Assembly: GCA_947169745.1 (NCBI GenBank)
Contig: CAMVQZ010000002.1
Location: forward strand, 2,208-66,207
From: an uncultured Clostridia bacterium
GTDB taxonomy: Bacteria; Bacillota; Clostridia; Oscillospirales; Acutalibacteraceae
Length of the DNA stretch: 64,000 bases
Direction: 5' to 3'
Below are positions 1-64,000 of the stretch, piece after piece (the first letter of the stretch is position 1; each line of letters begins with the position of its first letter). The translations under genes were made by a program, and so were the position numbers. The notes under the pieces were generated by a model. That model had not been told where the DNA came from. It did no database searches and saw nothing but the letters and a program-made list of their open reading frames with translations.

Positions 1-2100
1 TGCCGGAGAAGTATTTTCTTCCTGGGAAGAGGCAGCTCCGTTATCATCCGCCGGAGAAGTATTTTCTTCCTGAGACGGTTCTTCAGTATTGCCGCTGTTT
101 TCTTTCTTATCCTTATTTTTCTTATCAAGACCAAAATATTCCGTCATAATCTTTTTTGCCACATTTACTGCAACATAGCTCTTTGCTCCGTGCTCCACCA
201 TTACAGCAATTGCTATCTGGGGATCCTTATATGGTGCAAAGCAGATAAAATTCGCATGATCAGATCCGCTGTTTTCAGCTGTGCCGGTTTTTCCTGCTAT
301 CTGCAAGGGAAAATCCAGCAGGGACTCATAGGTATTGGCAGCCATATTCATTCCCTTTGTGACATTATCCAGGTTTTCCCTGCTCACTCCGAAATGGTCA
401 ATAACCTCCGCCTTACTCTGATATATCACCTTGTCCCCCGAATATGATACTATCTTATCAACAACATGGGGCTTCAGCCTTGTGCCTCCGTTTGCCAGGG
501 TTGCGGCATAGGTAGCGAGCTGAATTGGTGTGAACTGGTTATCCGACTGTCCGATACCTGCGGGAGAAACTGAGCTTTCCAGCCAGTCTGTACCCATCAT
601 TTCGCTGAATTCAGGTCCTGCAAGAGTACCGGAGCTTTCTCCGGTTTCGATACCCGTCTTGACACCGAGACCAACTCGCCGGGAATAATCATTCATTTTC
701 TTTATGCCAAGAAGTCTCGCTGTCTCTGCAAAAAACACATTGCACGAATCCCGGATACCCTCAAATACATTTATGCTTCCGTGAGAGCTCATACACCGCA
801 GACGCAGCCCGTTTTTGGTATATATACCATCACATTCAATATGAGTTTTTGTATTTATTGCCTTTTCCTGAAGCGCAGCCGACGCCACCATAGGCTTAAA
901 GGTTGAGCCGGGGGCAAGAGCGCTGTAAAAGGCCCTGTTCACCAGCGGAAGAGCTTTGTTTTCCGCAAGCTTTGTATAATCCTTATAGTAATTTTTCAGG
1001 TCATAGCTGGGATAGCTTGCAGCGCAAAGAACTGAAAAATCCTTTACATTCAGTACCACCACCGAAGCTCCCACGCAATCCTCGCCTGTATGCTTTTCCC
1101 CGGTCGACTTTGAATAGGCCTTAGCCTCCTTGACAGCCTCCTCAAGAGCCTTCATTGCAAGATCCTGATATTTGATATCGATTGTGAGATAAACAGAATT
1201 TCCCGGTCTGGAGTTCTCTGTTCTTATCAGCTCCACCTTGTTTTCAGGTCCCACATTATATGTCTTGCTTCCGGGTTTTCCCTTGAGCTGATCCTCAAAA
1301 GCGCTTTCCACTCCGCTTTTTCCCACCTCGTCTGTATATCCGTAGCCCTTGGATTTCAGATCCTTATATTCGTCCTCTGAAATCAGACCTGTGATTCCTA
1401 CAATATGAGGAGCCGACTTGCTGTTTTCATATTTTCTCACTGCCACCGACTGGGTTTCTATCCCCTTGACAGACTGCATTTTTTCAGAGATCAGACTCAT
1501 TGAGCGTTCGCTTATATCATCAGCAAAAACATAGGGGTTTCCCTTTGAGTATCCCGTTTTGTCCATATTATACCTGACGCTGATTATATTTCTGGCAAGC
1601 CGGGTGGCATATTTTTCGCAGCCGTATTTTTCCACCAGTCTCATCATACATTCCTCTGCGGTGGAATACGGATTCATATTCAGATTATCCTTACTTTTCA
1701 GTTCTTCGATTTCTTCTTCCTTTTTCCCGGCAAAGCTATAATTGCCCTTGCTGTCCATATTTATAGGCAGCTCGTCTATCCATTTGCTCCCGGATCTTTC
1801 CAGAAGGTCAAGCAGCTGCGAAATATATTCATTCAGTTCCTCATCAGGCATATACAGCTTGTTAATGCTGACCCTGTACCCGGTCTTGTTCACGGCTAAC
1901 TCTTTGCCGTTTACATCAAATATTTCTCCCCTGACCGCATCGGTCTGGATAGTATATTCAGTAGATGTCAGGGCGATATCCTCATAGTATTCGTGCTGAC
2001 CAAGCTGCCACTGTGCAAGACGGGCGCAAAAAACCGCAGCGGCTGCCACCACTACAGTTATCATAAACGCATATCTCCATTTTTTGCCATTCGTTTCCAT
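1..2100 (-). CDS. mrdA: Penicillin-binding protein 2 (class B transpeptidase of the elongasome); 3' end runs off the window
   Basis: Absent from the ORF track because there is no stop in the window. My minus-strand translation starts at ATG 2100, with an AAAGGAG RBS 7 nt upstream. It gives METNGKKWRYAFMITVVVAAAAVF (membrane anchor), GSTFKP (SxxK), SCN (SxN) and KTGTAE (KTG). The gene lies directly after mreD. Confidence 0.85.
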   Translation of the reverse strand, partial: METNGKKWRYAFMITVVVAAAAVFCARLAQWQLGQHEYYEDIALTSTEYTIQTDAVRGEIFDVNGKELAVNKTGYRVSINKLYMPDEELNEYISQLLDLLERSGSKWIDELPINMDSKGNYSFAGKKEEEIEELKSKDNLNMNPYSTAEECMMRLVEKYGCEKYATRLARNIISVRYNMDKTGYSKGNPYVFADDISERSMSLISEKMQSVKGIETQSVAVRKYENSKSAPHIVGITGLISEDEYKDLKSKGYGYTDEVGKSGVESAFEDQLKGKPGSKTYNVGPENKVELIRTENSRPGNSVYLTIDIKYQDLAMKALEEAVKEAKAYSKSTGEKHTGEDCVGASVVVLNVKDFSVLCAASYPSYDLKNYYKDYTKLAENKALPLVNRAFYSALAPGSTFKPMVASAALQEKAINTKTHIECDGIYTKNGLRLRCMSSHGSINVFEGIRDSCNVFFAETARLLGIKKMNDYSRRVGLGVKTGIETGESSGTLAGPEFSEMMGTDWLESSVSPAGIGQSDNQFTPIQLATYAATLANGGTRLKPHVVDKIVSYSGDKVIYQSKAEVIDHFGVSRENLDNVTKGMNMAANTYESLLDFPLQIAGKTGTAENSGSDHANFICFAPYKDPQIAIAVMVEHGAKSYVAVNVAKKIMTEYFGLDKKNKDKKENSGNTEEPSQEENTSPADDNGAASSQEENTSPA

Positions 2101-2119
2101 TCAGGTACTCCTTTGGTAT

Positions 2120-2626
2120 TCACTCTACAGAGGTCTTTGCGGCAAAAAACCTGTTTATTCCATAAAATACAGGGACAAAAGCCCAGGTATAAATTATCCT
2201 TGAAAGATAGTGGGAAACAAAATATCCCCAGACATAGCCGTATCCCATAGCTACATAGAACAGCAGAAACTGTCCGAATATTATAACCGGGATGCTTATT
2301 GTTGCGATTATCATCGCTGTAAGAAGATTTGTCCGGATATAATTCTCCAGAAGTCTGCTGGTAACATAGCAAAGTATTGCCAGCATTATTCCATAATACC
2401 CCATCGGGCCGCTGTAGCCTGAATCTGAAAGCAGTCCGCATATGACGCCGACAACGATCGCCGGTATCTCTCCCACAAAAAGTGCAACTGTCAGAGCCAC
2501 AGGTATCAGAAGCACAGGTCTGCCGCCGTATACCTCAAGGCTGAGGGCAGGGACAGACTGCAATATATAGCACACAAGTATTTCAAGAGAAAACGCCGTA
2601 TATTTTACAATACTCAATTTATTCAT
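2120..2626 (-). CDS. mreD: Rod shape-determining protein MreD
   Basis: 168-aa polytopic membrane protein immediately downstream of mreC and mreB; size and hydrophobic pattern are typical of MreD. Confidence 0.8.
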   Translation of the reverse strand: MNKLSIVKYTAFSLEILVCYILQSVPALSLEVYGGRPVLLIPVALTVALFVGEIPAIVVGVICGLLSDSGYSGPMGYYGIMLAILCYVTSRLLENYIRTNLLTAMIIATISIPVIIFGQFLLFYVAMGYGYVWGYFVSHYLSRIIYTWAFVPVFYGINRFFAAKTSVE

Positions 2627-2721
2627 AAAAACTCTCTCAGTTTGATTTATTATTTCATCCGGCAGCGCCAGACTGCCGCAGACGATAGCCGGCTTATTTC
2701 AGATGCTCTGAAATGCTGCTT

Positions 2722-3582
2722 TCAGTTCTTGCTGCTCTCCTCACCGGAATATTCATTGATCTCACCCTTGCCGCTGAAATCAACAACTATCACAGCAGAG
2801 GTAGTCTTTGTCACGTCCTCAAACGGTCGGACAACTGCCACCGGCATTCCCGCATAATCATAAGCAAGGCTGCTCACAGTTCCGATTTTTATATTCCGGG
2901 GATACATTCCTCCGTATCCGGAGGTCACTATTATATCCCCCACCTTGATCGTATTATCTGTTGATATATTCTTTATGAGAACTGTTCCCTGCTCGCTGTA
3001 TTCAGCATCTCCGGCAATCACGCCCTCATCCCCTGTTCTTTTATCAACTGCGCTTACCGAAGCATCGGGAGACAGAAGGGGAGTAACCTTGCAGGTCTTG
3101 AAGCTGACCTCGCTTACATAGCCTGCAAGTCCGTTTTCTGTCATTACCGGGTCACCGACGCTGATACCGTCATCTGAACCCTTATCCAGGATAAAGCCAT
3201 AGAAATTTTCATTCGGATCTCTGGAAATAACCTTTGACGGCACCAGAGTAAAATCCTTGTTTTTCTTTTTTATGTCATAGAACTTATAAAGCTCTTCATT
3301 TTCCCTTTTCGTTTCATAATATTCCACAAGCATATCATTGAGCCTGCGGTTTTCTTCCTTCAGACGCTTGTTTTCCTCATCCAGCTCCTTTGCATCACCG
3401 GGGGACTTTACACTTCCCTCAGCATTGCCTGTAACATCGGCAGCCACTCTCTGGAGAGGAGTCAGCACATATCCTGTCAGAAATCCGTTTACGGCCTTAT
3501 TTCCCGACGTTATGAGAGCGAGTACAAGAATTATACACACAGTGGTAAGCAGTACCTTGAATCCGTTCCTTGATGACTTCAC
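2722..3582 (-). CDS. mreC: Rod shape-determining protein MreC
   Basis: 286 aa with an N-terminal TM segment, a coiled coil (EENKRLKEENRRLNDML) and a beta-rich C-terminal domain; positioned between mreB and mreD. Confidence 0.85.
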   Translation of the reverse strand: MKSSRNGFKVLLTTVCIILVLALITSGNKAVNGFLTGYVLTPLQRVAADVTGNAEGSVKSPGDAKELDEENKRLKEENRRLNDMLVEYYETKRENEELYKFYDIKKKNKDFTLVPSKVISRDPNENFYGFILDKGSDDGISVGDPVMTENGLAGYVSEVSFKTCKVTPLLSPDASVSAVDKRTGDEGVIAGDAEYSEQGTVLIKNISTDNTIKVGDIIVTSGYGGMYPRNIKIGTVSSLAYDYAGMPVAVVRPFEDVTKTTSAVIVVDFSGKGEINEYSGEESSKN

Positions 3583-3750
3583 CTGATATTACACCTCCTG
3601 AGACCTTATACAGAGAAAAACAAGGAATCACTGAGGCGATCCTGCGGCAGGGTATGATCCCTCAGCCGAAGGATAGTATCTATCCAGCGATCCCTTCAGG
3701 GAATAAGCAGTCCTCTGCTTTTCCCGGATACTGCGTCATCCGTTTCCGGA

Positions 3751-4752
3751 TCATTTTTTTCTGCCCCTGCTTTTCTGTCCGAAATAATCAAGTCTCATTC
3801 CGGCGCCGTCTGCAACACAGTCAAGGGGTCTTTCTGCTGTGCGAACCGGCATTTTTGTTTCCTGAGCCACCAGAAGGTCAAGCCCTCTGAGCAAAGCTCC
3901 GCCGCCTGTGAGCATAATGCCGTTGTCGATAATATCTGCTGAAAGCTCCGGAGGAGTCTGTTCAAGTGTGTTCTTGATAGCATCAATTATGACCAGGAGC
4001 GGATCTGCAAGAGCGTCTCTAACTTCCGGCGCGGATATCACAATATCCTTCGGCAGTCCGTCGCCCAGGTTTCTTCCCTTCACTTCCATCCTGCCCTCTC
4101 CCTCATAGGGATAAGCGGAGCCGATGCCGATTTTAATCTCTTCGGCAGTCCTCTCTCCGATCAGGAGGTTGTAATTCTTTTTAACATACTGAATAATTGC
4201 CTCATCGAATTTATCTCCGGCAACTCTTACAGAACAGGAGGTTACAGTATCGTCGAGAGAAATAACAGCCACCTCTGAGGTGCCTCCGCCGATATCCACC
4301 ACCATACTGCCAACCGGCTCCATCACCGGGAGACCTGCGCCTGTTGCGGCCGCCATAGGCTCATCCACCAGCTCTATCTGCTTTATTCCGGCTCTGTGCA
4401 TTGCATCCTCCACAGCTCTTCTCTCAACATCAGTCACACCGGAGGGTATGCATACAATGACCCTCGGCTTACTGAAAAGAGACGGCTTGACTACCATCCT
4501 GATAAAATTGTGGAGCATTGTTGTCGTAATATCAAAATCTGCGATAACTCCGTCCTTGAGAGGCCTTACAGCTACTATAGAGCCCGGAGTCCTGCCTATC
4601 ATATCCTTTGCCTTTCTTCCCACTGCTACTACTGAATCCGTCCTGACATCCACTGCCACAACAGACGGCTCTCTCAGCACTATTCCCTTGCCCCTGACAT
4701 AGACAAGAGTATTGGCAGTGCCAAGATCTATCCCTATATCCTTTGAAAACAT
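3751..4752 (-). CDS. mreB: Rod shape-determining actin homologue MreB
   Basis: Actin-fold motifs [11 protein letters not shown] and [15 protein letters not shown] prefer the start at ATG 4752 (M16 of the track ORF), which has an AGAGGG RBS upstream. Confidence 0.95.
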
Positions 4753-4944
4753 ATTATCCCTCTTCCTGAACCTGTTCGTTTCTGGTCTCAATATCAATAA
4801 CTGAATAATTTTCCTTATATATTATACCCTCAGCAATTATCAATCTCAATATCAAAATGGTTATATTTACAAGTTTTGCTGTAATACTCAAAAACAGTTT
4901 TTTAATATGTTCAATTTTGTTTATTTTTTCAGGCACATTTATTT

Positions 4945-5150
4945 GCGGTGCGTGCTCGCACTGAGCGATTCTCGGCGGAGTGCCTCCGCTCTCCATTTCA
5001 CGTAATCGCTCGATCGTGTTTGAATATACTTTCGTGCCGCGGCATCCGGGCAGCGTGACGCTGCACCCCCTACAGGCTGCTTTTCGCGGCTGGTTTATTC
5101 TGACCTCCGGCTTTCCACTCCCCCGGCATTGAGCGCCTGCCTTTGTAGTC
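4945..5150. repeat. Mosaic intergenic repeat, family 1, copy A
   Basis: Shares modules with copies at 21966-22256, 51446-51660 and (inverted) 15832-16047. Shared modules include GGCAGCGTGACGCTGCACCC, CGTGCCGCGGCATCCGG, CAGGCTGCTTTTCGCGGCTGGTTT and TGAGCGCCTGC. Confidence 0.8.
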
Positions 5151-5226
5151 AGTATCCGTCACGCATAAGCTCACAATAAATGGAGCAAAGCGACAACCAC
5201 AATTATTATTTATTCTTTTTTTCTTT

Positions 5227-5399
5227 AGGCAACACCGCACAAAGACCGCCTGACGGCTTTGCACGCCATCTTTCGGCAAATTTTCCGTCATTTTCGCCAA
5301 AATCTCCTTGAAATACGTCAGTATTCCTGCGTCGATTTTGTCAATCTGACAAAAAATTATGCTCGAAATCTGACGCGCAATCTCTGTGCGGTGTTGCCT
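5227..5399. repeat. 173-bp segment bounded by 15-bp perfect terminal inverted repeats (MITE-like)
   Basis: AGGCAACACCGCACA at 5227-5241 and its exact reverse complement TGTGCGGTGTTGCCT at 5385-5399. Both flanks are T-rich and similar (TTTTTCTTT / TTATTCTTT). Confidence 0.6.
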
Positions 5400-5489
5400 T
5401 TATTCTTTATTATTCGTTTCCGGTAACAGTATAATTGTTTTACCCAGCTCTCCTGAAAACATCTTAAAGTCAGCATCATTCAGGCATGA

Positions 5490-5933
5490 TCAGAGCTTTC
5501 CGCTGGAACCGAAACCGCCCTCGCCTCTTTCGGTCTCATCCAGGTCTGCAACCTCGGAAAAAGGCGCGCATATAACAGGCATAATGACCATCTGGGCTAT
5601 TCTTTCGCCGGGGGTAACTGTATAGGGCTTATCAGAAACATTGCACAGACCCACACATATTTCTCCCCTGTAATCGCTGTCCACAACTCCTACACCGTTT
5701 GAAAGGCATATACCGTGTTTGACACCAAGACCGCTGCGGGCAAAAAGAAATGCAGCACAGCCGCTGTCCTCCAGGCCTATTGCAAGACCTGTAGGTATCA
5801 TCGCAAGACCGCCGGGAGCGATCGTAACCTCATCATCTATGCAGGCATAAAGATCCGCTCCTGCGGAACCGGGAGTAGCCCTGCGGGGTATAACTGCGTT
5901 TTCCCTGAGTTTTTTTATTTTTATCTCATTCAT
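5490..5933 (-). CDS. dut: dUTP diphosphatase
   Basis: 147 aa with the trimeric dUTPase motifs GSAGADL, GVVDSDYRGE and RGEGGFGSSG. Confidence 0.95.
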   Translation of the reverse strand: MNEIKIKKLRENAVIPRRATPGSAGADLYACIDDEVTIAPGGLAMIPTGLAIGLEDSGCAAFLFARSGLGVKHGICLSNGVGVVDSDYRGEICVGLCNVSDKPYTVTPGERIAQMVIMPVICAPFSEVADLDETERGEGGFGSSGKL

Positions 5934-5954
5934 TTTGTTTTCCTCACTTTACAG

Positions 5955-8018
5955 TCATTCAACTCCCCGGTAATAAAGGCCTCTTGTATACTGACCTTCA
6001 GGGAGACGGCCGCTTTTAAAGCATTCCAGCATATCTCTTTTTTCCCGGAGGTTTTCTGTTGAAAATCTTATCACTTCAAAATCTATTCCCTGAAGCTCCC
6101 TTTTTCTGTCCGCAAGGGTCAGGGGAACACTATTGAGTATTTCGGTACAGGAACCCATACACTGCATAGGAAATTCAATGCCTTTTCTGTCTGTGAGAAC
6201 GGGAGCCCTGCGACAGTGCTTACAGCCTTTTCCGTCATTCTGAGCAGGGCAGTTCCTGGTCAGCATAAGGGGAAGCCTTCCTGCCGAGATAACGCCCACA
6301 GGCATCACCCCTCCGAGAGCTGAGATCTGTTCCAGCGTCAGCTCAAAGGATACCTCGCAGTCCTTTACACCCATTGAAGCGTAAAACAACAGCGCTTCGG
6401 TATTGGTTATATTCAGTCCGAAGCCTCCGTGTATTTCCATACCAAGCTCCCTTGCCATTTCCACAGCGCCGATATTCCCTGCAAGTACTTCATTTATCCC
6501 CAGTTGTTTTATCTCCCGGAGTCGGTGGAATATCCTGTTTTCTATCCCGAAAAGTCCCCTGGGTATTTCCGCTGCAACAGAAAAGCCCTTGTCCAGAAGC
6601 CTTCTGATCTCATCATCTGCCGCAGAACAGGGAACATACAAAAGCTCGCAGTCAGCTCCATCCTCAGGTATATCTGTATCAACAGCCCTTATCCTGTATC
6701 TGTCGGGCAGCTTTCTGCCCCTTGTTCCTGTCTCCTGAATTTTACAGTCAGAAAAAGGAACAGGTCTCAGTCGTTCTCTTTTTGCGCTTATTTCATCAAG
6801 GCACTCTGCTCTCATTCGCTTCAGCTGTGCTGCCGGCAGGGTAAGCCCCGGATCCAGCCCGCATCTCAGGCTCCGCATAAAATACGGCGTACCGCCTGTC
6901 TTACCTATGCTTTTTTCACAAAGCTCCTTATCCAGAGATCTGTTTACTGCCCTTTCCGGGATATCTCCCACGCACTCAGCCCGGTTACCCGAATCATCAG
7001 AGGCTGTAAGGCTGCTGCTTTTATTTTCCCTTATCTCCAGAGAAAAATCCACCGGAATATGACTTCTTTCTTTTTTATATAGTCCGTGTATAAATCCGAA
7101 AACACTTTTATCGGCAGCATCCACATTTTCCTTTGAACGGACACCGAACATCTTAGGTCCCAGCCTTCCTTTATAATATCCGTCAGTAAAGCCCGATCTG
7201 GAAAAAACCGCCGTAAGCTTGTTATAAAGCTCCTCTGAAACAAAGCCCTCGTCAAGACTTTGTCTGCAGGCTGCGACTGCAGCAGCCACATATTCAGGTC
7301 TCTTCATCCTGCCCTCTATCTTTGCGCTGGCTATTCCCATCTCCTGCAGCTCGCGAAGCTCCGGAATAAGGGAAATATCCCTCAGACTCAGGTCGTGTCC
7401 GCTGCCTCCTCTCACAGAAAAAGGAAGTCTGCAGGGCTGGGCGCAGGAGCCCCGGTTTCCGCTCCTTGACCCCAGCATGGCGCTGAAATAGCACTGCCCG
7501 GAAACGCTCATACACAGTGCTCCGTGGACAAATACCTCCAGCTCCACAGGACAATCCTTTGCTATTTCTTCTATCTCAGTTTTTGAAAGCTCTCTGGAAA
7601 GCACAACCCTTGTAAGTCCTGCTTTATAGAGAGCCTCTACTCCCTTTCTGGTATGCACAGAGAGCTGTGTTGAGCCGTGTACAGGAAGCTCCGGCGCCCA
7701 TTTTCTTATCAGGGATATTATCCCGGTATCCTGAACAATAACAGCATCTATACCCAATTCGCAGGCATATTTTATCAGATCCCTGACGCCGTCTCTTTCC
7801 TCGTCACGGATAAGAGTATTGCACGCAAGATGAACAGCCACACCATTCAAATGACAATACTGAACAGTACGTCTGAGCTGTTCCCTGTCGAAATTGTGGG
7901 CTGAGGATCTGGCGCTGAAATCTGTGGCTCCAAGATAAATGGCGTCCGCCCCGCTTCTTACTGCAGGTATTACAGACGCCTCTCCGCCGGCAGGGGCAAG
8001 AATCTCAAGTCTTTTCAT
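5955..8018 (-). CDS. Peptidase U32 family protein (collagenase-like, long form)
   Basis: U32 signature ELEVFVHGALCMSVSGQCYFSAMLGSRSGNRGSCAQPCR; 687 aa with a C-terminal extension. Confidence 0.85.
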   Translation of the reverse strand: MKRLEILAPAGGEASVIPAVRSGADAIYLGATDFSARSSAHNFDREQLRRTVQYCHLNGVAVHLACNTLIRDEERDGVRDLIKYACELGIDAVIVQDTGIISLIRKWAPELPVHGSTQLSVHTRKGVEALYKAGLTRVVLSRELSKTEIEEIAKDCPVELEVFVHGALCMSVSGQCYFSAMLGSRSGNRGSCAQPCRLPFSVRGGSGHDLSLRDISLIPELRELQEMGIASAKIEGRMKRPEYVAAAVAACRQSLDEGFVSEELYNKLTAVFSRSGFTDGYYKGRLGPKMFGVRSKENVDAADKSVFGFIHGLYKKERSHIPVDFSLEIRENKSSSLTASDDSGNRAECVGDIPERAVNRSLDKELCEKSIGKTGGTPYFMRSLRCGLDPGLTLPAAQLKRMRAECLDEISAKRERLRPVPFSDCKIQETGTRGRKLPDRYRIRAVDTDIPEDGADCELLYVPCSAADDEIRRLLDKGFSVAAEIPRGLFGIENRIFHRLREIKQLGINEVLAGNIGAVEMARELGMEIHGGFGLNITNTEALLFYASMGVKDCEVSFELTLEQISALGGVMPVGVISAGRLPLMLTRNCPAQNDGKGCKHCRRAPVLTDRKGIEFPMQCMGSCTEILNSVPLTLADRKRELQGIDFEVIRFSTENLREKRDMLECFKSGRLPEGQYTRGLYYRGVE

Positions 8019-8020
8019 TA

Positions 8021-8509
8021 TTATACCTTGCCTCTGTTATCAAAGAATGATAAATTATCCTCTGCTTCCTCATCGGAGGAGCTTTTCTTTCTCACGGCCT
8101 TTACGGAATGAGACAGGGGCGCCGGATCTGAGGAGGTCTTTGCTTTCTCTCCCAGACGCTTGCGATAGGTCTCCATATCCTTTTTCAGCTTTTCGTTTTC
8201 TCTTTCAGCCTCTTCATATGCCGAACGGTATTTTGCTGCCTCATTGAGATATTCCTTTATCTGGAGGCGCAGCATATCTGCATCCTCCTCTGCCTTTGTC
8301 ATATTATCGCATATATTGAGCGCAGCAAGCATCACTGCCGAAGGAAGAGTAAGCCCCGGAGCTGCCCTGCGGACTGCTGATATCTCAGAATTCACCCTGT
8401 CGGCTACCTTATGGGTATATTCCTCGTTCTCAACGCTCAGGACTGTAAATCTTGTCCCTGCAATTTCTATCCTTATTCTGTTCTTGTTCTGCTTTTCCAT
8501 AATTGCCAC
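8021..8509 (-). CDS. zapA: Cell division protein ZapA with a long charged C-terminal extension
   Basis: The N-terminal region RIRIEIAGTRFTVLSVENEEYTHKVADRVNSEI...LNICDN resembles ZapA. It is followed by a coiled-coil, charged tail. Confidence 0.7.
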   Translation of the reverse strand: MAIMEKQNKNRIRIEIAGTRFTVLSVENEEYTHKVADRVNSEISAVRRAAPGLTLPSAVMLAALNICDNMTKAEEDADMLRLQIKEYLNEAAKYRSAYEEAERENEKLKKDMETYRKRLGEKAKTSSDPAPLSHSVKAVRKKSSSDEEAEDNLSFFDNRGKV

Positions 8510-8678
8510 CCCAAATCAGAGAAATGTATATAATGATTATAATACATTTCGGCAAAATATAAAAGCTTTCTGCGATAATTATATTAAACTTTTTTAAATT
8601 ATCAGATAAATCTGCCGCTGTAAACCGTCGTATTATAAATATTCAACATCAAATCGTCATTTTTATTTCAGATTTTAG

Positions 8679-8707
8679 TTGAATTTTTATTAATTATGGT
8701 TTATAAT
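8679..8707 (+). promoter_or_regulatory. Sigma-A type promoter for glgP
   Basis: TTGAAT (8679-8684), a 17-bp spacer, then TATAAT (8702-8707), about 110 nt upstream of the glgP start. Confidence 0.5.
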
Positions 8708-8814
8708 AGATTAGTATTGTTTTTAGTGACCAAAAACCCTATAAGCAATTAATTTATAAAAAAGGAACCATACCGGTCTTTTCCGGTATGCTGGGAAAAC
8801 AGGAGGTTTTATTA

Positions 8815-11226
8815 ATGTCAAAATCCAAGCTTACTCCAAGCGAGGTAAGGGAGCTTATTATAGCAAAGCTTTCACACAATTTCAGCGTTACTCCTCAGGA
8901 CGCTACTGATGAACACTACTATAAAGCAGTCGCACTTGTGCTCCGGGATATTATGCGTCAGGATCACAAGACTTTTGTCGAGGCTTCCGAAAAGCAGAAC
9001 AGCAAAACTATTTACTATCTTTGTATGGAATTTCTCATGGGTCGTTCTCTTAAAAATGACCTGTGCAACCTGGGACTTGAGGACACCGTAAGACAGGCTC
9101 TCAAGGGTCTCGACATCAAGCTTGACAATGTCTATGAGCAGGAACCGGACGCTGGTCTTGGTAACGGCGGTCTGGGAAGACTGGCTGCCTGCTTCCTCGA
9201 TGGTCTCGCTACACAGAATTATAACGCTATGGGATATTCCCTGAGATATGAATATGGTATATTCCGTCAGAAACTGGTTGACGGCTGGCAGACCGAGCTG
9301 CCCGATTTCTGGCTCCCCGGAGGACAGGTATGGCTCCAGGCTCATCCTGAAAAGTCTATCCCCGTTTATTTCGACGGAAAGATCAAGGAGACCTGGCACG
9401 AGACTCATCATTCCATTGAGCTGGAAAATGCTACAAAGATCATTGCTACACCATATGATATGCTTGTTCCCGGATACGGCGGAAAGGGCATCAGCAGACT
9501 TCGTCTCTGGGCCGCAACATCGGATAATTTCGATATGAAGCTCTTCAATTCCGGCGACTATGTCCGCTCAATGGAACAGAAAGCTCTGGCTGAGAGCATC
9601 ACAAGAGTACTTTACCCTGAGGATAATCATTCCGAGGGAAAGAGCCTCAGACTCAGTCAGCAGTATTTCCTTGTATCCGCTACTATCCAGGATATAATTC
9701 AGCGTCATCTCAAGCACCACAATTCCCTTGATAATCTCCCCGAACTGGTGGCTATACATCTTAACGATACCCACCCTGTACTTGCTGTTCCGGAGCTTAT
9801 GAGAATAATGCTTGACGAATGCGGCTACGGCTGGGATCAGGCATGGGATATCGTTACACGTACTGTTGCCTATACCAACCACACCGTAATGAGCGAAGCT
9901 CTTGAATGCTGGCAGGTCGATATGTTCCAGAGAAAGCTTCCCAGAATATATCAGATTGTCGAGGAGATCAACCGCCGCTTCTGTGAGGATATGCACAAAA
10001 TGAATGTGGATGACTGGAAGATCGGCAGAATGGCTGTTATCAATGACGGCATCGTCAGAATGGCAAATCTGGCTGTTATTGCTTCCCATTCAGTTAACGG
10101 CGTTTCCAAGCTCCACAGCGAGATCCTCAAGGACAGCGTATTCAATGATTTCTATACAGTTACCCCTGATAAATTCAAGAATGTCACTAACGGTATTGCT
10201 CACAGACGCTGGCTGAATCAGTCCAACCCCGGACTTTCAAAGCTTATCACCGAGCTTATCGGAGACAAATTCATAAAGGACGCCAATGCTCTTGAGGGGC
10301 TTATGGCATATAAGAGCGACGCTGTTGTTCTTGCAAAGCTGGGCGCTATCAAAAAGCAGAACAAGGAGCGTATGGCTAAATATATCCTTGAAAATAACGG
10401 AATAAAGGTAGACCCCAATTCCATATTTGATGTACAGGTAAAGCGTCTCCACGAGTATAAGCGCCAGCTTATGAATGCCCTGCACATCTATTCCACATAT
10501 CAGTGGCTCAGAGATAACCCGGACGCTGATTACAAGCCCAAAACCTATATTTTCGGCGCAAAGGCTGCTCCCGGTTACTACTTTGCAAAGCAGATCATCC
10601 AGTTTATTGTTGAGCTTGCAAACAAGATCAACAGCGATACAAGAGTTAATAAAAAACTCAAGGTCGTTTATCTGGAGGATTACAAGGTATCCGTTGCCGA
10701 GAAGCTTATACCTGCCGCTGAGATAAGCGAGCAGATTTCTCTCGCAGGAACAGAGGCCTCCGGTACCTCCAATATGAAATTTATGATAAACGGCGCTGTT
10801 ACACTGGGTACTCTTGACGGCGCAAATGTCGAGATACACGATGTTGTGGGCGATCAGAACTCCCTCATCTTCGGTATGACAACTCCTGAGGTAACACAGC
10901 TCAGAAGACAGGGCTATGATCCCCATGTTCCCTATAACAACAATCATATCATCAGAGCGGCAGTGGACGGTATACGCAATGAATTCGGCGACCGCTTTAT
11001 CGATATTTCCACCTCGCTTTCCAATGTTGACCCATATATGGTTCTGGCTGATTTTGCAGACTATGCTCTCACTCAGCAGAAGGCGTCAAAGCTTTATGAG
11101 GACTGGAAGGTATGGAACAGAATGTCACTGGTGAATATCGCAAAGGCAGGAAGATTTGCTTCTGACAGATCTATCAGGGATTATGCTGATACCATCTGGA
11201 ATGCAAAGCCTGTTGTACTGGAATAA
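8815..11226 (+). CDS. glgP: Glycogen/maltodextrin phosphorylase
   Basis: GT35 phosphorylase hallmarks, including the PLP-lysine region EISEQISLAGTEASGTSNMKFMINGA. Start taken at ATG 8815, just downstream of an AGGAGG RBS. Confidence 0.95.
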   Translation: MSKSKLTPSEVRELIIAKLSHNFSVTPQDATDEHYYKAVALVLRDIMRQDHKTFVEASEKQNSKTIYYLCMEFLMGRSLKNDLCNLGLEDTVRQALKGLDIKLDNVYEQEPDAGLGNGGLGRLAACFLDGLATQNYNAMGYSLRYEYGIFRQKLVDGWQTELPDFWLPGGQVWLQAHPEKSIPVYFDGKIKETWHETHHSIELENATKIIATPYDMLVPGYGGKGISRLRLWAATSDNFDMKLFNSGDYVRSMEQKALAESITRVLYPEDNHSEGKSLRLSQQYFLVSATIQDIIQRHLKHHNSLDNLPELVAIHLNDTHPVLAVPELMRIMLDECGYGWDQAWDIVTRTVAYTNHTVMSEALECWQVDMFQRKLPRIYQIVEEINRRFCEDMHKMNVDDWKIGRMAVINDGIVRMANLAVIASHSVNGVSKLHSEILKDSVFNDFYTVTPDKFKNVTNGIAHRRWLNQSNPGLSKLITELIGDKFIKDANALEGLMAYKSDAVVLAKLGAIKKQNKERMAKYILENNGIKVDPNSIFDVQVKRLHEYKRQLMNALHIYSTYQWLRDNPDADYKPKTYIFGAKAAPGYYFAKQIIQFIVELANKINSDTRVNKKLKVVYLEDYKVSVAEKLIPAAEISEQISLAGTEASGTSNMKFMINGAVTLGTLDGANVEIHDVVGDQNSLIFGMTTPEVTQLRRQGYDPHVPYNNNHIIRAAVDGIRNEFGDRFIDISTSLSNVDPYMVLADFADYALTQQKASKLYEDWKVWNRMSLVNIAKAGRFASDRSIRDYADTIWNAKPVVLE

Positions 11227-11246
11227 TCAGACTGCTTAAAAGGGTA

Positions 11247-11479
11247 TTTCGCAATAAGAAAAATTCAGTAACTCAAACAAAAGCCGATGAATTGTTGAAT
11301 TCACCGGCTTTATCTGTTTTCTGTTTTCTGTTTTCCGTTTTCAGCTTTCCGTCCGTCATTCGGATAGGGGAGTTATTGTTTTTTGCTGCCTGCGGCTGAG
11401 AAGTCTCCACCGGAGACCCGCGCCCCATGGACCCCGCAGCCTTTAAAAAAGCTGGCGAAACTCTTCTTTTTTGCGACAT
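11247..11479. repeat. Intergenic repeat family 2, copy 1 (module following the gene 3' end)
   Basis: Collinear similarity to 39927-40100: TTTCGCAATAAGAAA, the hairpin AAAAGCCGATGAATT-loop-AATTCACCGGCTTT, CCATGGA(C/T)CCCGCAG and AAAA(A/G)GCTGGCGAAACT. Both copies begin about 20 nt after a plus-strand stop codon. Confidence 0.75.
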
Positions 11480-11510
11480 AACATTATTTTAAACATGAAA
11501 GGAGATCAAT

Positions 11511-12143
11511 ATGACAGAAAAAGAATTTATGCTTTCCGGGATGCTTTATACCTCCTTCGACAAGGAGCTGCAGGAGGACGCAAGACGTTCACGTCAGCTG
11601 ACAAGGCTTTTCAATAATACCACTGAAGAACAAATCCCCTACCGCATCCAGCTTCTGAAGGAGCTTTTCGGAAGTACCGGGGAACACATTTATATCGAGC
11701 CTCCCTTCAGGTGCGACTACGGAAGCAATACCTTTATCGGAGAAGGCTTCTATGCAAATTTCGACTGCATCATCCTTGATGTGGCAAAGGTCACCATCGG
11801 GAAAAACTGTCTTTTCGCTCCCAGGGTATGTATCTTCACCGCTGGTCATCCCATTGACAAGGATATACGCAATATCCCACTTGAATACGGCTATCCTGTG
11901 ACTATCGGGGACAATGTGTGGATCGGAGGAAATACAGTGGTCAATCCCGGAGTTACTATCGGAGAAGGCTCTGTCATCGGCTCCGGCTCCGTCGTCACAA
12001 AGGATATCCCGGCAAATGTTGTTGCGGCAGGAAATCCCTGCCGGGTGATACGACCCATTACAGATGAGGACAGGAAATTCTGGGAGGAAAAGAAAAGACA
12101 AAGAGAAATGATCCTTTCCGGAATAAGCCCGGAGAATTTTTAA
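11511..12143 (+). CDS. maa: Maltose/galactoside O-acetyltransferase family (left-handed beta-helix)
   Basis: An N-terminal Mac domain (MLSGMLYTSFDKELQEDARRSRQLTRLFN) followed by hexapeptide repeats (IGDNVWIGGNTVVNPGVTIGEGSVIGSGSVV). Confidence 0.85.
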   Translation: MTEKEFMLSGMLYTSFDKELQEDARRSRQLTRLFNNTTEEQIPYRIQLLKELFGSTGEHIYIEPPFRCDYGSNTFIGEGFYANFDCIILDVAKVTIGKNCLFAPRVCIFTAGHPIDKDIRNIPLEYGYPVTIGDNVWIGGNTVVNPGVTIGEGSVIGSGSVVTKDIPANVVAAGNPCRVIRPITDEDRKFWEEKKRQREMILSGISPENF

Positions 12144-12159
12144 TAAGCCTCATATATGC

Positions 12160-12196
12160 AGACAGCGCAGCTTTTACACTGCGCTGTCTTTATTTT
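12160..12196. terminator. Bidirectional rho-independent terminator between convergent genes
   Basis: Stem GACAGCGCAG (12161-12170) pairs with CTGCGCTGTC (12179-12188), followed by TTTATTTTA. Confidence 0.7.
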
Positions 12197-15100
12197 ATAC
12201 CGGATATTTCCCCACTGTTTTAAGGCCGGTGCTGTATGTTGTGCTCCGGTTTTTAGCATTACAGTATTCAAAATCCATCTTATATTTTGTGGAGCTGTCA
12301 AGGCTTGAAGCAATCTTGCTGACAGTGCCGGATGAAACCTCTATGCTTTCTGTCACTGTTTTTCCCTTGCTTACATAGCACCCGAAGGGAAGCTTGATCT
12401 GGGTATTATTGATCCTGAAGTCCCTGAGCTTACTAAAATGGATACTCTCCATACCTGATTTATTTTCAAACTGGAGATCAAGTCTGAGAGAACCGTCTGA
12501 TTTTTTGAATGCACCCAGATAATATACCTTGACGCCGTTTGAGCTGTAGATCTGCTGTCTGTCCGGAGCCTTTACTGTTACAGTGCAGGTGGCTGTCTTG
12601 CCGTTGTGGGACTTTACTGTGATTTTTGCCGTACCCGGATTCTTTGCTGTTACTGTTCCGCCGGAAACGGTTGCAACTGAGGTATCTGAGCTGCTCCAGG
12701 TAACAGACTTTTGGGTAGCGTCGGACGGGGTGATGTATGCGGTGAGCTTTCTGGTATCTCCTCTTTCCAGGGTGATCCCTGTTGAACTGAGGCGGACTGA
12801 TGTCACAGGCTTTATGACAGTGACCTTGCAGGATGCCTCCTTGCCATTATAAAGCCGGACTGTGACCCAGGCTGTTCCGGGCTTTACGCCCTTGAATTCT
12901 CCCTGCCAGTTTGTTTTATTCATCTTTACAATGGAAGAATTACTGGTGCGGAAAGTTCTTTTCGCTGCTCCGGCACCATCCGGCAGCACTGCGCTGAGAG
13001 TAGCCGTCTGACCCACAGAAATAGTGGTCGAGGACTTATTGACCTTTACCCAGGAGGGATCCGCCTTGACTGTGACCTTGCAGGTGGCTTCCTTTCCGTT
13101 ATAGGTGCGCACTGTCACATAAGCGACACCGGGCTTCACTCCCACAAAATCTCCCTGCCAGTCGGTACGGGTCATTTTTACTACAGAGGAATTGCTGGTG
13201 CGATATGTACGTTTTGCGCAGGCAACGCCGCTGTCAAGATTCGAGCCTACAGTATATTTTTCTCCCACACCGATGGTAAGGACACCCTTTGTAAGAGTTA
13301 TCTTTGTAGGCGCGGCTCTTACCGTTATCTTGCAGGATACAGAAAGCTTTGTGTTCCCTGCGGCAGTGGCTGTTATCCACGCAGTGCCGCAGCCGGTGGC
13401 CTTTACATTGCCGCTGCTGTCTACAGTCAGGATACCGGAATCCGAGGTGCGCCAGTTGATTTCCTTGTTCGTTGCATTTGACGGAGATACCGACGCCGAA
13501 AGCTTTGTGCCCTCCCCTTTTCCCAGGGTCAGCTGTGTTGAGCCGGCCATAGCAATGACATCGGGTACGACGCCCCTGGTATATACTGTCACCTTGCAGG
13601 TGGCTGTTATTCCGTTGGAGGTTTTTGCTGTTATAGTTGCCTGCCCGGGAAGATAAGAATATATTCTGCCGTTATAGTATTCTGCTACCATGCTGTCACT
13701 TGTAGACCACGTTACGGTCTTGTCGGTCGCATCTGAGGGGTTGACAGTCGCAGTAATTATCCTGTCGTCATATTCCTCCATTGTTATTGAAGTCTTGCTC
13801 AGGGTTATGGAGGTGGGGTTGATAACTCTGGGGGTGACTGTTACATTGCAGGTCGCCGTCTTGCCGTTGGAGGTTTTTGCTGTTATAGTTGCCTGCCCGG
13901 GAAGATAAGAATATATTCTGCCGTTATAGTATTCTGCTACCATGCTGTCACTTGTAGACCACGTTACGGTCTTGTCGGTCGCATCTGAGGGGTTGACAGT
14001 CGCAGTAATTATCCTGTCGTCATATTCCTCCATTGTTATTGAAGTCTTGCTCAGGGTTATGGAGGTGGGGTTGATAACTCTGGGGGTGACTGTTACTTTG
14101 CAAGTAGTCTTATTGTGATTATGTGTTTCTGCTGTTATGGTAGTTGTTCCTGTATTCTTTCCGGTTATCACACCATTTTCTGATACTGTTGCAACGCTTG
14201 TATCAGAGCTTGTCCAGATGATATCCTTGAAATACGCATTTGTAGGCTGTACAGTTGCAGAAAGAGTCCTGCTTTTCCCTTTTTCTATCTCAATTGAAGA
14301 GCTTCCCAGCTTAACACCAGTTTCCTCAACAATAACTGTCACCTTGCAGGAAGCTGTTTTTCCATTGCAGGTTTTTGCGGTTATGGTAGTTGTTCCATAT
14401 CCCTTGCCTGTCACTGTTCCGCCTGAAACTGTAGCGACACTGCTGTTTCCTGTTGACCATGTAACAGTCTTATATGTGGCATTTGAGGGATAAACTGTAG
14501 CAGTCAGTTTCTTTGTATAATTCTTATAAACAATAAGCTCCGTTCTGTCTAATGAAACACTGGTGGGGGCAACTTCATTTGCAACAAAAGAAATACCTTT
14601 TTCTTTTGCATATGTTTCAGCATAAGAACCTTTTGCACCGTAGATGGTTTTTAGGTTGATGATGCCAAAAAATACATTATTTCCGATACTTGTCACACTG
14701 GACGGTATCGTGATACTGGTAAGGCTGATGCAGTAATAAAACGCTACATTTCCGATACTTGTCACGCTGGATGGTATCGTGATGCTGGTAAGGCTCTTGC
14801 AGCTGTAAAACGCACCCCATTCGATGCTTGTTACACCGGAGGGTATTGTAACAGATTTTTTCCCTCCAGGGCAGCAAACCAATCCTGTTTTACTTTTATT
14901 ATACAAAACTCCGTCTTTTGAAGAATAATACTTGTTTCCGCTGTCAACAGTTATGTTTGTAAGGCTGGTGCAACCAGAAAACGCCAAATTTCCGATACTT
15001 GTCACGTTGTAAGATATCATGATACTGGTAAGGCTGGTGCAGCCAGAAAATGCACTACTTCCTATACTTGTCACGTTGTAAGATATCATGATACTGGTAA

Positions 15101-15407
15101 GGCTGGTGCAGCCAGAAAATGCACTACTTCCTATACTTGTCACCTTTTTCCCATCAATATCAGAAGGTATCGTAATATTTCCGCCGCTTCCTTCGTATTT
15201 CGTTATTTTGATCTCATTATTATTTACTACATATTCAAAATGACCATATTCTCCACCAACCTCTTCAAATCCATACCAACCAGTCTCTGCCGCATTCACC
15301 TCAATCCCGCTCTCCGGCACAAAAGCAGGCAGAACCGCTGCAGCGGAGCCTGCGAGGGTAAGGCTGAGGACTGCAGACAACAGCTTTTTATATATGCTTT
15401 TTTTCAC
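12195..15407 (-). CDS. Large secreted cell-surface protein: signal peptide, BspA-type leucine-rich repeats, many Big_2 Ig-like domains
   Basis: Signal peptide MKKSIYKKLLSAVLSLTLAGSAAA. LRR_5-like units (SAFSGCTSLTSI.I...VTSIG). At least 9 Big_2-like units (ATV.PSNAT.K.VTWS.S..SVATV...G.VT.K..GT..ITAK...GK.A.C.VTV). Confidence 0.85.
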   Translation of the reverse strand: MKKSIYKKLLSAVLSLTLAGSAAAVLPAFVPESGIEVNAAETGWYGFEEVGGEYGHFEYVVNNNEIKITKYEGSGGNITIPSDIDGKKVTSIGSSAFSGCTSLTSIMISYNVTSIGSSAFSGCTSLTSIMISYNVTSIGNLAFSGCTSLTNITVDSGNKYYSSKDGVLYNKSKTGLVCCPGGKKSVTIPSGVTSIEWGAFYSCKSLTSITIPSSVTSIGNVAFYYCISLTSITIPSSVTSIGNNVFFGIINLKTIYGAKGSYAETYAKEKGISFVANEVAPTSVSLDRTELIVYKNYTKKLTATVYPSNATYKTVTWSTGNSSVATVSGGTVTGKGYGTTTITAKTCNGKTASCKVTVIVEETGVKLGSSSIEIEKGKSRTLSATVQPTNAYFKDIIWTSSDTSVATVSENGVITGKNTGTTTITAETHNHNKTTCKVTVTPRVINPTSITLSKTSITMEEYDDRIITATVNPSDATDKTVTWSTSDSMVAEYYNGRIYSYLPGQATITAKTSNGKTATCNVTVTPRVINPTSITLSKTSITMEEYDDRIITATVNPSDATDKTVTWSTSDSMVAEYYNGRIYSYLPGQATITAKTSNGITATCKVTVYTRGVVPDVIAMAGSTQLTLGKGEGTKLSASVSPSNATNKEINWRTSDSGILTVDSSGNVKATGCGTAWITATAAGNTKLSVSCKITVRAAPTKITLTKGVLTIGVGEKYTVGSNLDSGVACAKRTYRTSNSSVVKMTRTDWQGDFVGVKPGVAYVTVRTYNGKEATCKVTVKADPSWVKVNKSSTTISVGQTATLSAVLPDGAGAAKRTFRTSNSSIVKMNKTNWQGEFKGVKPGTAWVTVRLYNGKEASCKVTVIKPVTSVRLSSTGITLERGDTRKLTAYITPSDATQKSVTWSSSDTSVATVSGGTVTAKNPGTAKITVKSHNGKTATCTVTVKAPDRQQIYSSNGVKVYYLGAFKKSDGSLRLDLQFENKSGMESIHFSKLRDFRINNTQIKLPFGCYVSKGKTVTESIEVSSGTVSKIASSLDSSTKYKMDFEYCNAKNRSTTYSTGLKTVGKYPV
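13612..14107. repeat. Near-perfect 252-bp (84-aa) tandem duplication inside the surface-protein gene
   Basis: The DNA starting at 13612 recurs at 13864 (offset 252) with apparent identity over about 240 bp. The protein unit TPRVINPTSITLSKTSITMEEYDDRIITATVNPSDATDKTVTWSTSDSMVAEYYNGRIYSYLPGQATITAKTSNG occurs twice. Confidence 0.9.
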
Positions 15408-15831
15408 AGGAAATCCCTCCGGATAAACTTTTTGTGATACCTGTATTATACAGCAAAACGGTACTGAAATAAACGCTTTTTTTATTTATTGTGTGATATT
15501 TCAATATCTCGTGTGCGTTTTTGTGTATAATCACAAGCAGGCAGACGGAAATTCTCTATTCAATATTCGTTATTCTCTTCCGTTCCCCTTGTGGAAATTC
15601 CTCCTCCTTTTCTTTGTGCCGGGAAGTGCGGACGGCTAAAGAAAACCCGTATGGTCATCTGCTTTGTAAACGGATGCGTAGGTTCGTATGGAAACACTGT
15701 TTTATTATAAACTTGTAAGTCACATATACATTCTGCCCGATTAATACCCAGCCTCCCTTCAACATAAAGACTTCCAGACAAACACAGCAGGGATTTAAGG
15801 AGGGGGATTTTCAAAGGGGCAAACTCAAAGG

Positions 15832-16047
15832 GGGTGCAGCCACCTTTGTGGGTCCCACTTTGCCCCCGCGCCGTAGGCACGCCCCACACAAAGCTATCAG
15901 TTCATCAGGACAAGCCAGACACGAACAGACTACCCCAACAACAATCCAAATTACCTACCGCCGCGCCACGAAAGTATAGGCAAGCACGACCGAGTGAGCG
16001 CAAGCGAGCAATTACGCGAAATAGAGAGCGGAGGAACTCCGCCGCAC
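15832..16047. repeat. Mosaic intergenic repeat, family 1, copy D (inverted, diverged)
   Basis: The reverse complement carries TGCGGCGGAGTTCCTCCGCTCTC, ATTTCGCGTAATTGCTCGCTTGCGCTC and TATACTTTCGTGGCGCGGCGG. These match modules of copies A and C. GGGTGCAGC at 15832 is one half of the palindrome module. Confidence 0.65.
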
Positions 16048-16064
16048 CTGAGGTGGGTCAGTTA

Positions 16065-16123
16065 TTGACAAAAGAGGAAATTCAGTGTAAAATGTAAGTG
16101 TGCTAACAATAAGGGCGCTTACA
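16065..16123 (+). promoter_or_regulatory. Promoter plus candidate MarR operator
   Basis: TTGACA (16065-16070), a 17-bp spacer, then TAAAAT (16088-16093). Imperfect inverted repeat TGTAAG...CTTACA (16093-16123) lies just downstream of the -10. Confidence 0.5.
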
Positions 16124-16150
16124 ACTATTATATGAGGGGAGGAAAACATT

Positions 16151-16603
16151 TTGCAGGACAGATATATAGGAATTGAGATTAGCAAGACCAGCAATGCCCT
16201 GCGGCGGAATTGCCTTTGCGGCAGAAGCGGAGAGTCCGGAGATGAGGCAACAGAAAAAAACGCATGGATAATCGGATTTCTTTCCGATAACGAGGATACT
16301 GAGATATTCCAGAGGGATATCGAAAAACAATTCAACCTGAGGCGTTCAACCGTTTCCCAGATGCTGAAGCTGATGGAAAAAAAGGGGCTTATCCGCCGGG
16401 AAAGCGTCAGCCATGATGCAAGGCTGAAAAGGATCCTTATGACAGATAAGGCAAGAGAGCTTCATAAGAAAAATCTGGCGGAGCTGAAGGATTTTGAAGA
16501 AAAGCTGAAAAAGGATATTCCGGAAAAAGAACTGGAAGCATTCTTCTTCACACTGGAAAAGATCAGAAAAAACGCTGAAGGAAAGAAGGAGGAAAACCTA
16601 TGA
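16151..16603 (+). CDS. MarR family transcriptional regulator
   Basis: Winged-helix region RRSTVSQMLKLMEKKGLIRRESVSHDARLKRILMT. TTG start with a GGGGAGG RBS. Its stop overlaps the start of the downstream ABC gene. Confidence 0.8.
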   Translation: MQDRYIGIEISKTSNALRRNCLCGRSGESGDEATEKNAWIIGFLSDNEDTEIFQRDIEKQFNLRRSTVSQMLKLMEKKGLIRRESVSHDARLKRILMTDKARELHKKNLAELKDFEEKLKKDIPEKELEAFFFTLEKIRKNAEGKKEENL

Positions 16604-18333
16604 TAAAAAAGCTTGCCGGAAGTATCCGGGAATATAAGACTGCTTCTCTTCTTGCTCCGCTGTTTGTCACACTTGAGGTCATAATGGAGGTGCTTCTTCC
16701 CTTCCTGATGGCAGATCTTATTGACAACGGAGTTAATAAAGGAGATATGGAGCACATACTGAAAACCGGAGCTATGCTTTCCGGAGTAGCATTTGCTGCG
16801 CTTATATTCGGAATATTCTCCGGAAAATTTGCGGCGGAAGCATCTGCCGGCTTTGCAAAGAACCTGAGGCATGACCTGTACTACAGGATACAGGAGTATT
16901 CGTTTTCAAATATTGACAAATTCTCCACATCAAGCCTTGTGACAAGAATGACCACAGATGTGACCAATGTACAGAATTCATATCAGATGATCATCCGCAT
17001 CGCAGTCAGGGCGCCTTTTATGATGATATTCGCAATGATAATGTCCTTTAACGTCAATGCCGGGCTTTCAATGGTATTTGTAGCCTTTATCCCGGTGATA
17101 GCTCTGGCTCTCGGGCTTGTCATTAAATTTGCTCACCCTGTTTTCAAAAGGGTATTCAGGATCTATGACAAACTGAATAATGTTGTTCAGGAAAATCTCC
17201 ACGGTATAAGAGTAGTAAAATCATTTGTCCGTGAGGAACACGAGACTAAAAAATTCAGGGATATATCAGATGAGATATACAGGGATTTTTCAAAAGCCGA
17301 GAAGATCGTTGCCTTCAATATGCCTATAATGCAGATATGCGTGTATGCGTGTATTCTGATTATATCGTGGTTTGCATCCCGGCAGATAGTATTCGGGACA
17401 ATGACCCAGGGCGAGTTGGTCAGTATGATGACCTATGTCATGCAGATACTGATGAGCCTGATGTTCATTTCAATGATAATGGTAATGATAACTCTTTCCA
17501 AGGCTTCTGCAGAAAGAATAGCAGAGGTACTGAATGAAGAGATCGATCTCAGAAATACCGACTCTCCCCTTAATGAAATAAAAGACGGCAGCATCAGCTT
17601 TGAAAATGTTTCCTTCAGTTATGCAAAGGACGAAAACAAGCTTTGTCTGAAGGATATCAATCTGAAAATAAACTCCGGAGAGACCATAGGCATAATCGGC
17701 GGCACAGGCTCGTCCAAATCAAGCCTGGTTCAGCTCATACCCAGACTTTATGACGCCACAAAGGGAATTGTCAGAGTGGGCGGAGAGGATGTCCGGGATT
17801 ATGATATCGAAGCTCTCAGGAACAGCGTTGCAATGGTACTGCAGAAAAACGTACTGTTTTCCGGTACAATAAAGGAAAACCTCAGATGGGGAAACAAGGA
17901 TGCTTCGGATGAAGAAATAGAAAAAACCTGCCGGCTGGCTCAGGCAGAGGATTTCATCCAGCGTATGCCTGAAAAATACGATACATATATCGAACAGGGA
18001 GGAACAAATGTTTCCGGCGGTCAGCGGCAGAGATTGTGCATTGCAAGAGCTTTGCTGAAAAAGCCGAAAATCCTCATACTTGACGATTCTACCAGTGCTG
18101 TAGATACAAAGACGGACAAGCTTATCCGCAGAGCATTTCTGGAGGAGATCCCCGATACCACTAAAATAATTATCGCCCAGCGCATATCCTCGGTAGAGGA
18201 GGCAGACAAGATAATTGTAATGGACAAGGGTATGGTCAGCGCCTTCGGAACTCACAAGGAGCTTCTGGAGAGCAGCAGGATATACAGAGAGGTCTATGAA
18301 TCCCAGAAGAAAGGAAGTGATGAGAATGGCTGA
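16600..18333 (+). CDS. ABC exporter, fused permease/ATPase (heterodimer subunit 1)
   Basis: Six-TM domain followed by Walker A GGTGSSKSS, signature VSGGQRQR and Walker B ILILDDSTSAVD. Confidence 0.9.
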   Translation: MIKKLAGSIREYKTASLLAPLFVTLEVIMEVLLPFLMADLIDNGVNKGDMEHILKTGAMLSGVAFAALIFGIFSGKFAAEASAGFAKNLRHDLYYRIQEYSFSNIDKFSTSSLVTRMTTDVTNVQNSYQMIIRIAVRAPFMMIFAMIMSFNVNAGLSMVFVAFIPVIALALGLVIKFAHPVFKRVFRIYDKLNNVVQENLHGIRVVKSFVREEHETKKFRDISDEIYRDFSKAEKIVAFNMPIMQICVYACILIISWFASRQIVFGTMTQGELVSMMTYVMQILMSLMFISMIMVMITLSKASAERIAEVLNEEIDLRNTDSPLNEIKDGSISFENVSFSYAKDENKLCLKDINLKINSGETIGIIGGTGSSKSSLVQLIPRLYDATKGIVRVGGEDVRDYDIEALRNSVAMVLQKNVLFSGTIKENLRWGNKDASDEEIEKTCRLAQAEDFIQRMPEKYDTYIEQGGTNVSGGQRQRLCIARALLKKPKILILDDSTSAVDTKTDKLIRRAFLEEIPDTTKIIIAQRISSVEEADKIIVMDKGMVSAFGTHKELLESSRIYREVYESQKKGSDENG

Positions 18334-20209
18334 TATGAAACCAAAGGGACAGCTAAAAAATCCCGGAAAGGTCATTAAAAGACTTATGAGTTATCTCAGA
18401 GGATACAACCTGAGATTTGTTGTCGTTCTCATCTGTATCGTTATCAGCGCCGCGGCGGGAGCACTCAGCGCTATGTTCATCCAGATACTTATTGATGGAT
18501 ATATCGTTCCCCTGACGATGGCCAGTAACCCGGATTTTACCGGACTTCTCAGAATGATACTGATAATGGGCGCTGCCCTTCTCACAGGCGCTCTTGCCGG
18601 ACTTGCCTACAACAGAATAATGGTATCCATATCCCAGGGCATACAGAAAAAGATCAGGGACGAGATGTTTGAGCATATGCAAACCCTTCCGATCAGCTAT
18701 TTTGACACTCATTCCCACGGGGATATTATGAGTCATTATACAAATGATATTGATACCCTCCGGCAGATGATGTCTATCAGTCTCCCCCAGATGTTTTCCT
18801 CTGTAATTACAATCATAACTGTATTTGTGGCAATGATCACAATGAATCTCTATCTGACTCTCTTCGTACTCCTGTTTGTAGGAATAATGCTTTTCATAAC
18901 GAAAAAGATCGCCTCCAGGAGCGCTGTCAACTTTGTGGCTCAGCAAAAGGAGATCGGAGAGGTAAACGGCTTTATTGAAGAAATGATAAACGGTCAGAAG
19001 GTAGTAAAGGTTTTCTGTCACGAGGAGGAAGCCAAAAAGGATTTCGATGCCAGAAACGAAGCCCTGTGCAAAAGCGCCACAGCTGCCAATACTTATGCAA
19101 ACATCCTTATGCCCATTATGAATAATCTGGGAAATCTCCAGTATGTTCTGGTAGCAATAGTCGGGGGCGCATTGGCGTTTTTCGGACTGAGCCCTGTTAC
19201 GGCTGGTATTATTGCCTCCTTCCTTCAGCTGTCCAAAAACTTTACCAGACCCTTCAGCGAGATATCACAGCAGCTCAATGCTGTAATTATGGCTCTTGCC
19301 GGAGCAGAAAGAATATTTGAGCTGATGGACGAAAAAAGCGAGGAGGACAACGGTTATGTTACTCTCGTAAATGCCAGGTATGACGAATCAGATAATATCA
19401 CCGAAGCCGAAGAATGTACAGAAATGTGGGGCTGGAAGCATCCTCACGGAGACGGTACTCTGACATATACAAAGCTTACCGGAAATATCATGATGAATGA
19501 GGTGGATTTTGCATATGTTCCCGGAAAGACCGTTCTTCACAATGTCTCCCTCACAGCAAATCCGGGTCAGAAGATCGCATTTGTGGGAGCAACCGGTGCC
19601 GGAAAGACCACAATCACTAATCTCATAAACCGCTTCTATGATATTGAGGACGGAAAAATAAGATATGACGGGATAAACATAAACAAGATCAAAAAGCCGG
19701 ATCTGAGAAGATCTCTGGGGGTAGTCCTGCAGGATGTACATCTGTTCACGGGAACGGTAATGGAAAATATCCGTTACGGAAAGCTGGATGCTACGGATGA
19801 AGAATGCATTGCTGCGGCGAAGCTTGCAAATGCCCACGACTTTATCTCCATGCTCCCGGAGGGCTACAATACCGTCATCACCGGTGACGGCGGACAGCTC
19901 TCTCAGGGACAGTGTCAGCTCATATCCATCGCAAGAGCGGCTGTTGCCGATCCGCCGGTAATGATACTCGACGAAGCTACCTCCAGCATTGATACCAGGA
20001 CAGAAGCTCTGGTACAAAAGGGAATGGACGGTCTGATGTATGGCAGAACTGTATTTGTCATAGCTCACCGTCTGAGCACCGTCAGAAATTCCGACAAGAT
20101 CATGGTGCTTGACCTGGGTCGGGTCATCGAGTGCGGAACTCATGATGAACTGATCTCCCGGAAGGGAAAATATTATCAGCTCTACACAGGAGCCTTTGAG
20201 CTTTCATAA
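18326..20209 (+). CDS. ABC exporter, fused permease/ATPase (heterodimer subunit 2)
   Basis: Walker A GATGAGKTT, signature LSQGQCQL and Walker B VMILDEATSSID. Start ATG 18326 overlaps the upstream stop (ATGGCTGA). Confidence 0.9.
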   Translation: MADMKPKGQLKNPGKVIKRLMSYLRGYNLRFVVVLICIVISAAAGALSAMFIQILIDGYIVPLTMASNPDFTGLLRMILIMGAALLTGALAGLAYNRIMVSISQGIQKKIRDEMFEHMQTLPISYFDTHSHGDIMSHYTNDIDTLRQMMSISLPQMFSSVITIITVFVAMITMNLYLTLFVLLFVGIMLFITKKIASRSAVNFVAQQKEIGEVNGFIEEMINGQKVVKVFCHEEEAKKDFDARNEALCKSATAANTYANILMPIMNNLGNLQYVLVAIVGGALAFFGLSPVTAGIIASFLQLSKNFTRPFSEISQQLNAVIMALAGAERIFELMDEKSEEDNGYVTLVNARYDESDNITEAEECTEMWGWKHPHGDGTLTYTKLTGNIMMNEVDFAYVPGKTVLHNVSLTANPGQKIAFVGATGAGKTTITNLINRFYDIEDGKIRYDGININKIKKPDLRRSLGVVLQDVHLFTGTVMENIRYGKLDATDEECIAAAKLANAHDFISMLPEGYNTVITGDGGQLSQGQCQLISIARAAVADPPVMILDEATSSIDTRTEALVQKGMDGLMYGRTVFVIAHRLSTVRNSDKIMVLDLGRVIECGTHDELISRKGKYYQLYTGAFELS

Positions 20210-20217
20210 AAAAATCC

Positions 20218-20259
20218 GCCTGCGGAAACGGTTCTCGCCGTCAGCCGCAGGCTTTTTTT
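20218..20259. terminator. Bidirectional rho-independent terminator
   Basis: GCCTGCGG (20218-20225) pairs with CCGCAGGC (20245-20252), followed by a T7 run and preceded by an A-run. It lies between convergent genes. Confidence 0.75.
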
Positions 20260-20267
20260 CATAAGCT

Positions 20268-20531
20268 TTATTTATTTCTTCCGAAAAGAAGGAAATTCTT
20301 TTTATCAAAGGGCTCCACAGTGGTCGCCGTTACGATATATCCCAGAGGATCAAGCACCGCCCTGAGTTCCTCCATGGGTATCTCCTGATCTGTAACAATA
20401 ACTGTAGTATTCTTTCTGTAGGAGGATTTCACCTTGGAAATCTCCGGAAATTCACTGCGGATAGTTTCATTCACTCTCGCTTCGCACATACTGCAGCTCA
20501 TTCCCTCTATGCTCACCAGCATTTTTACCAT
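20268..20531 (-). CDS. Heavy-metal-associated (HMA) domain protein, CopZ-like
   Basis: 87 aa with the metal-binding motif GMSCSMCEARV in a ferredoxin-like fold pattern. Confidence 0.7.
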   Translation of the reverse strand: MVKMLVSIEGMSCSMCEARVNETIRSEFPEISKVKSSYRKNTTVIVTDQEIPMEELRAVLDPLGYIVTATTVEPFDKKNFLLFGRNK

Positions 20532-20558
20532 TTAACCTCACCGCGCTTTCAGAAAAAA

Positions 20559-21074
20559 TCAAAGCTCCTCAAATAACTCCTTATCATCCCTGTAGATGGT
20601 ATGTCTCTCGCTGGGCGCTGCATCCGGCGCCGCAAAGCCAAGAGGCATCAGCAAAACAGGACGTATATTATCCGGAAGCCCGAATTCCTTCGCCGTTTTC
20701 ATATTCGGGAAAACATTCACCCAGCATGAGCCTATACCCAGCTCCCATGCCCTCAGCATCATATGCACCGCAACTATAGATGCATCCTGCTGACCGGAGG
20801 TGAACTCTTCCTCATATGGATTATGCCACTCCCTGTCTGTATCTGCGGCTACCATCAGTACAGTTGTGGAACCAAATATACACCGGGAAAGACTGTTGAT
20901 CTTTTCAAGACCCTCTTTGCTCTTTATTACATAGACCCTGAAGGCCTGGGCATTGACTGCTGTGGGCGCTATTTTTCCGGCATACAGTATCTCCCTGAGC
21001 TTATCCTCCGGGACAGGCTCTCCGGTAAATTTCCTGACAGAATATCTTTGTTTTGCAAGCTCAATAAAATCCAT
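20559..21074 (-). CDS. Nitroreductase family protein
   Basis: N-terminus MDFIELAKQRYSVRKFTGEPVPEDKLREIL and the 171-aa size are typical of NAD(P)H-flavin nitroreductases. Confidence 0.8.
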   Translation of the reverse strand: MDFIELAKQRYSVRKFTGEPVPEDKLREILYAGKIAPTAVNAQAFRVYVIKSKEGLEKINSLSRCIFGSTTVLMVAADTDREWHNPYEEEFTSGQQDASIVAVHMMLRAWELGIGSCWVNVFPNMKTAKEFGLPDNIRPVLLMPLGFAAPDAAPSERHTIYRDDKELFEEL

Positions 21075-21092
21075 TTTATAACCTCCCTGAAA

Positions 21093-21896
21093 TTATTCCT
21101 CAAGATCTGATATATCTATATCAAAGACCCTGGATGCGTTTTTATAAAGTATCTTCCTCTGCTCCTCCTCGCTGAGATCAAGTCTCATAAAGGTCTCATA
21201 CTCCTTCTCCGGACTCCACATGGGATAATCTGAACCGAAAAGAAGTCTGTCTGCAGAATAAAGCCTGATATATTCCAGCGTTTTTTCTTCTCCGATAAAA
21301 GGCATCGTGCTGGAAATATCCATATAACAGTCAAGCTCTCTCATATACTGCACGGCTTCCTCAAATATTGACCAACCGCCCAGATGAGCTGCAACTACCT
21401 TCAGGTCGGGAAAGGCTTTCAGGATATTTACAAGCCTCCTGGGATGAGAACTGTCATACCGGTGATCTCCGCAGTGCATCAGTACCGGCAGACGTCCCTC
21501 AGCAGCTTCATATATCCTCATAGCTTCCCGGCAGTCCATATCAAAGCCCTGGCTGTCCGGGTGGAGCTTGATCCCCTTAAGTCCCAGGGATATGATCCTG
21601 TCTATCTCGCTTCTTACATCCTCCATCCCCGGGTGAAGCGTTCCGAGCGCAGTAAACTCCGGATGAGCGTCCTTTTCCTTTGCCATAAAATCATTAAGTC
21701 TCTTTACTGATGAGGGGCCGGGCGCTACTGCATTTACTACAAATCTCTTTACAGGGGATCTCCCGGCAATTTCTATGAGTTCATCGGAAATACCTGTACA
21801 GGCCATCTCCACCTCATAAAACTCCCCCACGCTCTGAACAGCCTTCGGTGCAAGCCTCTTTATATATATATGGTCATGACAGTCTATCGCAAACAT
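21093..21896 (-). CDS. Amidohydrolase (Amidohydro_2/TIM-barrel metal hydrolase) family protein
   Basis: IDCHDH metal-binding start, internal HCG and AAHLGG motifs, and C-terminal LLFGSDYP. Confidence 0.7.
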   Translation of the reverse strand: MFAIDCHDHIYIKRLAPKAVQSVGEFYEVEMACTGISDELIEIAGRSPVKRFVVNAVAPGPSSVKRLNDFMAKEKDAHPEFTALGTLHPGMEDVRSEIDRIISLGLKGIKLHPDSQGFDMDCREAMRIYEAAEGRLPVLMHCGDHRYDSSHPRRLVNILKAFPDLKVVAAHLGGWSIFEEAVQYMRELDCYMDISSTMPFIGEEKTLEYIRLYSADRLLFGSDYPMWSPEKEYETFMRLDLSEEEQRKILYKNASRVFDIDISDLEE

Positions 21897-21965
21897 CCCA
21901 TCTCTCCTCTCTGCGCATTTATTCTATACCCTATTCTATATCCTCCCCCACCCCCTTGTCAACCC

Positions 21966-22256
21966 AGGCAGCGTCGGCAGCGTGACGCTGCACCCGTGTT
22001 CGCGTTATCGCTCGTTTGCACTCGCTCTGTCGTGCGTACATAAACTACCGTCGCGCGGCATCCGGCGCTCATTTCCTTAGTCAATACTCCCACCCTCCGC
22101 CGCCGCAGCCTGTGCAGGCTGCTTTTCGCGGCTGGTTTACTTTAACTTCTGGCTTTTCAATCTTCTGACAGCGAGCGCCTGTTTCTCCCAGAATTATTTT
22201 ACACAAACCGTCGGCAGCGTCGACGCTGCACCCGTGTTCGCGGTGCGTGCTCGCAC
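21966..22256. repeat. Mosaic intergenic repeat, family 1, copy B (longest; the palindrome module is present at both ends)
   Basis: GGCAGCGTGACGCTGCACCCGTGTTCGCG at the left end recurs as GGCAGCGTCGACGCTGCACCCGTGTTCGCG near 22211. The internal modules are collinear with copy C (51446-51660). Confidence 0.85.
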
Positions 22257-22329
22257 ATAAAAATTCTTTTCTTGACAAAAAATGAGTATTGTGATAGTTT
22301 TAGAATATAAATAATCATGAGGTGATCTA

Positions 22330-22860
22330 ATGAATAATCAGCGGCCGAATCAGCAGCCCTATCAGCAGCAATACCAGCAGCCTTATCAGCAGCCTTATCA
22401 GCAGCAGTACCAGCAACCCTATCAGCAGCCCTACCAGCAGCAGATAATGCAGCCTGCACCTATGCGTAAGCTTGGCACCAGCAGGAGCCTCCTTCTTTTT
22501 ATTCTTCTCAGCGCTCTCACCTTCGGGATCTATGGTCTTATTGTGATGTATTCCCTGTCGGAAGATCTCAACTATATAGCGTCACGATATGACGGAAGGA
22601 AAACAATGAATTTCCTTCTGATGGCGCTTATTGTTTCACCGCTTACCTTTGGTATCGGAGGAATTGTATGGTTCCACAATATTTCCGACCGTATCGGGAA
22701 CGAGCTCCGGAGACGAAATATTTATTATAGCTTCGGCGCAGGATCATACTGGGGCTGGGGCGTACTTGGAGCGTTAATACTTATCGGACCCTTTGTATAC
22801 TATCACAAGCTCTTTAAATCTATGAATCTTCTCAGCGAAAGCTTCAATATGTATGGCTGA
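22330..22860 (+). CDS. DUF4234-like membrane protein with an N-terminal (Q-Q-P-Y)n low-complexity region
   Basis: TM segments carry the TFGIYGL and TFGIGGIVW motifs typical of DUF4234. Residues 4-37 are Q/P/Y tandem repeats. Confidence 0.6.
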   Translation: MNNQRPNQQPYQQQYQQPYQQPYQQQYQQPYQQPYQQQIMQPAPMRKLGTSRSLLLFILLSALTFGIYGLIVMYSLSEDLNYIASRYDGRKTMNFLLMALIVSPLTFGIGGIVWFHNISDRIGNELRRRNIYYSFGAGSYWGWGVLGALILIGPFVYYHKLFKSMNLLSESFNMYG

Positions 22861-22873
22861 AAAAAAGCCTTAC

Positions 22874-22901
22874 GCCGTCCGGATTCCCGGGCGGTTTTTT
22901 T
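22874..22901 (+). terminator. Rho-independent terminator
   Basis: CCGTCCGG pairs with CCGGGCGG (one G-U pair), followed by a T7 run, just after the stop at 22860. Confidence 0.65.
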
Positions 22902-22969
22902 ATGCACCTCCGCAGAAAAATCAAAGCCACAAAGCAACTCTGGCTCTGTGGCTTAATTTTTATAACTTA

Positions 22970-24301
22970 TTATTTTGTCACTGTCACCCTGCAGACTGCT
23001 GTCTTGCCGTTTGTGCTTTTAACAGTCACGGTGGTTGTACCCACAGACTTGCCTGTAACCTTTCCGTATGAAACTGTTGCGATCTTCGGATCTGCGACCG
23101 TACATTTTACAGACTTGTCTGTTGCGTTTGAAGGGGAAACCGAGGTGTGAAGCTGAACGCTCTGTCCCACCTTCAGCGTTACACTGCTTGTATTGATATT
23201 GACCTTTGTCACAGGCACAGGGTTCACAACTGTCACCTTGCAGACTGCTGTCTTACCGTTTGTACTCTTTACTGTCACCGTTGTTGTACCCACAGCCTTA
23301 CCTGTGACCTTTCCGTATGAAACTGTTGCAATTTTCGGATCAGCAACCGTACATTTCACAGACTTGTCTGTTGCGTTTGAAGGGGAAACCGAGGTATGGA
23401 GCTGAACGCTCTGTCCCTTTGCGATAGTCACACTGCTTGTATTGATATTGACCTTTGTCACAGGCACAGGGTTCACAACTGTCACCTTGCAGACTGCCGT
23501 CTTACCGTTTGTGCTTTTAACAGTCACGCTGGTTGTACCCGCAGACTTGCCTGTAACCTTAGCATATGATACTGTCGCTATCTTCGGATCCTTTACTGAA
23601 CATTTAACAGACTTATCTGTTGCATTGGAGGGAGATACCGAGGTATGAAGCTGGACGCTTTGTCCCTTAACGAGAGTTACACTGGTCTTGTCGATATTGA
23701 CTTTGGTAACCGGGATACCATCGCCCACCTTGATAGTACAAAGAGCCTTCTGACCAGAAGCAGTTTTCGCCGAGATAACTGCCGAGCCGTTTTTCTTTGC
23801 AGTAACCTTGCCGTTGCTGTCCACAGAAACCACATCTGAATTTGAAGACGACCAGACAAGCTTTCCGGTACTGTTTTTAACGAGTGCCTTCAGAAGAGTG
23901 CTCTGTCCCTTTTTCATATTAAGCGAAGCTGTATTGAGCTTTATCTCTACAGGCGGTTTTTTTACCTCAAATGTCTTTTTGATACTTCTTCCGTCAGGGA
24001 AGGTAACCACCAGATCGAAGCTTCCCTCTCCGGTGACAGAAATGGTATTACCGGATCTTTTCAATACCTTATCATTGGAGGGGATGATCTGATACTTAAT
24101 GCCGGTTATCCTGGATACCACCGCAGGAAGCTTATAGGTCTTTCCAAGTATTACAGTTGCCCCCGAACCGTTTATAGGAAGCTCGATACTGACATCAGAA
24201 TCAACACTCCCGGATGCCGCAGAGACCCCGCCGGAAACAGGAATGATCATAGCCGCTGCAAGTAAGACAGATGCAATGCCTTTGAATAATTTATTGTTCA
24301 T
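22970..24301 (-). CDS. Secreted Big_2 (bacterial Ig-like group 2) repeat protein
   Basis: Signal peptide MNNKLFKGIASVLLAAAMIIPVSGGVSAASG, taken from ATG 24301 (GAGGATGG RBS upstream). Followed by four or more Big_2 units. Confidence 0.85.
   Translation of the reverse strand: MNNKLFKGIASVLLAAAMIIPVSGGVSAASGSVDSDVSIELPINGSGATVILGKTYKLPAVVSRITGIKYQIIPSNDKVLKRSGNTISVTGEGSFDLVVTFPDGRSIKKTFEVKKPPVEIKLNTASLNMKKGQSTLLKALVKNSTGKLVWSSSNSDVVSVDSNGKVTAKKNGSAVISAKTASGQKALCTIKVGDGIPVTKVNIDKTSVTLVKGQSVQLHTSVSPSNATDKSVKCSVKDPKIATVSYAKVTGKSAGTTSVTVKSTNGKTAVCKVTVVNPVPVTKVNINTSSVTIAKGQSVQLHTSVSPSNATDKSVKCTVADPKIATVSYGKVTGKAVGTTTVTVKSTNGKTAVCKVTVVNPVPVTKVNINTSSVTLKVGQSVQLHTSVSPSNATDKSVKCTVADPKIATVSYGKVTGKSVGTTTVTVKSTNGKTAVCRVTVTK
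22973..23715. repeat. Three tandem ~249-bp (83-aa) near-identical Big_2 units
   Basis: Plus-strand shadow ORFs at 23193 and 23442 begin with identical peptides at an offset of 249 bp. The protein unit VTKVNI..SSVT..GQSVQLHTSVSPSNATDKSVKC.V.DPKIATVSY.KVTGK..GTT.VTVKSTNGKTAVC.VTV occurs three times. Confidence 0.85.
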
Positions 24302-24514
24302 TTCTATCCATCCTCTCATATTTCTGTTAAGGATACACTGAAATAATCCAGCGCCTGCATTGTGCAGGATGACGCAAAACAACGCAGGCATAAAAGGTTA
24401 TGAGCCGTGATATGTTCAGTGCTTCCTTAATACTATTCTATTATTTTTCATTCCAAAAATCAAGTTTCATACCCTCAGGTTTATACGAAATCACCCTTTT
24501 GTATAGAAAGCCTG

Positions 24515-26038
24515 TCATTTCCAGTATTTTGAATCAAGGGACCGGTACTGTATGGATTCATAGATATGTTCCTTTTTTATAACCTCTGAATCATCCATAT
24601 CAGCAATTGTCCTGGCGACCTTTAATATCCTGTCATAAGCCCTTGCAGAAAGGCCTATAGAATCAAAGGAACGTCTGATAGTTTCCTTTGCATCCGGAGT
24701 CATAGGACAGACCTTATTCAGAAGAGCGGGAGTTATCCTTGCATTGCAGGTTATCCCTGTACCCCTGAATCTTTCATTCTGTATTCTTCTGACTTTATCC
24801 ACTCTCTTTTTTATCTCGGAGGAAGGCTCCGCCTTTTCGCTTGAGGATATATCCTCAAAGCCCACCGGAGGCACCTCCACATGAAGATCAAGTCTGTCCA
24901 GAAGCGGACCGGAAACCTTTGCGAGATAGGAAGCCACTGCCCCCTTTCCGCAGGTACATTTCCTTGACGGATGTCCGAAATAGCCGCAGGGACACGGGTT
25001 CATTGCAGCGATAAGCATAATGGAGCAGGGATATGTCAGAGTTGCCTGGACTCTGGAAATAGTGACCTTTCCGTCCTCTACCGGCTGGCGAAGAATCTCC
25101 ATTGCACTGCGGGTAAATTCCGGAAGCTCATCCAGAAAAAGCACCCCGTTATGCGCAAGGGATATTTCACCGGGACGAGGCACGCTTCCGCCTCCGGAAA
25201 GTCCGGCAGGAGAAACTGTATGATGCGGGCTCCTGAATGGTCTTTCACATACCACGGCGGTATCCTCAGGGAGCGCACCGGAAATAGAATGTATCTTTGA
25301 TGTTTCGATCATTTCCTCAAATGTCATATCCGGAAGTATTGTAGGCACTCTTTTTGCAAGCATTGATTTGCCTGCTCCGGGGCTTCCTATAAGCAGAACA
25401 TTATGTCCCCCGGAGGCGGCTATTTCCAGAGCTCGCTTTACCTCAAACTGCCCCCTGACATCCGAAAAATCAACATTGTAGGGTTTTTGAATATTTACAG
25501 GATTGAAAAACGGCGCAGGCTCTATGCACTTATCATTTCTCAGATGTCGGATCAGTTCCCTTACATTATTGACAGGATAAATATTGATATCGCCGACAAC
25601 AGCAGCCTCCCTGGCATTCACAGCCGGAACAAAGAAATTTTTATATCCCTTTTCCTTTGCAGCTATGCACATAGGGAGAACTCCGTTAACAGGCCTTATC
25701 TCTCCCGAAAGAGCCACCTCTCCTACAAACACGCTGTCACTGAAGCCTGATTTCAGCTGACCGCTTGCATACATTATCGAGATGAGCATCGGAAGGTCAT
25801 ACACAGAGCCTATCTTTTTTCTGTCGGCAGGAGCAAGATTGACCACGATCCTCTGCATCGGGAAATCAAATCCGCTGTTTTTTATTGCTGATCTTACTCT
25901 GTCCCTTGCCTCTTTTATCGAAGCATCCGGCAGACCTACAATATCAAAGGCCGGGATTCCTCTGGAAATATCCGTCTCGACCCGTACCTCATATGCATCC
26001 AGACCAAAAAGTCCCATACTGTTTATAAATACTACCAT
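24515..26038 (-). CDS. comM: Mg-chelatase-like AAA+ protein YifB/ComM
   Basis: Lon-protease-like N-domain, Walker A LLIGSPGAGKS, Walker B VLFLDELPEF and a C-terminal ChlI domain. Start taken at ATG 26038 with an AAGGTGA RBS. Confidence 0.9.
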   Translation of the reverse strand: MVVFINSMGLFGLDAYEVRVETDISRGIPAFDIVGLPDASIKEARDRVRSAIKNSGFDFPMQRIVVNLAPADRKKIGSVYDLPMLISIMYASGQLKSGFSDSVFVGEVALSGEIRPVNGVLPMCIAAKEKGYKNFFVPAVNAREAAVVGDINIYPVNNVRELIRHLRNDKCIEPAPFFNPVNIQKPYNVDFSDVRGQFEVKRALEIAASGGHNVLLIGSPGAGKSMLAKRVPTILPDMTFEEMIETSKIHSISGALPEDTAVVCERPFRSPHHTVSPAGLSGGGSVPRPGEISLAHNGVLFLDELPEFTRSAMEILRQPVEDGKVTISRVQATLTYPCSIMLIAAMNPCPCGYFGHPSRKCTCGKGAVASYLAKVSGPLLDRLDLHVEVPPVGFEDISSSEKAEPSSEIKKRVDKVRRIQNERFRGTGITCNARITPALLNKVCPMTPDAKETIRRSFDSIGLSARAYDRILKVARTIADMDDSEVIKKEHIYESIQYRSLDSKYWK

Positions 26039-26355
26039 ATCATTCACCTTGAATATCCGGAAAATAACCAACCGGCATCCTGCGCTGAGTTCTCCGGTTT
26101 GATCTCAGTAACAACCACTGTGACAATTATATAACATCTCAGAATAATGCGCAACGATACGGCAAAATCCGACTGATGTTTTGTCGTATTATACAAATAA
26201 GTAAGGTCTGTAATTGTGTAAAACATTGAAAATATTATTTTTTTCAATCAGACGTGTAACTAAAATCAAATTGTGATAATACACAAATCAAAAGCTGTCT
26301 TTTATATCAAACCTCCAAAAATTTATATATTTTGAATTATGTATAGAAAATCTCA

Positions 26356-26384
26356 TTGACTTATTGAAAAAAATAGTGTATTAT
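26356..26384 (+). promoter_or_regulatory. Sigma-A type promoter for the sigma-factor gene
   Basis: TTGACT (26356-26361), a 17-bp spacer, then TATTAT (26379-26384). Its position argues against the track start at 26364. Confidence 0.45.
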
Positions 26385-26414
26385 TTTAGTGTACGAATAA
26401 ATTTGAGAGGTGTG

Positions 26415-27005
26415 TTGATCCTGGTTTTTGAGGTTTCAGAAAAGTTTAAAGGACTTAGTGATGAAGTACTGGCCTCAATGTATAAGGGAGGATCTCAGGA
26501 AGCCTTCAATGAATTGTTTGTGCGGTATCTTTCTGTGATAAGAAAAAAAGCGCTGGATCTTTCCGGCACAGGAATTGACCATGATGATCTCTTTCAGGAA
26601 GGATTAATCGGGCTTCACAGTGCAGCCAGATCCTATTGCAGGGATGGCGGCGCAGGCTTTGGCACATATGCAGACATCTGTATCCGTAACAGGATGATCT
26701 CTGCAGTAAGAAGCGCCAACAGCTCCCGTAATTCTCTGAACAATGCTGCGCTCCCCCTGACAGAAGATCATAATGACATCGCTGCGCCAGATTCCGATCC
26801 CGATGATATCCTCATCGCCGGAGAAGAACTGAGGGAGTTTTCAAAAAAGCTCCGGGATGCTCTCAGCGAACAGGAGAAAAGGGTTCTTGCGCTTTATATT
26901 GAAGGAAAGACATATAAGGAGATCTCGGACTGCATGGGGATAACAGTCAAATCCTGCAGCAATGCCATGCAGAGAGCAAGAAAAAAACTCAGGGATCTCA
27001 GATGA
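26415..27005 (+). CDS. Sigma-70 family RNA polymerase sigma factor, SigH-like
   Basis: Region 2 DLFQEGLIGLHSAARSY...FGTYADICIRNRMISAVRS and region 4 LSEQEKRVLALYIEGKTYKEISDCMGITVKSCSNAMQRARKKL align by eye with Bacillus SigH. The start is uncertain: GTG 26412 or TTG 26415, after a GAGAGG RBS. Confidence 0.75.
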   Translation: MILVFEVSEKFKGLSDEVLASMYKGGSQEAFNELFVRYLSVIRKKALDLSGTGIDHDDLFQEGLIGLHSAARSYCRDGGAGFGTYADICIRNRMISAVRSANSSRNSLNNAALPLTEDHNDIAAPDSDPDDILIAGEELREFSKKLRDALSEQEKRVLALYIEGKTYKEISDCMGITVKSCSNAMQRARKKLRDLR

Positions 27006-27111
27006 TCGTGCCCGTGTAGCTTATTTCAGCAGAGCGTTGACATTATTCAAAGGTGGCGGTGCAATTCCGTCCAAGGGCAAACTATTATTATACCAAAGCG
27101 AGGTAAAACAA

Positions 27112-27393
27112 ATGTACGAGGATAAGACTTTAGTATGTAAAGAATGCGGTCAGGAGTTCGTATTCACAGCTGGTGAGCAGGAGTTCTATGCTTCAAAGGG
27201 ATTTGAAAACGAACCCCAGAGATGCAAGGCTTGCCGTACTGCAAGAAAGAACGCTCAGAGACCTGAACGCGAAATGTTCACCGGAGTTTGCGCAGCATGT
27301 GGAAAGGAAGCAACTGTTCCCTTCAAGCCCAGGGAGGATCGCCCTGTATACTGCAGCGATTGCTTTGCAAAGATGAAAGAGGAGCAGGAATAA
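27112..27393 (+). CDS. Zinc-ribbon protein, CxxC-x17-CxxC type (two CxxC pairs repeated)
   Basis: CKECGQEFVFTAGEQEFYASKGFENEPQRCKAC and CAACGKEATVPFKPREDRPVYCSDC. Start ATG 27112 follows a GAGG RBS. Confidence 0.75.
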   Translation: MYEDKTLVCKECGQEFVFTAGEQEFYASKGFENEPQRCKACRTARKNAQRPEREMFTGVCAACGKEATVPFKPREDRPVYCSDCFAKMKEEQE

Positions 27394-27488
27394 TACTTTA
27401 TTGCAGCTCAGAGCGTTTCGGTTGTCGAGGCGCTCTTTTCTTCTCAGAAAACAAAGTAACTGTAACCAGAGACAGGAGCTGAGTGTAT

Positions 27489-27917
27489 ATGGATATAAAG
27501 ATAAAGGAAATAACCAAAGAGCTGAACGGAAGAAAAACTGTTGTAGGTGAAACCGAGATCGGCGGCTTCCTCGGCACATGGATGGCGAGGGACATTGAAC
27601 CGGAATTGGGAAAAACCTACAGCTGCGAGCTGCTTCTCCCGGATCTTCGGGCTGAGGATATGACTATTCTCAGCAATGATAAAAACACCCCTGTTTATAC
27701 AGAGATTGATCTCAACCGAAATGTTGTATTCAAGGGACTTATCGAAGCCTCGGAAAGCGGCGGTATAGTCGTCAGCTTTTCCCCCAATTGGATCGAATGC
27801 TTTGAGATAAGCGGGAGTGGGATCAATGTATATGATTCCGTCAAGTTTGTTCTTTCAAAGGAGCAGATAGAAATATACGCCTACGAAGTCATTCGTGAAG
27901 AAGATAGTCAGGAATAA
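27489..27917 (+). CDS. Hypothetical protein
   Basis: 142-aa ORF with an AGGAG RBS upstream of ATG 27489 and a strong terminator after it. I recognise no motifs. Confidence 0.5.
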   Translation: MDIKIKEITKELNGRKTVVGETEIGGFLGTWMARDIEPELGKTYSCELLLPDLRAEDMTILSNDKNTPVYTEIDLNRNVVFKGLIEASESGGIVVSFSPNWIECFEISGSGINVYDSVKFVLSKEQIEIYAYEVIREEDSQE

Positions 27918-27925
27918 AAAAACAC

Positions 27926-27970
27926 GCACCGTCTGAGAACCAGGTTCCGGGACGGTGCATTTTTTATTTT
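27926..27970. terminator. Bidirectional rho-independent terminator
   Basis: GCACCGTC (27926-27933) pairs with GACGGTGC (27951-27958), followed by a T-run and preceded by an A-run. Confidence 0.75.
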
Positions 27971-29439
27971 TATTTCTTTCCGGACAATGCCTTGGGCATT
28001 CTGAACCACAGTCTGATATTGCAGGCAAGAAGCATGGGATATATCTCCAGCCTTCCGAAGAGCATGGCTGCTGAAAGCACAATCTTCGATAAATATGAAT
28101 AGCCCGAAAAGCTGCACATGGGGCCGACCTTTGAAAATCCGGGTCCCACATTATTGCAGCAGGCTGCTGCTGCGGAGATATTTGTCTCGAAATTCATAGA
28201 ATCAAAGGATATTATAAGAAATACCGTGGCAATAAAAATAATATATATCATAAAATATACACTGACGCTCTGAAGAACAGTTTTATCCACCGGCTTTCCG
28301 TCCACCTTTATCGCGGCTACAGACCTGGGATGAAGCAGAGTGCAGATATCTCTCCTCACCATTTTTGCCATCAGCATAAGCCTGGATATCTTAAGACCGC
28401 CGGCTGTGGATCCGGCACAGCCTCCAAGGAACATCAGTATAAACAGGACAGCCTTTGCAAGAGGCGGCCACAAATCAAAATCTGCGCTTGAAAAGCCCGT
28501 GGTCGAGCTGATCGATACCACCTGGAACATTGAATGTCTCACTGTATCATGAACATTTCCATAGATAGGATAGACGCTGTATCCCACTATCGCAGTAGAA
28601 AGAAAAACAATTACTGTATATACCCAGAGCTCCCGGTTCTTTATAACCGGGACGATCTTTTTTATCAGAATAAGATAAAACAGATTGAAATTCAGACTGA
28701 ATATGAACATAAACGCTGTTATGACCCATTGGATATATGGACTGTAGCTTCCGATGGAGTCCGCCCTTATCCCGAAGCCTCCGGTACCCGCTGTACCAAG
28801 AGAGTGAATAACACTGTCAAAAACCGGCATTCCGCCGCAGAGAAGAAATATCATCTCCGCTACAGTCAGAGCAAAATATATTATATAGAGTATCTTTGCA
28901 GTGTTTTTTATTTTAGGCACCAGCTTGCCGATAACAGGCCCTGCCATTTCTGCCCGGAGAATATGAATGGATCTTCCTCCTCCGGAAGGTGCTATTGCCA
29001 TTACCAGAACAAGTATTCCCATGCCGCCTATCCAGTGGGTAAAGCTGCGCCAGAAAAGCATACTATGGCTCACAGTCTCCACGTCATTCAATATGGTAGC
29101 ACCTGTGGTAGTGAAACCGCTCACGGTCTCAAAAACCGCGTCTATATAATTTGGTATCTGACCGCTGATAGTGAAGGGAACCGCTCCCATCAGGGAAAGC
29201 ATTATCCAGGCAAAGGATACAGTTGAAAATCCTTCCTGGGCAAATATGACCTTATTCTTCGGCTTAAGCAAAATAACAGGAATAAGTCCCAGCAAAGCAG
29301 AAATAATTATAGTCAGAGAAAATGCCAGAAGCTCCACCCATTCTCTGTAGATAAGGGAGACTATCAGCGGAAGTATAAGCATTGCCGATTCCAGGACAAG
29401 GATCTGCCCCACCCGGAATAGTATCATTCTTCGATTCAT
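27970..29439 (-). CDS. trkH: Potassium uptake protein TrkH (membrane subunit)
   Basis: 489-aa polytopic protein containing TTTG and TAGTGGF (pore-loop-like repeats of the TrkH/KtrB family). It lies directly downstream of trkA. Confidence 0.9.
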   Translation of the reverse strand: MNRRMILFRVGQILVLESAMLILPLIVSLIYREWVELLAFSLTIIISALLGLIPVILLKPKNKVIFAQEGFSTVSFAWIMLSLMGAVPFTISGQIPNYIDAVFETVSGFTTTGATILNDVETVSHSMLFWRSFTHWIGGMGILVLVMAIAPSGGGRSIHILRAEMAGPVIGKLVPKIKNTAKILYIIYFALTVAEMIFLLCGGMPVFDSVIHSLGTAGTGGFGIRADSIGSYSPYIQWVITAFMFIFSLNFNLFYLILIKKIVPVIKNRELWVYTVIVFLSTAIVGYSVYPIYGNVHDTVRHSMFQVVSISSTTGFSSADFDLWPPLAKAVLFILMFLGGCAGSTAGGLKISRLMLMAKMVRRDICTLLHPRSVAAIKVDGKPVDKTVLQSVSVYFMIYIIFIATVFLIISFDSMNFETNISAAAACCNNVGPGFSKVGPMCSFSGYSYLSKIVLSAAMLFGRLEIYPMLLACNIRLWFRMPKALSGKK

Positions 29440-29454
29440 TTCATAGTACCGTCC

Positions 29455-30813
29455 TTATCTGAACATATCCGAAAGATCATTGAGCCTGTGTCCGGCTGTG
29501 ACAACGATCACCCGGTCTCCCGGCATGATACAGTCGGAACCGGTTGGCAGCACTGAGCTGCCGTTTCTGAAAATTCCGGCAACAAGGATATTCTCTTTTA
29601 TTTTCAGTTCACTGAGGGGTATCCTGCCGTATCCGAAATCATTGCTGACATTGAATTCCAGCACCTCAGCCTTTCCGTCCATTATCTTATACAGGGTCTC
29701 AACATTACTTCCCATGGAGTTTTCGAGAGCCCTTGCATACTGGGAGAGAATGGAGGAAACCGTCTCCTTCGGAGATATAACGCATTCCAGACCAAGATTT
29801 CTTGCCATTTCAGCCAGCTCGCTGCGGTTGATCTTTGCAATTACAGTCTTGACAGATCTCGAAGCCGCAAGAATGGATATAAGGATATTTTCCTCGTCCA
29901 TTCCCGTCAGAGCGACAAAGGCATCAGTACTTCCGAGCCCCTCTTCGGTGAGTACTTCCTGGCTTGCTCCGTCGCCGTTTATTATCACAGCCCTTGGCAG
30001 CAGCTCAGATAATTCGTCGCATCTGCGGGGATCCTTCTCAAGTATCTTTACCCGGTGTCCCGAATCTCCCAGAACCCTGGCAAGATAATATGCTATCCTG
30101 CTGCCTCCCACAAGCATTATATTCTTTGCCTGTTTGCGGTCAAGGCCAAGAGCCTTTGTCATTTTTGCTGTTTCAGCAGGAGGTGTGGTTATTCCGATCC
30201 TGTCCCCTGCCCTGAGTATGAAATTACCGTCCGGGATACAAACCTCGTCCCCGCGTTGAACATCACATACCAGGAATTTCGCTTTGAATTTATTTCTGAT
30301 ATCCGCAAGCCTTGTATCCACAAGGGGAGAATCCTCCCGGATAATTATCTCCATAATCTCAAAGGATCTTCTGGAAAATGTCTCGATCTTTACAGCAGAG
30401 GGAAACTTTATTATATTGTATATCTCATGCGCAGCAAGAAGCTCCGGATTCAGTACAAGGGATATATCCAGCTGCTCCTTCAGGAAGCCCAGTCCCCTCA
30501 TATTGTATTCCGGTTTTCTTATTCTTGCTATGGTGTGCTTTGCTCCCATTTTTTTAGAAATAAAGCAGCTGAGCATATTAAGTTCATCGGAACTGGTAAC
30601 TGCAACAAGCAACTCGGTTTCTTCGATACCGGCATCTCTGAGTACATCGCAGTCTGTACCGCTTCCGCATACAGTCATCACATCATATATGTTTTCTATA
30701 TCCGAAAGAACCTTCGGATCGTTGTCAACTGCAATTACATTATGCCCTTCCTCAACAAGGCTGGCAACAATAGCTCCGCCTATCTTTCCGCAGCCCACTA
30801 CTACAATATTCAT
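29455..30813 (-). CDS. trkA: Potassium uptake protein TrkA (tandem RCK NAD-binding subunit)
   Basis: Two Rossmann motifs (VVVGCGKIGGAI and MLVGGSRIAYYLA), each followed by a TrkA-C domain. Start taken at ATG 30813. Confidence 0.9.
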   Translation of the reverse strand: MNIVVVGCGKIGGAIVASLVEEGHNVIAVDNDPKVLSDIENIYDVMTVCGSGTDCDVLRDAGIEETELLVAVTSSDELNMLSCFISKKMGAKHTIARIRKPEYNMRGLGFLKEQLDISLVLNPELLAAHEIYNIIKFPSAVKIETFSRRSFEIMEIIIREDSPLVDTRLADIRNKFKAKFLVCDVQRGDEVCIPDGNFILRAGDRIGITTPPAETAKMTKALGLDRKQAKNIMLVGGSRIAYYLARVLGDSGHRVKILEKDPRRCDELSELLPRAVIINGDGASQEVLTEEGLGSTDAFVALTGMDEENILISILAASRSVKTVIAKINRSELAEMARNLGLECVISPKETVSSILSQYARALENSMGSNVETLYKIMDGKAEVLEFNVSNDFGYGRIPLSELKIKENILVAGIFRNGSSVLPTGSDCIMPGDRVIVVTAGHRLNDLSDMFR

Positions 30814-30949
30814 ATACACCTCAGATATCTGACTTCTTTTTCATCTCAGCAATTTCAAAAAACTGCTATTCTCCTAATAATATATAATAAATCAAATTTG
30901 TAATAAGTCAATAGCAAACTAAAAAAATCCTCTTCCTTTTTCGTTATTC

Positions 30950-31074
30950 TATCACAAAATATGAAATTTTATCACAAACTTCCCCTCCGATCAGGTTTCA
31001 GGAATACATTTATACATAATTACAGCAAAATATTCATGTTTTTTGTTCCTATTGTCACGAATTTGTGATATAAT
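30950..31074. promoter_or_regulatory. Three exact TATCACAAA 9-mers (two direct, one inverted) in the divergent trkA / K+ channel promoter region
   Basis: TATCACAAA at 30950-30958 and 30970-30978. Its reverse complement at 31062-31070 overlaps an extended -10 element, TGATATAAT (31066-31074). Confidence 0.5.
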
Positions 31075-31134
31075 ACTATACAGATATGTCCTGCGATCTT
31101 CAACGATCATATTCTTTTGATACGGAGTAAGAAA

Positions 31135-32424
31135 ATGGAGGAAAAAAACAAAAAAACCAAAACCAGCCCCTCCGCTGACCAGGCAGACGATATGATAAAT
31201 GACAATGACCCGTCTGTCAACAGCTACGAGAGGTTCCGGAGAAAGATATTCAAAATGGTATCTGTGGGCGTCGTTGATATATTCATCAATCAGTTTTACG
31301 ATGTCCTCAGTACATCAATGCTGGTCATCAACCTCATAATAACGGTGATGAATACCTATGAGTCACTGAGATCCCGTTACAGCGTTCTCTTTGATTCTGT
31401 GGAGCTGATTACAGTAGTGTTTTTTGCAATTGATTATGTTCTCAGACTGTATACGGCCAAATGCCTGTATCCTGATAAAAAACACGCCGCAGCCGTTGTC
31501 AAGTATATTTTTTCCTTTTCGGGGATCATTGATTTTCTGTCATTCTTCCCTTATTTTATGCCAACATTTTTCCCTGCAGGAGCCGCTGTATTCAAGATGT
31601 TCAGAGTAGCCAGAATACTCAGGCTCTTCAGGATCAATGCCTATTATGATTCACTGAATGTTATCACTGAGGTCCTTCTGAGAAAAAAGCAGCAGCTGAT
31701 GTCATCTATCTTTATTATACTTGTTATGATGCTCGCATCCAGCCTTTGTATGTACAGCATCGAAAATCCTGTACAGCCGGAAGTATTCTGTAATGCCTTT
31801 TCCGGTATATGGTGGTCTGTTTCGACCCTGCTTACTGTTGGCTACGGGGATATTTACCCTGTCACCACAGCCGGAAAGCTGATGGGAATAATAATCGCCT
31901 TCCTGGGCGTAGGTATTGTCGCTATCCCCACCGGTATTATTTCTGCAGGCTTTGTTGAACAGTATTCAAGGCTGCAGAGCATCGGAAACGAATCGGAAGC
32001 AGATGTGAATTTCATCAGAATAAAGCTCAGAAAAACAGACAAGTGGGTGGGCAAAAGGATCGTTGACCTCTCTCTTCCCCACGGGATAATTATTGCTGTC
32101 ATCCTCCGGGGAGAAGTCACCATCATTCCAAAAGGAAATGTCCGGCTTTGCGCCGGAGACAGGCTGATAATGGGAGCCGACTCAATCAAGGGCGATACAC
32201 CGGTTTATCTCAAGGAGGTACTGGTGAGGGAAAGCCACCGCTGGAACGGCCAGATGATAAGGGATCTGGCTATTTCCAGACAGACCTATGTGGTAATGAT
32301 AAAAAGAAACAATACTTCTGTCATTCCCAAAGGGGATACCATTATCCACGAGGGGGATGAAGTCATTCTTGTTTCAAAAACAAATAACCGTATTTCAGGA
32401 GAGGCTGTCAGCGATGAGCTGTAA
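31135..32424 (+). CDS. Potassium channel (ion-transport domain with TVGYGD filter) fused to two TrkA-C/RCK-C domains
   Basis: S4-like segment RVARILRLFRI, selectivity filter TVGYGD, and C-terminal repeated GDRLIMG / GDEVILV TrkA-C motifs. Start ATG 31135 follows a GGAG RBS. Confidence 0.85.
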   Translation: MEEKNKKTKTSPSADQADDMINDNDPSVNSYERFRRKIFKMVSVGVVDIFINQFYDVLSTSMLVINLIITVMNTYESLRSRYSVLFDSVELITVVFFAIDYVLRLYTAKCLYPDKKHAAAVVKYIFSFSGIIDFLSFFPYFMPTFFPAGAAVFKMFRVARILRLFRINAYYDSLNVITEVLLRKKQQLMSSIFIILVMMLASSLCMYSIENPVQPEVFCNAFSGIWWSVSTLLTVGYGDIYPVTTAGKLMGIIIAFLGVGIVAIPTGIISAGFVEQYSRLQSIGNESEADVNFIRIKLRKTDKWVGKRIVDLSLPHGIIIAVILRGEVTIIPKGNVRLCAGDRLIMGADSIKGDTPVYLKEVLVRESHRWNGQMIRDLAISRQTYVVMIKRNNTSVIPKGDTIIHEGDEVILVSKTNNRISGEAVSDEL

Positions 32425-32734
32425 TATCGGCACGATATCTGATTTTTCTCAGATAATGCCAGCCGGGAATAACAATTTCACTTTCAGGTAGTAAGCAATC
32501 GGTTTATCCCGGCATTATTTCCACTAACAGTTATTACCAATTGTGGAAAAAATACAATTCTATAAAAATTTTATAAAAAAAATAAAAAATATAGTGACTT
32601 TTTACTATTTTTATGATATAATAATTAAAAATCGGAATTTTGTGTACTATGTATGCCTTTTCAGGCAAAAAATTCCTCAGATTATGTTGTTTCACGGCGC
32701 ATATACGGGAGCCGCGTATCAAAAAGGTGGTTCA

Positions 32735-33718
32735 ATGATAGAGCAAATTATAAATATTGACCGTATGGAGCAGGCTGTTGCCCTTTTCGGTACCTTCGAC
32801 GAAAACATCAAGCTGATACAGAATGAGTATATGGTATCTGTAATTTGCAGAGGCTCTGAGCTGAAGGTCACAGGAGAAGCAGAAAACGTTTCGAGAGCAG
32901 TACGGGTCATTGAGAGTCTTTTGGCTCTCGTAAACCGGGGCGAAGCCCTGAGTGATCAGAACGTCCGGTACTGTATGTCCCTTGTAAACGAAGGCAACGA
33001 ACACCGTATAGAACAGCTGGCTGGAGACTGTATTTGTATCACCTCAAGAGGAAAGCCGGTCAAGCCTAAGACACTGGGACAAAAGAACTATTGTTCTGCT
33101 ATCAACAAAAATACTATAACCCTGGGGATAGGTCCTGCGGGAACTGGAAAAACCTATCTTGCCGTCGCGATGGCAGTCACAGCATTCAGGGCAAGGGAAA
33201 TAAACAGGATAATCCTTACCAGACCGGCAGTAGAGGCCGGTGAAAAACTGGGCTTTTTGCCCGGCGATCTTCAGAGCAAGGTGGATCCTTATCTGCGGCC
33301 GCTTTATGACGCTCTTTTTGATATGCTGGGAGCAGAAACTTATCAGAAATATGTGGAAAGAGGTAATATCGAGGTTGCACCTCTTGCATATATGAGAGGC
33401 AGAACTCTTGATGACAGCTTTATCATTCTGGATGAAGCCCAGAATACAACTCCGGAGCAGATGAAAATGTTCCTAACTCGTCTGGGATTCAATTCAAAAA
33501 TGGTCATAACCGGAGATATCACCCAGATAGATCTTCCGGGAGGAGTGCGGTCAGGACTTAAGGAAGCTGCCAGGATACTGCGGAATATCGAAGGCATCGA
33601 ATGTGTTTCATTCAGTGCGTCGGATGTAGTCAGAAACAAATTGGTACAGGATATTATCAAAGCCTACGATAACGCTCAGGCAAGGGCACAACAGAATAAA
33701 AAGCCCTCTCAGAAATAA
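32735..33718 (+). CDS. phoH: PhoH-like ATPase
   Basis: Walker A GPAGTGKTYLAV and Walker B FIILDEAQN. Start ATG 32735 follows an AAAGGTGG RBS. The track ORF's 64-aa N-terminal extension lies in AT-rich promoter-like DNA. Confidence 0.9.
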   Translation: MIEQIINIDRMEQAVALFGTFDENIKLIQNEYMVSVICRGSELKVTGEAENVSRAVRVIESLLALVNRGEALSDQNVRYCMSLVNEGNEHRIEQLAGDCICITSRGKPVKPKTLGQKNYCSAINKNTITLGIGPAGTGKTYLAVAMAVTAFRAREINRIILTRPAVEAGEKLGFLPGDLQSKVDPYLRPLYDALFDMLGAETYQKYVERGNIEVAPLAYMRGRTLDDSFIILDEAQNTTPEQMKMFLTRLGFNSKMVITGDITQIDLPGGVRSGLKEAARILRNIEGIECVSFSASDVVRNKLVQDIIKAYDNAQARAQQNKKPSQK

Positions 33719-33768
33719 AACCCATTCATTGTGAGTAGTAATTCTAAAGAAAGGTATGGTCAGGAATA

Positions 33769-34278
33769 ATGGATAAGATCAAGGTTATTATCACAAACAA
33801 GCAAAAGGACGTAAAGATCCCCACTGGTCTTCGTATGCTAATCAGAAGGTGCTGCAATGCTGTTCTTACGATGGAAGAATTTCCCGGATCAGTGGAGGTA
33901 AGTGTTACTCTCGTTAATAATAAACAAATAAGAGAACTTAATAATGAATACAGGGATATCGACCGTGTAACAGACGTTCTTTCCTTCCCTATGGGAGAAA
34001 ACGGAAAATATGATACAGATCCCAGCACCGGAGCTAAAATGCTGGGTGATATCGTTATCTCGATGGAAAAGGCAGTTGAACAGGCTGAACGCTTTGGTCA
34101 CAGTCTGCAGAGAGAGATCGGTTATCTGACAGCACACTCAATGCTGCACCTTCTCGGATATGATCACGAGGACAACGGTCTCCAGAGACTTCGTATGAGA
34201 GAAAAGGAAGAGAAGGTAATGTCCCTTCTTGGTCTTCCCAGTTCCTCCAGCTATGTTAACAAGGACAACGAAGGATGA
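33769..34278 (+). CDS. ybeY: rRNA maturation endoribonuclease YbeY
   Basis: Metal-binding motif HSMLHLLGYDH; conserved phoH-ybeY-dgkA-era gene order. Confidence 0.9.
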   Translation: MDKIKVIITNKQKDVKIPTGLRMLIRRCCNAVLTMEEFPGSVEVSVTLVNNKQIRELNNEYRDIDRVTDVLSFPMGENGKYDTDPSTGAKMLGDIVISMEKAVEQAERFGHSLQREIGYLTAHSMLHLLGYDHEDNGLQRLRMREKEEKVMSLLGLPSSSSYVNKDNEG

Positions 34279-34772
34279 ACTTTCTGAGAAGCTTCAAATA
34301 CGCTTTTTTAGGTATTATATATTGTATAAAAAACGAGCGAAACATGAGGATACATACAGTGGCAGCCATGTATGTTCTGGTTTTTGCGCGTTTTTTTACG
34401 TTTAGCAGAGGAGAATATGCCGCTCTGATTCTGACTATCGGAGGAGTGATCTCTGCGGAGGCTCTGAATACTGCTGTGGAATGTCTTGCCGACCGGATAA
34501 CAAAAGAAAAGGATCCCCTTATCAAAGCTGCAAAGGACTGCTCAGCCGGAGCGGTTCTTATACTGGCGGCTTTGTCTGTAGTAATCGGAATTATACTTTT
34601 CGTGAAGCCGGAGGGCTTCATATGTATGTACAGCTACTATATTTCCCATCCCCTGGAGCTGGGAGCAACAGCGGCTCTTATCCCCCTGTCTCTTGTCTAT
34701 ATAATTGCAGGGCCTGTGGGAATTGCAAATGCGTTCAGAAAAAAAGGAAAAGGACGGAGGAATGACAAATGA
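34275..34772 (+). CDS. dgkA: Diacylglycerol/undecaprenol kinase family membrane protein
   Basis: Three-TM small kinase with NTAVE and AKDCSAGAVL motifs; its start and stop overlap the neighbouring genes. Confidence 0.8.
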   Translation: MNFLRSFKYAFLGIIYCIKNERNMRIHTVAAMYVLVFARFFTFSRGEYAALILTIGGVISAEALNTAVECLADRITKEKDPLIKAAKDCSAGAVLILAALSVVIGIILFVKPEGFICMYSYYISHPLELGATAALIPLSLVYIIAGPVGIANAFRKKGKGRRNDK

Positions 34773-35674
34773 GTAAAAAAACTGCATTCATTGCTATTGT
34801 AGGCAGACCAAATGTGGGGAAATCATCCCTTCTGAATAAAATGCTGAGGCAAAAGATCGCAATCGTATCTTCAAAGCCTCAGACCACAAGAACAAGAATA
34901 ATGGGAGTGCTGACTGAAAATGACACCCAACTGGTTTTCATTGATACTCCCGGTCTGCACAGACCAAGAAATGACCTGGATAAATTTATGCTCCGCTCTG
35001 TAAATGAGTCTGTTGCCGGGGTCGATGCCTGCCTGCTGGTGGTTGAGGCCGCAAGCAAGATAACAGAGGGAGAAAAAATGTTTGCTGAAAAATTCAGACA
35101 GCTGGGAATACCGGCAATTCTGGCTATAAACAAGACTGATACTGTTTCCGATAAATCTGTTCTTGCTCCTCAGATACAGGAGTTTTCTCAGCTTTATGAT
35201 TTCTGCTCGGTGGTCCCCTGCTCTGCCCAGACCGGTCAGGGCGTGGAGGATTTAAAGAAGGAGCTGCGTTCTCTGGCTCAGGAGGGCGGATATATGTTCG
35301 ACGAGGACACTCTGACAGACCAGCCGGAAAGGGTTATTGCAGCTGAAATGATAAGAGAAAAGCTGCTGCGGCTCCTGGATAAGGAGATACCCCACGGAGC
35401 TGCAGTATTTGTGGAAAGAATGAAGGAAAGACCGGATTCTGATATTATTGATATAGACGCAACAATCTTCTGTGAGAGGAACAGCCACAAGGGTATCATC
35501 ATCGGAAAGGGTGGAGCCATGCTTAAAAAGATAGGCAGCTATGCCCGCTCGGATATGGAAAAATTCTTCGGATGCAGAATAAACCTTAAGATCTGGGTCA
35601 AGGTCAAGGAGGACTGGCGCAACAGGGAAAATATCCTGAGAAGCCTGGGATATGACGACCGAAATTTCGACTGA
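34769..35674 (+). CDS. era: GTPase Era
   Basis: G1 GRPNVGKSS, G3 DTPG, G4 NKTD and a C-terminal KH domain (GIIIGKGGAMLKKIG). Confidence 0.95.
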   Translation: MSKKTAFIAIVGRPNVGKSSLLNKMLRQKIAIVSSKPQTTRTRIMGVLTENDTQLVFIDTPGLHRPRNDLDKFMLRSVNESVAGVDACLLVVEAASKITEGEKMFAEKFRQLGIPAILAINKTDTVSDKSVLAPQIQEFSQLYDFCSVVPCSAQTGQGVEDLKKELRSLAQEGGYMFDEDTLTDQPERVIAAEMIREKLLRLLDKEIPHGAAVFVERMKERPDSDIIDIDATIFCERNSHKGIIIGKGGAMLKKIGSYARSDMEKFFGCRINLKIWVKVKEDWRNRENILRSLGYDDRNFD

Positions 35675-35923
35675 TAAGGCTTTGTTTTTTCCAGGCTTCA
35701 GTATTAAATGTCTGCACAAAAAAACGGCAATAATTTTCCGTATACAGGGATATAATATATCATAAGCATTTATTGAATCCTTTGCTCACAGGAGGCAAGG
35801 ACAAGCTGCAGGCCTGCTTTCGTTCGGCAGAGACCGGAAGATGCTGAACGATACAGCTGCCGCCTAAGAAGCGGATATACCTTGCGGCTGTATTCTTCTG
35901 TTATGTATACGGAGGGCTGTAAA

Positions 35924-36103
35924 ATGGACGAAAACCGCGCTTGGGAAATATTTGTTTCCACAGGACGTATTGAGGATTATCTCAATTACAGGGAAGTAAA
36001 AAATATGACGTCAGGCGTCTTTTGTACGGATGCGGAGGATGTAAATGATAATTCAGACGGAAGGTCTAATCCTGACCGAACAACCGATAAAAGAAAAAGA
36101 TAA
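35924..36103 (+). CDS. YqzL-like small protein
   Basis: AWEIFVSTGRIEDYLNYRE resembles the YqzL family, which lies between era and recO in Bacillus. It has a GGAGGG RBS, and its 3' end overlaps the recO start in another frame. Confidence 0.55.
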   Translation: MDENRAWEIFVSTGRIEDYLNYREVKNMTSGVFCTDAEDVNDNSDGRSNPDRTTDKRKR

Positions 36104-36788
36104 GCTGATCACCATACTTACCAGAAAAGAAGGGCTTATCCGCTGTTTTGTCAAAGGCAGCAAAAATCTCAGCAGTAAATACTGCGCTTCGACACAGGCA
36201 ATGACATTTTCCAGATTATCCCTTTATTCCGGAAAAAGCAGCTATAACATCAATGATGCAGAAGCAATTGAATTGTTTATCGGTCTGAGAAATGATCTGG
36301 AAAAATTCTCTCTGGGACAGTATTTCTGCGAGGTCGCTATCAATATGATACCTGACTCAGCAGAAAGTGATGAATTTCTCAGCCTGATACTCAATTCCCT
36401 TTATCTTCTCTCAAACGACAAAAAACCGAATCTCCAGATAAAGGCTGTTTTTGAATTGAGGTTTCTTTCCCTTGCAGGATATATGCCTGATCTTGTGGGA
36501 TGTAAATGCTGCGGGCAATACAGCTCGGACATCATGTACTTTATTCCGGATGAGGGAAAAATAATATGCTCTGACTGCTTTGACGGAACAAAAAAGGCAG
36601 AAATGCTTTCTCCGGGAGTGCTTACAGCGATGAGAACTGCTGTTTTTGCCGATCCTAAAAAGATCTTTGCATTCTCTCTTTCAGAAAGCAGTCTCCGGGA
36701 TCTGGCTGATATTTCAGAAAAATATATGCTCAGGCACTGCGACAGGGAGCTTCGTGCTCTCGCCTTTTATAAGTCACTGGCAATCTGA
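36045..36788 (+). CDS. recO: DNA repair protein RecO
   Basis: N-terminal OB fold (TEGLILTEQPIKEKDKLITILTRKEGLI) and the zinc motif CKCCG...CSDC; conserved position after era. Confidence 0.9.
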   Translation: MIIQTEGLILTEQPIKEKDKLITILTRKEGLIRCFVKGSKNLSSKYCASTQAMTFSRLSLYSGKSSYNINDAEAIELFIGLRNDLEKFSLGQYFCEVAINMIPDSAESDEFLSLILNSLYLLSNDKKPNLQIKAVFELRFLSLAGYMPDLVGCKCCGQYSSDIMYFIPDEGKIICSDCFDGTKKAEMLSPGVLTAMRTAVFADPKKIFAFSLSESSLRDLADISEKYMLRHCDRELRALAFYKSLAI

Positions 36789-36818
36789 TCACACACAACC
36801 AATGTAAGGAACAAAAAA

Positions 36819-39167
36819 ATGGATAAAAATTTAAAAGCTATAGAATTTGATAAAATACTTGAAAAATTAGCAGACAAGACCTCCTTTGCAGATGCAAGGG
36901 AGCTTGCTCTTTCGCTCAGACCTGAAAACGATCTGTCAGCTGCTCAGGAGCTTATTGATGAGACCTCTGACGCTCATATGCTTTCGGGACGTTTCGGAGC
37001 TCCCACCTTTGGCAGTATCCACAATATATCCGGCGCTCTCAGGAGGGCTCAGGCAGGAGCTGTACTCACCACCCTGGAGCTTCTCAGGATAGCTTCTCTG
37101 CTGAGGTCAATAAGAACGGTATCCGACTGGAGAAACAGATCCTCCTCCGTCGAAACATCTCTCGACAACCGTTTTGACTGTCTCAGCCCGAATAAATATC
37201 TGGAAGAAAAAATAAGCTCCTCCATTCTGGATGAGGACGAGATAGCTGACAATGCATCACCGGGACTGGCTGCGATCAGAAAAAAACTTGCCGCAGCATC
37301 TGCAAAGGTCAGAGAAAGACTGGACAAGATAATCCGGTCAGTCTCTATGCAGAAATATCTTCAGGACAGCATCGTGACTATGAGGAGCGGAAGATTTGTT
37401 ATTCCCGTCAAGGCTGAATTCCGGGCAAACGTACCCGGACTTGTTCATGATACCTCCTCCAGCGGGTCCACTGTTTTTATAGAACCTATGAGCGTTGTTG
37501 AGGCAAATAATGACATCCGAGTCCTGAAATCAAAGGAACAGGCAGAGATCGAAAGGATCCTTGCAGAATTTTCGGCTGAAGCCGGAGCCTATGCTGACAG
37601 TATATGCGAAAGCTACAGGATACTTACTGAACTGAATGTTATATTCGCAAAGGCTGATCTGGCATATGCAATGAAGGCTTCTACCCCTCAGCTCAATAAC
37701 AAGGGTATTATTGATCTGAAAAAAGCAAGGCACCCTCTGATACCTCAGGACAAGGTCGTACCGACAGATATTTCACTCGGCGAAAAATACGACACTCTTG
37801 TAGTTACCGGTCCAAATACCGGAGGCAAGACAGTTTCTCTGAAAACCGTAGGGCTACTCACTGCGATGGCTATGAGCGGTATGATGATACCCGCAGGCGA
37901 CAACAGCGTCTTATCCGTATTTGATATGATACTTGCTGATATAGGCGATGAACAGAGCATCGAGCAGTCTCTTTCCACGTTTTCCGCACATATGACAAAC
38001 ATTGTAAAAATAATAGGCTGCGCAAATGAAAAAAGCCTTGTTATTATTGATGAATTAGGCTCGGGAACAGATCCGGTGGAGGGCGCGGCTCTTGCTACAG
38101 CTATCCTGGAAAAGCTTCGCTCCCAGGGAGCAAAAATTGTTTCTACTACTCATTATCCGGAACTGAAAAGCTATGCTCTGGATACGGAGGGAGTTGAAAA
38201 CGGCTGCTGTGAATTTGATGTGACTACCCTGAGACCTACCTACCGTCTGCTTATAGGTATGCCGGGAAGATCAAATGCCTTTGCAATTTCCGAAAGACTG
38301 GGTATCTCACCCGATATTGTAGAAAGAGCAAAGCAGCTCGTTTCCGATGAGGATACAAAATTTGAAAAAATAGTCAGCAAGCTGGAAAAAAACCGCAGTC
38401 AGCTTGAGGGCGAGATCAACGAGGCAAGACGCATCCGTGCAGAGGCTGAGGCAGAGCTGGAAAGGGCAAAACAAACAGCAGAAAAAGCCGAGGCCGACAG
38501 AAAGAAAGAGCTGCAGCAGGCTAAGGATCAGGCGGACAATATCATTTCAAAGGCCAGGGCTCAGGCATGGGGCGTTCTGGATGAAATAGAAGAGATCAGA
38601 AAGAAAAAGGAGATCAGTCCGGAGGAGAAAGCTAAGCTCAGGGCTGATATCCGCAATATGGAAAATTCCGCAGATCCTGTGGAGAACCGCAGCAACGAGG
38701 AATATGTTCTCCCCCGTCCCCTGCAAAAGGGCGACAGAGTACTGATATTCAGTATTGAAAAGGAAGGCAATGTCATTGACGCCGGCAAGGACAGCGTTCT
38801 TGTACAATCAGGTCTGATTAAAACAAGGGTTCCTGTTTCCGATATCAGGCTGCTGGATCAGAAAAAACCTAAGCAGCCCAAAAGATCTGCCACAAGAACT
38901 GTAAGACAAAATGTCAGCAAAAATGCATCTACCGAAGTGGATGTGAGAGGACAGAATGCTATCGACGCGATAATGGATGTTGACAGGGCAATAGATGCCG
39001 CGCTTATGCAGGGGCTTCATATCCTGACAATAATCCACGGAAAGGGTACCGGTGTTCTCCGCAGAGAAATACAAAACCACCTTAAAACCCATCCATCTAT
39101 CAGATCTTTCCGTCTGGGCACCTTCGGAGAAGGTGACGCCGGCGTCACAGTTGCTGAGCTTAAATAA
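36819..39167 (+). CDS. mutS2: Endonuclease MutS2 (MutS-family ATPase with a C-terminal Smr domain)
   Basis: Walker A VVTGPNTGGKT, Walker B IIDELGSGTDP, a long coiled coil, and the Smr motif VDVRGQNAIDA...IIHGKGTGVLR. Confidence 0.95.
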   Translation: MDKNLKAIEFDKILEKLADKTSFADARELALSLRPENDLSAAQELIDETSDAHMLSGRFGAPTFGSIHNISGALRRAQAGAVLTTLELLRIASLLRSIRTVSDWRNRSSSVETSLDNRFDCLSPNKYLEEKISSSILDEDEIADNASPGLAAIRKKLAAASAKVRERLDKIIRSVSMQKYLQDSIVTMRSGRFVIPVKAEFRANVPGLVHDTSSSGSTVFIEPMSVVEANNDIRVLKSKEQAEIERILAEFSAEAGAYADSICESYRILTELNVIFAKADLAYAMKASTPQLNNKGIIDLKKARHPLIPQDKVVPTDISLGEKYDTLVVTGPNTGGKTVSLKTVGLLTAMAMSGMMIPAGDNSVLSVFDMILADIGDEQSIEQSLSTFSAHMTNIVKIIGCANEKSLVIIDELGSGTDPVEGAALATAILEKLRSQGAKIVSTTHYPELKSYALDTEGVENGCCEFDVTTLRPTYRLLIGMPGRSNAFAISERLGISPDIVERAKQLVSDEDTKFEKIVSKLEKNRSQLEGEINEARRIRAEAEAELERAKQTAEKAEADRKKELQQAKDQADNIISKARAQAWGVLDEIEEIRKKKEISPEEKAKLRADIRNMENSADPVENRSNEEYVLPRPLQKGDRVLIFSIEKEGNVIDAGKDSVLVQSGLIKTRVPVSDIRLLDQKKPKQPKRSATRTVRQNVSKNASTEVDVRGQNAIDAIMDVDRAIDAALMQGLHILTIIHGKGTGVLRREIQNHLKTHPSIRSFRLGTFGEGDAGVTVAELK

Positions 39168-39185
39168 CAAATACGGAGTGATGAT

Positions 39186-39914
39186 ATGCTGAAAAGAAGA
39201 TCCCGGCGTCTCCGGATCCTTCTTATCTCTCTTTCCTGCATCCTCGCCGTTGTTATCTGCTTCTCCTGCATTTGCATTGCTCTTGCATCAGACGATATAT
39301 ATGAGGGCAGATACACAATGACCCGGACTGACGATTCCCTGCTCAGGACCGTTCTCAAGGGCTCGCTCCGAGGACAGGAATTCACAGTTACCGAGGATCA
39401 GTTCAACAGCTATGTCAATGCACATTTCTGTAATTATTCTCCTGAAAAAGGGAGCGGACTTGAAAAGATACGTTTTTATTTTCACAAGAATGAGCCGGTA
39501 GAGATATTTGCCAGGATACATATCCGGGGCAAAAGCTTTGGGATAAGATGTAATGCAGATATCGGATTTGACCCGGATACTCACATTTTTACAGTTACTG
39601 TAAGGGATCAGTATATCGGGCGGCTGCACCTGCACAGTCTTACAATAAAACAAATTATGAAAAAACTTTTTGAAAGCACAGATAAGATCACCGCATCGGA
39701 AAATAATGCTGTAGCTAAAGCGGAATTTTCCTATGACATTGCATCCACCAGCTTCCGGCTTTATCTTACAAAGCTTTCTACAGGAAACGGATGCCTGATC
39801 TGTCGTTCAAACAGTCTTACAGGCGAAGCTCTCAAGGTCGCTGTCAGCTATCTTACCTCTGAAAAGGGACAGCGGCTGATCTCAGATATATGGGACAATA
39901 TCAGAAACAAATAA
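39186..39914 (+). CDS. Hypothetical membrane-anchored protein
   Basis: N-terminal basic stretch plus a TM segment (RRSRRLRILLISLSCILAVVICFSCICIAL). I recognise no catalytic motif. Confidence 0.5.
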   Translation: MLKRRSRRLRILLISLSCILAVVICFSCICIALASDDIYEGRYTMTRTDDSLLRTVLKGSLRGQEFTVTEDQFNSYVNAHFCNYSPEKGSGLEKIRFYFHKNEPVEIFARIHIRGKSFGIRCNADIGFDPDTHIFTVTVRDQYIGRLHLHSLTIKQIMKKLFESTDKITASENNAVAKAEFSYDIASTSFRLYLTKLSTGNGCLICRSNSLTGEALKVAVSYLTSEKGQRLISDIWDNIRNK

Positions 39915-39926
39915 TAAAAAATGGTC

Positions 39927-40100
39927 TTTCGCAATAAGAAATAATAACTGACAAAAGCCGATGAATTTTTGGATTCACCGGCTTTCTCTATTTCTCCGTT
40001 TTCCGTCCAGGATTTTCCGCTCTTCGGAGCACGACCAGGGGCTCTGCTCCATGGATCCCGCAGACTTTAAAAAGGCTGGCGAAACTTTTATATTTCGACA
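39927..40100. repeat. Intergenic repeat family 2, copy 2
   Basis: See 11247-11479: same module order and same placement directly after a plus-strand stop codon. Confidence 0.75.
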
Positions 40101-40121
40101 GCCCCTTGGTTTTTTCAGATA

Positions 40122-40928
40122 TTATTTTTTCTTCTTTTTGGTCTTTGGCTGCACATTCTTTTTTCTGCGGGCCCTGACCTTTGATTTCGATTTGTTTTTG
40201 CTTTTCTTTTTACGTCTTGAATTGCTGACTAATTCGGCAGGAATGCCCTCCTTCAGCTCTTTTCTGTGACGGTGCATAATCATGAGAAACAGTATTGCAG
40301 ATCTTATTCCTACAAGGGAAGCAATTCCGCCCAGTATAAGAAATAGCAGACCCAGTGCCGATGAATGCTCAAGATACAGCAGAATCACACCCATACCCAG
40401 GACAGGCAAACCTGAGCCCAGAGGTATTACCACAGAGGAGGCTTTATACTTCAGCTTTCCTTCAGTGGTTCTTTCCTCATCCTCGGCGATCTCCTCCGGC
40501 GTCTTTGCGTTTCGCTTTCTGACATTAGCCAGCATATAGATGCCTATGATAAGAAACGGAAGAGATGCCAGAACAATAAGCCAGCCACCGTAGGTCATTG
40601 TTTTGGAGCGTATATCTGTTGGGTTTGATGCGCTGTAATATATTGAGATCTGATCGCCCTTCTTCCACTGAGCTTCATACTGGCCCAGTTCAATATTTCT
40701 GTATTCCCTGCCCTCGGCATTATATGCTACAATGGTCACCATCCTGCCTGAGGATCTGTCGTCTCCGTCACTGATTGTCTTGAAGTCTGTAATAGTAGCC
40801 GTGGTTTCGGCACTGTCCTTCGGTGGACGCTGGTCAACAATTGCTGCCGTTCCTATTACAATAAGGATTATTCCCACAATGACAAGAAGCAGTCTGCCGA
40901 ATTTTCCCAAATTTGAAACCGGTTCCAT
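40122..40928 (-). CDS. DUF3592-like membrane protein with extra TM segments and a poly-Lys tail
   Basis: A TM segment, a beta-rich segment (ATITDF...VTIVAYNAEGREYRNIEL...GDQISIYYSASNP), another TM segment, further TM segments, and a C-terminal KKKSKNKSKSK...KKKKK tail. Confidence 0.6.
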   Translation of the reverse strand: MEPVSNLGKFGRLLLVIVGIILIVIGTAAIVDQRPPKDSAETTATITDFKTISDGDDRSSGRMVTIVAYNAEGREYRNIELGQYEAQWKKGDQISIYYSASNPTDIRSKTMTYGGWLIVLASLPFLIIGIYMLANVRKRNAKTPEEIAEDEERTTEGKLKYKASSVVIPLGSGLPVLGMGVILLYLEHSSALGLLFLILGGIASLVGIRSAILFLMIMHRHRKELKEGIPAELVSNSRRKKKSKNKSKSKVRARRKKNVQPKTKKKKK

Positions 40929-40932
40929 TATC

Positions 40933-42171
40933 TCACTCCTTTTTGCCTCCGCCGGTATCTGTTACAAGAGTCTGTAACAGATCATTATAGTAAGTATTAT
41001 ACTTCACACCCGAAGCATATTCCTTTTTGAAATAGTCAGCAATGATGGAATTAACCTTTGACTTGACTATCTTATAATCCTCAAAGCTCTCGAATTTCAC
41101 ACTGAGGTTTTCCTTATTCCCGTCCTTATAATGCTTATCCAGAATTTCCTTATAGGTCTTTTCCCCGTCCTGATCCTTTTTTATATATGTTCCTGAGGAT
41201 ATGTGATAATTTGCCTTTGTGCTCTTACACTCCGGCACACCCAGCTTTTTATAAAGATCTCTTACAGTCCTTACGCCCAGAGCTTCCTTATCGGTAATAT
41301 TGTAAGAGCCATAGCAGGCTGCCTTTTTCCCCAGACCGCTGTGTTCCATATTATCCGTGGTGATATCCACATTATAGTACTCACCATCTATTTTTACTAT
41401 ATTCCATGAATGCTCGGTATATTTCGCAGAGGAATTCCATGTCTGGGTTCCGGAAACGGTCATACACTCGATGCCGGACTTTCTCAGCAGCATCATAAAC
41501 GCCTTTGAGATACCCTCACATCTTCCTTCCTTTCCCACCAATACTCCGTAAACATTGGCAGAATCATTCGTGCTTTCGGTATATACACAATCTCCCAGGA
41601 TAAGGTCATAGAAATATTTTTCCTTTTCAATATCACTCTTTTCCCGGACTTCCTTTGTTTTCTGGTGTACAATGCTGTTGACCTCTTTTATTGCGGATTT
41701 ATACTTCATAGAGGTCATTGTATATCCCAGATTTACCTGACTTACCTTTTTAAGATCTGTCCCCGTATATTCAGGATAGTAATCACCGGCAAGCTGTAGT
41801 ATTTCCGGGCAGTCGTAATTCATAAGAAACATAATGGTATCCAGGTCATCAGACGGAATAGGCTCATAGAATCTGACAGAGGTCTTGAAAAGCATAACAG
41901 CCTTATAGACCTCGCAGAAATAAAACTTCTGTTTTTCTGACAGCTTATTGACAAAATACTTTGTTTCAATATCCTTGACAACGCTGGTGTCCGGAGTATT
42001 ATTTCCGAAGGCATCCACCATATATTCTGAGGTCTCTACTGAGCTTTCAAAGACGCCTCCGGACGGGCTGGCCTCTCCGTTCTGATCCTCTGATGCACCG
42101 CAGGCGCAGGAAAGCACCGCAACCAGCATCGCTGATATGACCGCTATGATCTTTTTTGACAAGTGCTTCAT
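40933..42171 (-). CDS. Transglutaminase-like (papain-fold Cys-His-Asp) lipoprotein
   Basis: Lipobox LSCAC-G. Core motif GKEGRCEGISKAFMMLLRKSGIECMTVSG...HSWNIVKIDGEYYNVDIT. Confidence 0.7.
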   Translation of the reverse strand: MKHLSKKIIAVISAMLVAVLSCACGASEDQNGEASPSGGVFESSVETSEYMVDAFGNNTPDTSVVKDIETKYFVNKLSEKQKFYFCEVYKAVMLFKTSVRFYEPIPSDDLDTIMFLMNYDCPEILQLAGDYYPEYTGTDLKKVSQVNLGYTMTSMKYKSAIKEVNSIVHQKTKEVREKSDIEKEKYFYDLILGDCVYTESTNDSANVYGVLVGKEGRCEGISKAFMMLLRKSGIECMTVSGTQTWNSSAKYTEHSWNIVKIDGEYYNVDITTDNMEHSGLGKKAACYGSYNITDKEALGVRTVRDLYKKLGVPECKSTKANYHISSGTYIKKDQDGEKTYKEILDKHYKDGNKENLSVKFESFEDYKIVKSKVNSIIADYFKKEYASGVKYNTYYNDLLQTLVTDTGGGKKE

Positions 42172-42195
42172 CTGTTTACCTCCGGTCTGAATATA

Positions 42196-43374
42196 TCACT
42201 GGTCTCTCTTTGGTCTCTTTTTCCTTGGTTTCTTTACACTGATAAGGGGATTTTCTGAGCCGCTCTTGATAAGTCCCTGAAGTGAAGGATCAGCCTCATA
42301 CTGGGACGAATCCGTGCGGAAGGGATCGTCTGAGCCCTTTTTGATAAGCGCCTCAAGGGATGCATCTGCAACATAATCATCCGCTGATTTACTATATCCG
42401 CCGTCATTTCCTGATTTGATTATACTGCTGAGATCCACCGGCTCCGAAGGAGCTGCAGGCGCAGGCTCGGGCTCCGGCTCGGGCTGTGGTTCCGGTTCGG
42501 GCTGTGGTTCCGGTTCGGGTTCCGGATCCGGTTCGAGAGAAGCATATGAGGAGCCGACGCCAAAGCCAAAGTCTGATGATGAACTGAATGGCTTGGAAGA
42601 GACAAAGCTATCTGCTTTGTCCTCATTATCAAATGAAAAAACAGGATCATTGTTCTCCGGCTGGCCAAAGGTTGCTGCGCCGCCGTAGGGACTATTGTTG
42701 TCCTCCTGGGGCTGGCCAAAGGTTGCTGCGCCGCCGTAGGGACTATTGTTGTCCTCCTGGGGCTGTCCAAAGGTGGCTGCGCCGCCGTAGGGACTGTTAT
42801 TTTCCTCTGGTTTCTGTCCGAAGGTGGGGATAGGCTGGGTCATTCTCGGTCTCTCAGGCTCGGCTGGTCTGAGAGAGGTAAACTGGTTATTCGGTGAGGG
42901 TATATTTTTCTTCTGAGGAGTTTTCATTACAATAAAGCCTACGACTATGAGCATTATTCCGCCAATAGCCATCGCGCCGTATTTTACATAGACCTTCATC
43001 CGTTCCTCGTCAAGCTTTTCCTTGAAAGCAGGGATCTTTTGCAGCATCATATAGCGGCTGTCTGAGGGATCACTCTTATTTACATCTACCTCGATTGTAG
43101 CGCCTGTTTTTACATAAACAGCTGCAACATCATTTGCAGTACCGGTATAATGTGAACCATTATAATCATACTCATATGTAAGATCATATTTGATGCCTAC
43201 TCTGCTGATCTTATGCACATTCGTAATAGTAGCCTTTACTGTCTCGGAATTGTTAAGAAAATCATTTTCTTCGAGCTGAGCCATATATACAGGCAGGGCA
43301 ATAGCAAGACCTCTGATAATCATAATAGCGCCTATAATAAACAATACTATCGGTCCGGCAATATTCTTCTTCAT
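42196..43374 (-). CDS. DUF3592-like membrane protein with a long repetitive disordered tail
   Basis: A TM segment, then KATITNVHKISRVGIKYDLTYEYDYNGSHYTG...GATIEVDVNKSDPS, then a TM segment. The tail contains three NNSPYGGAATFGQPQED units and a PEPEPEPQ tract. Confidence 0.6.
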   Translation of the reverse strand: MKKNIAGPIVLFIIGAIMIIRGLAIALPVYMAQLEENDFLNNSETVKATITNVHKISRVGIKYDLTYEYDYNGSHYTGTANDVAAVYVKTGATIEVDVNKSDPSDSRYMMLQKIPAFKEKLDEERMKVYVKYGAMAIGGIMLIVVGFIVMKTPQKKNIPSPNNQFTSLRPAEPERPRMTQPIPTFGQKPEENNSPYGGAATFGQPQEDNNSPYGGAATFGQPQEDNNSPYGGAATFGQPENNDPVFSFDNEDKADSFVSSKPFSSSSDFGFGVGSSYASLEPDPEPEPEPQPEPEPQPEPEPEPAPAAPSEPVDLSSIIKSGNDGGYSKSADDYVADASLEALIKKGSDDPFRTDSSQYEADPSLQGLIKSGSENPLISVKKPRKKRPKRDQ

Positions 43375-43423
43375 AAAATAACATCTCCAATCAAAAATTC
43401 AGGTTAATTTTCTGATTATATCA

Positions 43424-44428
43424 TCAGTGCTTTTCGGCACCAAAAGAAGCGTCTCCATAAATACCGGTATCATTATTTCCGTAGGTCAGAGAATCTGTTC
43501 CGGGAGGAGCAGCGCCAAAGGAGGCGTCTCCGAAAATACTTGTACTGTTATTATCCTGCTGAGTATCCACCGGCTGAGCGTAATTCTCATAATTACCGGA
43601 ATTATAGGGATTTGAAGGATCACTGTTTATCTCTGAAATAAATGGATTATTCAGATCAGCCTGTTCACTGCCGTAGAACGGGACTGCAGGAGATATCTGC
43701 TCGTCCTCACTGTAAAATGAATTCGGGTCATAATAGTTTCCTTCAACCGGGTTTTCATTTGCTTCGTCACCGGAGCTGCCATAGGTCTGGAAGGGATCCG
43801 CATAACTGTCCATTACATTATTGCTGAAGGTGTCAGTGGCTCCATAATCACGGGAATTATCGCTGAGACCGTTATCGACTGCAGGATCTCCAAGAATACC
43901 GATATCCTCCGGCTTTTCATATCTGGGAGTATAGCCGTCCTTGTTTCTGACAATTATCACAACATTGAATCCGGCAACGATCAAGGCTATCACCGCAATT
44001 GTCCATAATACAGCATAGGTTACTTTATGGTCATTGTAAGCAGATGCGATGTGACAATCGTAGGGATTATCCGGATCATAAAGTATCTGAAATTCTGACC
44101 CCTGATCTATACTTTCAGCGCTGGGGTCAGTCTCGATTATAGTTGTCTTATATTCGGTCACATGATTCATTTCGGAAAGAGTAAAGGAGATATTCAGAAT
44201 ATAGCTTTTTTCCATCCCCGAAGGGGCGGAATTTGTTCTTTCCTCCATCGAATGACAGACAGCTGTGGTGCTTTTTGATTTCTTAAGAAATGCATCCTGC
44301 TCTGCGTTTGGTCTTTTTATTGTAAAAATTCCTATAAGACAAATCAGAATGACCAGCCCTGAAATAATAACAATAACGATCGGCGGAATATTGATCTTGT
44401 TTTTAATACTATATATCTTATCTTCCAT
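43424..44428 (-). CDS. DUF3592-like membrane protein with an acidic/aromatic disordered tail
   Basis: Same TM, beta-domain (GSEFQILYDPDNP), TM layout. The tail is rich in D/N/Y/G/S and contains a repeated IFGDASFGA / IYGDASFGA motif. Confidence 0.5.
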   Translation of the reverse strand: MEDKIYSIKNKINIPPIVIVIISGLVILICLIGIFTIKRPNAEQDAFLKKSKSTTAVCHSMEERTNSAPSGMEKSYILNISFTLSEMNHVTEYKTTIIETDPSAESIDQGSEFQILYDPDNPYDCHIASAYNDHKVTYAVLWTIAVIALIVAGFNVVIIVRNKDGYTPRYEKPEDIGILGDPAVDNGLSDNSRDYGATDTFSNNVMDSYADPFQTYGSSGDEANENPVEGNYYDPNSFYSEDEQISPAVPFYGSEQADLNNPFISEINSDPSNPYNSGNYENYAQPVDTQQDNNSTSIFGDASFGAAPPGTDSLTYGNNDTGIYGDASFGAEKH

Positions 44429-44631
44429 CTTGATTCATTACCTCAGCGTTTTTTTATATCTACACCTGTATATTATATCATAAAATTTCATCTGTGAAAA
44501 CAATTATTCAAAAATTATAAAGTTAATTGATGAACTTTGTATCCTTATTGCTGTCCTGCTCCTGAAAGGCTGCAGCGTTTTTCTCCGGGATCAGACCCGC
44601 AATTTATATAAATACTCTTTTCTTCATATCC

Positions 44632-44659
44632 AAAAAGGGACCCATCGCTGATGGATCCC
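44632..44659 (-). terminator. Rho-independent terminator after ftsZ
   Basis: On the minus strand GGGATCCAT-CAGCG-ATGGGTCCC (one mismatch) followed by TTTTT, about 10 nt after the ftsZ stop. Confidence 0.6.
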
Positions 44660-44665
44660 GTAAAA

Positions 44666-45979
44666 TTATTTATTGTTGAAAAGTGATATAATATCCATAT
44701 ATGACTCATCTGAATCTCCGCTGGGAGTCTGCTTCGGCTGAGGTGCCGGACGAGACGGCTGCTGAGGTGCAGATGTATTTGCATTGGGATATGTGGGGGT
44801 GTTTGCATTCGGGAAGGAAGGCGCAGACTGTGCGGGCTGAGCCGGTGCAGGAGCTGGCTTCGGCTGAGGTGCAAACGGATTGTAAGCCGGCTGCTGAGGC
44901 TTCTCTGCAGGTCTGGTAACGCCGCCGTAACGTGTGGGTTCTGGTCTCGGAGCTGTTGTTCCGTACTGGAAGGGGCTCATGGGCTTTCTCTCATCCTTCT
45001 TTGCAACAGGTGAGTAATTATCTGTTGTGGGGAAGCCTGTAGCAATAACGATAACACTGATGGAATCCTCCATCTCCTCGTCAAGAGCTGCGCCCCAGAT
45101 GATGATAGCGTTTTCATCTGCCTGCTCTGAGATCATTGTTGAAGCATCCTGGATCTCGTCAAGTCCGATATCCGGTGATGCCTTGATATTTACGATAAGT
45201 CCCTTTGCGCCCTGGATAGATGTGCCAAGAAGCGGACTTGAAATTGCATTCTGTGCTGCGATCTTTGCCTTGTCCTTACCGGAAGCCGCACCTACACCCA
45301 TAAGGGCATATCCTGCGTCCTTCATTACAGATGTTACATCCGCAAAGTCAAGGTTTACAAGACCGGGGATAACGATAAGATCAGTTATGCTCTGAACGCC
45401 CTGACGGAGAACATCGTCAGCTGCAAAGAAAGCATTCTGAAGAGTGATCTTCTCCTCGCTGATGTGCTTGAGTCTTTCATTAGGGATAACGATAAGTGAA
45501 TCAACGTGCTGCTTGAGCTTGGCAATACCCTGCTCAGCCTGCTCCATTCTGCGTTTTCCCTCGAAAAGGAAGGGGGTAGTCACGATACCTACAGTAAGGA
45601 TACCCATCTCCTTAGCTACCTCTGCAACTATTGGAGCCGCACCTGTACCTGTTCCGCCGCCCATACCTGCTGTGATAAATACCATATCAGTATCCTTGAG
45701 GACTTCTGCCAGCTGTTCCTTGCTTTCCTCAGCAGCCTTTTCACCCACCTCGGGCTTTGAACCTGCGCCCTTTCCGTGAGTGATCTTTTCGCCGATCTGC
45801 ATTTTGAGTGTTGCTTTTGAGCGGTTGAGAGCCTGCTGATCTGTATTGATAGAAATAAACTCAACGCCGGTAACATAATCTACCATGCGATCAATAGCGT
45901 TTCCGCCGCCTCCGCCGACACCTACAACCTTAATGTTTACTACGCTGTCATATTCAGCATTTTCAAATTCGTAAGGCAT
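44666..45979 (-). CDS. ftsZ: Cell division protein FtsZ with an extended P/Q/A-rich linker
   Basis: Tubulin signature [17 protein letters not shown], and the conserved C-terminal peptide DIISLFN. Confidence 0.97.
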
Positions 45980-46212
45980 TATTATACTCCCTTCAAAATA
46001 AACATCCCTGCGCGGATAATAATTCCGAATGCGCAGAATAAGACATTTAATTTAATAATTGAAATAAAACTAATAATAATTTACCACTTTTCTCTTCCGA
46101 TTTCAATATAGCACAAGAATTTCTACATATATTTAGTTATATTAAATATATTATATGTAATTAAATATCAAATATTTGTGCAATATATTGTCAGATGATA
46201 GTATCAGGAACT

Positions 46213-47841
46213 TTACTCATCTGTGTAATAATCATCCGTCTGGTCATCGCCGCCGGTATAATCTCCGCCGTCATCGTATCCTGTACCATCATCTCCGGTA
46301 TTATCAGTGTAGTCACCGCCGGTATCACCTGTTCCGTCGTCGGTATAGTCCTCGCCGGTATCATTTGTTCCGTCGTCAGTATAGTAATCACCGGTATCAT
46401 CTGTTCCGTCGTCGGTATAGTCCTCGCCGGTATCATTTGTTCCGTCGTCTGTATAATCGTCACCGGTATCTCCTGTCCCCTCATCGGTATAGTCGCCGCC
46501 GGTATTATCCTCCGGGATATATTCGGGTTCAGCAGCTTCAACGGTATCCTGAGACTCCTCGGTGGTTTCCTGATTCTGTTCATCGGAGCTTTCCTGAGAG
46601 GAGCTTTCTGTCTTTGAGGCTTCCTGTTTTTTGTCAGAGCTTTCCGCAGGCTTCTTCTGGCTTTCCTGAGGTACAGAGGATTCATCTCCCAGCCTGAGAT
46701 ATGATTTTCCTCCGTCTGCGCTTGCAAGGGATACATCAAGAGTTCCCTTATCAGTATCCTTGACATTCTTTTTCAGGATATTTGCCGCCGTGCGGAGTTT
46801 GTAATCCACATTTTCAAAGTTTCCGATAACGACCTTGAAGCCGTTACTTTTCACAAGGGTTATATATGAGGTATTACTGATATCCACAGTCCTGACATCA
46901 CCGATATTATATTTTGAAAGAGCATTAAGTATCTTATCGAGGTACTTTTTCAGGTTTTCATCACTGTATTTCACATTTGAGGACAACCGGATATCAGAAA
47001 GCTTTGCACCCAGGACAGTGGGAACATCATATTTTTTTCTGTCTGCTATCTCGATTATCTTTCCCGATTTACTCAAAACTATATATTTTCCATCACTCTC
47101 TACAATAGACGCCGGATCTGCCTCTTTTACAGTTATCACTATTTTATTGAAAAGCTTCTTATCGATCCTTACATCCTCAATATAGGAGTAATCATTTTTA
47201 ATTTTTTCTATCCCGTTTGAGGTATTGCACAGCAGGAGATTATCTCCCTTATTAATCAGCGAAGAAGCAATGATGTCGTCTGTATTATATCTTGTTTTTC
47301 CCTCAACAGATATATCGTCTATCTTAAAGAAAGCCGTAAGAGAAAGCACTATACAGATAGCCACCAGAGCCATTATCGTCAAAGCAGCAAGAACAACTCT
47401 TTTCAGCTTCCTCAGATAAGGACTTTTCGGCTGACGCGGCGGTGCAAGAGGCTTCATCTCAGCTGCACTTTCCTCTTCCTCGTTTTTTGTGTTTTTTCTC
47501 AGCATCTGTTCAGCTGCTCTGTCCCTTTCATCCTGCTTCATCGGACGCTTTCTGGGTTCTTTATTGATCTTCAGCTTACTTCTTGTTTTTTCCTCCGGGG
47601 GGATTTGATTGTTCTTTTTCTTTCCTTTTTTGGAAGGCTGTGGGGTATTTTCAGGAGCTTTCTGGGACGGCACAGGCTTTCTGACCTTTTTTGCGCCTTC
47701 AACATTTGTCATACTGCGCTTCTTCATTTTTTCCACAGGCTTTTCATTTTTGTTATTTACATTTGTCTTTCCTGCAGCAGGCTTTTTTCTCTGAGACGGA
47801 TCTCTTTTAACAGGTCCCCCAGGTCCCGGTTTTTTACTCAT
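46213..47841 (-). CDS. ftsQ: FtsQ/DivIB-type division protein (TM + POTRA) with long low-complexity N- and C-terminal regions
   Basis: Basic N-terminal region, then a TM segment (VVLAALTIMALVAICIVLSLTAFF), then a POTRA-like segment (IDDISVEGKTRYNTDDI). The acidic C-terminal tail has 13-aa repeats. The gene lies between murG and ftsZ. Confidence 0.75.
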   Translation of the reverse strand: MSKKPGPGGPVKRDPSQRKKPAAGKTNVNNKNEKPVEKMKKRSMTNVEGAKKVRKPVPSQKAPENTPQPSKKGKKKNNQIPPEEKTRSKLKINKEPRKRPMKQDERDRAAEQMLRKNTKNEEEESAAEMKPLAPPRQPKSPYLRKLKRVVLAALTIMALVAICIVLSLTAFFKIDDISVEGKTRYNTDDIIASSLINKGDNLLLCNTSNGIEKIKNDYSYIEDVRIDKKLFNKIVITVKEADPASIVESDGKYIVLSKSGKIIEIADRKKYDVPTVLGAKLSDIRLSSNVKYSDENLKKYLDKILNALSKYNIGDVRTVDISNTSYITLVKSNGFKVVIGNFENVDYKLRTAANILKKNVKDTDKGTLDVSLASADGGKSYLRLGDESSVPQESQKKPAESSDKKQEASKTESSSQESSDEQNQETTEESQDTVEAAEPEYIPEDNTGGDYTDEGTGDTGDDYTDDGTNDTGEDYTDDGTDDTGDYYTDDGTNDTGEDYTDDGTGDTGGDYTDNTGDDGTGYDDGGDYTGGDDQTDDYYTDE

Positions 47842-47875
47842 CTTCTCCCCTCCCTTTCCTTGAATTTTTTATTTC

Positions 47876-49003
47876 TTATTTCTTTTTAGTCGAAATTACT
47901 TCTATAATAACTGAATATATCCGCTTTGCAGCGTCATCCACTGCCATCGACTTCGCATTTTCAGAATACTCTCTGAGTCTTTCCGGATCTCCGGCAAGCT
48001 TATCTATCTCCTCGGTAAGCTTTTCCGGGGTGAGATCCTTTTCTTCGATCATCACGGCAGCATCCTTTTCTACCAGAGACATAGCATTGTGGAACTGATG
48101 ATTTTCAGCAACATTCGGTGATGGAATCAGTATCGAAGGCTTACCCTTTACCTGGATCTCGCTTATCGTTATTGCGCCTGCCCTTGCTATTACCAGATCT
48201 GCTGCCGCAAGACAGGTAGGCATATTATTAATATATTCCCTTATATCCAGGTTTTTTGCTTCCTGAAGATCTGCTCCCTTCTCCCTGAGAAGATCCGGGA
48301 ACCATTTTCCATACTGTCCGTATGCATGGATATGCTGATATTTACCATCCTTTGCACTTCTTGAAATTATATCTGCGAGAGATTCATTGATTATCCTTGC
48401 TCCCAGACTTCCACCGAAGGACAGAATCACCGGTCTTTCATCCAGTCCAAGTTCCTTTCTTGATTCCTCCCTGTCTGCTGTGAGGATGGCTCCTCTGACA
48501 GGATTTCCTGTTTCTGCAAACCTGCACTTGCTGTTAAAATGCTTTTTTGCTGCAGGCATTGCCAGCATTACGCGATCTGCATTTTTGGCAAGCATTTTAT
48601 TGGTCACACCGGGAAAAGCATTCTGCTCATGAATAACAGTAGGAACTCCCAGCTTTGCCGCTGCCCTTAGAACAGGGCCGCTCACATATCCTCCTGTACC
48701 GACACAGATATCAGGCTGAAATTCCTGGATTATTTTTCTCGATGCCTTTCCTGCGCTTATTGCTTTTTTTACTGTGACTATATTTTCTTTTATAGCCTTG
48801 GGAGTTGCCTTTCTGCGGAAGCCCTGTACACTGATCCCCTTGAATTCAAATCCAGCCTGGGGAACAAGTCTCTCCTCCATGCCTCCTGTACAGCCTACAT
48901 AAAGTATTTCTGCGTCCGGCTGACGCTCTCTTACATAGCCGGCGATTGCAAGTGCCGGATTGATATGACCAGCGGTTCCTCCGCCTGCGAATAATATCTT
49001 CAT
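47876..49003 (-). CDS. murG: UDP-N-acetylglucosamine--N-acetylmuramyl-(pentapeptide) pyrophosphoryl-undecaprenol GlcNAc transferase
   Basis: MKILFAGGGTAGHINPALA N-terminus and GT28 C-terminal motifs. Start ATG 49003 follows a GGGGGA RBS. Confidence 0.95.
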   Translation of the reverse strand: MKILFAGGGTAGHINPALAIAGYVRERQPDAEILYVGCTGGMEERLVPQAGFEFKGISVQGFRRKATPKAIKENIVTVKKAISAGKASRKIIQEFQPDICVGTGGYVSGPVLRAAAKLGVPTVIHEQNAFPGVTNKMLAKNADRVMLAMPAAKKHFNSKCRFAETGNPVRGAILTADREESRKELGLDERPVILSFGGSLGARIINESLADIISRSAKDGKYQHIHAYGQYGKWFPDLLREKGADLQEAKNLDIREYINNMPTCLAAADLVIARAGAITISEIQVKGKPSILIPSPNVAENHQFHNAMSLVEKDAAVMIEEKDLTPEKLTEEIDKLAGDPERLREYSENAKSMAVDDAAKRIYSVIIEVISTKKK

Positions 49004-49079
49004 AAACATCCCCCTCAGTAATAACAGCACAGCCTGCCCTCGAGCTTATCCCGGAGCGCAGGCTGTATTAATCGTTTTC

Positions 49080-50321
49080 CTATGCCTTCTCGAGATTAGC
49101 TGATCTCGAAATCGACAATACTATGCCCATCTGTGCCAGCAGCACCATCAGAGAGGTTCCTCCGTAACTGAAAAACGGCAGGCTGATACCTGTATTCGGA
49201 AGCCAGTCTGTAATAACAAGTATATTCAGTATAACCTGGATCCCGATCTGAGCGGAAAGCCCGGTTCCCAGCATTGAGCCGAAGGGATCCCTGGCTCTCA
49301 TGGATATCGTTATGCCTCTCCATACAAGAAGAGCAAAAACCATCAGTATAACAATTGCACCCACAAGACCAAGTTCCTCACACACCACCGCAAAAACAAA
49401 GTCGTTCTGTGCTTCTGGTATATACATGAATTTCTGTCTTGACTGTCCGAGTCCAAGTCCCCAGACTCCGCCTGAGCCTATGGCATAAAGGGAATTTCTG
49501 GTCTGATATGTCTGCTGCCAGAGGTCCTCATCTGTGTAAACCAGAGCCTGACCCCATCCGTCAAGTCTCTGCATAGCGTAGCCAAGCTTGTTTGTAGCCA
49601 CAAGAAACAGCAGTCCCGTCACGACCAGAATCCCGGCTATAGCAAAATACCGTTTTCTTACTCCGCCTATGAACATCATAACGGCAGCAAGAAGTATCAT
49701 AATTACAACGCCGGAATAATGGGGCTCTCTGATGAGAAGAAGAACATATATTCCCAGCATTATCACACAGGGAAGCACTCCTGTCTTGAAGGTATGCATT
49801 TCCCGGAAATGCTTCGACGACCAGTCGGCGATCATCAGTATCAACGCAAATTTTGCTATCTCCGAGGGCTGAAAGCTGAGTTCTCCCAGTTTTATCCAGC
49901 GCTTGGGATCTCCGGGCATAAACAACACAACAACAAGCATTACCAGACCTATGATATATATAAATGGCGCCAGGTAATGGAAGTGGTGATAATCAAAATA
50001 AGATATAGCTATCATTGCCACAAGACCTACAAGGGCAAATACAGCTTGTTTATAAAGGTAATTCTGACTGTCCTTTTCATATCGCAGCGCTGACGGATAG
50101 GATGCGGAATACATCATGATAAGTCCTATTATCACCAGCGCCAGCACGAAAAAGAGAAACGTCAGATCCATTCCGAGACGTATGGAAAATATTTTCAGTC
50201 TGTTTCTGACCTTATTCAGTCTCTTGCCTCCGGATACTTCCTCCAGCTCAGGCTTTTTATTTTCCGACGGTGTCGGTTTGTGAACGGGCAATTTTCTTGC
50301 CGGTGAGGAATTGTTTCCCAA
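49080..50321 (-). CDS. ftsW: SEDS family peptidoglycan polymerase FtsW/SpoVE
   Basis: Ten-TM SEDS pattern with the motifs PSEIAKF, AQNDFVFAV and LPNTGISLPFFSYGGTS. Confidence 0.9.
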   Translation of the reverse strand: MGNNSSPARKLPVHKPTPSENKKPELEEVSGGKRLNKVRNRLKIFSIRLGMDLTFLFFVLALVIIGLIMMYSASYPSALRYEKDSQNYLYKQAVFALVGLVAMIAISYFDYHHFHYLAPFIYIIGLVMLVVVLFMPGDPKRWIKLGELSFQPSEIAKFALILMIADWSSKHFREMHTFKTGVLPCVIMLGIYVLLLIREPHYSGVVIMILLAAVMMFIGGVRKRYFAIAGILVVTGLLFLVATNKLGYAMQRLDGWGQALVYTDEDLWQQTYQTRNSLYAIGSGGVWGLGLGQSRQKFMYIPEAQNDFVFAVVCEELGLVGAIVILMVFALLVWRGITISMRARDPFGSMLGTGLSAQIGIQVILNILVITDWLPNTGISLPFFSYGGTSLMVLLAQMGIVLSISRSANLEKA

Positions 50322-50347
50322 TCTCTACACCCCTTTCAGAAAACGGG

Positions 50348-51361
50348 TCAACCAAACACTACAAGCGAAAGTGCAGCACCGCTGAATACAGCCTCCACAA
50401 TACTGAATACGACCACTATCTTTACTTCACTCCAGCCGCACATCTCGAAATGATGGTGTATCGGGCTCATTTTAAAGAGCCTTTTTCCATGAGTAAGCTT
50501 AAAATATGACACCTGAAGGATAACGGAGAACATCTCCGCAATGTATACAAGTCCGATGAGAACAAGAAGTATTTCCATATCAAGACCAAAGAGAACAGCG
50601 CACAGGTATCCTCCAAGGTACAGAGAGCCTGTATCTCCCATAAAGGTCTTTGCCGGATGGAAATTCCAGAGAAGGAATCCCAGACAGCCTCCGGCAAGTG
50701 CCGCAGACATTACGGAAAGTCCGATGAGATTCATATATCCGGATATCAGTATCAGGAATATAGCTGCAAAAAATGTCACAGAACCGTCCAGTCCGTCAAT
50801 TCCGTCCGTAAGGTTCACGGCATTTACAATGCCTACTATTACTATCGCAGAAATCGGGTAATAGAAAAGACCGATATCCACCATCCCTGCAAACGGGATA
50901 AATGTCTTGGTATTATCTCCGAAAAAGTACATCGCGCCAAGATATGCGATAGCAACAAAAAACTGCAGGAGAAGCTTCTGCTTCGGAGTAAGTCCTAAAT
51001 TCCGTTTCTTTGCGACCTTGACATAGTCATCCAGAAAACCGATAGCTCCATACGCAGCAGCCATTATGATTCCGCCATAGATCTTTGCGCTCATAAGCCT
51101 TGTCTCAGCCGGCGCAACGTCAGTAGAAGCAGTCAGATGATATAAGATCACACACACCAGAGTGGTAATTACACTGGCTGCTATGAACATAAATCCTCCC
51201 ATTGTAGGAGTCCCCTGTTTTCCCTTATGCCATTTAGGTCCTATCTCAAGAATGGTCTGACCAAAATGAAGCTTTCTGAGAAATGGTACAAGCCATATTC
51301 CCATTATCGCAGATATCGCAAAGGAAGATGCTGCTGCAATTATCGTCCAAATACCAGACAT
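50348..51361 (-). CDS. mraY: Phospho-N-acetylmuramoyl-pentapeptide transferase
   Basis: Motifs K.GTPTMGG, NAVNLTDGIDGL, GDTGSL and PIHHHFE. Start ATG 51361 follows an AAAGGTGG RBS. Confidence 0.95.
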   Translation of the reverse strand: MSGIWTIIAAASSFAISAIMGIWLVPFLRKLHFGQTILEIGPKWHKGKQGTPTMGGFMFIAASVITTLVCVILYHLTASTDVAPAETRLMSAKIYGGIIMAAAYGAIGFLDDYVKVAKKRNLGLTPKQKLLLQFFVAIAYLGAMYFFGDNTKTFIPFAGMVDIGLFYYPISAIVIVGIVNAVNLTDGIDGLDGSVTFFAAIFLILISGYMNLIGLSVMSAALAGGCLGFLLWNFHPAKTFMGDTGSLYLGGYLCAVLFGLDMEILLVLIGLVYIAEMFSVILQVSYFKLTHGKRLFKMSPIHHHFEMCGWSEVKIVVVFSIVEAVFSGAALSLVVFG

Positions 51362-51445
51362 CAATTTTCCACCTTTCAAAAACCGTTGTTTTTTTATTTC
51401 AGCAATAAGCCTATTATACCAGATTTTTCGAAAACTTCAACCCCA

Positions 51446-51660
51446 CCGGCAGCGTGACGCTGCACCCATGTTCGCGTTATTGCTCGCTTGCTCTCGCTCT
51501 GTCGTGTGTATATAAACTACCGTGCCGCGGCATCCGGCGCATACGGCCTCAGACAATACTCCAACCCTCCTCCGCCGCAGCCCTCACAGGCTGCTTCTTG
51601 CGGCTGGTTCGTTATAACTTCAGGTATTACACTCCATCGACACTGAGCGCCTGCTTTTGT
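51446..51660. repeat. Mosaic intergenic repeat, family 1, copy C (inside the dcw cluster)
   Basis: Collinear with copy B: GGCAGCGTGACGCTGCACCC, TTCGCGTTATTGCTCGCTTGCTCTCGCTCTGTCGTG, CGTGCCGCGGCATCCGGCGC, CAGGCTGCTTCTTGCGGCTGGTT and TGAGCGCCTGC. Confidence 0.85.
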
Positions 51661-51785
51661 GTAACATACTAATTGAAATCCGTAAGAACTATGTTTCCGC
51701 AAAAATTTACTATAAACAGGAGCGACAACCATAATTTTTCCATTTTCAATTGTCCATTTAATAAGACGCTGTAAAAATCATTTAT

Positions 51786-52334
51786 TTACTTTTCCTCATA
51801 ATCAAAGAAGCTGAGAACAGACGCCATAGGCATACCGATTGCAAGAAGAACGCCGGTACAGGCGAGCACCTCTTCCACACTGTACTTGCCGTCGATTATA
51901 TTGACCCTGCTGAGAATACCATTTCCGATTATCTCAAAGGATGCGGTGCCGTTATCCTCGCTGACATTTCTGCAGGCAACATCTGCGCCGTAATTATCCG
52001 CAGAAAATGTGATCACTCCTGAGAAATCATCTCCGTATAATCTCATCGCATTTTCATAGGATGTTACCTTCTCCCTGAACTGCATCATTCTGTCCTCGTC
52101 TATCTCACAGTCACCATCAAACAGAATAGTATCAGCGATGACATTTTCGGGGCAATTTTCATCATAATCCCGGTTTTCTATAACAAAATCAGTATTCTGT
52201 GAAAAATCGTCTATGCAGGTGTTGTATGAACAGAAATTCAATATATCCGATATGATCTCCGCTATCCTTTTGCTGTTTTTACAGGCTATAAGAATAGCTC
52301 TCGGATTCTGAACTGTTTTGATCCTGTTTGTCAT
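51786..52334 (-). CDS. Degenerate Mur-ligase central-domain-like protein (no P-loop, no C-terminal domain)
   Basis: VITFSADNYGADVACRNVSEDNGTASFEII...VNIIDGKYSVEEVLACTGVLLAIGMP aligns by eye with MurE/MurF (VITYG...DV.A..I....G..F.L......V...L.GKFSVYNVLAAAAAGLV.GVP). The position of the GTNGKT P-loop reads ACKNSKR. The gene occupies the murE/murF slot of the dcw cluster. Confidence 0.5.
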   Translation of the reverse strand: MTNRIKTVQNPRAILIACKNSKRIAEIISDILNFCSYNTCIDDFSQNTDFVIENRDYDENCPENVIADTILFDGDCEIDEDRMMQFREKVTSYENAMRLYGDDFSGVITFSADNYGADVACRNVSEDNGTASFEIIGNGILSRVNIIDGKYSVEEVLACTGVLLAIGMPMASVLSFFDYEEK

Positions 52335-52365
52335 TTTCGGTACCTCCTGTGGCGGCTGATATCCG

Positions 52366-54633
52366 CTACATTATTCTGTTATCCTGGTTAAACACAACTG
52401 TTACCACGGTATATGGTTCTACTTCCTTATTAGGCTCGATATCCTGGGATTTTGCATATGAGCCTGCATTTTCAGCAGACGAGCCCATAATGCAGAGATT
52501 CAGGTTATTCGACGCTGCGAGATAATTAACATCGCTGAGGCTGCAGCCCTTGAAATCAGGAACCACAACTCTCCGTTTTTTACTTTCCTCATCAGTATAC
52601 AGTACAACTGTTCCATCCTTCGGGATCGTATTATAGGGTGCAGGATTCTGACCTATGATCTTATCACCGCTGCCCACTACTTCAGCCTTAAGTCCCTCTT
52701 TTTCAAGCTTTTTCTTTGCCTGATCTATAGTCATTCCGTCATAATTGGTAGTAGTAGTATTGAGCTGTGTCATTTCATCGTCAGAATATACCCTTTCAAT
52801 TCCCAGATAGGGCAATACCTCTGTCATTATATTTCTGAAGCACGGTCCTGCAACGCTGGAACCATAGTAATTGATCTCCGGGTCAGGTGTATCGAAATAG
52901 CAGAGAAGTGCGACCTCAGGATCATCACAGGGAGCTATTCCGCAGAAGGAAGCAATATAGTCCTCTGTATCCTGTCCGGATTCATCTACTATTTTCTGAG
53001 ATGTACCTGTTTTTCCGCCTATTCTGTATCCTGCCACATAACCGTTAGTAGCACAGCCGGATACAGCATTTTCCTCCAGCATACTGCACACCTTTTCAGC
53101 CACGGATTCACTTATGACCTGACGCTTTACTGTAGGCTCTGTCTTTCTCACAACATTACCGTCGCTGTCCACAACCTGGGAAACCACATAGGGCTGCATC
53201 AGTTTTCCCTTATTTGCAATGGCTGCACAGGCTGTAACCATCTGTATAGGAGTGATCTTGAAGTTCTGACCGAAGGATGCAACCGCAAGGTCAGTCAGGT
53301 CCATACCGCAGACCTGATCGCTTTTTGAGAAGAACACATCGTCTGCTTCGCCCGGGAGGTCTATTCCTGTTTTCTCCGAGAAGCCAAAGCCCACATAATA
53401 CTCATAGAATTTTTCTCTTCCCAGCATAAAGCCTATCTGCATGAATGCCGGGTTACAGGAATTACAAAGTGCCTGGAGAAGATTCTGGTTACCGTGACCT
53501 GCGGTATCCCAACAGGTTATGGGACCTGAGCCCTGGAACGGGACATAGGAGCCCTCGCAGGTAAATACCGTATTATCATCCACAAGTCCTTCCGAAAGCA
53601 CAGCCGACGCTGTGACCATTTTAAATACAGAACCGGGGATATAGGTATCAGAAACACCCTTGTTTCTCCACTGGGCAGTCAGCGCCTTCTGTTCTGCGTC
53701 CGGTCTTTTATCCTCCGGAAGAGCCTCTATCTCCTTTTCCACGTTTTTATCAGAAATTTCAAAGGGTTCATTGGGGTTAAAGGCTTCTTCGCAGGCAAAA
53801 CCGAGAATTGCGCCCGTCTTTACATTCATCATAATAGCGCAGCCTCTGTTGGCAACATTGAATTCCTTTATTGTCTCCCTGACATATTTTTCCATTATGC
53901 TCTGGACGTTTTCATCTATAGTGAGAACGATATTTGAACCGTCGGAGGCCTCTATCCTGTTTTCATACTGATTCGGAAGAGGGTTATTGTGCGCGTCCTG
54001 AGCCTCGACTATCCTGCCGGCGCTTCCTGTCAGCTCCTCGTCATACTCATACTCTATTCCTTCAAGACCCTGACCGTCTGCGCCTACAAAGCCCAGTATC
54101 GCTCCGGCAAAATTATCGTGGGTATAGAATCTTTTATAATTCTCGATTGTATCTATTACGCCGCTGATCTTGTTTTCTTTATATATCTTGTTTTCAAATG
54201 CAAGTATCTTATCCTTTACCTCTGTTTCCACCTTTTTCTTCAGGATAACATAAAAGGAATTTTCGTGGGTCTTTTTGAATACCTCTTCCTTGTCCAGCCC
54301 CAGGATCTCAGCGAGACCGTTCGCAACGATCCTCCGGCCGTTCTCATCATCATCCTTGAAATTGGCAGGAGCCAGCACAATATCCCACACTGTGATGCTC
54401 TGAGCAAGGATATTTCCCCCGGCATCGTAGATGCTTCCTCTTTTTGCAGATACTGTTTTATCTCTCAGCTGCTGCTCAACAGCTCTCTGCTGCAGCTCTT
54501 CGGCCTTGTATACCTGCAGATAAAAAAGTCTTGCAACAACGGTACCGAAGCCCAGTATTATGATTATCAGCATCGTGATCACAGATCTGCGCCATAATCT
54601 GGCCGCTGCTCCTTTTTTTGCCATTTTCTTCAT
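52366..54633 (-). CDS. Class B penicillin-binding protein with two C-terminal PASTA domains (FtsI/SpoVD type)
   Basis: TM anchor, SxxK (GSVFKM), SxN (SCN) and KTG (GGKTGTSQ). Two PASTA-like units (DGMTIDQAKKKLEKEGLKAEVVG; VPDFKGCSLSDVNYLAASNNLN). It follows ftsL in the dcw cluster. Confidence 0.9.
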   Translation of the reverse strand: MKKMAKKGAAARLWRRSVITMLIIIILGFGTVVARLFYLQVYKAEELQQRAVEQQLRDKTVSAKRGSIYDAGGNILAQSITVWDIVLAPANFKDDDENGRRIVANGLAEILGLDKEEVFKKTHENSFYVILKKKVETEVKDKILAFENKIYKENKISGVIDTIENYKRFYTHDNFAGAILGFVGADGQGLEGIEYEYDEELTGSAGRIVEAQDAHNNPLPNQYENRIEASDGSNIVLTIDENVQSIMEKYVRETIKEFNVANRGCAIMMNVKTGAILGFACEEAFNPNEPFEISDKNVEKEIEALPEDKRPDAEQKALTAQWRNKGVSDTYIPGSVFKMVTASAVLSEGLVDDNTVFTCEGSYVPFQGSGPITCWDTAGHGNQNLLQALCNSCNPAFMQIGFMLGREKFYEYYVGFGFSEKTGIDLPGEADDVFFSKSDQVCGMDLTDLAVASFGQNFKITPIQMVTACAAIANKGKLMQPYVVSQVVDSDGNVVRKTEPTVKRQVISESVAEKVCSMLEENAVSGCATNGYVAGYRIGGKTGTSQKIVDESGQDTEDYIASFCGIAPCDDPEVALLCYFDTPDPEINYYGSSVAGPCFRNIMTEVLPYLGIERVYSDDEMTQLNTTTTNYDGMTIDQAKKKLEKEGLKAEVVGSGDKIIGQNPAPYNTIPKDGTVVLYTDEESKKRRVVVPDFKGCSLSDVNYLAASNNLNLCIMGSSAENAGSYAKSQDIEPNKEVEPYTVVTVVFNQDNRIM

Positions 54634-54709
54634 TCCCTTCCCTGGAAATTAATGGATATCCTGTCAGAAAGCATATCCTTATAAAATTCATCCCGGCCGA
54701 ATGCTTATC

Positions 54710-54822
54710 CTAATATTCGATAAGACGCTTTAATCAGATTTCAGAATTGAATTTCGCAGGCCGATAACGAAGTTATGCGGAATTCAACGCCAAAGATATT
54801 AAAGTGTTCTATCGAATATTAG
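54710..54822. repeat. 113-bp imperfect palindrome (long hairpin) between ftsL and the PBP gene
   Basis: The outer arms CTAATATTCGATA (54710-54722) and TATCGAATATTAG (54810-54822) are exact complements. Inner matches are CTTTAAT/ATTAAAG and TTGAATTTCGCA/TGCGGAATTCAA. The apex is ATAAC-GAA-GTTAT (54764-54776). Confidence 0.8.
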
Positions 54823-55030
54823 TATGAATGTCCGGCTCCTCCACAAGTAACCCTGCTGAAAACAGGGGAATATGTCCCTTCAGAATATTGCAGCAAACAT
54901 ATTTATGTAGTACAATACAAGGTGACTAATAACAAGTGAGCCGCCAAAAAGAGCGATCAATACTTCTACTCTTTTGCGCAGCTCACCCTGGTATTATATC
55001 TTATTTAATACTTCCCGATGATATGATACA

Positions 55031-55555
55031 TTACTTGAAGGCCGAACCAAAAGCGCCGAGAATGTACGTGAAAATATTATCGGAGCTGTCCTCGCTGATG
55101 ACCTCGCCTTTATCACCGTCGGAAAGAGAAATAAACTTTTTTTGCGCGTTATTCGCAGAGACCATTCCTAACTTTTGCTCCGCATAATTCATTACAAATT
55201 CATCGGTAAGCTTACTGTCTATTTTCAGCTGATACTGAGCCTGCAGATTATTCAGCTCCGCCAGCTGCTTGTTTTTTAATGTAATGCTGTTGTTTATCTC
55301 GTTGAGCTGTGCGTTAAAATGTACGAGAAGTATCGCAACCGCTGCTGCGATTATAGTAAGGAGCGAGACCGTAAATATAGTCACAGGATTTCTTTTTCTC
55401 CTCTGAGCCTTTGCCGATGAACCCTGGCTGATACTGATGATCTGACCGCTCTTTTTCTTCTTTTTATATTTTTTATCGGCACTTGACATCTGTATCGCTG
55501 CATTATCCTCGAACAGTGAAATGTCGTATGCTACGCCTCTTCTTTCACCTGCCAC
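55031..55555 (-). CDS. ftsL: FtsL-like division protein (bitopic, coiled coil)
   Basis: Basic N-terminal region, a single TM segment (VTIFTVSLLTIIAAAVAILLV), then a leucine-zipper-like coiled coil. It lies between rsmH and the PBP gene. Confidence 0.7.
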   Translation of the reverse strand: MAGERRGVAYDISLFEDNAAIQMSSADKKYKKKKKSGQIISISQGSSAKAQRRKRNPVTIFTVSLLTIIAAAVAILLVHFNAQLNEINNSITLKNKQLAELNNLQAQYQLKIDSKLTDEFVMNYAEQKLGMVSANNAQKKFISLSDGDKGEVISEDSSDNIFTYILGAFGSAFK

Positions 55556-55588
55556 TATTATCTTCCTTCCGTAAACCTATATATAAAG

Positions 55589-56527
55589 TCAGTAGATAGT
55601 TTCATTTATCCTCTTGCAGCATCTGAGCTTTGCGCTTCTGCTGCGGGGATTATCCGCCAGTTCCCTTTCATCTGCAACTGCCGGTTTTCTCAGTACAAGC
55701 TCTGCGGACGGCTTTCTGCCGCAGACACAAACAGGAAAATCCCTGGGGCATATACATCCTGTGCACCATGACGCCATTCTCTTTTTGACCATTCTGTCCT
55801 CAAGAGAATGAAAGGTTATGACCGCAAGCCTGCCTCCTGTTCTGAGAGTGGAAAATGCACCGTCCAGTCCGGCGGACAATCTGTCCAGCTCACCGTTGAC
55901 GGCTATTCTCAGAGCCTGAAAGGTCTTTCGTGCCGGGTGCTTATCATGCCTTTTTGCTGCCGGATAGGCACCCTTTACTATCTCGGCAAGCTGCAGTGTA
56001 TTTGTTATCGGAGAGATCGTCCTCTCTCTTTCAATTGCTCTTGCAATATTCTTTGCATATTTCTCCTCGCCATAGCTCTGGAGTATCCTGACAAGCTCGC
56101 CGAAGCTGAGCTCATTGACAAGGTCAGCAGCAGTTTTTCCGCTCTGACTCATCCTCATGTCAAGATATGCATCATAATGGTAGGAAAAACCTCTTTCCGG
56201 ACAATCAAGCTGATGCGATGAGACGCCGATATCCATCAGAATACCGTCGAATGCCGGTATTTCCAGCTCTCTTGCAACTTCAGGTATCTCGGAAAAATTA
56301 GTTTTTATTATCGTTACTCTTTTATCTTTTCCAAAACGCTCCCTGAGGGTCTCAATAGCGTCGGGATCCTGATCAAGACATATAAGCCTGCCGTTTTCAA
56401 GGCGTTCCAGTATTCCCGATGAATGTCCCCCTCCTCCTGCAGTACCGTCAAGATATATCCCATCCGGCTTTACATCCAGGGCGTCCATTGTCTGCTCAAA
56501 CAAAACGGGCAAATGAGAAAACTCCAT
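55589..56527 (-). CDS. rsmH: 16S rRNA (cytosine1402-N4)-methyltransferase
   Basis: HLPVLFEQ, SAM-binding DGTAGGGGHS and ITFHSLEDR; positioned after mraZ. Confidence 0.95.
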   Translation of the reverse strand: MEFSHLPVLFEQTMDALDVKPDGIYLDGTAGGGGHSSGILERLENGRLICLDQDPDAIETLRERFGKDKRVTIIKTNFSEIPEVARELEIPAFDGILMDIGVSSHQLDCPERGFSYHYDAYLDMRMSQSGKTAADLVNELSFGELVRILQSYGEEKYAKNIARAIERERTISPITNTLQLAEIVKGAYPAAKRHDKHPARKTFQALRIAVNGELDRLSAGLDGAFSTLRTGGRLAVITFHSLEDRMVKKRMASWCTGCICPRDFPVCVCGRKPSAELVLRKPAVADERELADNPRSRSAKLRCCKRINETIY

Positions 56528-56538
56528 AATTCCTCCCG

Positions 56539-56958
56539 TTACAGTGCAAGCTGATCCATGATATCATAGATATCCTTATCAGAAAGTGCGTTGTTATATT
56601 CATCCCAGGTCTTGCTGTCCCAGATTTCCACCTTTGAGCCGGCGCCGTTGATAACCACGTCGTCAACAAGTCCTGCGTATTCCCTGAGAGATGCAGGTAT
56701 CAGAACTCTGCCCTGCTTGTCGGGTCTCAGCTCCGCAGCAGTGGAGTATATAAAACGGTTCAGAGCGATAGTTCTGGAGGAAGGCTGCTCAGCGATCTTG
56801 CGGCCAAGCTCGTCCCAGGCTTCCTGGGAAAGAATAGCAATAGTGCCGTCCTTGCCTTTTGTGGCATAGAAAACTTCACCAAGCACCTCACGGAACCTGG
56901 CTGGCATTATCACACGACCCTTTGAGTCTATGTTATGTTGGTATGTACCTATTAACAT
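56539..56958 (-). CDS. mraZ: Transcriptional regulator MraZ
   Basis: Duplicated SpoVT/AbrB-like halves with the motifs D.KGR..IPA.FR and DKQGRVLIP..LR; it is the first gene of the dcw cluster. Confidence 0.95.
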   Translation of the reverse strand: MLIGTYQHNIDSKGRVIMPARFREVLGEVFYATKGKDGTIAILSQEAWDELGRKIAEQPSSRTIALNRFIYSTAAELRPDKQGRVLIPASLREYAGLVDDVVINGAGSKVEIWDSKTWDEYNNALSDKDIYDIMDQLAL

Positions 56959-56990
56959 AGCTTATTCCTCCGAATTAAGAACAAGCGGAA

Positions 56991-57065
56991 CCACTATCCC
57001 TCCACTTTGTTCCACTATCCACCACTTTCTTAACCCATTATAGCCCACTGTATAAAAAAATGCAA
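56991..57065 (-). promoter_or_regulatory. mraZ (Pmra) promoter with phased MraZ-box direct repeats
   Basis: On the minus strand: TTGCAT (57060-57065), a 17-bp spacer, then TATAAT (57037-57042). AGTGG boxes (plus-strand CCACT) start at 57022, 57012, 57002 and 56991, spaced 10, 10 and 11 bp. A fifth box lies in the spacer at 57045. Confidence 0.65.
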
Positions 57066-57332
57066 GGTTTATTAGTGTATTTTTTCATATAATTTAGGCT
57101 TTATTCCTGCAAGGAAAAATAGTTCTCTGCTTTTCGCTGTATTTTTACGTTTTGCAGTTATTTTATTGCAAAATGATCGCTTTCGGGCTGTCAGAAGCAT
57201 CAGATAGTCAGGTGGTGGAAAGTGGGTGAAATATCTCCGTTTACAGGCAGAAATATATCATTCCAGGATGTTTTTCCAATAAAAACGAATCAGAATACAC
57301 TTTTCAGGGAATAATATTGGCGGTGATGATAT

Positions 57333-57686
57333 ATGGATCTTATTATTTCGTTTCTTGCCGGAGGAATACTCTGCGTAATAGCGCAGATACTCATTGACAA
57401 AACAAGCCTCACTCCTGCAAAGATACTGGTTTTTTATGTTGTAGCCGGAGTTTTACTGACAGCGATAGGGTTTTATGACAGATTTGTGGACATCGCGGGA
57501 GCCGGCGCAACTGTACCCCTGACAGGCTTCGGATATTCCCTTGCAAAGGGAACAGAAAAGGCCATTTCCCGTGACGGCTTTCCCGGAATACTTACCGGAG
57601 GATTATCCGCCTGTTCTGCCGGTATTGCTGCCGCTGTTTTTTTCGGAGCAGCTTTTTCGCTGGTATCTCAGTCAAGACCGAAATAA
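57333..57686 (+). CDS. spoVAE: Stage V sporulation protein AE (SpoVAEB-type, dipicolinate channel component)
   Basis: 117 aa. GGILCVIAQILID..SLTPA...FVDIAGAGATVPLTGFGYSL...SAGIAAAVFFG aligns along its full length, by eye, with Bacillus SpoVAEB. Confidence 0.85.
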   Translation: MDLIISFLAGGILCVIAQILIDKTSLTPAKILVFYVVAGVLLTAIGFYDRFVDIAGAGATVPLTGFGYSLAKGTEKAISRDGFPGILTGGLSACSAGIAAAVFFGAAFSLVSQSRPK

Positions 57687-57746
57687 GAAATGTTTCAGGT
57701 TTTCCTCTGCCGGAAGCACCCGGCATTCAGGTTGAAAAACACACAA

Positions 57747-57790
57747 AGCCCTGCCAGAATCCAAATGACCGGCAGGGCTTTCTTATTTTC
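57747..57790. terminator. Bidirectional rho-independent terminator
   Basis: AGCCCTGCC pairs with GGCAGGGCT (57771-57779), followed by TTTCTTATTTTCTTG. It lies between convergent genes. Confidence 0.7.
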
Positions 57791-57805
57791 TTGTTTTTTA
57801 TTTTT

Positions 57806-58117
57806 CTAATCGTTGTTACGGGCGGACTTTTTTTCGTCTGTTCTGATAAGATCGTTTTCACCAGCTTCTCCCTGAAGCATATTTCTGAAGGGCTCCAGAG
57901 CCATTCTTCCGCCGGGAAACAGGTCTGCTACTGCGTCAAACGCAGCTCCTGCTGTGTCCCCTTTTTCTCCCTTTTCCTCAATTACCGCTGTACCTGCAGC
58001 AGAAGCTGTGGTGCTCATGGTCATTGCTCCTGCCGAATACATTGTAACAGCCGCAAATACAACCGCCATCATCCTTGTCCTTAATGCAGATTTTTTCACA
58101 GTGACCACTTCCCTCAT
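57806..58117 (-). CDS. Small secreted hypothetical protein
   Basis: 103 aa with a signal-peptide-like N-terminus (KKSALRTRMMAVVFAAVTMYSAGAMTMSTTASA). I recognise no family. Confidence 0.4.
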   Translation of the reverse strand: MREVVTVKKSALRTRMMAVVFAAVTMYSAGAMTMSTTASAAGTAVIEEKGEKGDTAGAAFDAVADLFPGGRMALEPFRNMLQGEAGENDLIRTDEKKSARNND

Positions 58118-58157
58118 TTTTTGTACTATAGTTTCCGGCTCCGTTTATCTATATTCT

Positions 58158-58306
58158 TATGATATCACCCGGAGCCGCTTATGCATATATTCAAAAAGCC
58201 CTTATTCTGTAGCTTAGTTTACAATCCGTGGTTAAAGTGTAGTTTAATATACACAGGAAGAAAAATAGTAAATTATTCTTGAACAATAAACGCTCCTATG
58301 ATATCA
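58158..58306. promoter_or_regulatory. Two copies of the palindrome TATGATATCA in the divergent tetR intergenic region (candidate TetR operators)
   Basis: TATGATATCA at 58158-58167 and 58297-58306; the core TGATATCA is a perfect 8-bp palindrome. The second copy lies about 35 nt upstream of the tetR start. Confidence 0.4.
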
Positions 58307-58341
58307 TCAAAATCACAGACAGGAAGGGAGGATATATCCTT

Positions 58342-58878
58342 ATGGAGGATAAAAAGACTGACCGCAGGTCTCTGAAAACACAAAAATTGCTCAAGGAAGC
58401 TCTTGCAGAAATGCTGACAGAAAAAGAGCTGAGAAAAATAACAGTCCAGGAGGTATCCGACAGAGCGGATGTTCACCGGGTAACCTTTTATAAGCATTTT
58501 TATGACATATATGATCTGTATGAACAGCTGGAAAAGGACGTGCTTTCCGAGCTGGGACTGCTGATCCTGAAATTCCACGATGATACAACAAAGAATTTCG
58601 GTCAAGAGCTGGTAGATTACATAGAGAAAAACCCGAAGATTTTCAGAATGATATTCAGCCCACACAATACAGCCCAGATAAAATCAAAATTCACGAATAT
58701 GGTGGAGGGAGTATTTCGTCTGATACAGACAGAAAAAAGCACCCTTGCGCTGAATGATATCCGTCTGGATTATTTTTCTGCCTTCTGGTCCAGCGGATGC
58801 ATATCGTACTCCAAACAACATCCACCATTTAGTATTGATACCCGATTTTGCCAACGCCGATTACTCCACGACGAATAA
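58342..58878 (+). CDS. TetR/AcrR family transcriptional regulator, C-terminus possibly replaced by the island junction
   Basis: HTH region LKEALAEMLTEKELRKITVQEVSDRADVHRVTFYKHF. Start ATG 58342 follows a GGAAGGGAGG RBS. The last 50 nt overlap the convergent 515-aa gene. Confidence 0.8.
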   Translation: MEDKKTDRRSLKTQKLLKEALAEMLTEKELRKITVQEVSDRADVHRVTFYKHFYDIYDLYEQLEKDVLSELGLLILKFHDDTTKNFGQELVDYIEKNPKIFRMIFSPHNTAQIKSKFTNMVEGVFRLIQTEKSTLALNDIRLDYFSAFWSSGCISYSKQHPPFSIDTRFCQRRLLHDE

Positions 58879-60376
58879 TAGTAATTCCGAATTTGTCATA
58901 TTCAAACGCATCCGGAGTAAAGGAATCAAACTGAAAGCTATCATACTGAAAAGTTTCGTAATCGAATTTTTCGTAATCGAAAACATCGATTACGATTTCA
59001 TCTAATATTTCTTGCGGCAACTCGTAATTTTGATCCACCAAGCCAAAGAAAGTACAGCCCGAATCAACGCAAAATGACATAAACAGACTATGCCCTAAAT
59101 TGTAGGCGAATCCGCCAATCACACCGCCAATAAAGCTACCGAGCATATATGCCGCCATTGCAAGTGGAGGTATTTCGACAAACCACACACTTGCTGCGAT
59201 TCCTCCGCCCACCGAAAAGGCTGTTGTTATGTACAATCGAGACATTTCCTCAGCCATTTGTGCTTTATTGATTCTGCCCGTAGCAAGTCTGATTCCGCTT
59301 TCCAAGGTTCCAATCATCAACACAACAGCCGTAGAAATCATTGACGCATTTGCTCCCATCAACGTAGTTCCCAGCTTGCCGCTTTGACAACAAGCTACAA
59401 GTGCAGCTGTAATTGAACCGTTAATAAATCCTCTTGCAGCAGAACTCAAGCCCTTATATCCCATCTCCGCAAACAGCTTAGGATCTATTTCACCTTCGGA
59501 AACGAGCATTGATATTCCGTCAATAATTGTGGGAGCTATTCCTATAACGAAAGAAATAACTGCTGCACTTAACCCGGCTGAAAAGGCTTCGCTCATTATG
59601 TCTTTTGCCGTCACTAACTGATTTATATCTAAACCGCATTCTTTTAATAATTCTTGATCGAGGTTTCCTTCTTTTGCTGCTCTTGTTAATCTTTGAGCGT
59701 CTTCTCTGCTGAGCGGAATTGATTTATTTCCTTTTTTATCAGACAGAATATCTGTTAATGTTGCTTGTACCTCTCTGTATCGAGCTACTTGATCCAGCTT
59801 TCCGTTTGCTTGCGCTACCGCTATTTTTTTATCTAACAGTTTTTGAGCATCTAACAATTGATTGGTGGGAATAAGCTTTGCTTGACCTTGATACATAGAC
59901 TTATGCATATCTTCTTTCTTGATTTTTCTTTTTCCAAGGAATTCTTCAAGCGATTCATAGCTTTTTCCGGCTTTCTCTGCTTTAGCTTTAAGATGCATAT
60001 ATCGTTCATATGGTGTTTCTGATTGAGCAGCATATGAGCTTTTAGCATCCTTATAATACTTTAAACTGGCTCTGCTTCCGCCAAATTCCACGTCAGCGGA
60101 AGCGTATGTGTTTACATCAGGCGCTTTGGCTGTTGCGGCAGAATGATGAACAGCGGAATCAGCGTTAAAAGTTCCAGAATGCCATATTTCAGCTACAAAT
60201 CCTTGAAGCTTATCAGCAGGCAAATCAGTAGATTGAACTTTTGTCATAATATCACTTGAAATGGATTCAATCTGACTGTTTATTGTATCAATCCAAAGCT
60301 GTGATATATGTCCGCCCAAAGCTGCACCCATATTATTAGAAACAAACTTTAGCCCTTGTTCAAAAGCAATACTCAT
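58829..60376 (-). CDS. Unassigned 515-aa protein: soluble helical N-domain, 4-5 glycine-zipper/small-residue TM helices, aromatic-acidic repeat tail (ORF-B of the hsdR-linked pair)
   Basis: Long ORF whose ATG overlaps the upstream stop (TAATG), with a GGAG RBS 8 nt upstream. Hydrophobic segments: FSAGLSAAVISFVIGIAPTII, ISTAVVLMIGTL, FSVGGGIAASVWFV and MLGSFIGGVIGGFAYNLG. I recognise no enzymatic motif. Confidence 0.75.
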   Translation of the reverse strand: MSIAFEQGLKFVSNNMGAALGGHISQLWIDTINSQIESISSDIMTKVQSTDLPADKLQGFVAEIWHSGTFNADSAVHHSAATAKAPDVNTYASADVEFGGSRASLKYYKDAKSSYAAQSETPYERYMHLKAKAEKAGKSYESLEEFLGKRKIKKEDMHKSMYQGQAKLIPTNQLLDAQKLLDKKIAVAQANGKLDQVARYREVQATLTDILSDKKGNKSIPLSREDAQRLTRAAKEGNLDQELLKECGLDINQLVTAKDIMSEAFSAGLSAAVISFVIGIAPTIIDGISMLVSEGEIDPKLFAEMGYKGLSSAARGFINGSITAALVACCQSGKLGTTLMGANASMISTAVVLMIGTLESGIRLATGRINKAQMAEEMSRLYITTAFSVGGGIAASVWFVEIPPLAMAAYMLGSFIGGVIGGFAYNLGHSLFMSFCVDSGCTFFGLVDQNYELPQEILDEIVIDVFDYEKFDYETFQYDSFQFDSFTPDAFEYDKFGITIIRRGVIGVGKIGYQY

Positions 60377-61056
60377 TACTTAATCTCCATAAATCCAGCA
60401 AGTCCGTCCAAATAAAAGCTTAAGACGGCATATCTTAACATCTGGTCGGAAATCAATTTGCTTGATTCGATTTTAGTGCCGATTTTAAAGAAATCTGTCC
60501 CTTCATTTTTTTCTTTTCCTGCAGGCGCACCCTTGATTTTTCCAAACAATCCTTTAACGGCTTTAGTTCCCTTTTCAAACGCTTCTCCAATACCATCGGT
60601 GTGAGTAGCTTTTTTGATAGATTCAGTATCTGCTACACTATCATCAAAGCGTTCTGTTAATTCTATGTATTTCTCATAAAAATCATCATACAAATCTTTA
60701 TTGCTAAAAAGTGTATTTGATTCAATATATAATACAGCCTTGTTTCCTATTGAGCCGACATATACACCGTATTTAGTCATATCCTTGTCAAACCTAATAC
60801 TCGGAATAACGGCTTCGGAAGATTTGTTCTTCCCTATGAAGATAAGCTTTGTATTTGAGCCAAGTTGAGCCTTATTATCATTATATATATCTTCGTTCCA
60901 AACAACTGCTTCTACACTTCCGTCTTTAATTCCTACAACGGTATTGTTTTCGACGTCATCATCCTTAAGTGTAATAAGCGACGATAACAATTCAGCATAT
61001 ACAGATTCCTTATCACCTGTAACGATTATCAGTTTTTTTACCATTCCGCCAATCAT
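60376..61056 (-). CDS. Unassigned 226-aa protein with an N-terminal alpha/beta (Rossmann/flavodoxin-like) pattern (ORF-A of the hsdR-linked pair)
   Basis: A GGAGGG RBS lies 7 nt upstream of ATG 61056, and there is a 56-nt gap after the hsdR stop. Beta-alpha-beta pattern KKLIIVTGDKESVYAELLSSLI...KLIFIGKN, then a Lys/Gly-rich segment KGLFGKIKGAPAGKEKNEG. I recognise no family. Confidence 0.7.
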   Translation of the reverse strand: MIGGMVKKLIIVTGDKESVYAELLSSLITLKDDDVENNTVVGIKDGSVEAVVWNEDIYNDNKAQLGSNTKLIFIGKNKSSEAVIPSIRFDKDMTKYGVYVGSIGNKAVLYIESNTLFSNKDLYDDFYEKYIELTERFDDSVADTESIKKATHTDGIGEAFEKGTKAVKGLFGKIKGAPAGKEKNEGTDFFKIGTKIESSKLISDQMLRYAVLSFYLDGLAGFMEIK

Positions 61057-61112
61057 AATGATCCCTCCTGTGTGTTAAATGCTGAAAAATCTTTTTTTCT
61101 TTCAAATGTTTT

Positions 61113-64000
61113 TTATTCCATATTCTCTTCGAAATTTTCAACCTGTTCCATAACTTTACGGAACACTTCGGGACTATACTGCGGAGGATAGCCATTTTTG
61201 ACCAAACAAATTTTAATATCAAACTTGAGCTGGTCACGGACAATTTGGTTATTTAGCCAATCTGCAAATGAGGATTTTGTATCAATAATCTCTTTAATCT
61301 TTATGGCGAGATTCTTGCACTTTTCATTTACAACAACGCCGTTTATTTTCTTATCTTCTCCGTATTCAAAATTATAGCTGTCACGTAAAGCCATCAAGAT
61401 ATCATAGAATGCCTTTTCCTCAAAAGTAAGTCCGACATTGCGGAAGCTGTCTCGGTCGGTTTTCATATCTTTGAGAATCTGCAAAGCCTGTTCGGTTGCT
61501 TCCCTGATAATCTCCTCTGATGCTTCTTCCTGCGCTTCGCCTGCTTCATCTGCGGTGAGATGCTTACGGCGTTCGTGATACTGCTCAATGGTTTTCTCCA
61601 ACATCTCTTGGAATTTCTTTGCTGCCATTTGATTCGTTTTGCCGTATTCCGTGATTTGTTTACGAAGCATCTTAATTAGCAGTTCAAGCTTGGACGCAGG
61701 CATTTTTACGTTTGTAAGAGATTCATAGTATTCCGGGCTGAAAATATCTTCCTGATCGCCTTCTTCAAGGACACTTTCAACTTTATTATACTTCAACGCT
61801 TCCTCAACCATTTTTGACACACGGCGATTCATTGTTTCTGTATCAAGTTCGGTTGTACCGCCCATCTTTCTAACAAATCCTGCAATAGCCATAAAGCACT
61901 GTGCCAAAGCGGATTCTTCATCGCTTAATTCACCGGACGGCTGACAAATATCATAAGCAGAACGCATCCGTCTGACAGTTTTTAAGAAGTATGTTTTGAA
62001 GGATACTTTTTTAACTTCTTTTCCGCCTTTTGCTTCTGTGTTCAGCTCTTGCGTAGAAATAAAAACGTACTCGGCAGCTTTTGCCAATAATCTGTATCGT
62101 TCAGCAGGATCACCTTTTGGATCTAAAAACGGGCTCAAGTCATATCCGACAAACAGATCTTCGAGAATCGACATCTCTTCTCTGAAAATATCCGTAGCCT
62201 GATTAACGTCGTCCACCGAAGGCGCAACCGAATGATTGCCGCCGTACATCTTTACGGCTTCACGCATATTGTCACGAATGCCGATATAGTCAATAATAAT
62301 ACCAAAGTCTTTACCGGGATACTTGCGATTTACGCGGCTGATAGTTTGAATTAAAAGTTGTTTTTGCAAGGGCTTGTCATTGTACATATATGTAAGCGAC
62401 GGAACATCAAAACCCGTAATCCACATATCAACAACGATAACTATACGGAAGTTAGATTTGTCCTGCTTAAAGGCAGCGTCTAATTTTTCAGAACGTTTAG
62501 CGTTCTTTACACCGCCCAAATAATCATACATTTCTTGTTCGTCGTTCTTGCCGACGCTGGCGACCATTGCCATACAGGGCATCTCTTTCAATTCACGGAG
62601 TTCCTCTGCGGTTGCCGTGACTCCGTCGGGCGTCTTTTTCTCAATAAACCATTCGGGATATTTGTCTTGGAATATTTTCAGCAATTTATATGCAATCGGT
62701 CTGCTGGAGCAAACCACCATTGCTTTTTGAACTCTGTCGGGATCATTCGCACAGGCTGCAACATAGTGGTCGTGAATATCCACCGCAAGGCGTTCCAAGC
62801 GTTCCGGCTCATCAAGAATTTTTTCCATAGAGGACATTGCTTTTTTACTTGCTTCAATATCCTCTTTTGTTGCGCCTGAATCAGCGCATTTTTTATAGTA
62901 TTCCTCAATCAGCCGCACTTGCTTTTCATCCAAAAGCACCTTTGCTATACGCGGATGGTATTTGATAGATACAGTTAATCCGTCGGCGACAGCCTGATCC
63001 ATTGTGTAACGGTCAATTTCATCACCGAAGGTCTGATAGGTTTCTGCTATCGGCGTACCTGTAAAGCCGACAAAGGTAGCGCACGGGAAGGCTTCACGCA
63101 ATACTTTTGCATACGGCTTTGATACCATTGCCTTCATATTGTCATCGGCATCCTTGCTGAACTGAATCTTCTTAGAATGTTCGAGCTGGGTTCTGTGTGC
63201 TTCGTCAGAGAAACAAATAATATTGTTACGGTCATTGATCAAACCGATTTTGTCATCTTCTCTGTCACAGAATTTTTGAATTGTGCAGATATAAAATCCT
63301 CCGCTCTGACGAGTGCCAAGCTCTTGCCTTAAATCTTTTCGGGTAGAGACGACCTTAACTTCGCCGAGGTTCAGGAACTCTTCACTCTTGGTGAAAAGCT
63401 TTGCTCCTTGTTTTTGCAGCTCCTCACGGTCAACGATCATAACAATAGTGGGAGAACCGATTTCGGGTACAGCCGTGCAGCGCAATGCTAACTGACGTGA
63501 TAAAAACGCCATTGTATAGGTCTTGCCGCAACCGGTTGCGCCGAAATATGTACCGCCTTTTCCGCTTTTCTCTTTAACTGATTTTATAATACTCTGCTTT
63601 AATAAGCGTGCGGCGAAAAACTGCGGATAACGGCATACGATCTCACGTTCATCGCTGTCGTACTTGCTGTCTTGAAAATAGATATAATCACGGAATATTT
63701 CAAGGAATCTTTCAGGGCTGTAAACACCCTTAATCATAGACTGCACTTCGTCAAAAGGCAGTGAAGAAACCTTATCGCCGTCATTCACACGACGCCAGGC
63801 ATAAAAGTGCTCATACGGCGTGCGGACAGTGCCAAGTCTGGTGTTCACTCCATCCGAAATACAGGCTAACGGGCAAAAGTGCAGTAAATGCGGAATATCA
63901 CGCCAATAGCGATAATAAATCTGCTCCCACGCGTCATAGATTTTTGCGTGAGCGTCCGCAGGATTCTTTAATTCAATAATGCACAAGGGTATTCCGTTTA
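61113..64000 (-). CDS. hsdR: Type I restriction enzyme R subunit (HsdR); N-terminus runs off the window
   Basis: PD-(D/E)xK region ...NGIPLCIIELKNP (the ORF stays open to nt 64000). Helicase motif I GATGCGKT and motif II FSDEAHRT, further SF2 motifs, and a helical HsdR-type C-terminal domain. Confidence 0.9.
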   Translation of the reverse strand, partial: NGIPLCIIELKNPADAHAKIYDAWEQIYYRYWRDIPHLLHFCPLACISDGVNTRLGTVRTPYEHFYAWRRVNDGDKVSSLPFDEVQSMIKGVYSPERFLEIFRDYIYFQDSKYDSDEREIVCRYPQFFAARLLKQSIIKSVKEKSGKGGTYFGATGCGKTYTMAFLSRQLALRCTAVPEIGSPTIVMIVDREELQKQGAKLFTKSEEFLNLGEVKVVSTRKDLRQELGTRQSGGFYICTIQKFCDREDDKIGLINDRNNIICFSDEAHRTQLEHSKKIQFSKDADDNMKAMVSKPYAKVLREAFPCATFVGFTGTPIAETYQTFGDEIDRYTMDQAVADGLTVSIKYHPRIAKVLLDEKQVRLIEEYYKKCADSGATKEDIEASKKAMSSMEKILDEPERLERLAVDIHDHYVAACANDPDRVQKAMVVCSSRPIAYKLLKIFQDKYPEWFIEKKTPDGVTATAEELRELKEMPCMAMVASVGKNDEQEMYDYLGGVKNAKRSEKLDAAFKQDKSNFRIVIVVDMWITGFDVPSLTYMYNDKPLQKQLLIQTISRVNRKYPGKDFGIIIDYIGIRDNMREAVKMYGGNHSVAPSVDDVNQATDIFREEMSILEDLFVGYDLSPFLDPKGDPAERYRLLAKAAEYVFISTQELNTEAKGGKEVKKVSFKTYFLKTVRRMRSAYDICQPSGELSDEESALAQCFMAIAGFVRKMGGTTELDTETMNRRVSKMVEEALKYNKVESVLEEGDQEDIFSPEYYESLTNVKMPASKLELLIKMLRKQITEYGKTNQMAAKKFQEMLEKTIEQYHERRKHLTADEAGEAQEEASEEIIREATEQALQILKDMKTDRDSFRNVGLTFEEKAFYDILMALRDSYNFEYGEDKKINGVVVNEKCKNLAIKIKEIIDTKSSFADWLNNQIVRDQLKFDIKICLVKNGYPPQYSPEVFRKVMEQVENFEENME

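Follow-up and report, generated by a model that had tools for sequence, protein, structure and literature searches.

Two genes of no evident family directly follow the type I restriction gene hsdR in an uncultured Clostridia bacterium, which raises the question of what such a pair does and how closely it is tied to restriction. The window analysed here is a stretch of 64,000 nt, positions 2,208 to 66,207 (forward strand) of contig CAMVQZ010000002.1 in assembly GCA_947169745.1, from the GTDB lineage Bacteria; Bacillota; Clostridia; Oscillospirales; Acutalibacteraceae. A preliminary description had called the two genes, ORF-A and ORF-B, unassignable and proposed them as an undescribed defence module. 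Here, we describe the pair as a self-contained, horizontally mobile two-gene module whose most likely role is an abortive-infection-type defence against phages or mobile elements, a reading to which we give about an even chance of being right. The features of the locus are as follows.

61113..64000, minus strand: hsdR, type I restriction R subunit, 3' 957 codons (Pfam, NCBIfam, PADLOC); the gene extends past the window end
61057..61112, minus strand: 56-nt spacer from hsdR stop to ORF-A start, with RBS AGGAGGG at 61063-61069 (sequence)
60376..61056, minus strand: ORF-A, 226 aa (ORF call)
60374..60378, minus strand: TAATG, overlap of ORF-A stop and ORF-B start (sequence)
58829..60376, minus strand: ORF-B, 515 aa (ORF call)
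59609..60376, minus strand: ORF-B N-terminal soluble domain, aa 1-256 (AlphaFold2, pLDDT mostly >90; conservation)
59060..59608, minus strand: ORF-B hydrophobic region, aa 257-439 (model, conservation, hydropathy)
58829..59059, minus strand: ORF-B C-terminal module, aa 440-515 plus stop (conservation; low model confidence)
58738..58751, minus strand: terminator-like stem followed by a T-run, 78 nt 3' of the ORF-B stop (consensus scan)
58279..58878, plus strand: convergent TetR-family regulator gene (Pfam TetR_N, TetR_C_8)

Gene layout behind hsdR

The hsdR frame is open up to base 64000, the window end, and matches T1RH-like_C, SWI2_SNF2, T1R_D3-like, ResIII and HSDR_N in Pfam, TIGR00348 in NCBIfam and REase_I in PADLOC (E = 1.8e-208). 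Its TAA stop (61115-61113) lies across the 56-nt gap from ORF-A, in agreement with the earlier identification of hsdR and of a pair directly downstream; the ORF calls likewise return the positions, lengths and minus strand first given for both genes. ORF-A starts at an ATG (61056-61054) 3' of an RBS of its own (AGGAGGG, 61069-61063), as had been noted. The junction of the two genes reads ...AAG TAATG AGT..., and the single A at 60376, common to the ORF-A stop and the ORF-B start, confirms the one-nucleotide overlap of the preliminary description by direct reading. A consensus scan detected no terminator-like site between hsdR and ORF-A. The stem downstream of ORF-B is a possible end of an hsdR-A-B transcript, for which the scan, with five terminator-like sites found versus 2.2 expected from shuffles, is weak evidence. 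The described AT-richer island is also apparent, with a GC content of 0.37-0.41 across 58-62 kb versus about 0.45 elsewhere. The final 50 nt of the TetR-family gene overlap the 3' end of ORF-B; this gene is outside the cassette but marks the boundary of its insertion.

Two protein families and their relation to PDC-M09

The AlphaFold2 model of ORF-A (pLDDT 75) comprises a five-stranded alpha/beta domain (aa 7-135) with a predicted flavodoxin/Rossmann-like fold, a disordered Lys/Gly linker (aa 154-188) and a long, amphipathic and conserved C-terminal helix (aa 189-222), an arrangement that the preliminary description had anticipated in all three parts. The protein has no hydrophobic segment, and its invariant residues include Y20, D33, G42, S67, G75, A107, Y123, F126, Q205 and Y215. 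ORF-A had no match in Pfam, NCBIfam, PHROGs, PADLOC, PDB sequences or PDB/BFVD folds and none to antitoxin or sensor families; a match to KwaB in one of 22 family members is at noise level (E = 0.02).

ORF-B was modelled at pLDDT 80. Its soluble N-terminal domain, very confident over aa 1-255, is of mixed alpha/beta build in the model, with two long helices followed by an alpha-beta-beta-beta-alpha-beta unit, so that a soluble domain had been recognized correctly but is not purely helical. Its invariant or near-invariant polar residues (G59, E63, H66, N71, S79, S93, D95, K106, Y162, D213, S219) suggest a role of ORF-B that is more specific than pore formation, and neither a PDB profile search nor Foldseek against PDB and BFVD returned a structural or sequence match for the domain. 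The region that follows (aa 257-439) is predicted to form five long helices in which Ala, Gly and Ser abound. It contains an invariant glycine zipper, G413-S414-x-x-G417-x-x-x-G421 (GSxxGxxxG), and its Pfam matches are weak and only to glycine-zipper membrane families. Hydrophobicity is strong at aa 263-292 (KD19 2.1), moderate at 341-360 and 384-425 and weak at 316-332, and a positive-inside charge bias is absent from the loops, whose net charges are about 0 to negative across the family. The glycine-zipper helices of the preliminary description are thus recovered, but they lack the bias of an ordinary polytopic membrane protein; with a single strongly hydrophobic helix and no such bias, constitutive membrane integration of ORF-B is putative. 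In addition, some relatives of the B core carry a signal peptide or lipobox, by which their N-domain would be extracellular, and a single fixed topology is therefore hard to reconcile with the family.

The C-terminal module is missing from the signal-peptide variants of the B core. It contains the family's most conserved motif, SFCVDSGCTFFGLVDQNYxLP, and the aromatic-acidic repeat tail seen earlier, which proves to consist of six perfect pentads at aa 466-495 (nt 58889-58981; FDYEK FDYET FQYDS FQFDS FTPDA FEYDK). Tandem DNA repeats of 15 nt are located at 58919-58948 within the module, and the protein ends in a terminal RRGVIGVGKIGY hairpin.

ORF-B otherwise had no match in Pfam, NCBIfam, PHROGs, PDB sequences or PDB/BFVD folds. 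A relative emerged from PADLOC-DB v2, in which PDC-M09 is listed as a 'phage defence candidate' (cassette CAS_00055, FAM_02775>>FAM_02807; Payne et al., bioRxiv 10.1101/2024.01.29.577857), nominated by guilt-by-embedding from copies inside type I RM, BREX or DISARM loci (bioRxiv 10.1101/2024.01.29.577857). The window ORF-B matches the PDC-M09B profile weakly (E = 9.3e-4, 15.9 bits, aa 58-431 versus profile positions 68-391 of 480), 41 of 59 ORF-B family members match it across N-domain and helices (best E = 7.4e-17), and diverse relatives reach 42-60 bits for proteins of about 500 aa. By these profile scores, which are below membership level, ORF-B is a remote homologue of PDC-M09B. PDC-M09A models, in turn, matched none of 30 (A2), 8 (A3) or 4 further A partners (E <= 1 or E <= 0.01), and no ORF-A family member matches any PADLOC model; PADLOC would therefore not call the window locus PDC-M09. 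Both cassettes are unannotated two-gene candidates on one strand with RM-type context (hsdR-A-B on one strand in the window), and their B proteins are homologous over N-domain and hydrophobic helices (profile positions about 44-437 of 480), whereas by HMM comparison the ORF-A family is without a PDC-M09A match. The label 'unassignable' consequently holds for Pfam, NCBIfam, PHROGs and PDB and only in part for PADLOC, where the PDC-M09B match is weak for ORF-B and solid at family level, and 'undescribed' applies to proteins unplaced in Pfam, NCBIfam and PDB but is qualified by this homology of B to a listed candidate. In the literature we found no experimental report on the A/B family or PDC-M09.

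In line with the preliminary description, neither protein matched a nuclease or P-loop motif in Pfam, NCBIfam or PADLOC, and profile and structure searches assigned neither to a known non-defence family. By domain content the pair does not match a type II toxin-antitoxin module of known families, as neither protein has a Pfam or NCBIfam domain.

A mobile cassette and its neighbourhoods

With 388 homologous clusters at 90% identity for ORF-A, every one unannotated, and at least 188 for ORF-B, the two ORFs are genuine, conserved genes that did not arise as open frames by chance. At 50% identity the ORF-B family holds at least 1,178 clusters, and it is present in at least 184 species genomes; hosts include the Streptococcus mitis/pneumoniae group, S. 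suis, rumen and gut Clostridia, Bacillaceae and Coriobacteriia. By HMM, 77 of 80 species-genome loci have a homologue of ORF-A immediately upstream in the same orientation; of the other three, two are recovered by profile comparison (hhalign) and one is truncated. This arrangement also holds for 9 of the 10 viral contigs and for the matches in phages and plasmids. The neighbourhood survey thus finds A and B as conserved coupled neighbours elsewhere, with a modal spacing of +3 nt and <=22 nt in all intact pairs. Pairwise identities of A and B correlate (r = 0.84, 71 pairs), with A evolving faster (mean identity 36% versus 47% for B), and in one protein (P0311) an A-like domain is fused to B.

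Copies with 95-97% nucleotide identity whose extent is exactly window positions 58829-61096 occur in different contexts (blastn). Homology to the other copies begins at about 61090-61096 and stops at 58828-58833, and boundary alignment places a promoter, TTGATA-N17-TATAAT, at the upstream edge of four of them (L014, L015, L016, L018) where the window has the hsdR 3' end instead. Judged from these alignments, the A-B pair moves as a discrete 2.27-kb module. The proposed attachment to type I RM does recur, but the link to the hsdR of this window is secondary because the near-identical copies elsewhere have their own promoter.

The 93 cassette loci represent 59 distinct contexts; in at least 10 of these, a mobilisable or integrative element carries the cassette together with genes for relaxase, ParB, integrase or serine recombinase. 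The cassette is present in one of 50,697 phage records, 10 of 2.9 million viral contigs and two of 72,556 plasmids, and this rarity in phages and plasmids argues against a lysis or conjugation gene. A role as phage lysis (holin), conjugation or secretion component was also rejected on domain content, with no PHROG match below E = 0.03 and LXG, WXG and T4SS domains absent from the pair in Pfam.

Type I RM adjoins the cassette in three independent arrangements, that of the window, A-B-x-x-hsdR-hsdM (L103, L104, L014, L015) and A-B-xxx-hsdM-hsdS-xxx-hsdR (L001), and in a gut phage the cassette is located after MTase...REase. Defence islands with the cassette carry GmrSD, HEPN-SNF2, PemK, TIR, HEPN, PLD and nSTAND genes. 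Among 150 immediate neighbours from 25 contexts, Pfam identified ResIII (4), HSDR_N (2), GmrSD (2), Methylase_S (2), WYL (2), nSTAND3 (2) and BrxL (1), and PADLOC identified REase_I, MTase_I, Specificity_I, BrxL, HEC-05 and PDC-S01. A limited seed panel detected RM-like, defence or WYL genes at a distance of <=10 kb in 21 of 59 contexts; of the 33 contexts whose flank extends to 12 kb or more, 16 have such genes. These are raw counts without a matched random control that were compared with rough estimates of base rates. A homologous WYL-HTH regulator is located 49-505 nt upstream of the cassette on the same strand in at least six independent contexts; WYL regulators, e.g., BrxR and CapW, typically control defence systems. 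The suggested placement near defence genes is therefore recurrent, with type I RM, other defence genes, WYL regulators and mobile elements, but about half of the contexts have only housekeeping flanks. Stand-alone insertions between housekeeping genes occur in a patchy distribution, and in the Streptococcus mitis group the pair occupies one conserved chromosomal site in 15 species; this site pattern and the housekeeping flanks also fit a non-defence accessory function. One locus abuts a type VII secretion cluster.

Candidate functions of the pair

The conserved mobile pair, which recurs beside restriction and anti-phage genes, is more credible as a candidate immune module than as an ordinary housekeeping pair. 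We propose ORF-B as the effector, in which a conserved N-domain in the cytoplasm is followed by hydrophobic glycine-zipper helices that, once activated, would insert into or open the cytoplasmic membrane and leave the cell depolarised or permeabilised. ORF-A, a putatively cytoplasmic, flavodoxin-like protein made in step with ORF-B through translational coupling, perhaps at the fixed stoichiometry first suggested, would bind ORF-B, probably by its conserved C-terminal helix and the conserved C-terminal module of ORF-B, and might either hold it inactive in an antitoxin-like manner or relay an infection signal in a sensor-like manner. In the window, the module lies 56 nt behind hsdR and lacks its usual promoter; it is probably cotranscribed with the type I restriction operon and might serve as a second line of defence. 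A bolder extension, which we consider unlikely, is that the B core (N-domain plus glycine-zipper bundle) represents a large superfamily of proteins that insert conditionally into membranes and have no structural precedent. One branch would be exported and act from outside; the A-partnered branch would stay cytoplasmic and, when triggered by A or by a signal detected through A, would kill the infected cell from inside. The B core would then be a new immune effector class without a PDB relative, moving between genomes in a 2.3-kb plug-in for restriction operons.

The restriction-endonuclease-like core has the order alpha-beta-beta-beta-alpha-beta, and in our own reading the very confident N-domain model matches it, with invariant E63 (helix 1), D95 (strand 2) and K106 (strand 3, within S104-x-K106), plus H66 and S93, on this element. 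ORF-B could accordingly be imagined as a membrane-tethered enzyme whose hydrophobic helices anchor it at the inner membrane and whose PD-(D/E)xK-like nuclease domain attacks incoming DNA there and complements the adjacent restriction enzyme, with A as regulator or specificity factor. The association of the pair with RM systems and weak NucS_C matches (E = 0.12) in two of 59 ORF-B members would agree with this, and SNIPE (PD-lambda-1), in which one polypeptide combines an N-terminal transmembrane helix with DUF4041 and a GIY-YIG nuclease, is a precedent for a membrane-anchored defence nuclease (PMC13190303). It resembles ORF-B only under the nuclease reading, in that an enzyme domain at the inner membrane would act on incoming phage DNA; among 59 members of the B family and 22 of the A family, Pfam gave no DUF4041 or GIY-YIG match at E <= 1, so ORF-B is not a SNIPE homologue. 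No nuclease family was found with Pfam, NCBIfam, PADLOC, the PDB profile search or Foldseek against PDB/BFVD, the acidic position of (D/E)xK is occupied by Ser, Gly or Gln, with SxK as the reading of the motif, and relatives with an exported N-domain retain the same motifs. We regard a nuclease as improbable.

Toxin-antitoxin and abortive-infection roles are not mutually exclusive, and the overlapping layout of a small upstream and a large downstream gene, the faster evolution of A, the mobilisable or integrative carriers and the patchy spread with stand-alone insertions would also suit an addiction module, with A as the protein antitoxin to a membrane toxin, B, and with post-segregational stabilisation of the mobile elements and RM islands that carry the pair as its main role, without direct anti-phage activity. 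However, no DNA-binding or known antitoxin domain is present in A, the two proteins exceed the usual size for such a pair, the cassette is very rare on plasmids, and defence is indicated by the recurrent dedicated WYL regulator and by the RM/defence neighbours, which leaves pure addiction with little probability. Equally doubtful is that the pair is cargo with a membrane or envelope function (stress tolerance, envelope maintenance, export) found near RM only since both gather in variable regions. This would accommodate the contexts without a recognisable defence neighbour, the conserved site across 15 Streptococcus species, the locus next to type VII secretion, and B-core relatives with signal peptide or lipobox and Lys/Glu-rich repeats, which resemble envelope proteins and have a different partner. 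It sits poorly with the independent RM adjacency in three arrangements and a phage, the dedicated WYL regulator, the homology of B to a candidate chosen for its embedding inside defence operons, and the sharply modular, near-identical spread between unrelated contexts.

As an abortive-infection-type defence, the pair would be analogous to other two-gene systems. RexAB of phage lambda consists of a cytoplasmic sensor and a membrane ion-channel effector that collapses the membrane potential in abortive infection. The likeness is by analogy only, in two adjacent genes for a soluble and a (for ORF-B, putative) membrane protein and in carriage by mobile elements; neither A nor B has sequence or profile similarity to RexAB in PADLOC, and ORF-B is much larger than RexB, with a 256-aa conserved soluble domain and a repeat tail. 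The sensor of Kiwa is a membrane protein. Published work on this two-gene, membrane-associated defence describes a complex of the membrane protein KwaA with the soluble KwaB (PMC11785009). A-B would share with it a membrane protein and a soluble partner encoded by two genes but has no homology to it, and gene order and domain content differ. Across RexAB, Kiwa, Zorya and the other membrane-associated systems in PADLOC, nothing besides PDC-M09B matched the A/B families consistently. As for attachment to hsd loci, PrrC is an ABC-ATPase anticodon nuclease encoded between hsd genes. Like A-B, it is an accessory of a type I RM operon, to which it is physically joined and with which it is probably co-expressed. 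In contrast to PrrC, A and B have no P-loop or nuclease match, and their cassette is appended after hsdR and also exists independently of hsd loci.

If the pair is a defence system, this would give a function to two sizeable families without annotation, Pfam domain or structural relative, and would indirectly support PDC-M09, one of 145 guilt-by-embedding candidates. With a promoter-less copy behind hsdR, the window shows clearly how such modules can be layered in nature, and co-regulation of restriction with a putative abortive back-up can be tested directly on it. At 2.27 kb, with known boundaries and a native promoter in close relatives, the cassette is easy to clone and test.

Layout and boundaries of the cassette

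The 2.27-kb cassette comprises ORF-A (A), which encodes a small cytoplasmic-type protein, and ORF-B (B), which encodes a glycine-zipper, membrane-type protein, and lies directly 3' of hsdR. Inspection of the sequence confirmed both reading frames on the coordinates and strand of the preliminary description, as well as the ribosome-binding site (RBS) and the TAATG overlap:

58279-58878, plus strand: TetR-family gene, convergent, with a 50-nt overlap with the 3' end of ORF-B (58829-58878)
58829-60376, minus strand: ORF-B, 515 aa
ORF-A stop/ORF-B start, minus strand: TAATG junction, one base in common
60376-61056, minus strand: ORF-A, 226 aa
61069-61063, minus strand: RBS AGGAGGG, six bases 5' of the ORF-A ATG
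61115-61113, minus strand: hsdR stop codon, read from the sequence, then a 56-nt spacer to ORF-A

The upstream gene is, as had been proposed, a type I restriction R subunit (PADLOC REase_I, E = 1.8e-208; NCBIfam TIGR00348), with Pfam matches to T1RH-like_C, SWI2_SNF2, T1R_D3-like and HSDR_N and a reading frame that extends past window base 64000. An exact-sequence query with ORF-B, aimed at the remainder of the hsd operon, returned no record. The AT-richer island described for this region is likewise apparent, with a GC content of 0.37-0.41 over 58-62 kb versus about 0.45 elsewhere. Beyond the TetR gene, on the downstream side of the cassette, lies the dcw cluster (mraZ, rsmH, ftsL, a PBP). 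Two small ORFs are located between cassette/TetR and dcw: one of 103 aa (57806-58117, minus strand) with an Ala/Thr-rich, hydrophobic, signal-peptide-like N-terminus, and a hydrophobic one of 117 aa (57333-57686, plus strand), whose sequence, as we take it, recalls SpoVA-family membrane proteins.

Lachnoclostridium sp. MSJ-17, Ruminococcus sp. JL13D9 and two Clostridia MAGs harbour copies of the cassette with 95-97% identity to that of the window. Similarity to these copies spans exactly window positions 58829-61096 and none beyond, with the ORF-B stop codon as 3' limit; no flanking direct or inverted repeats were found at the cassette boundaries. In these copies, a near-consensus promoter (TTGATA-N17-TATAAT) lies about 45 nt 5' of the ORF-A ATG (promoter region at L014:4700-4775 and L015/L018:9240-9320 in these related loci, as compared to window 61057-61112). 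The window has the hsdR 3' end in place of that promoter and the RBS region alone in common, and the recombination breakpoint of its copy lies between promoter and RBS. Because near-identical copies elsewhere have their own promoter and the window copy does not, the hsdR-A-B order represents a secondary juxtaposition. A promoter scan of the window gave matches no more numerous than in shuffled sequence, and no terminator-like site was found between hsdR and ORF-A; one weak terminator candidate is present 78 nt 3' of ORF-B. Expression of the cassette by read-through from the hsd operon is what the sequence most simply implies. Since cassette homology stops at the ORF-B stop codon and the convergent genes overlap, the final 16 TetR codons are cassette DNA, and insertion of the cassette may have replaced the native C-terminus of this regulator.

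Conservation of the A-B pair

That the two genes form a coupled pair, as proposed earlier, holds well beyond the window. When 1.84 billion representatives were searched with a profile, 1,178 clusters were assigned to the B family (E <= 1e-3); the ORF-A profile returned 388 clusters at 90% identity. Among genomes scanned at one per species, 184 encode a B relative, and 80 of these B loci were retrieved for pair analysis. In 77 of these 80 loci, HMM searches identified an A homologue directly 5' of B and in the same orientation; among the three exceptions, one contig begins inside B and two have an upstream protein of 171-173 aa that is related to A by hhalign. The A-B intergenic distance is at most 22 nt in every pair with both genes intact (mode +3 nt). 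Pairwise A-A and B-B identities are strongly correlated (r = 0.84, 71 non-identical pairs) and A and B are therefore co-inherited without partner swapping. P0311, a B-family protein of 778 aa from the search of representatives, begins with a hydrophobic N-terminal segment, followed by an A-like domain that is fused ahead of a full-length B-like protein (hhalign probability 90%); it may represent a Rosetta-stone fusion or result artefactually from loss of a stop codon.

Isolate genomes firmly back the presence of A-B in Bacillota (Clostridia, Streptococcus, Bacillaceae) and Coriobacteriia, and occurrences in Bacteroidota, Spirochaetota, Fusobacteriota, Fibrobacterota and an archaeon are based on MAGs. 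Five loci (L039, L055, L072, L084, L091), labelled as Senegalimassilia, Oscillospiraceae, a Methanomethylophilaceae archaeon, Alistipes and Fibrobacter, share 88-91% DNA identity over >10 kb, housekeeping-like genes included. Because such identity extends across labels of five phyla, these loci are probably mis-binned MAG contigs of one study, and we partly discount the breadth across phyla for this reason. B is split into two ORFs in three of the five, possibly as a pseudogene.

Domain architecture and relation to PDC-M09

AlphaFold2 models of ORF-A (pLDDT 75, 30-sequence alignment) and ORF-B (pLDDT 80, 59 sequences) each show three parts:

ORF-A, residues 7-135: five-stranded alpha/beta domain
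ORF-A, residues 154-188: disordered Lys/Gly linker
ORF-A, residues 189-222: long C-terminal helix
ORF-B, residues 1-255: N-domain, very confidently modelled, with two long helices ahead of an alpha-beta-beta-beta-alpha-beta unit
ORF-B, residues 257-439: five long helices, Ala/Gly/Ser-rich
ORF-B, after residue 439: tail, modelled with low confidence

Foldseek found no significant match to the ORF-A model in the PDB (best E at least 0.045). Partial, sub-threshold matches were flavodoxin/Rossmann-like (a MoeA domain, lumazine synthase, SIS domains, the Argonaute MID domain), which makes the fold guessed from the N-terminal sequence a reasonable one, although no family can be assigned. TIR domains are plentiful in the PDB; a TIR reading of ORF-A was dropped, as Foldseek returned no TIR matches from this database. 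In several homologues, the linker is swapped for a hydrophobic, glycine-zipper-like stretch.

In the N-domain of B, G59, E63, S93, D95, K106, Y162 and S219 are invariant across the family and H66, N71, S79 and D213 nearly so; a glycine zipper in the helices (G413-S414-xx-G417-xxx-G421) is likewise invariant. No motif of the family is more conserved than SFCVDSGCTFFGLVDQNYxLP, which is positioned directly past the last helix. The ORF-B tail contains six exact pentads (FDYEK FDYET FQYDS FQFDS FTPDA FEYDK) and ends in a RRGVIGVGKIGY hairpin. Hydropathy is strong and membrane-grade at 263-292, moderate at 341-360 and 384-425, and weak at 316-332, and loops of the hydrophobic region show no positive-inside charge bias across the B family. 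ORF-B is likely a membrane protein, a prediction that does not imply constitutive insertion. In some relatives that share the B core, the N-domain is preceded by Lys/Glu/Ala-rich repeats and, at the N-terminus, by a signal peptide or lipobox (LSGC); the C-terminus of these relatives differs, without the Cys motif and the pentads. The N-domain should be extracellular in these relatives and, for lack of a signal peptide, intracellular in ORF-B. The differing sides of the N-domain, the modest hydrophobicity and the missing charge bias together suggest that the helical region of B inserts conditionally, like pore-forming toxins, and is not a fixed polytopic domain. The B-core relatives noted here are P0328, P0340, P0344, P0351, P0367, P0374 and P0383 and those at loci L101/L102 and L095:8814-10742 (minus strand). 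An A partner of the signal-peptide variants was sought and is absent, the upstream gene encoding an unrelated, unannotated, zinc-ribbon-rich protein of 502 aa. On the Butyrivibrio plasmid pCY186, an A-B pair coexists with another B-like gene, which is longer and lacks an A homologue.

Neither ORF-A nor ORF-B had a significant match in Pfam, NCBIfam, PHROGs, PDB sequences or by Foldseek (PDB; BFVD), with the members of the family alignments each scanned leniently too (E <= 1). PDB sequence-profile searches returned noise only (apolipophorin, Elongator), and the ORF-B model gave poor matches to unrelated membrane proteins in the PDB and nothing, including no nucleases, in BFVD. All members of both families are named "hypothetical" in databases. 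The proteins had been described as unassignable, which stands for Pfam, NCBIfam, PHROGs and PDB families; B, however, is consistently linked to PDC-M09B of PDC-M09, a two-gene "phage defence candidate" system in PADLOC. ORF-B itself matches PDC-M09B weakly (E = 9e-4), and 41 of 59 B-family members match this model over N-domain and helices (best E = 7e-17), with 42-60 bits in relatives as diverse as Streptococcus, Bacillaceae and Adlercreutzia. Judged by these scores, B-family proteins are remote homologues and not members. No ORF-A relative scanned matched PDC-M09A or any other PADLOC model.

PDC-M09 corresponds to cassette CAS_00055 (FAM_02775>>FAM_02807) with 380 RefSeq copies and belongs to a set of 145 untested candidates for phage defence, picked for copies that are embedded in type I RM, BREX or DISARM operons (bioRxiv 10.1101/2024.01.29.577857). 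In the literature searched, we found no further discussion of PDC-M09 and no papers citing accession numbers of family members. The window cassette resembles PDC-M09 in its homologous B protein and type of context, but differs in an A protein that does not match PDC-M09A and in the remoteness of its B scores; for these reasons we do not count it as a member. PDC-M09, itself a computational candidate, is the nearest known entity. Neither family is represented in Pfam or in the structural databases covered by our searches, and the cassette is a sound, testable lead, one of many such candidates.

Genomic contexts and candidate function

We see roughly an even chance that the cassette is an abortive-infection-type module. 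B would be the effector that permeabilises the membrane, and A, made in step with B, would govern this effector as an inhibitor or a sensor; the window copy of the module would be wired to the hsd operon. RexAB and Kiwa are similar to the cassette in functional outline only, without homology. Alternatively, B could be a membrane-tethered enzyme, perhaps PD-(D/E)xK-like, as E63, D95 and K106 fall on fitting elements of the alpha-beta-beta-beta-alpha-beta core of the ORF-B model and SNIPE (PMC13190303) offers a precedent for a membrane-tethered enzyme, in concept only. Yet no search backed a PD-(D/E)xK reading of the N-domain and, since its support is limited to motif and topology, we retain this enzyme as a rival only and consider it unlikely.

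The abortive-infection reading gains from the surroundings of the cassette. The 93 loci collapse into 59 distinct neighbourhoods, and type I RM adjoins the cassette in three independent arrangements, listed here with further settings:

hsdR-A-B: the window
A-B, two or three genes, hsdR (EcoEI_R_C type), hsdM: L103/L104/L014/L015
A-B, three genes, hsdM-hsdS, three genes, hsdR: L001
MTase-x-x-REase-A-B: a human-gut phage
GmrSD, HEPN-SNF2 helicase, WYL, PemK, integrase: one element
WCX-domain (WYL-type) protein, PLD, Fic, nSTAND-like AAA protein, PDDEXK_2: one island
MobL and integrase: one mobilisable element

Among 150 immediate neighbours (three genes per side, 25 contexts), Pfam matches were ResIII (4), HSDR_N, GmrSD_N, Methylase_S, WYL, AAA_21 and nSTAND3 (2 each) and BrxL (1), and PADLOC (E <= 1e-10) identified REase_I, MTase_I, Specificity_I, BrxL, HEC-05, PDC-S01 and others. 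Of the 59 contexts, 21 have RM-like, other defence-type or WYL genes no more than 10 kb away, as detected with a seed panel that consisted only of proteins met in this analysis; where the flank extends to 12 kb or more (33 contexts), the panel was positive in 16. The rough base rate for a 20-kb stretch holding an RM-type gene is about 1-3%. Enrichment of defence genes near the cassette, judged solely against this rough rate, is no more than suggestive.

Control of defence systems is a typical role of WYL regulators, BrxR and CapW among them. A WYL-HTH regulator is encoded 49-505 nt 5' of A on the same strand in six loci (L023, L031, L032, L061, L082, L097) and 264 nt 3' of B in L028. These copies are mutually homologous (E = 1e-35 to 1e-81) in unrelated genomes, and thus a three-gene WYL-A-B version also moves as a unit; the regulator does not accompany the window copy. 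Against a defence context count several clean two-gene insertions amid housekeeping genes and one chromosomal site common to 15 Streptococcus mitis-group species. We regard it as improbable that A-B is a pure addiction (toxin-antitoxin) module of mobile elements, and are equally doubtful of non-defence envelope cargo. The cassette is scarce in 50,697 phage records (one), 2.9 million IMG/VR contigs (10) and 72,556 plasmids (two), and this rarity in phages and plasmids disfavours a role in lysis or conjugation. Readings as conjugation, lysis or T7SS-substrate components were rejected on this rarity and for want of a domain match.

Same-strand genes lie between cassette and type I RM in the closest relatives (L014:7042-9988, L015:11593-14539, L018:11545-14508, L103:3185-5842). 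One lineage encodes proteins of about 427 aa, about 421 aa (a putative lipoprotein) and about 130 aa, another a 513-aa YeeR_C-domain protein and a 366-aa protein; none of them occurs in the window. In L100:10000-17512, A-B has a HEPN/TIR/DUF6602 island on one side and, on the other, a complete-looking type VIIb secretion locus (WXG100, EsaA, YukC/EssB, FtsK-like EssC), a single case of adjacency that is probably coincidental. At L001:16831-19631, genes for proteins of 202, 262 and 454 aa without Pfam match are located between hsdS and hsdR and represent further candidate embedded cargo.
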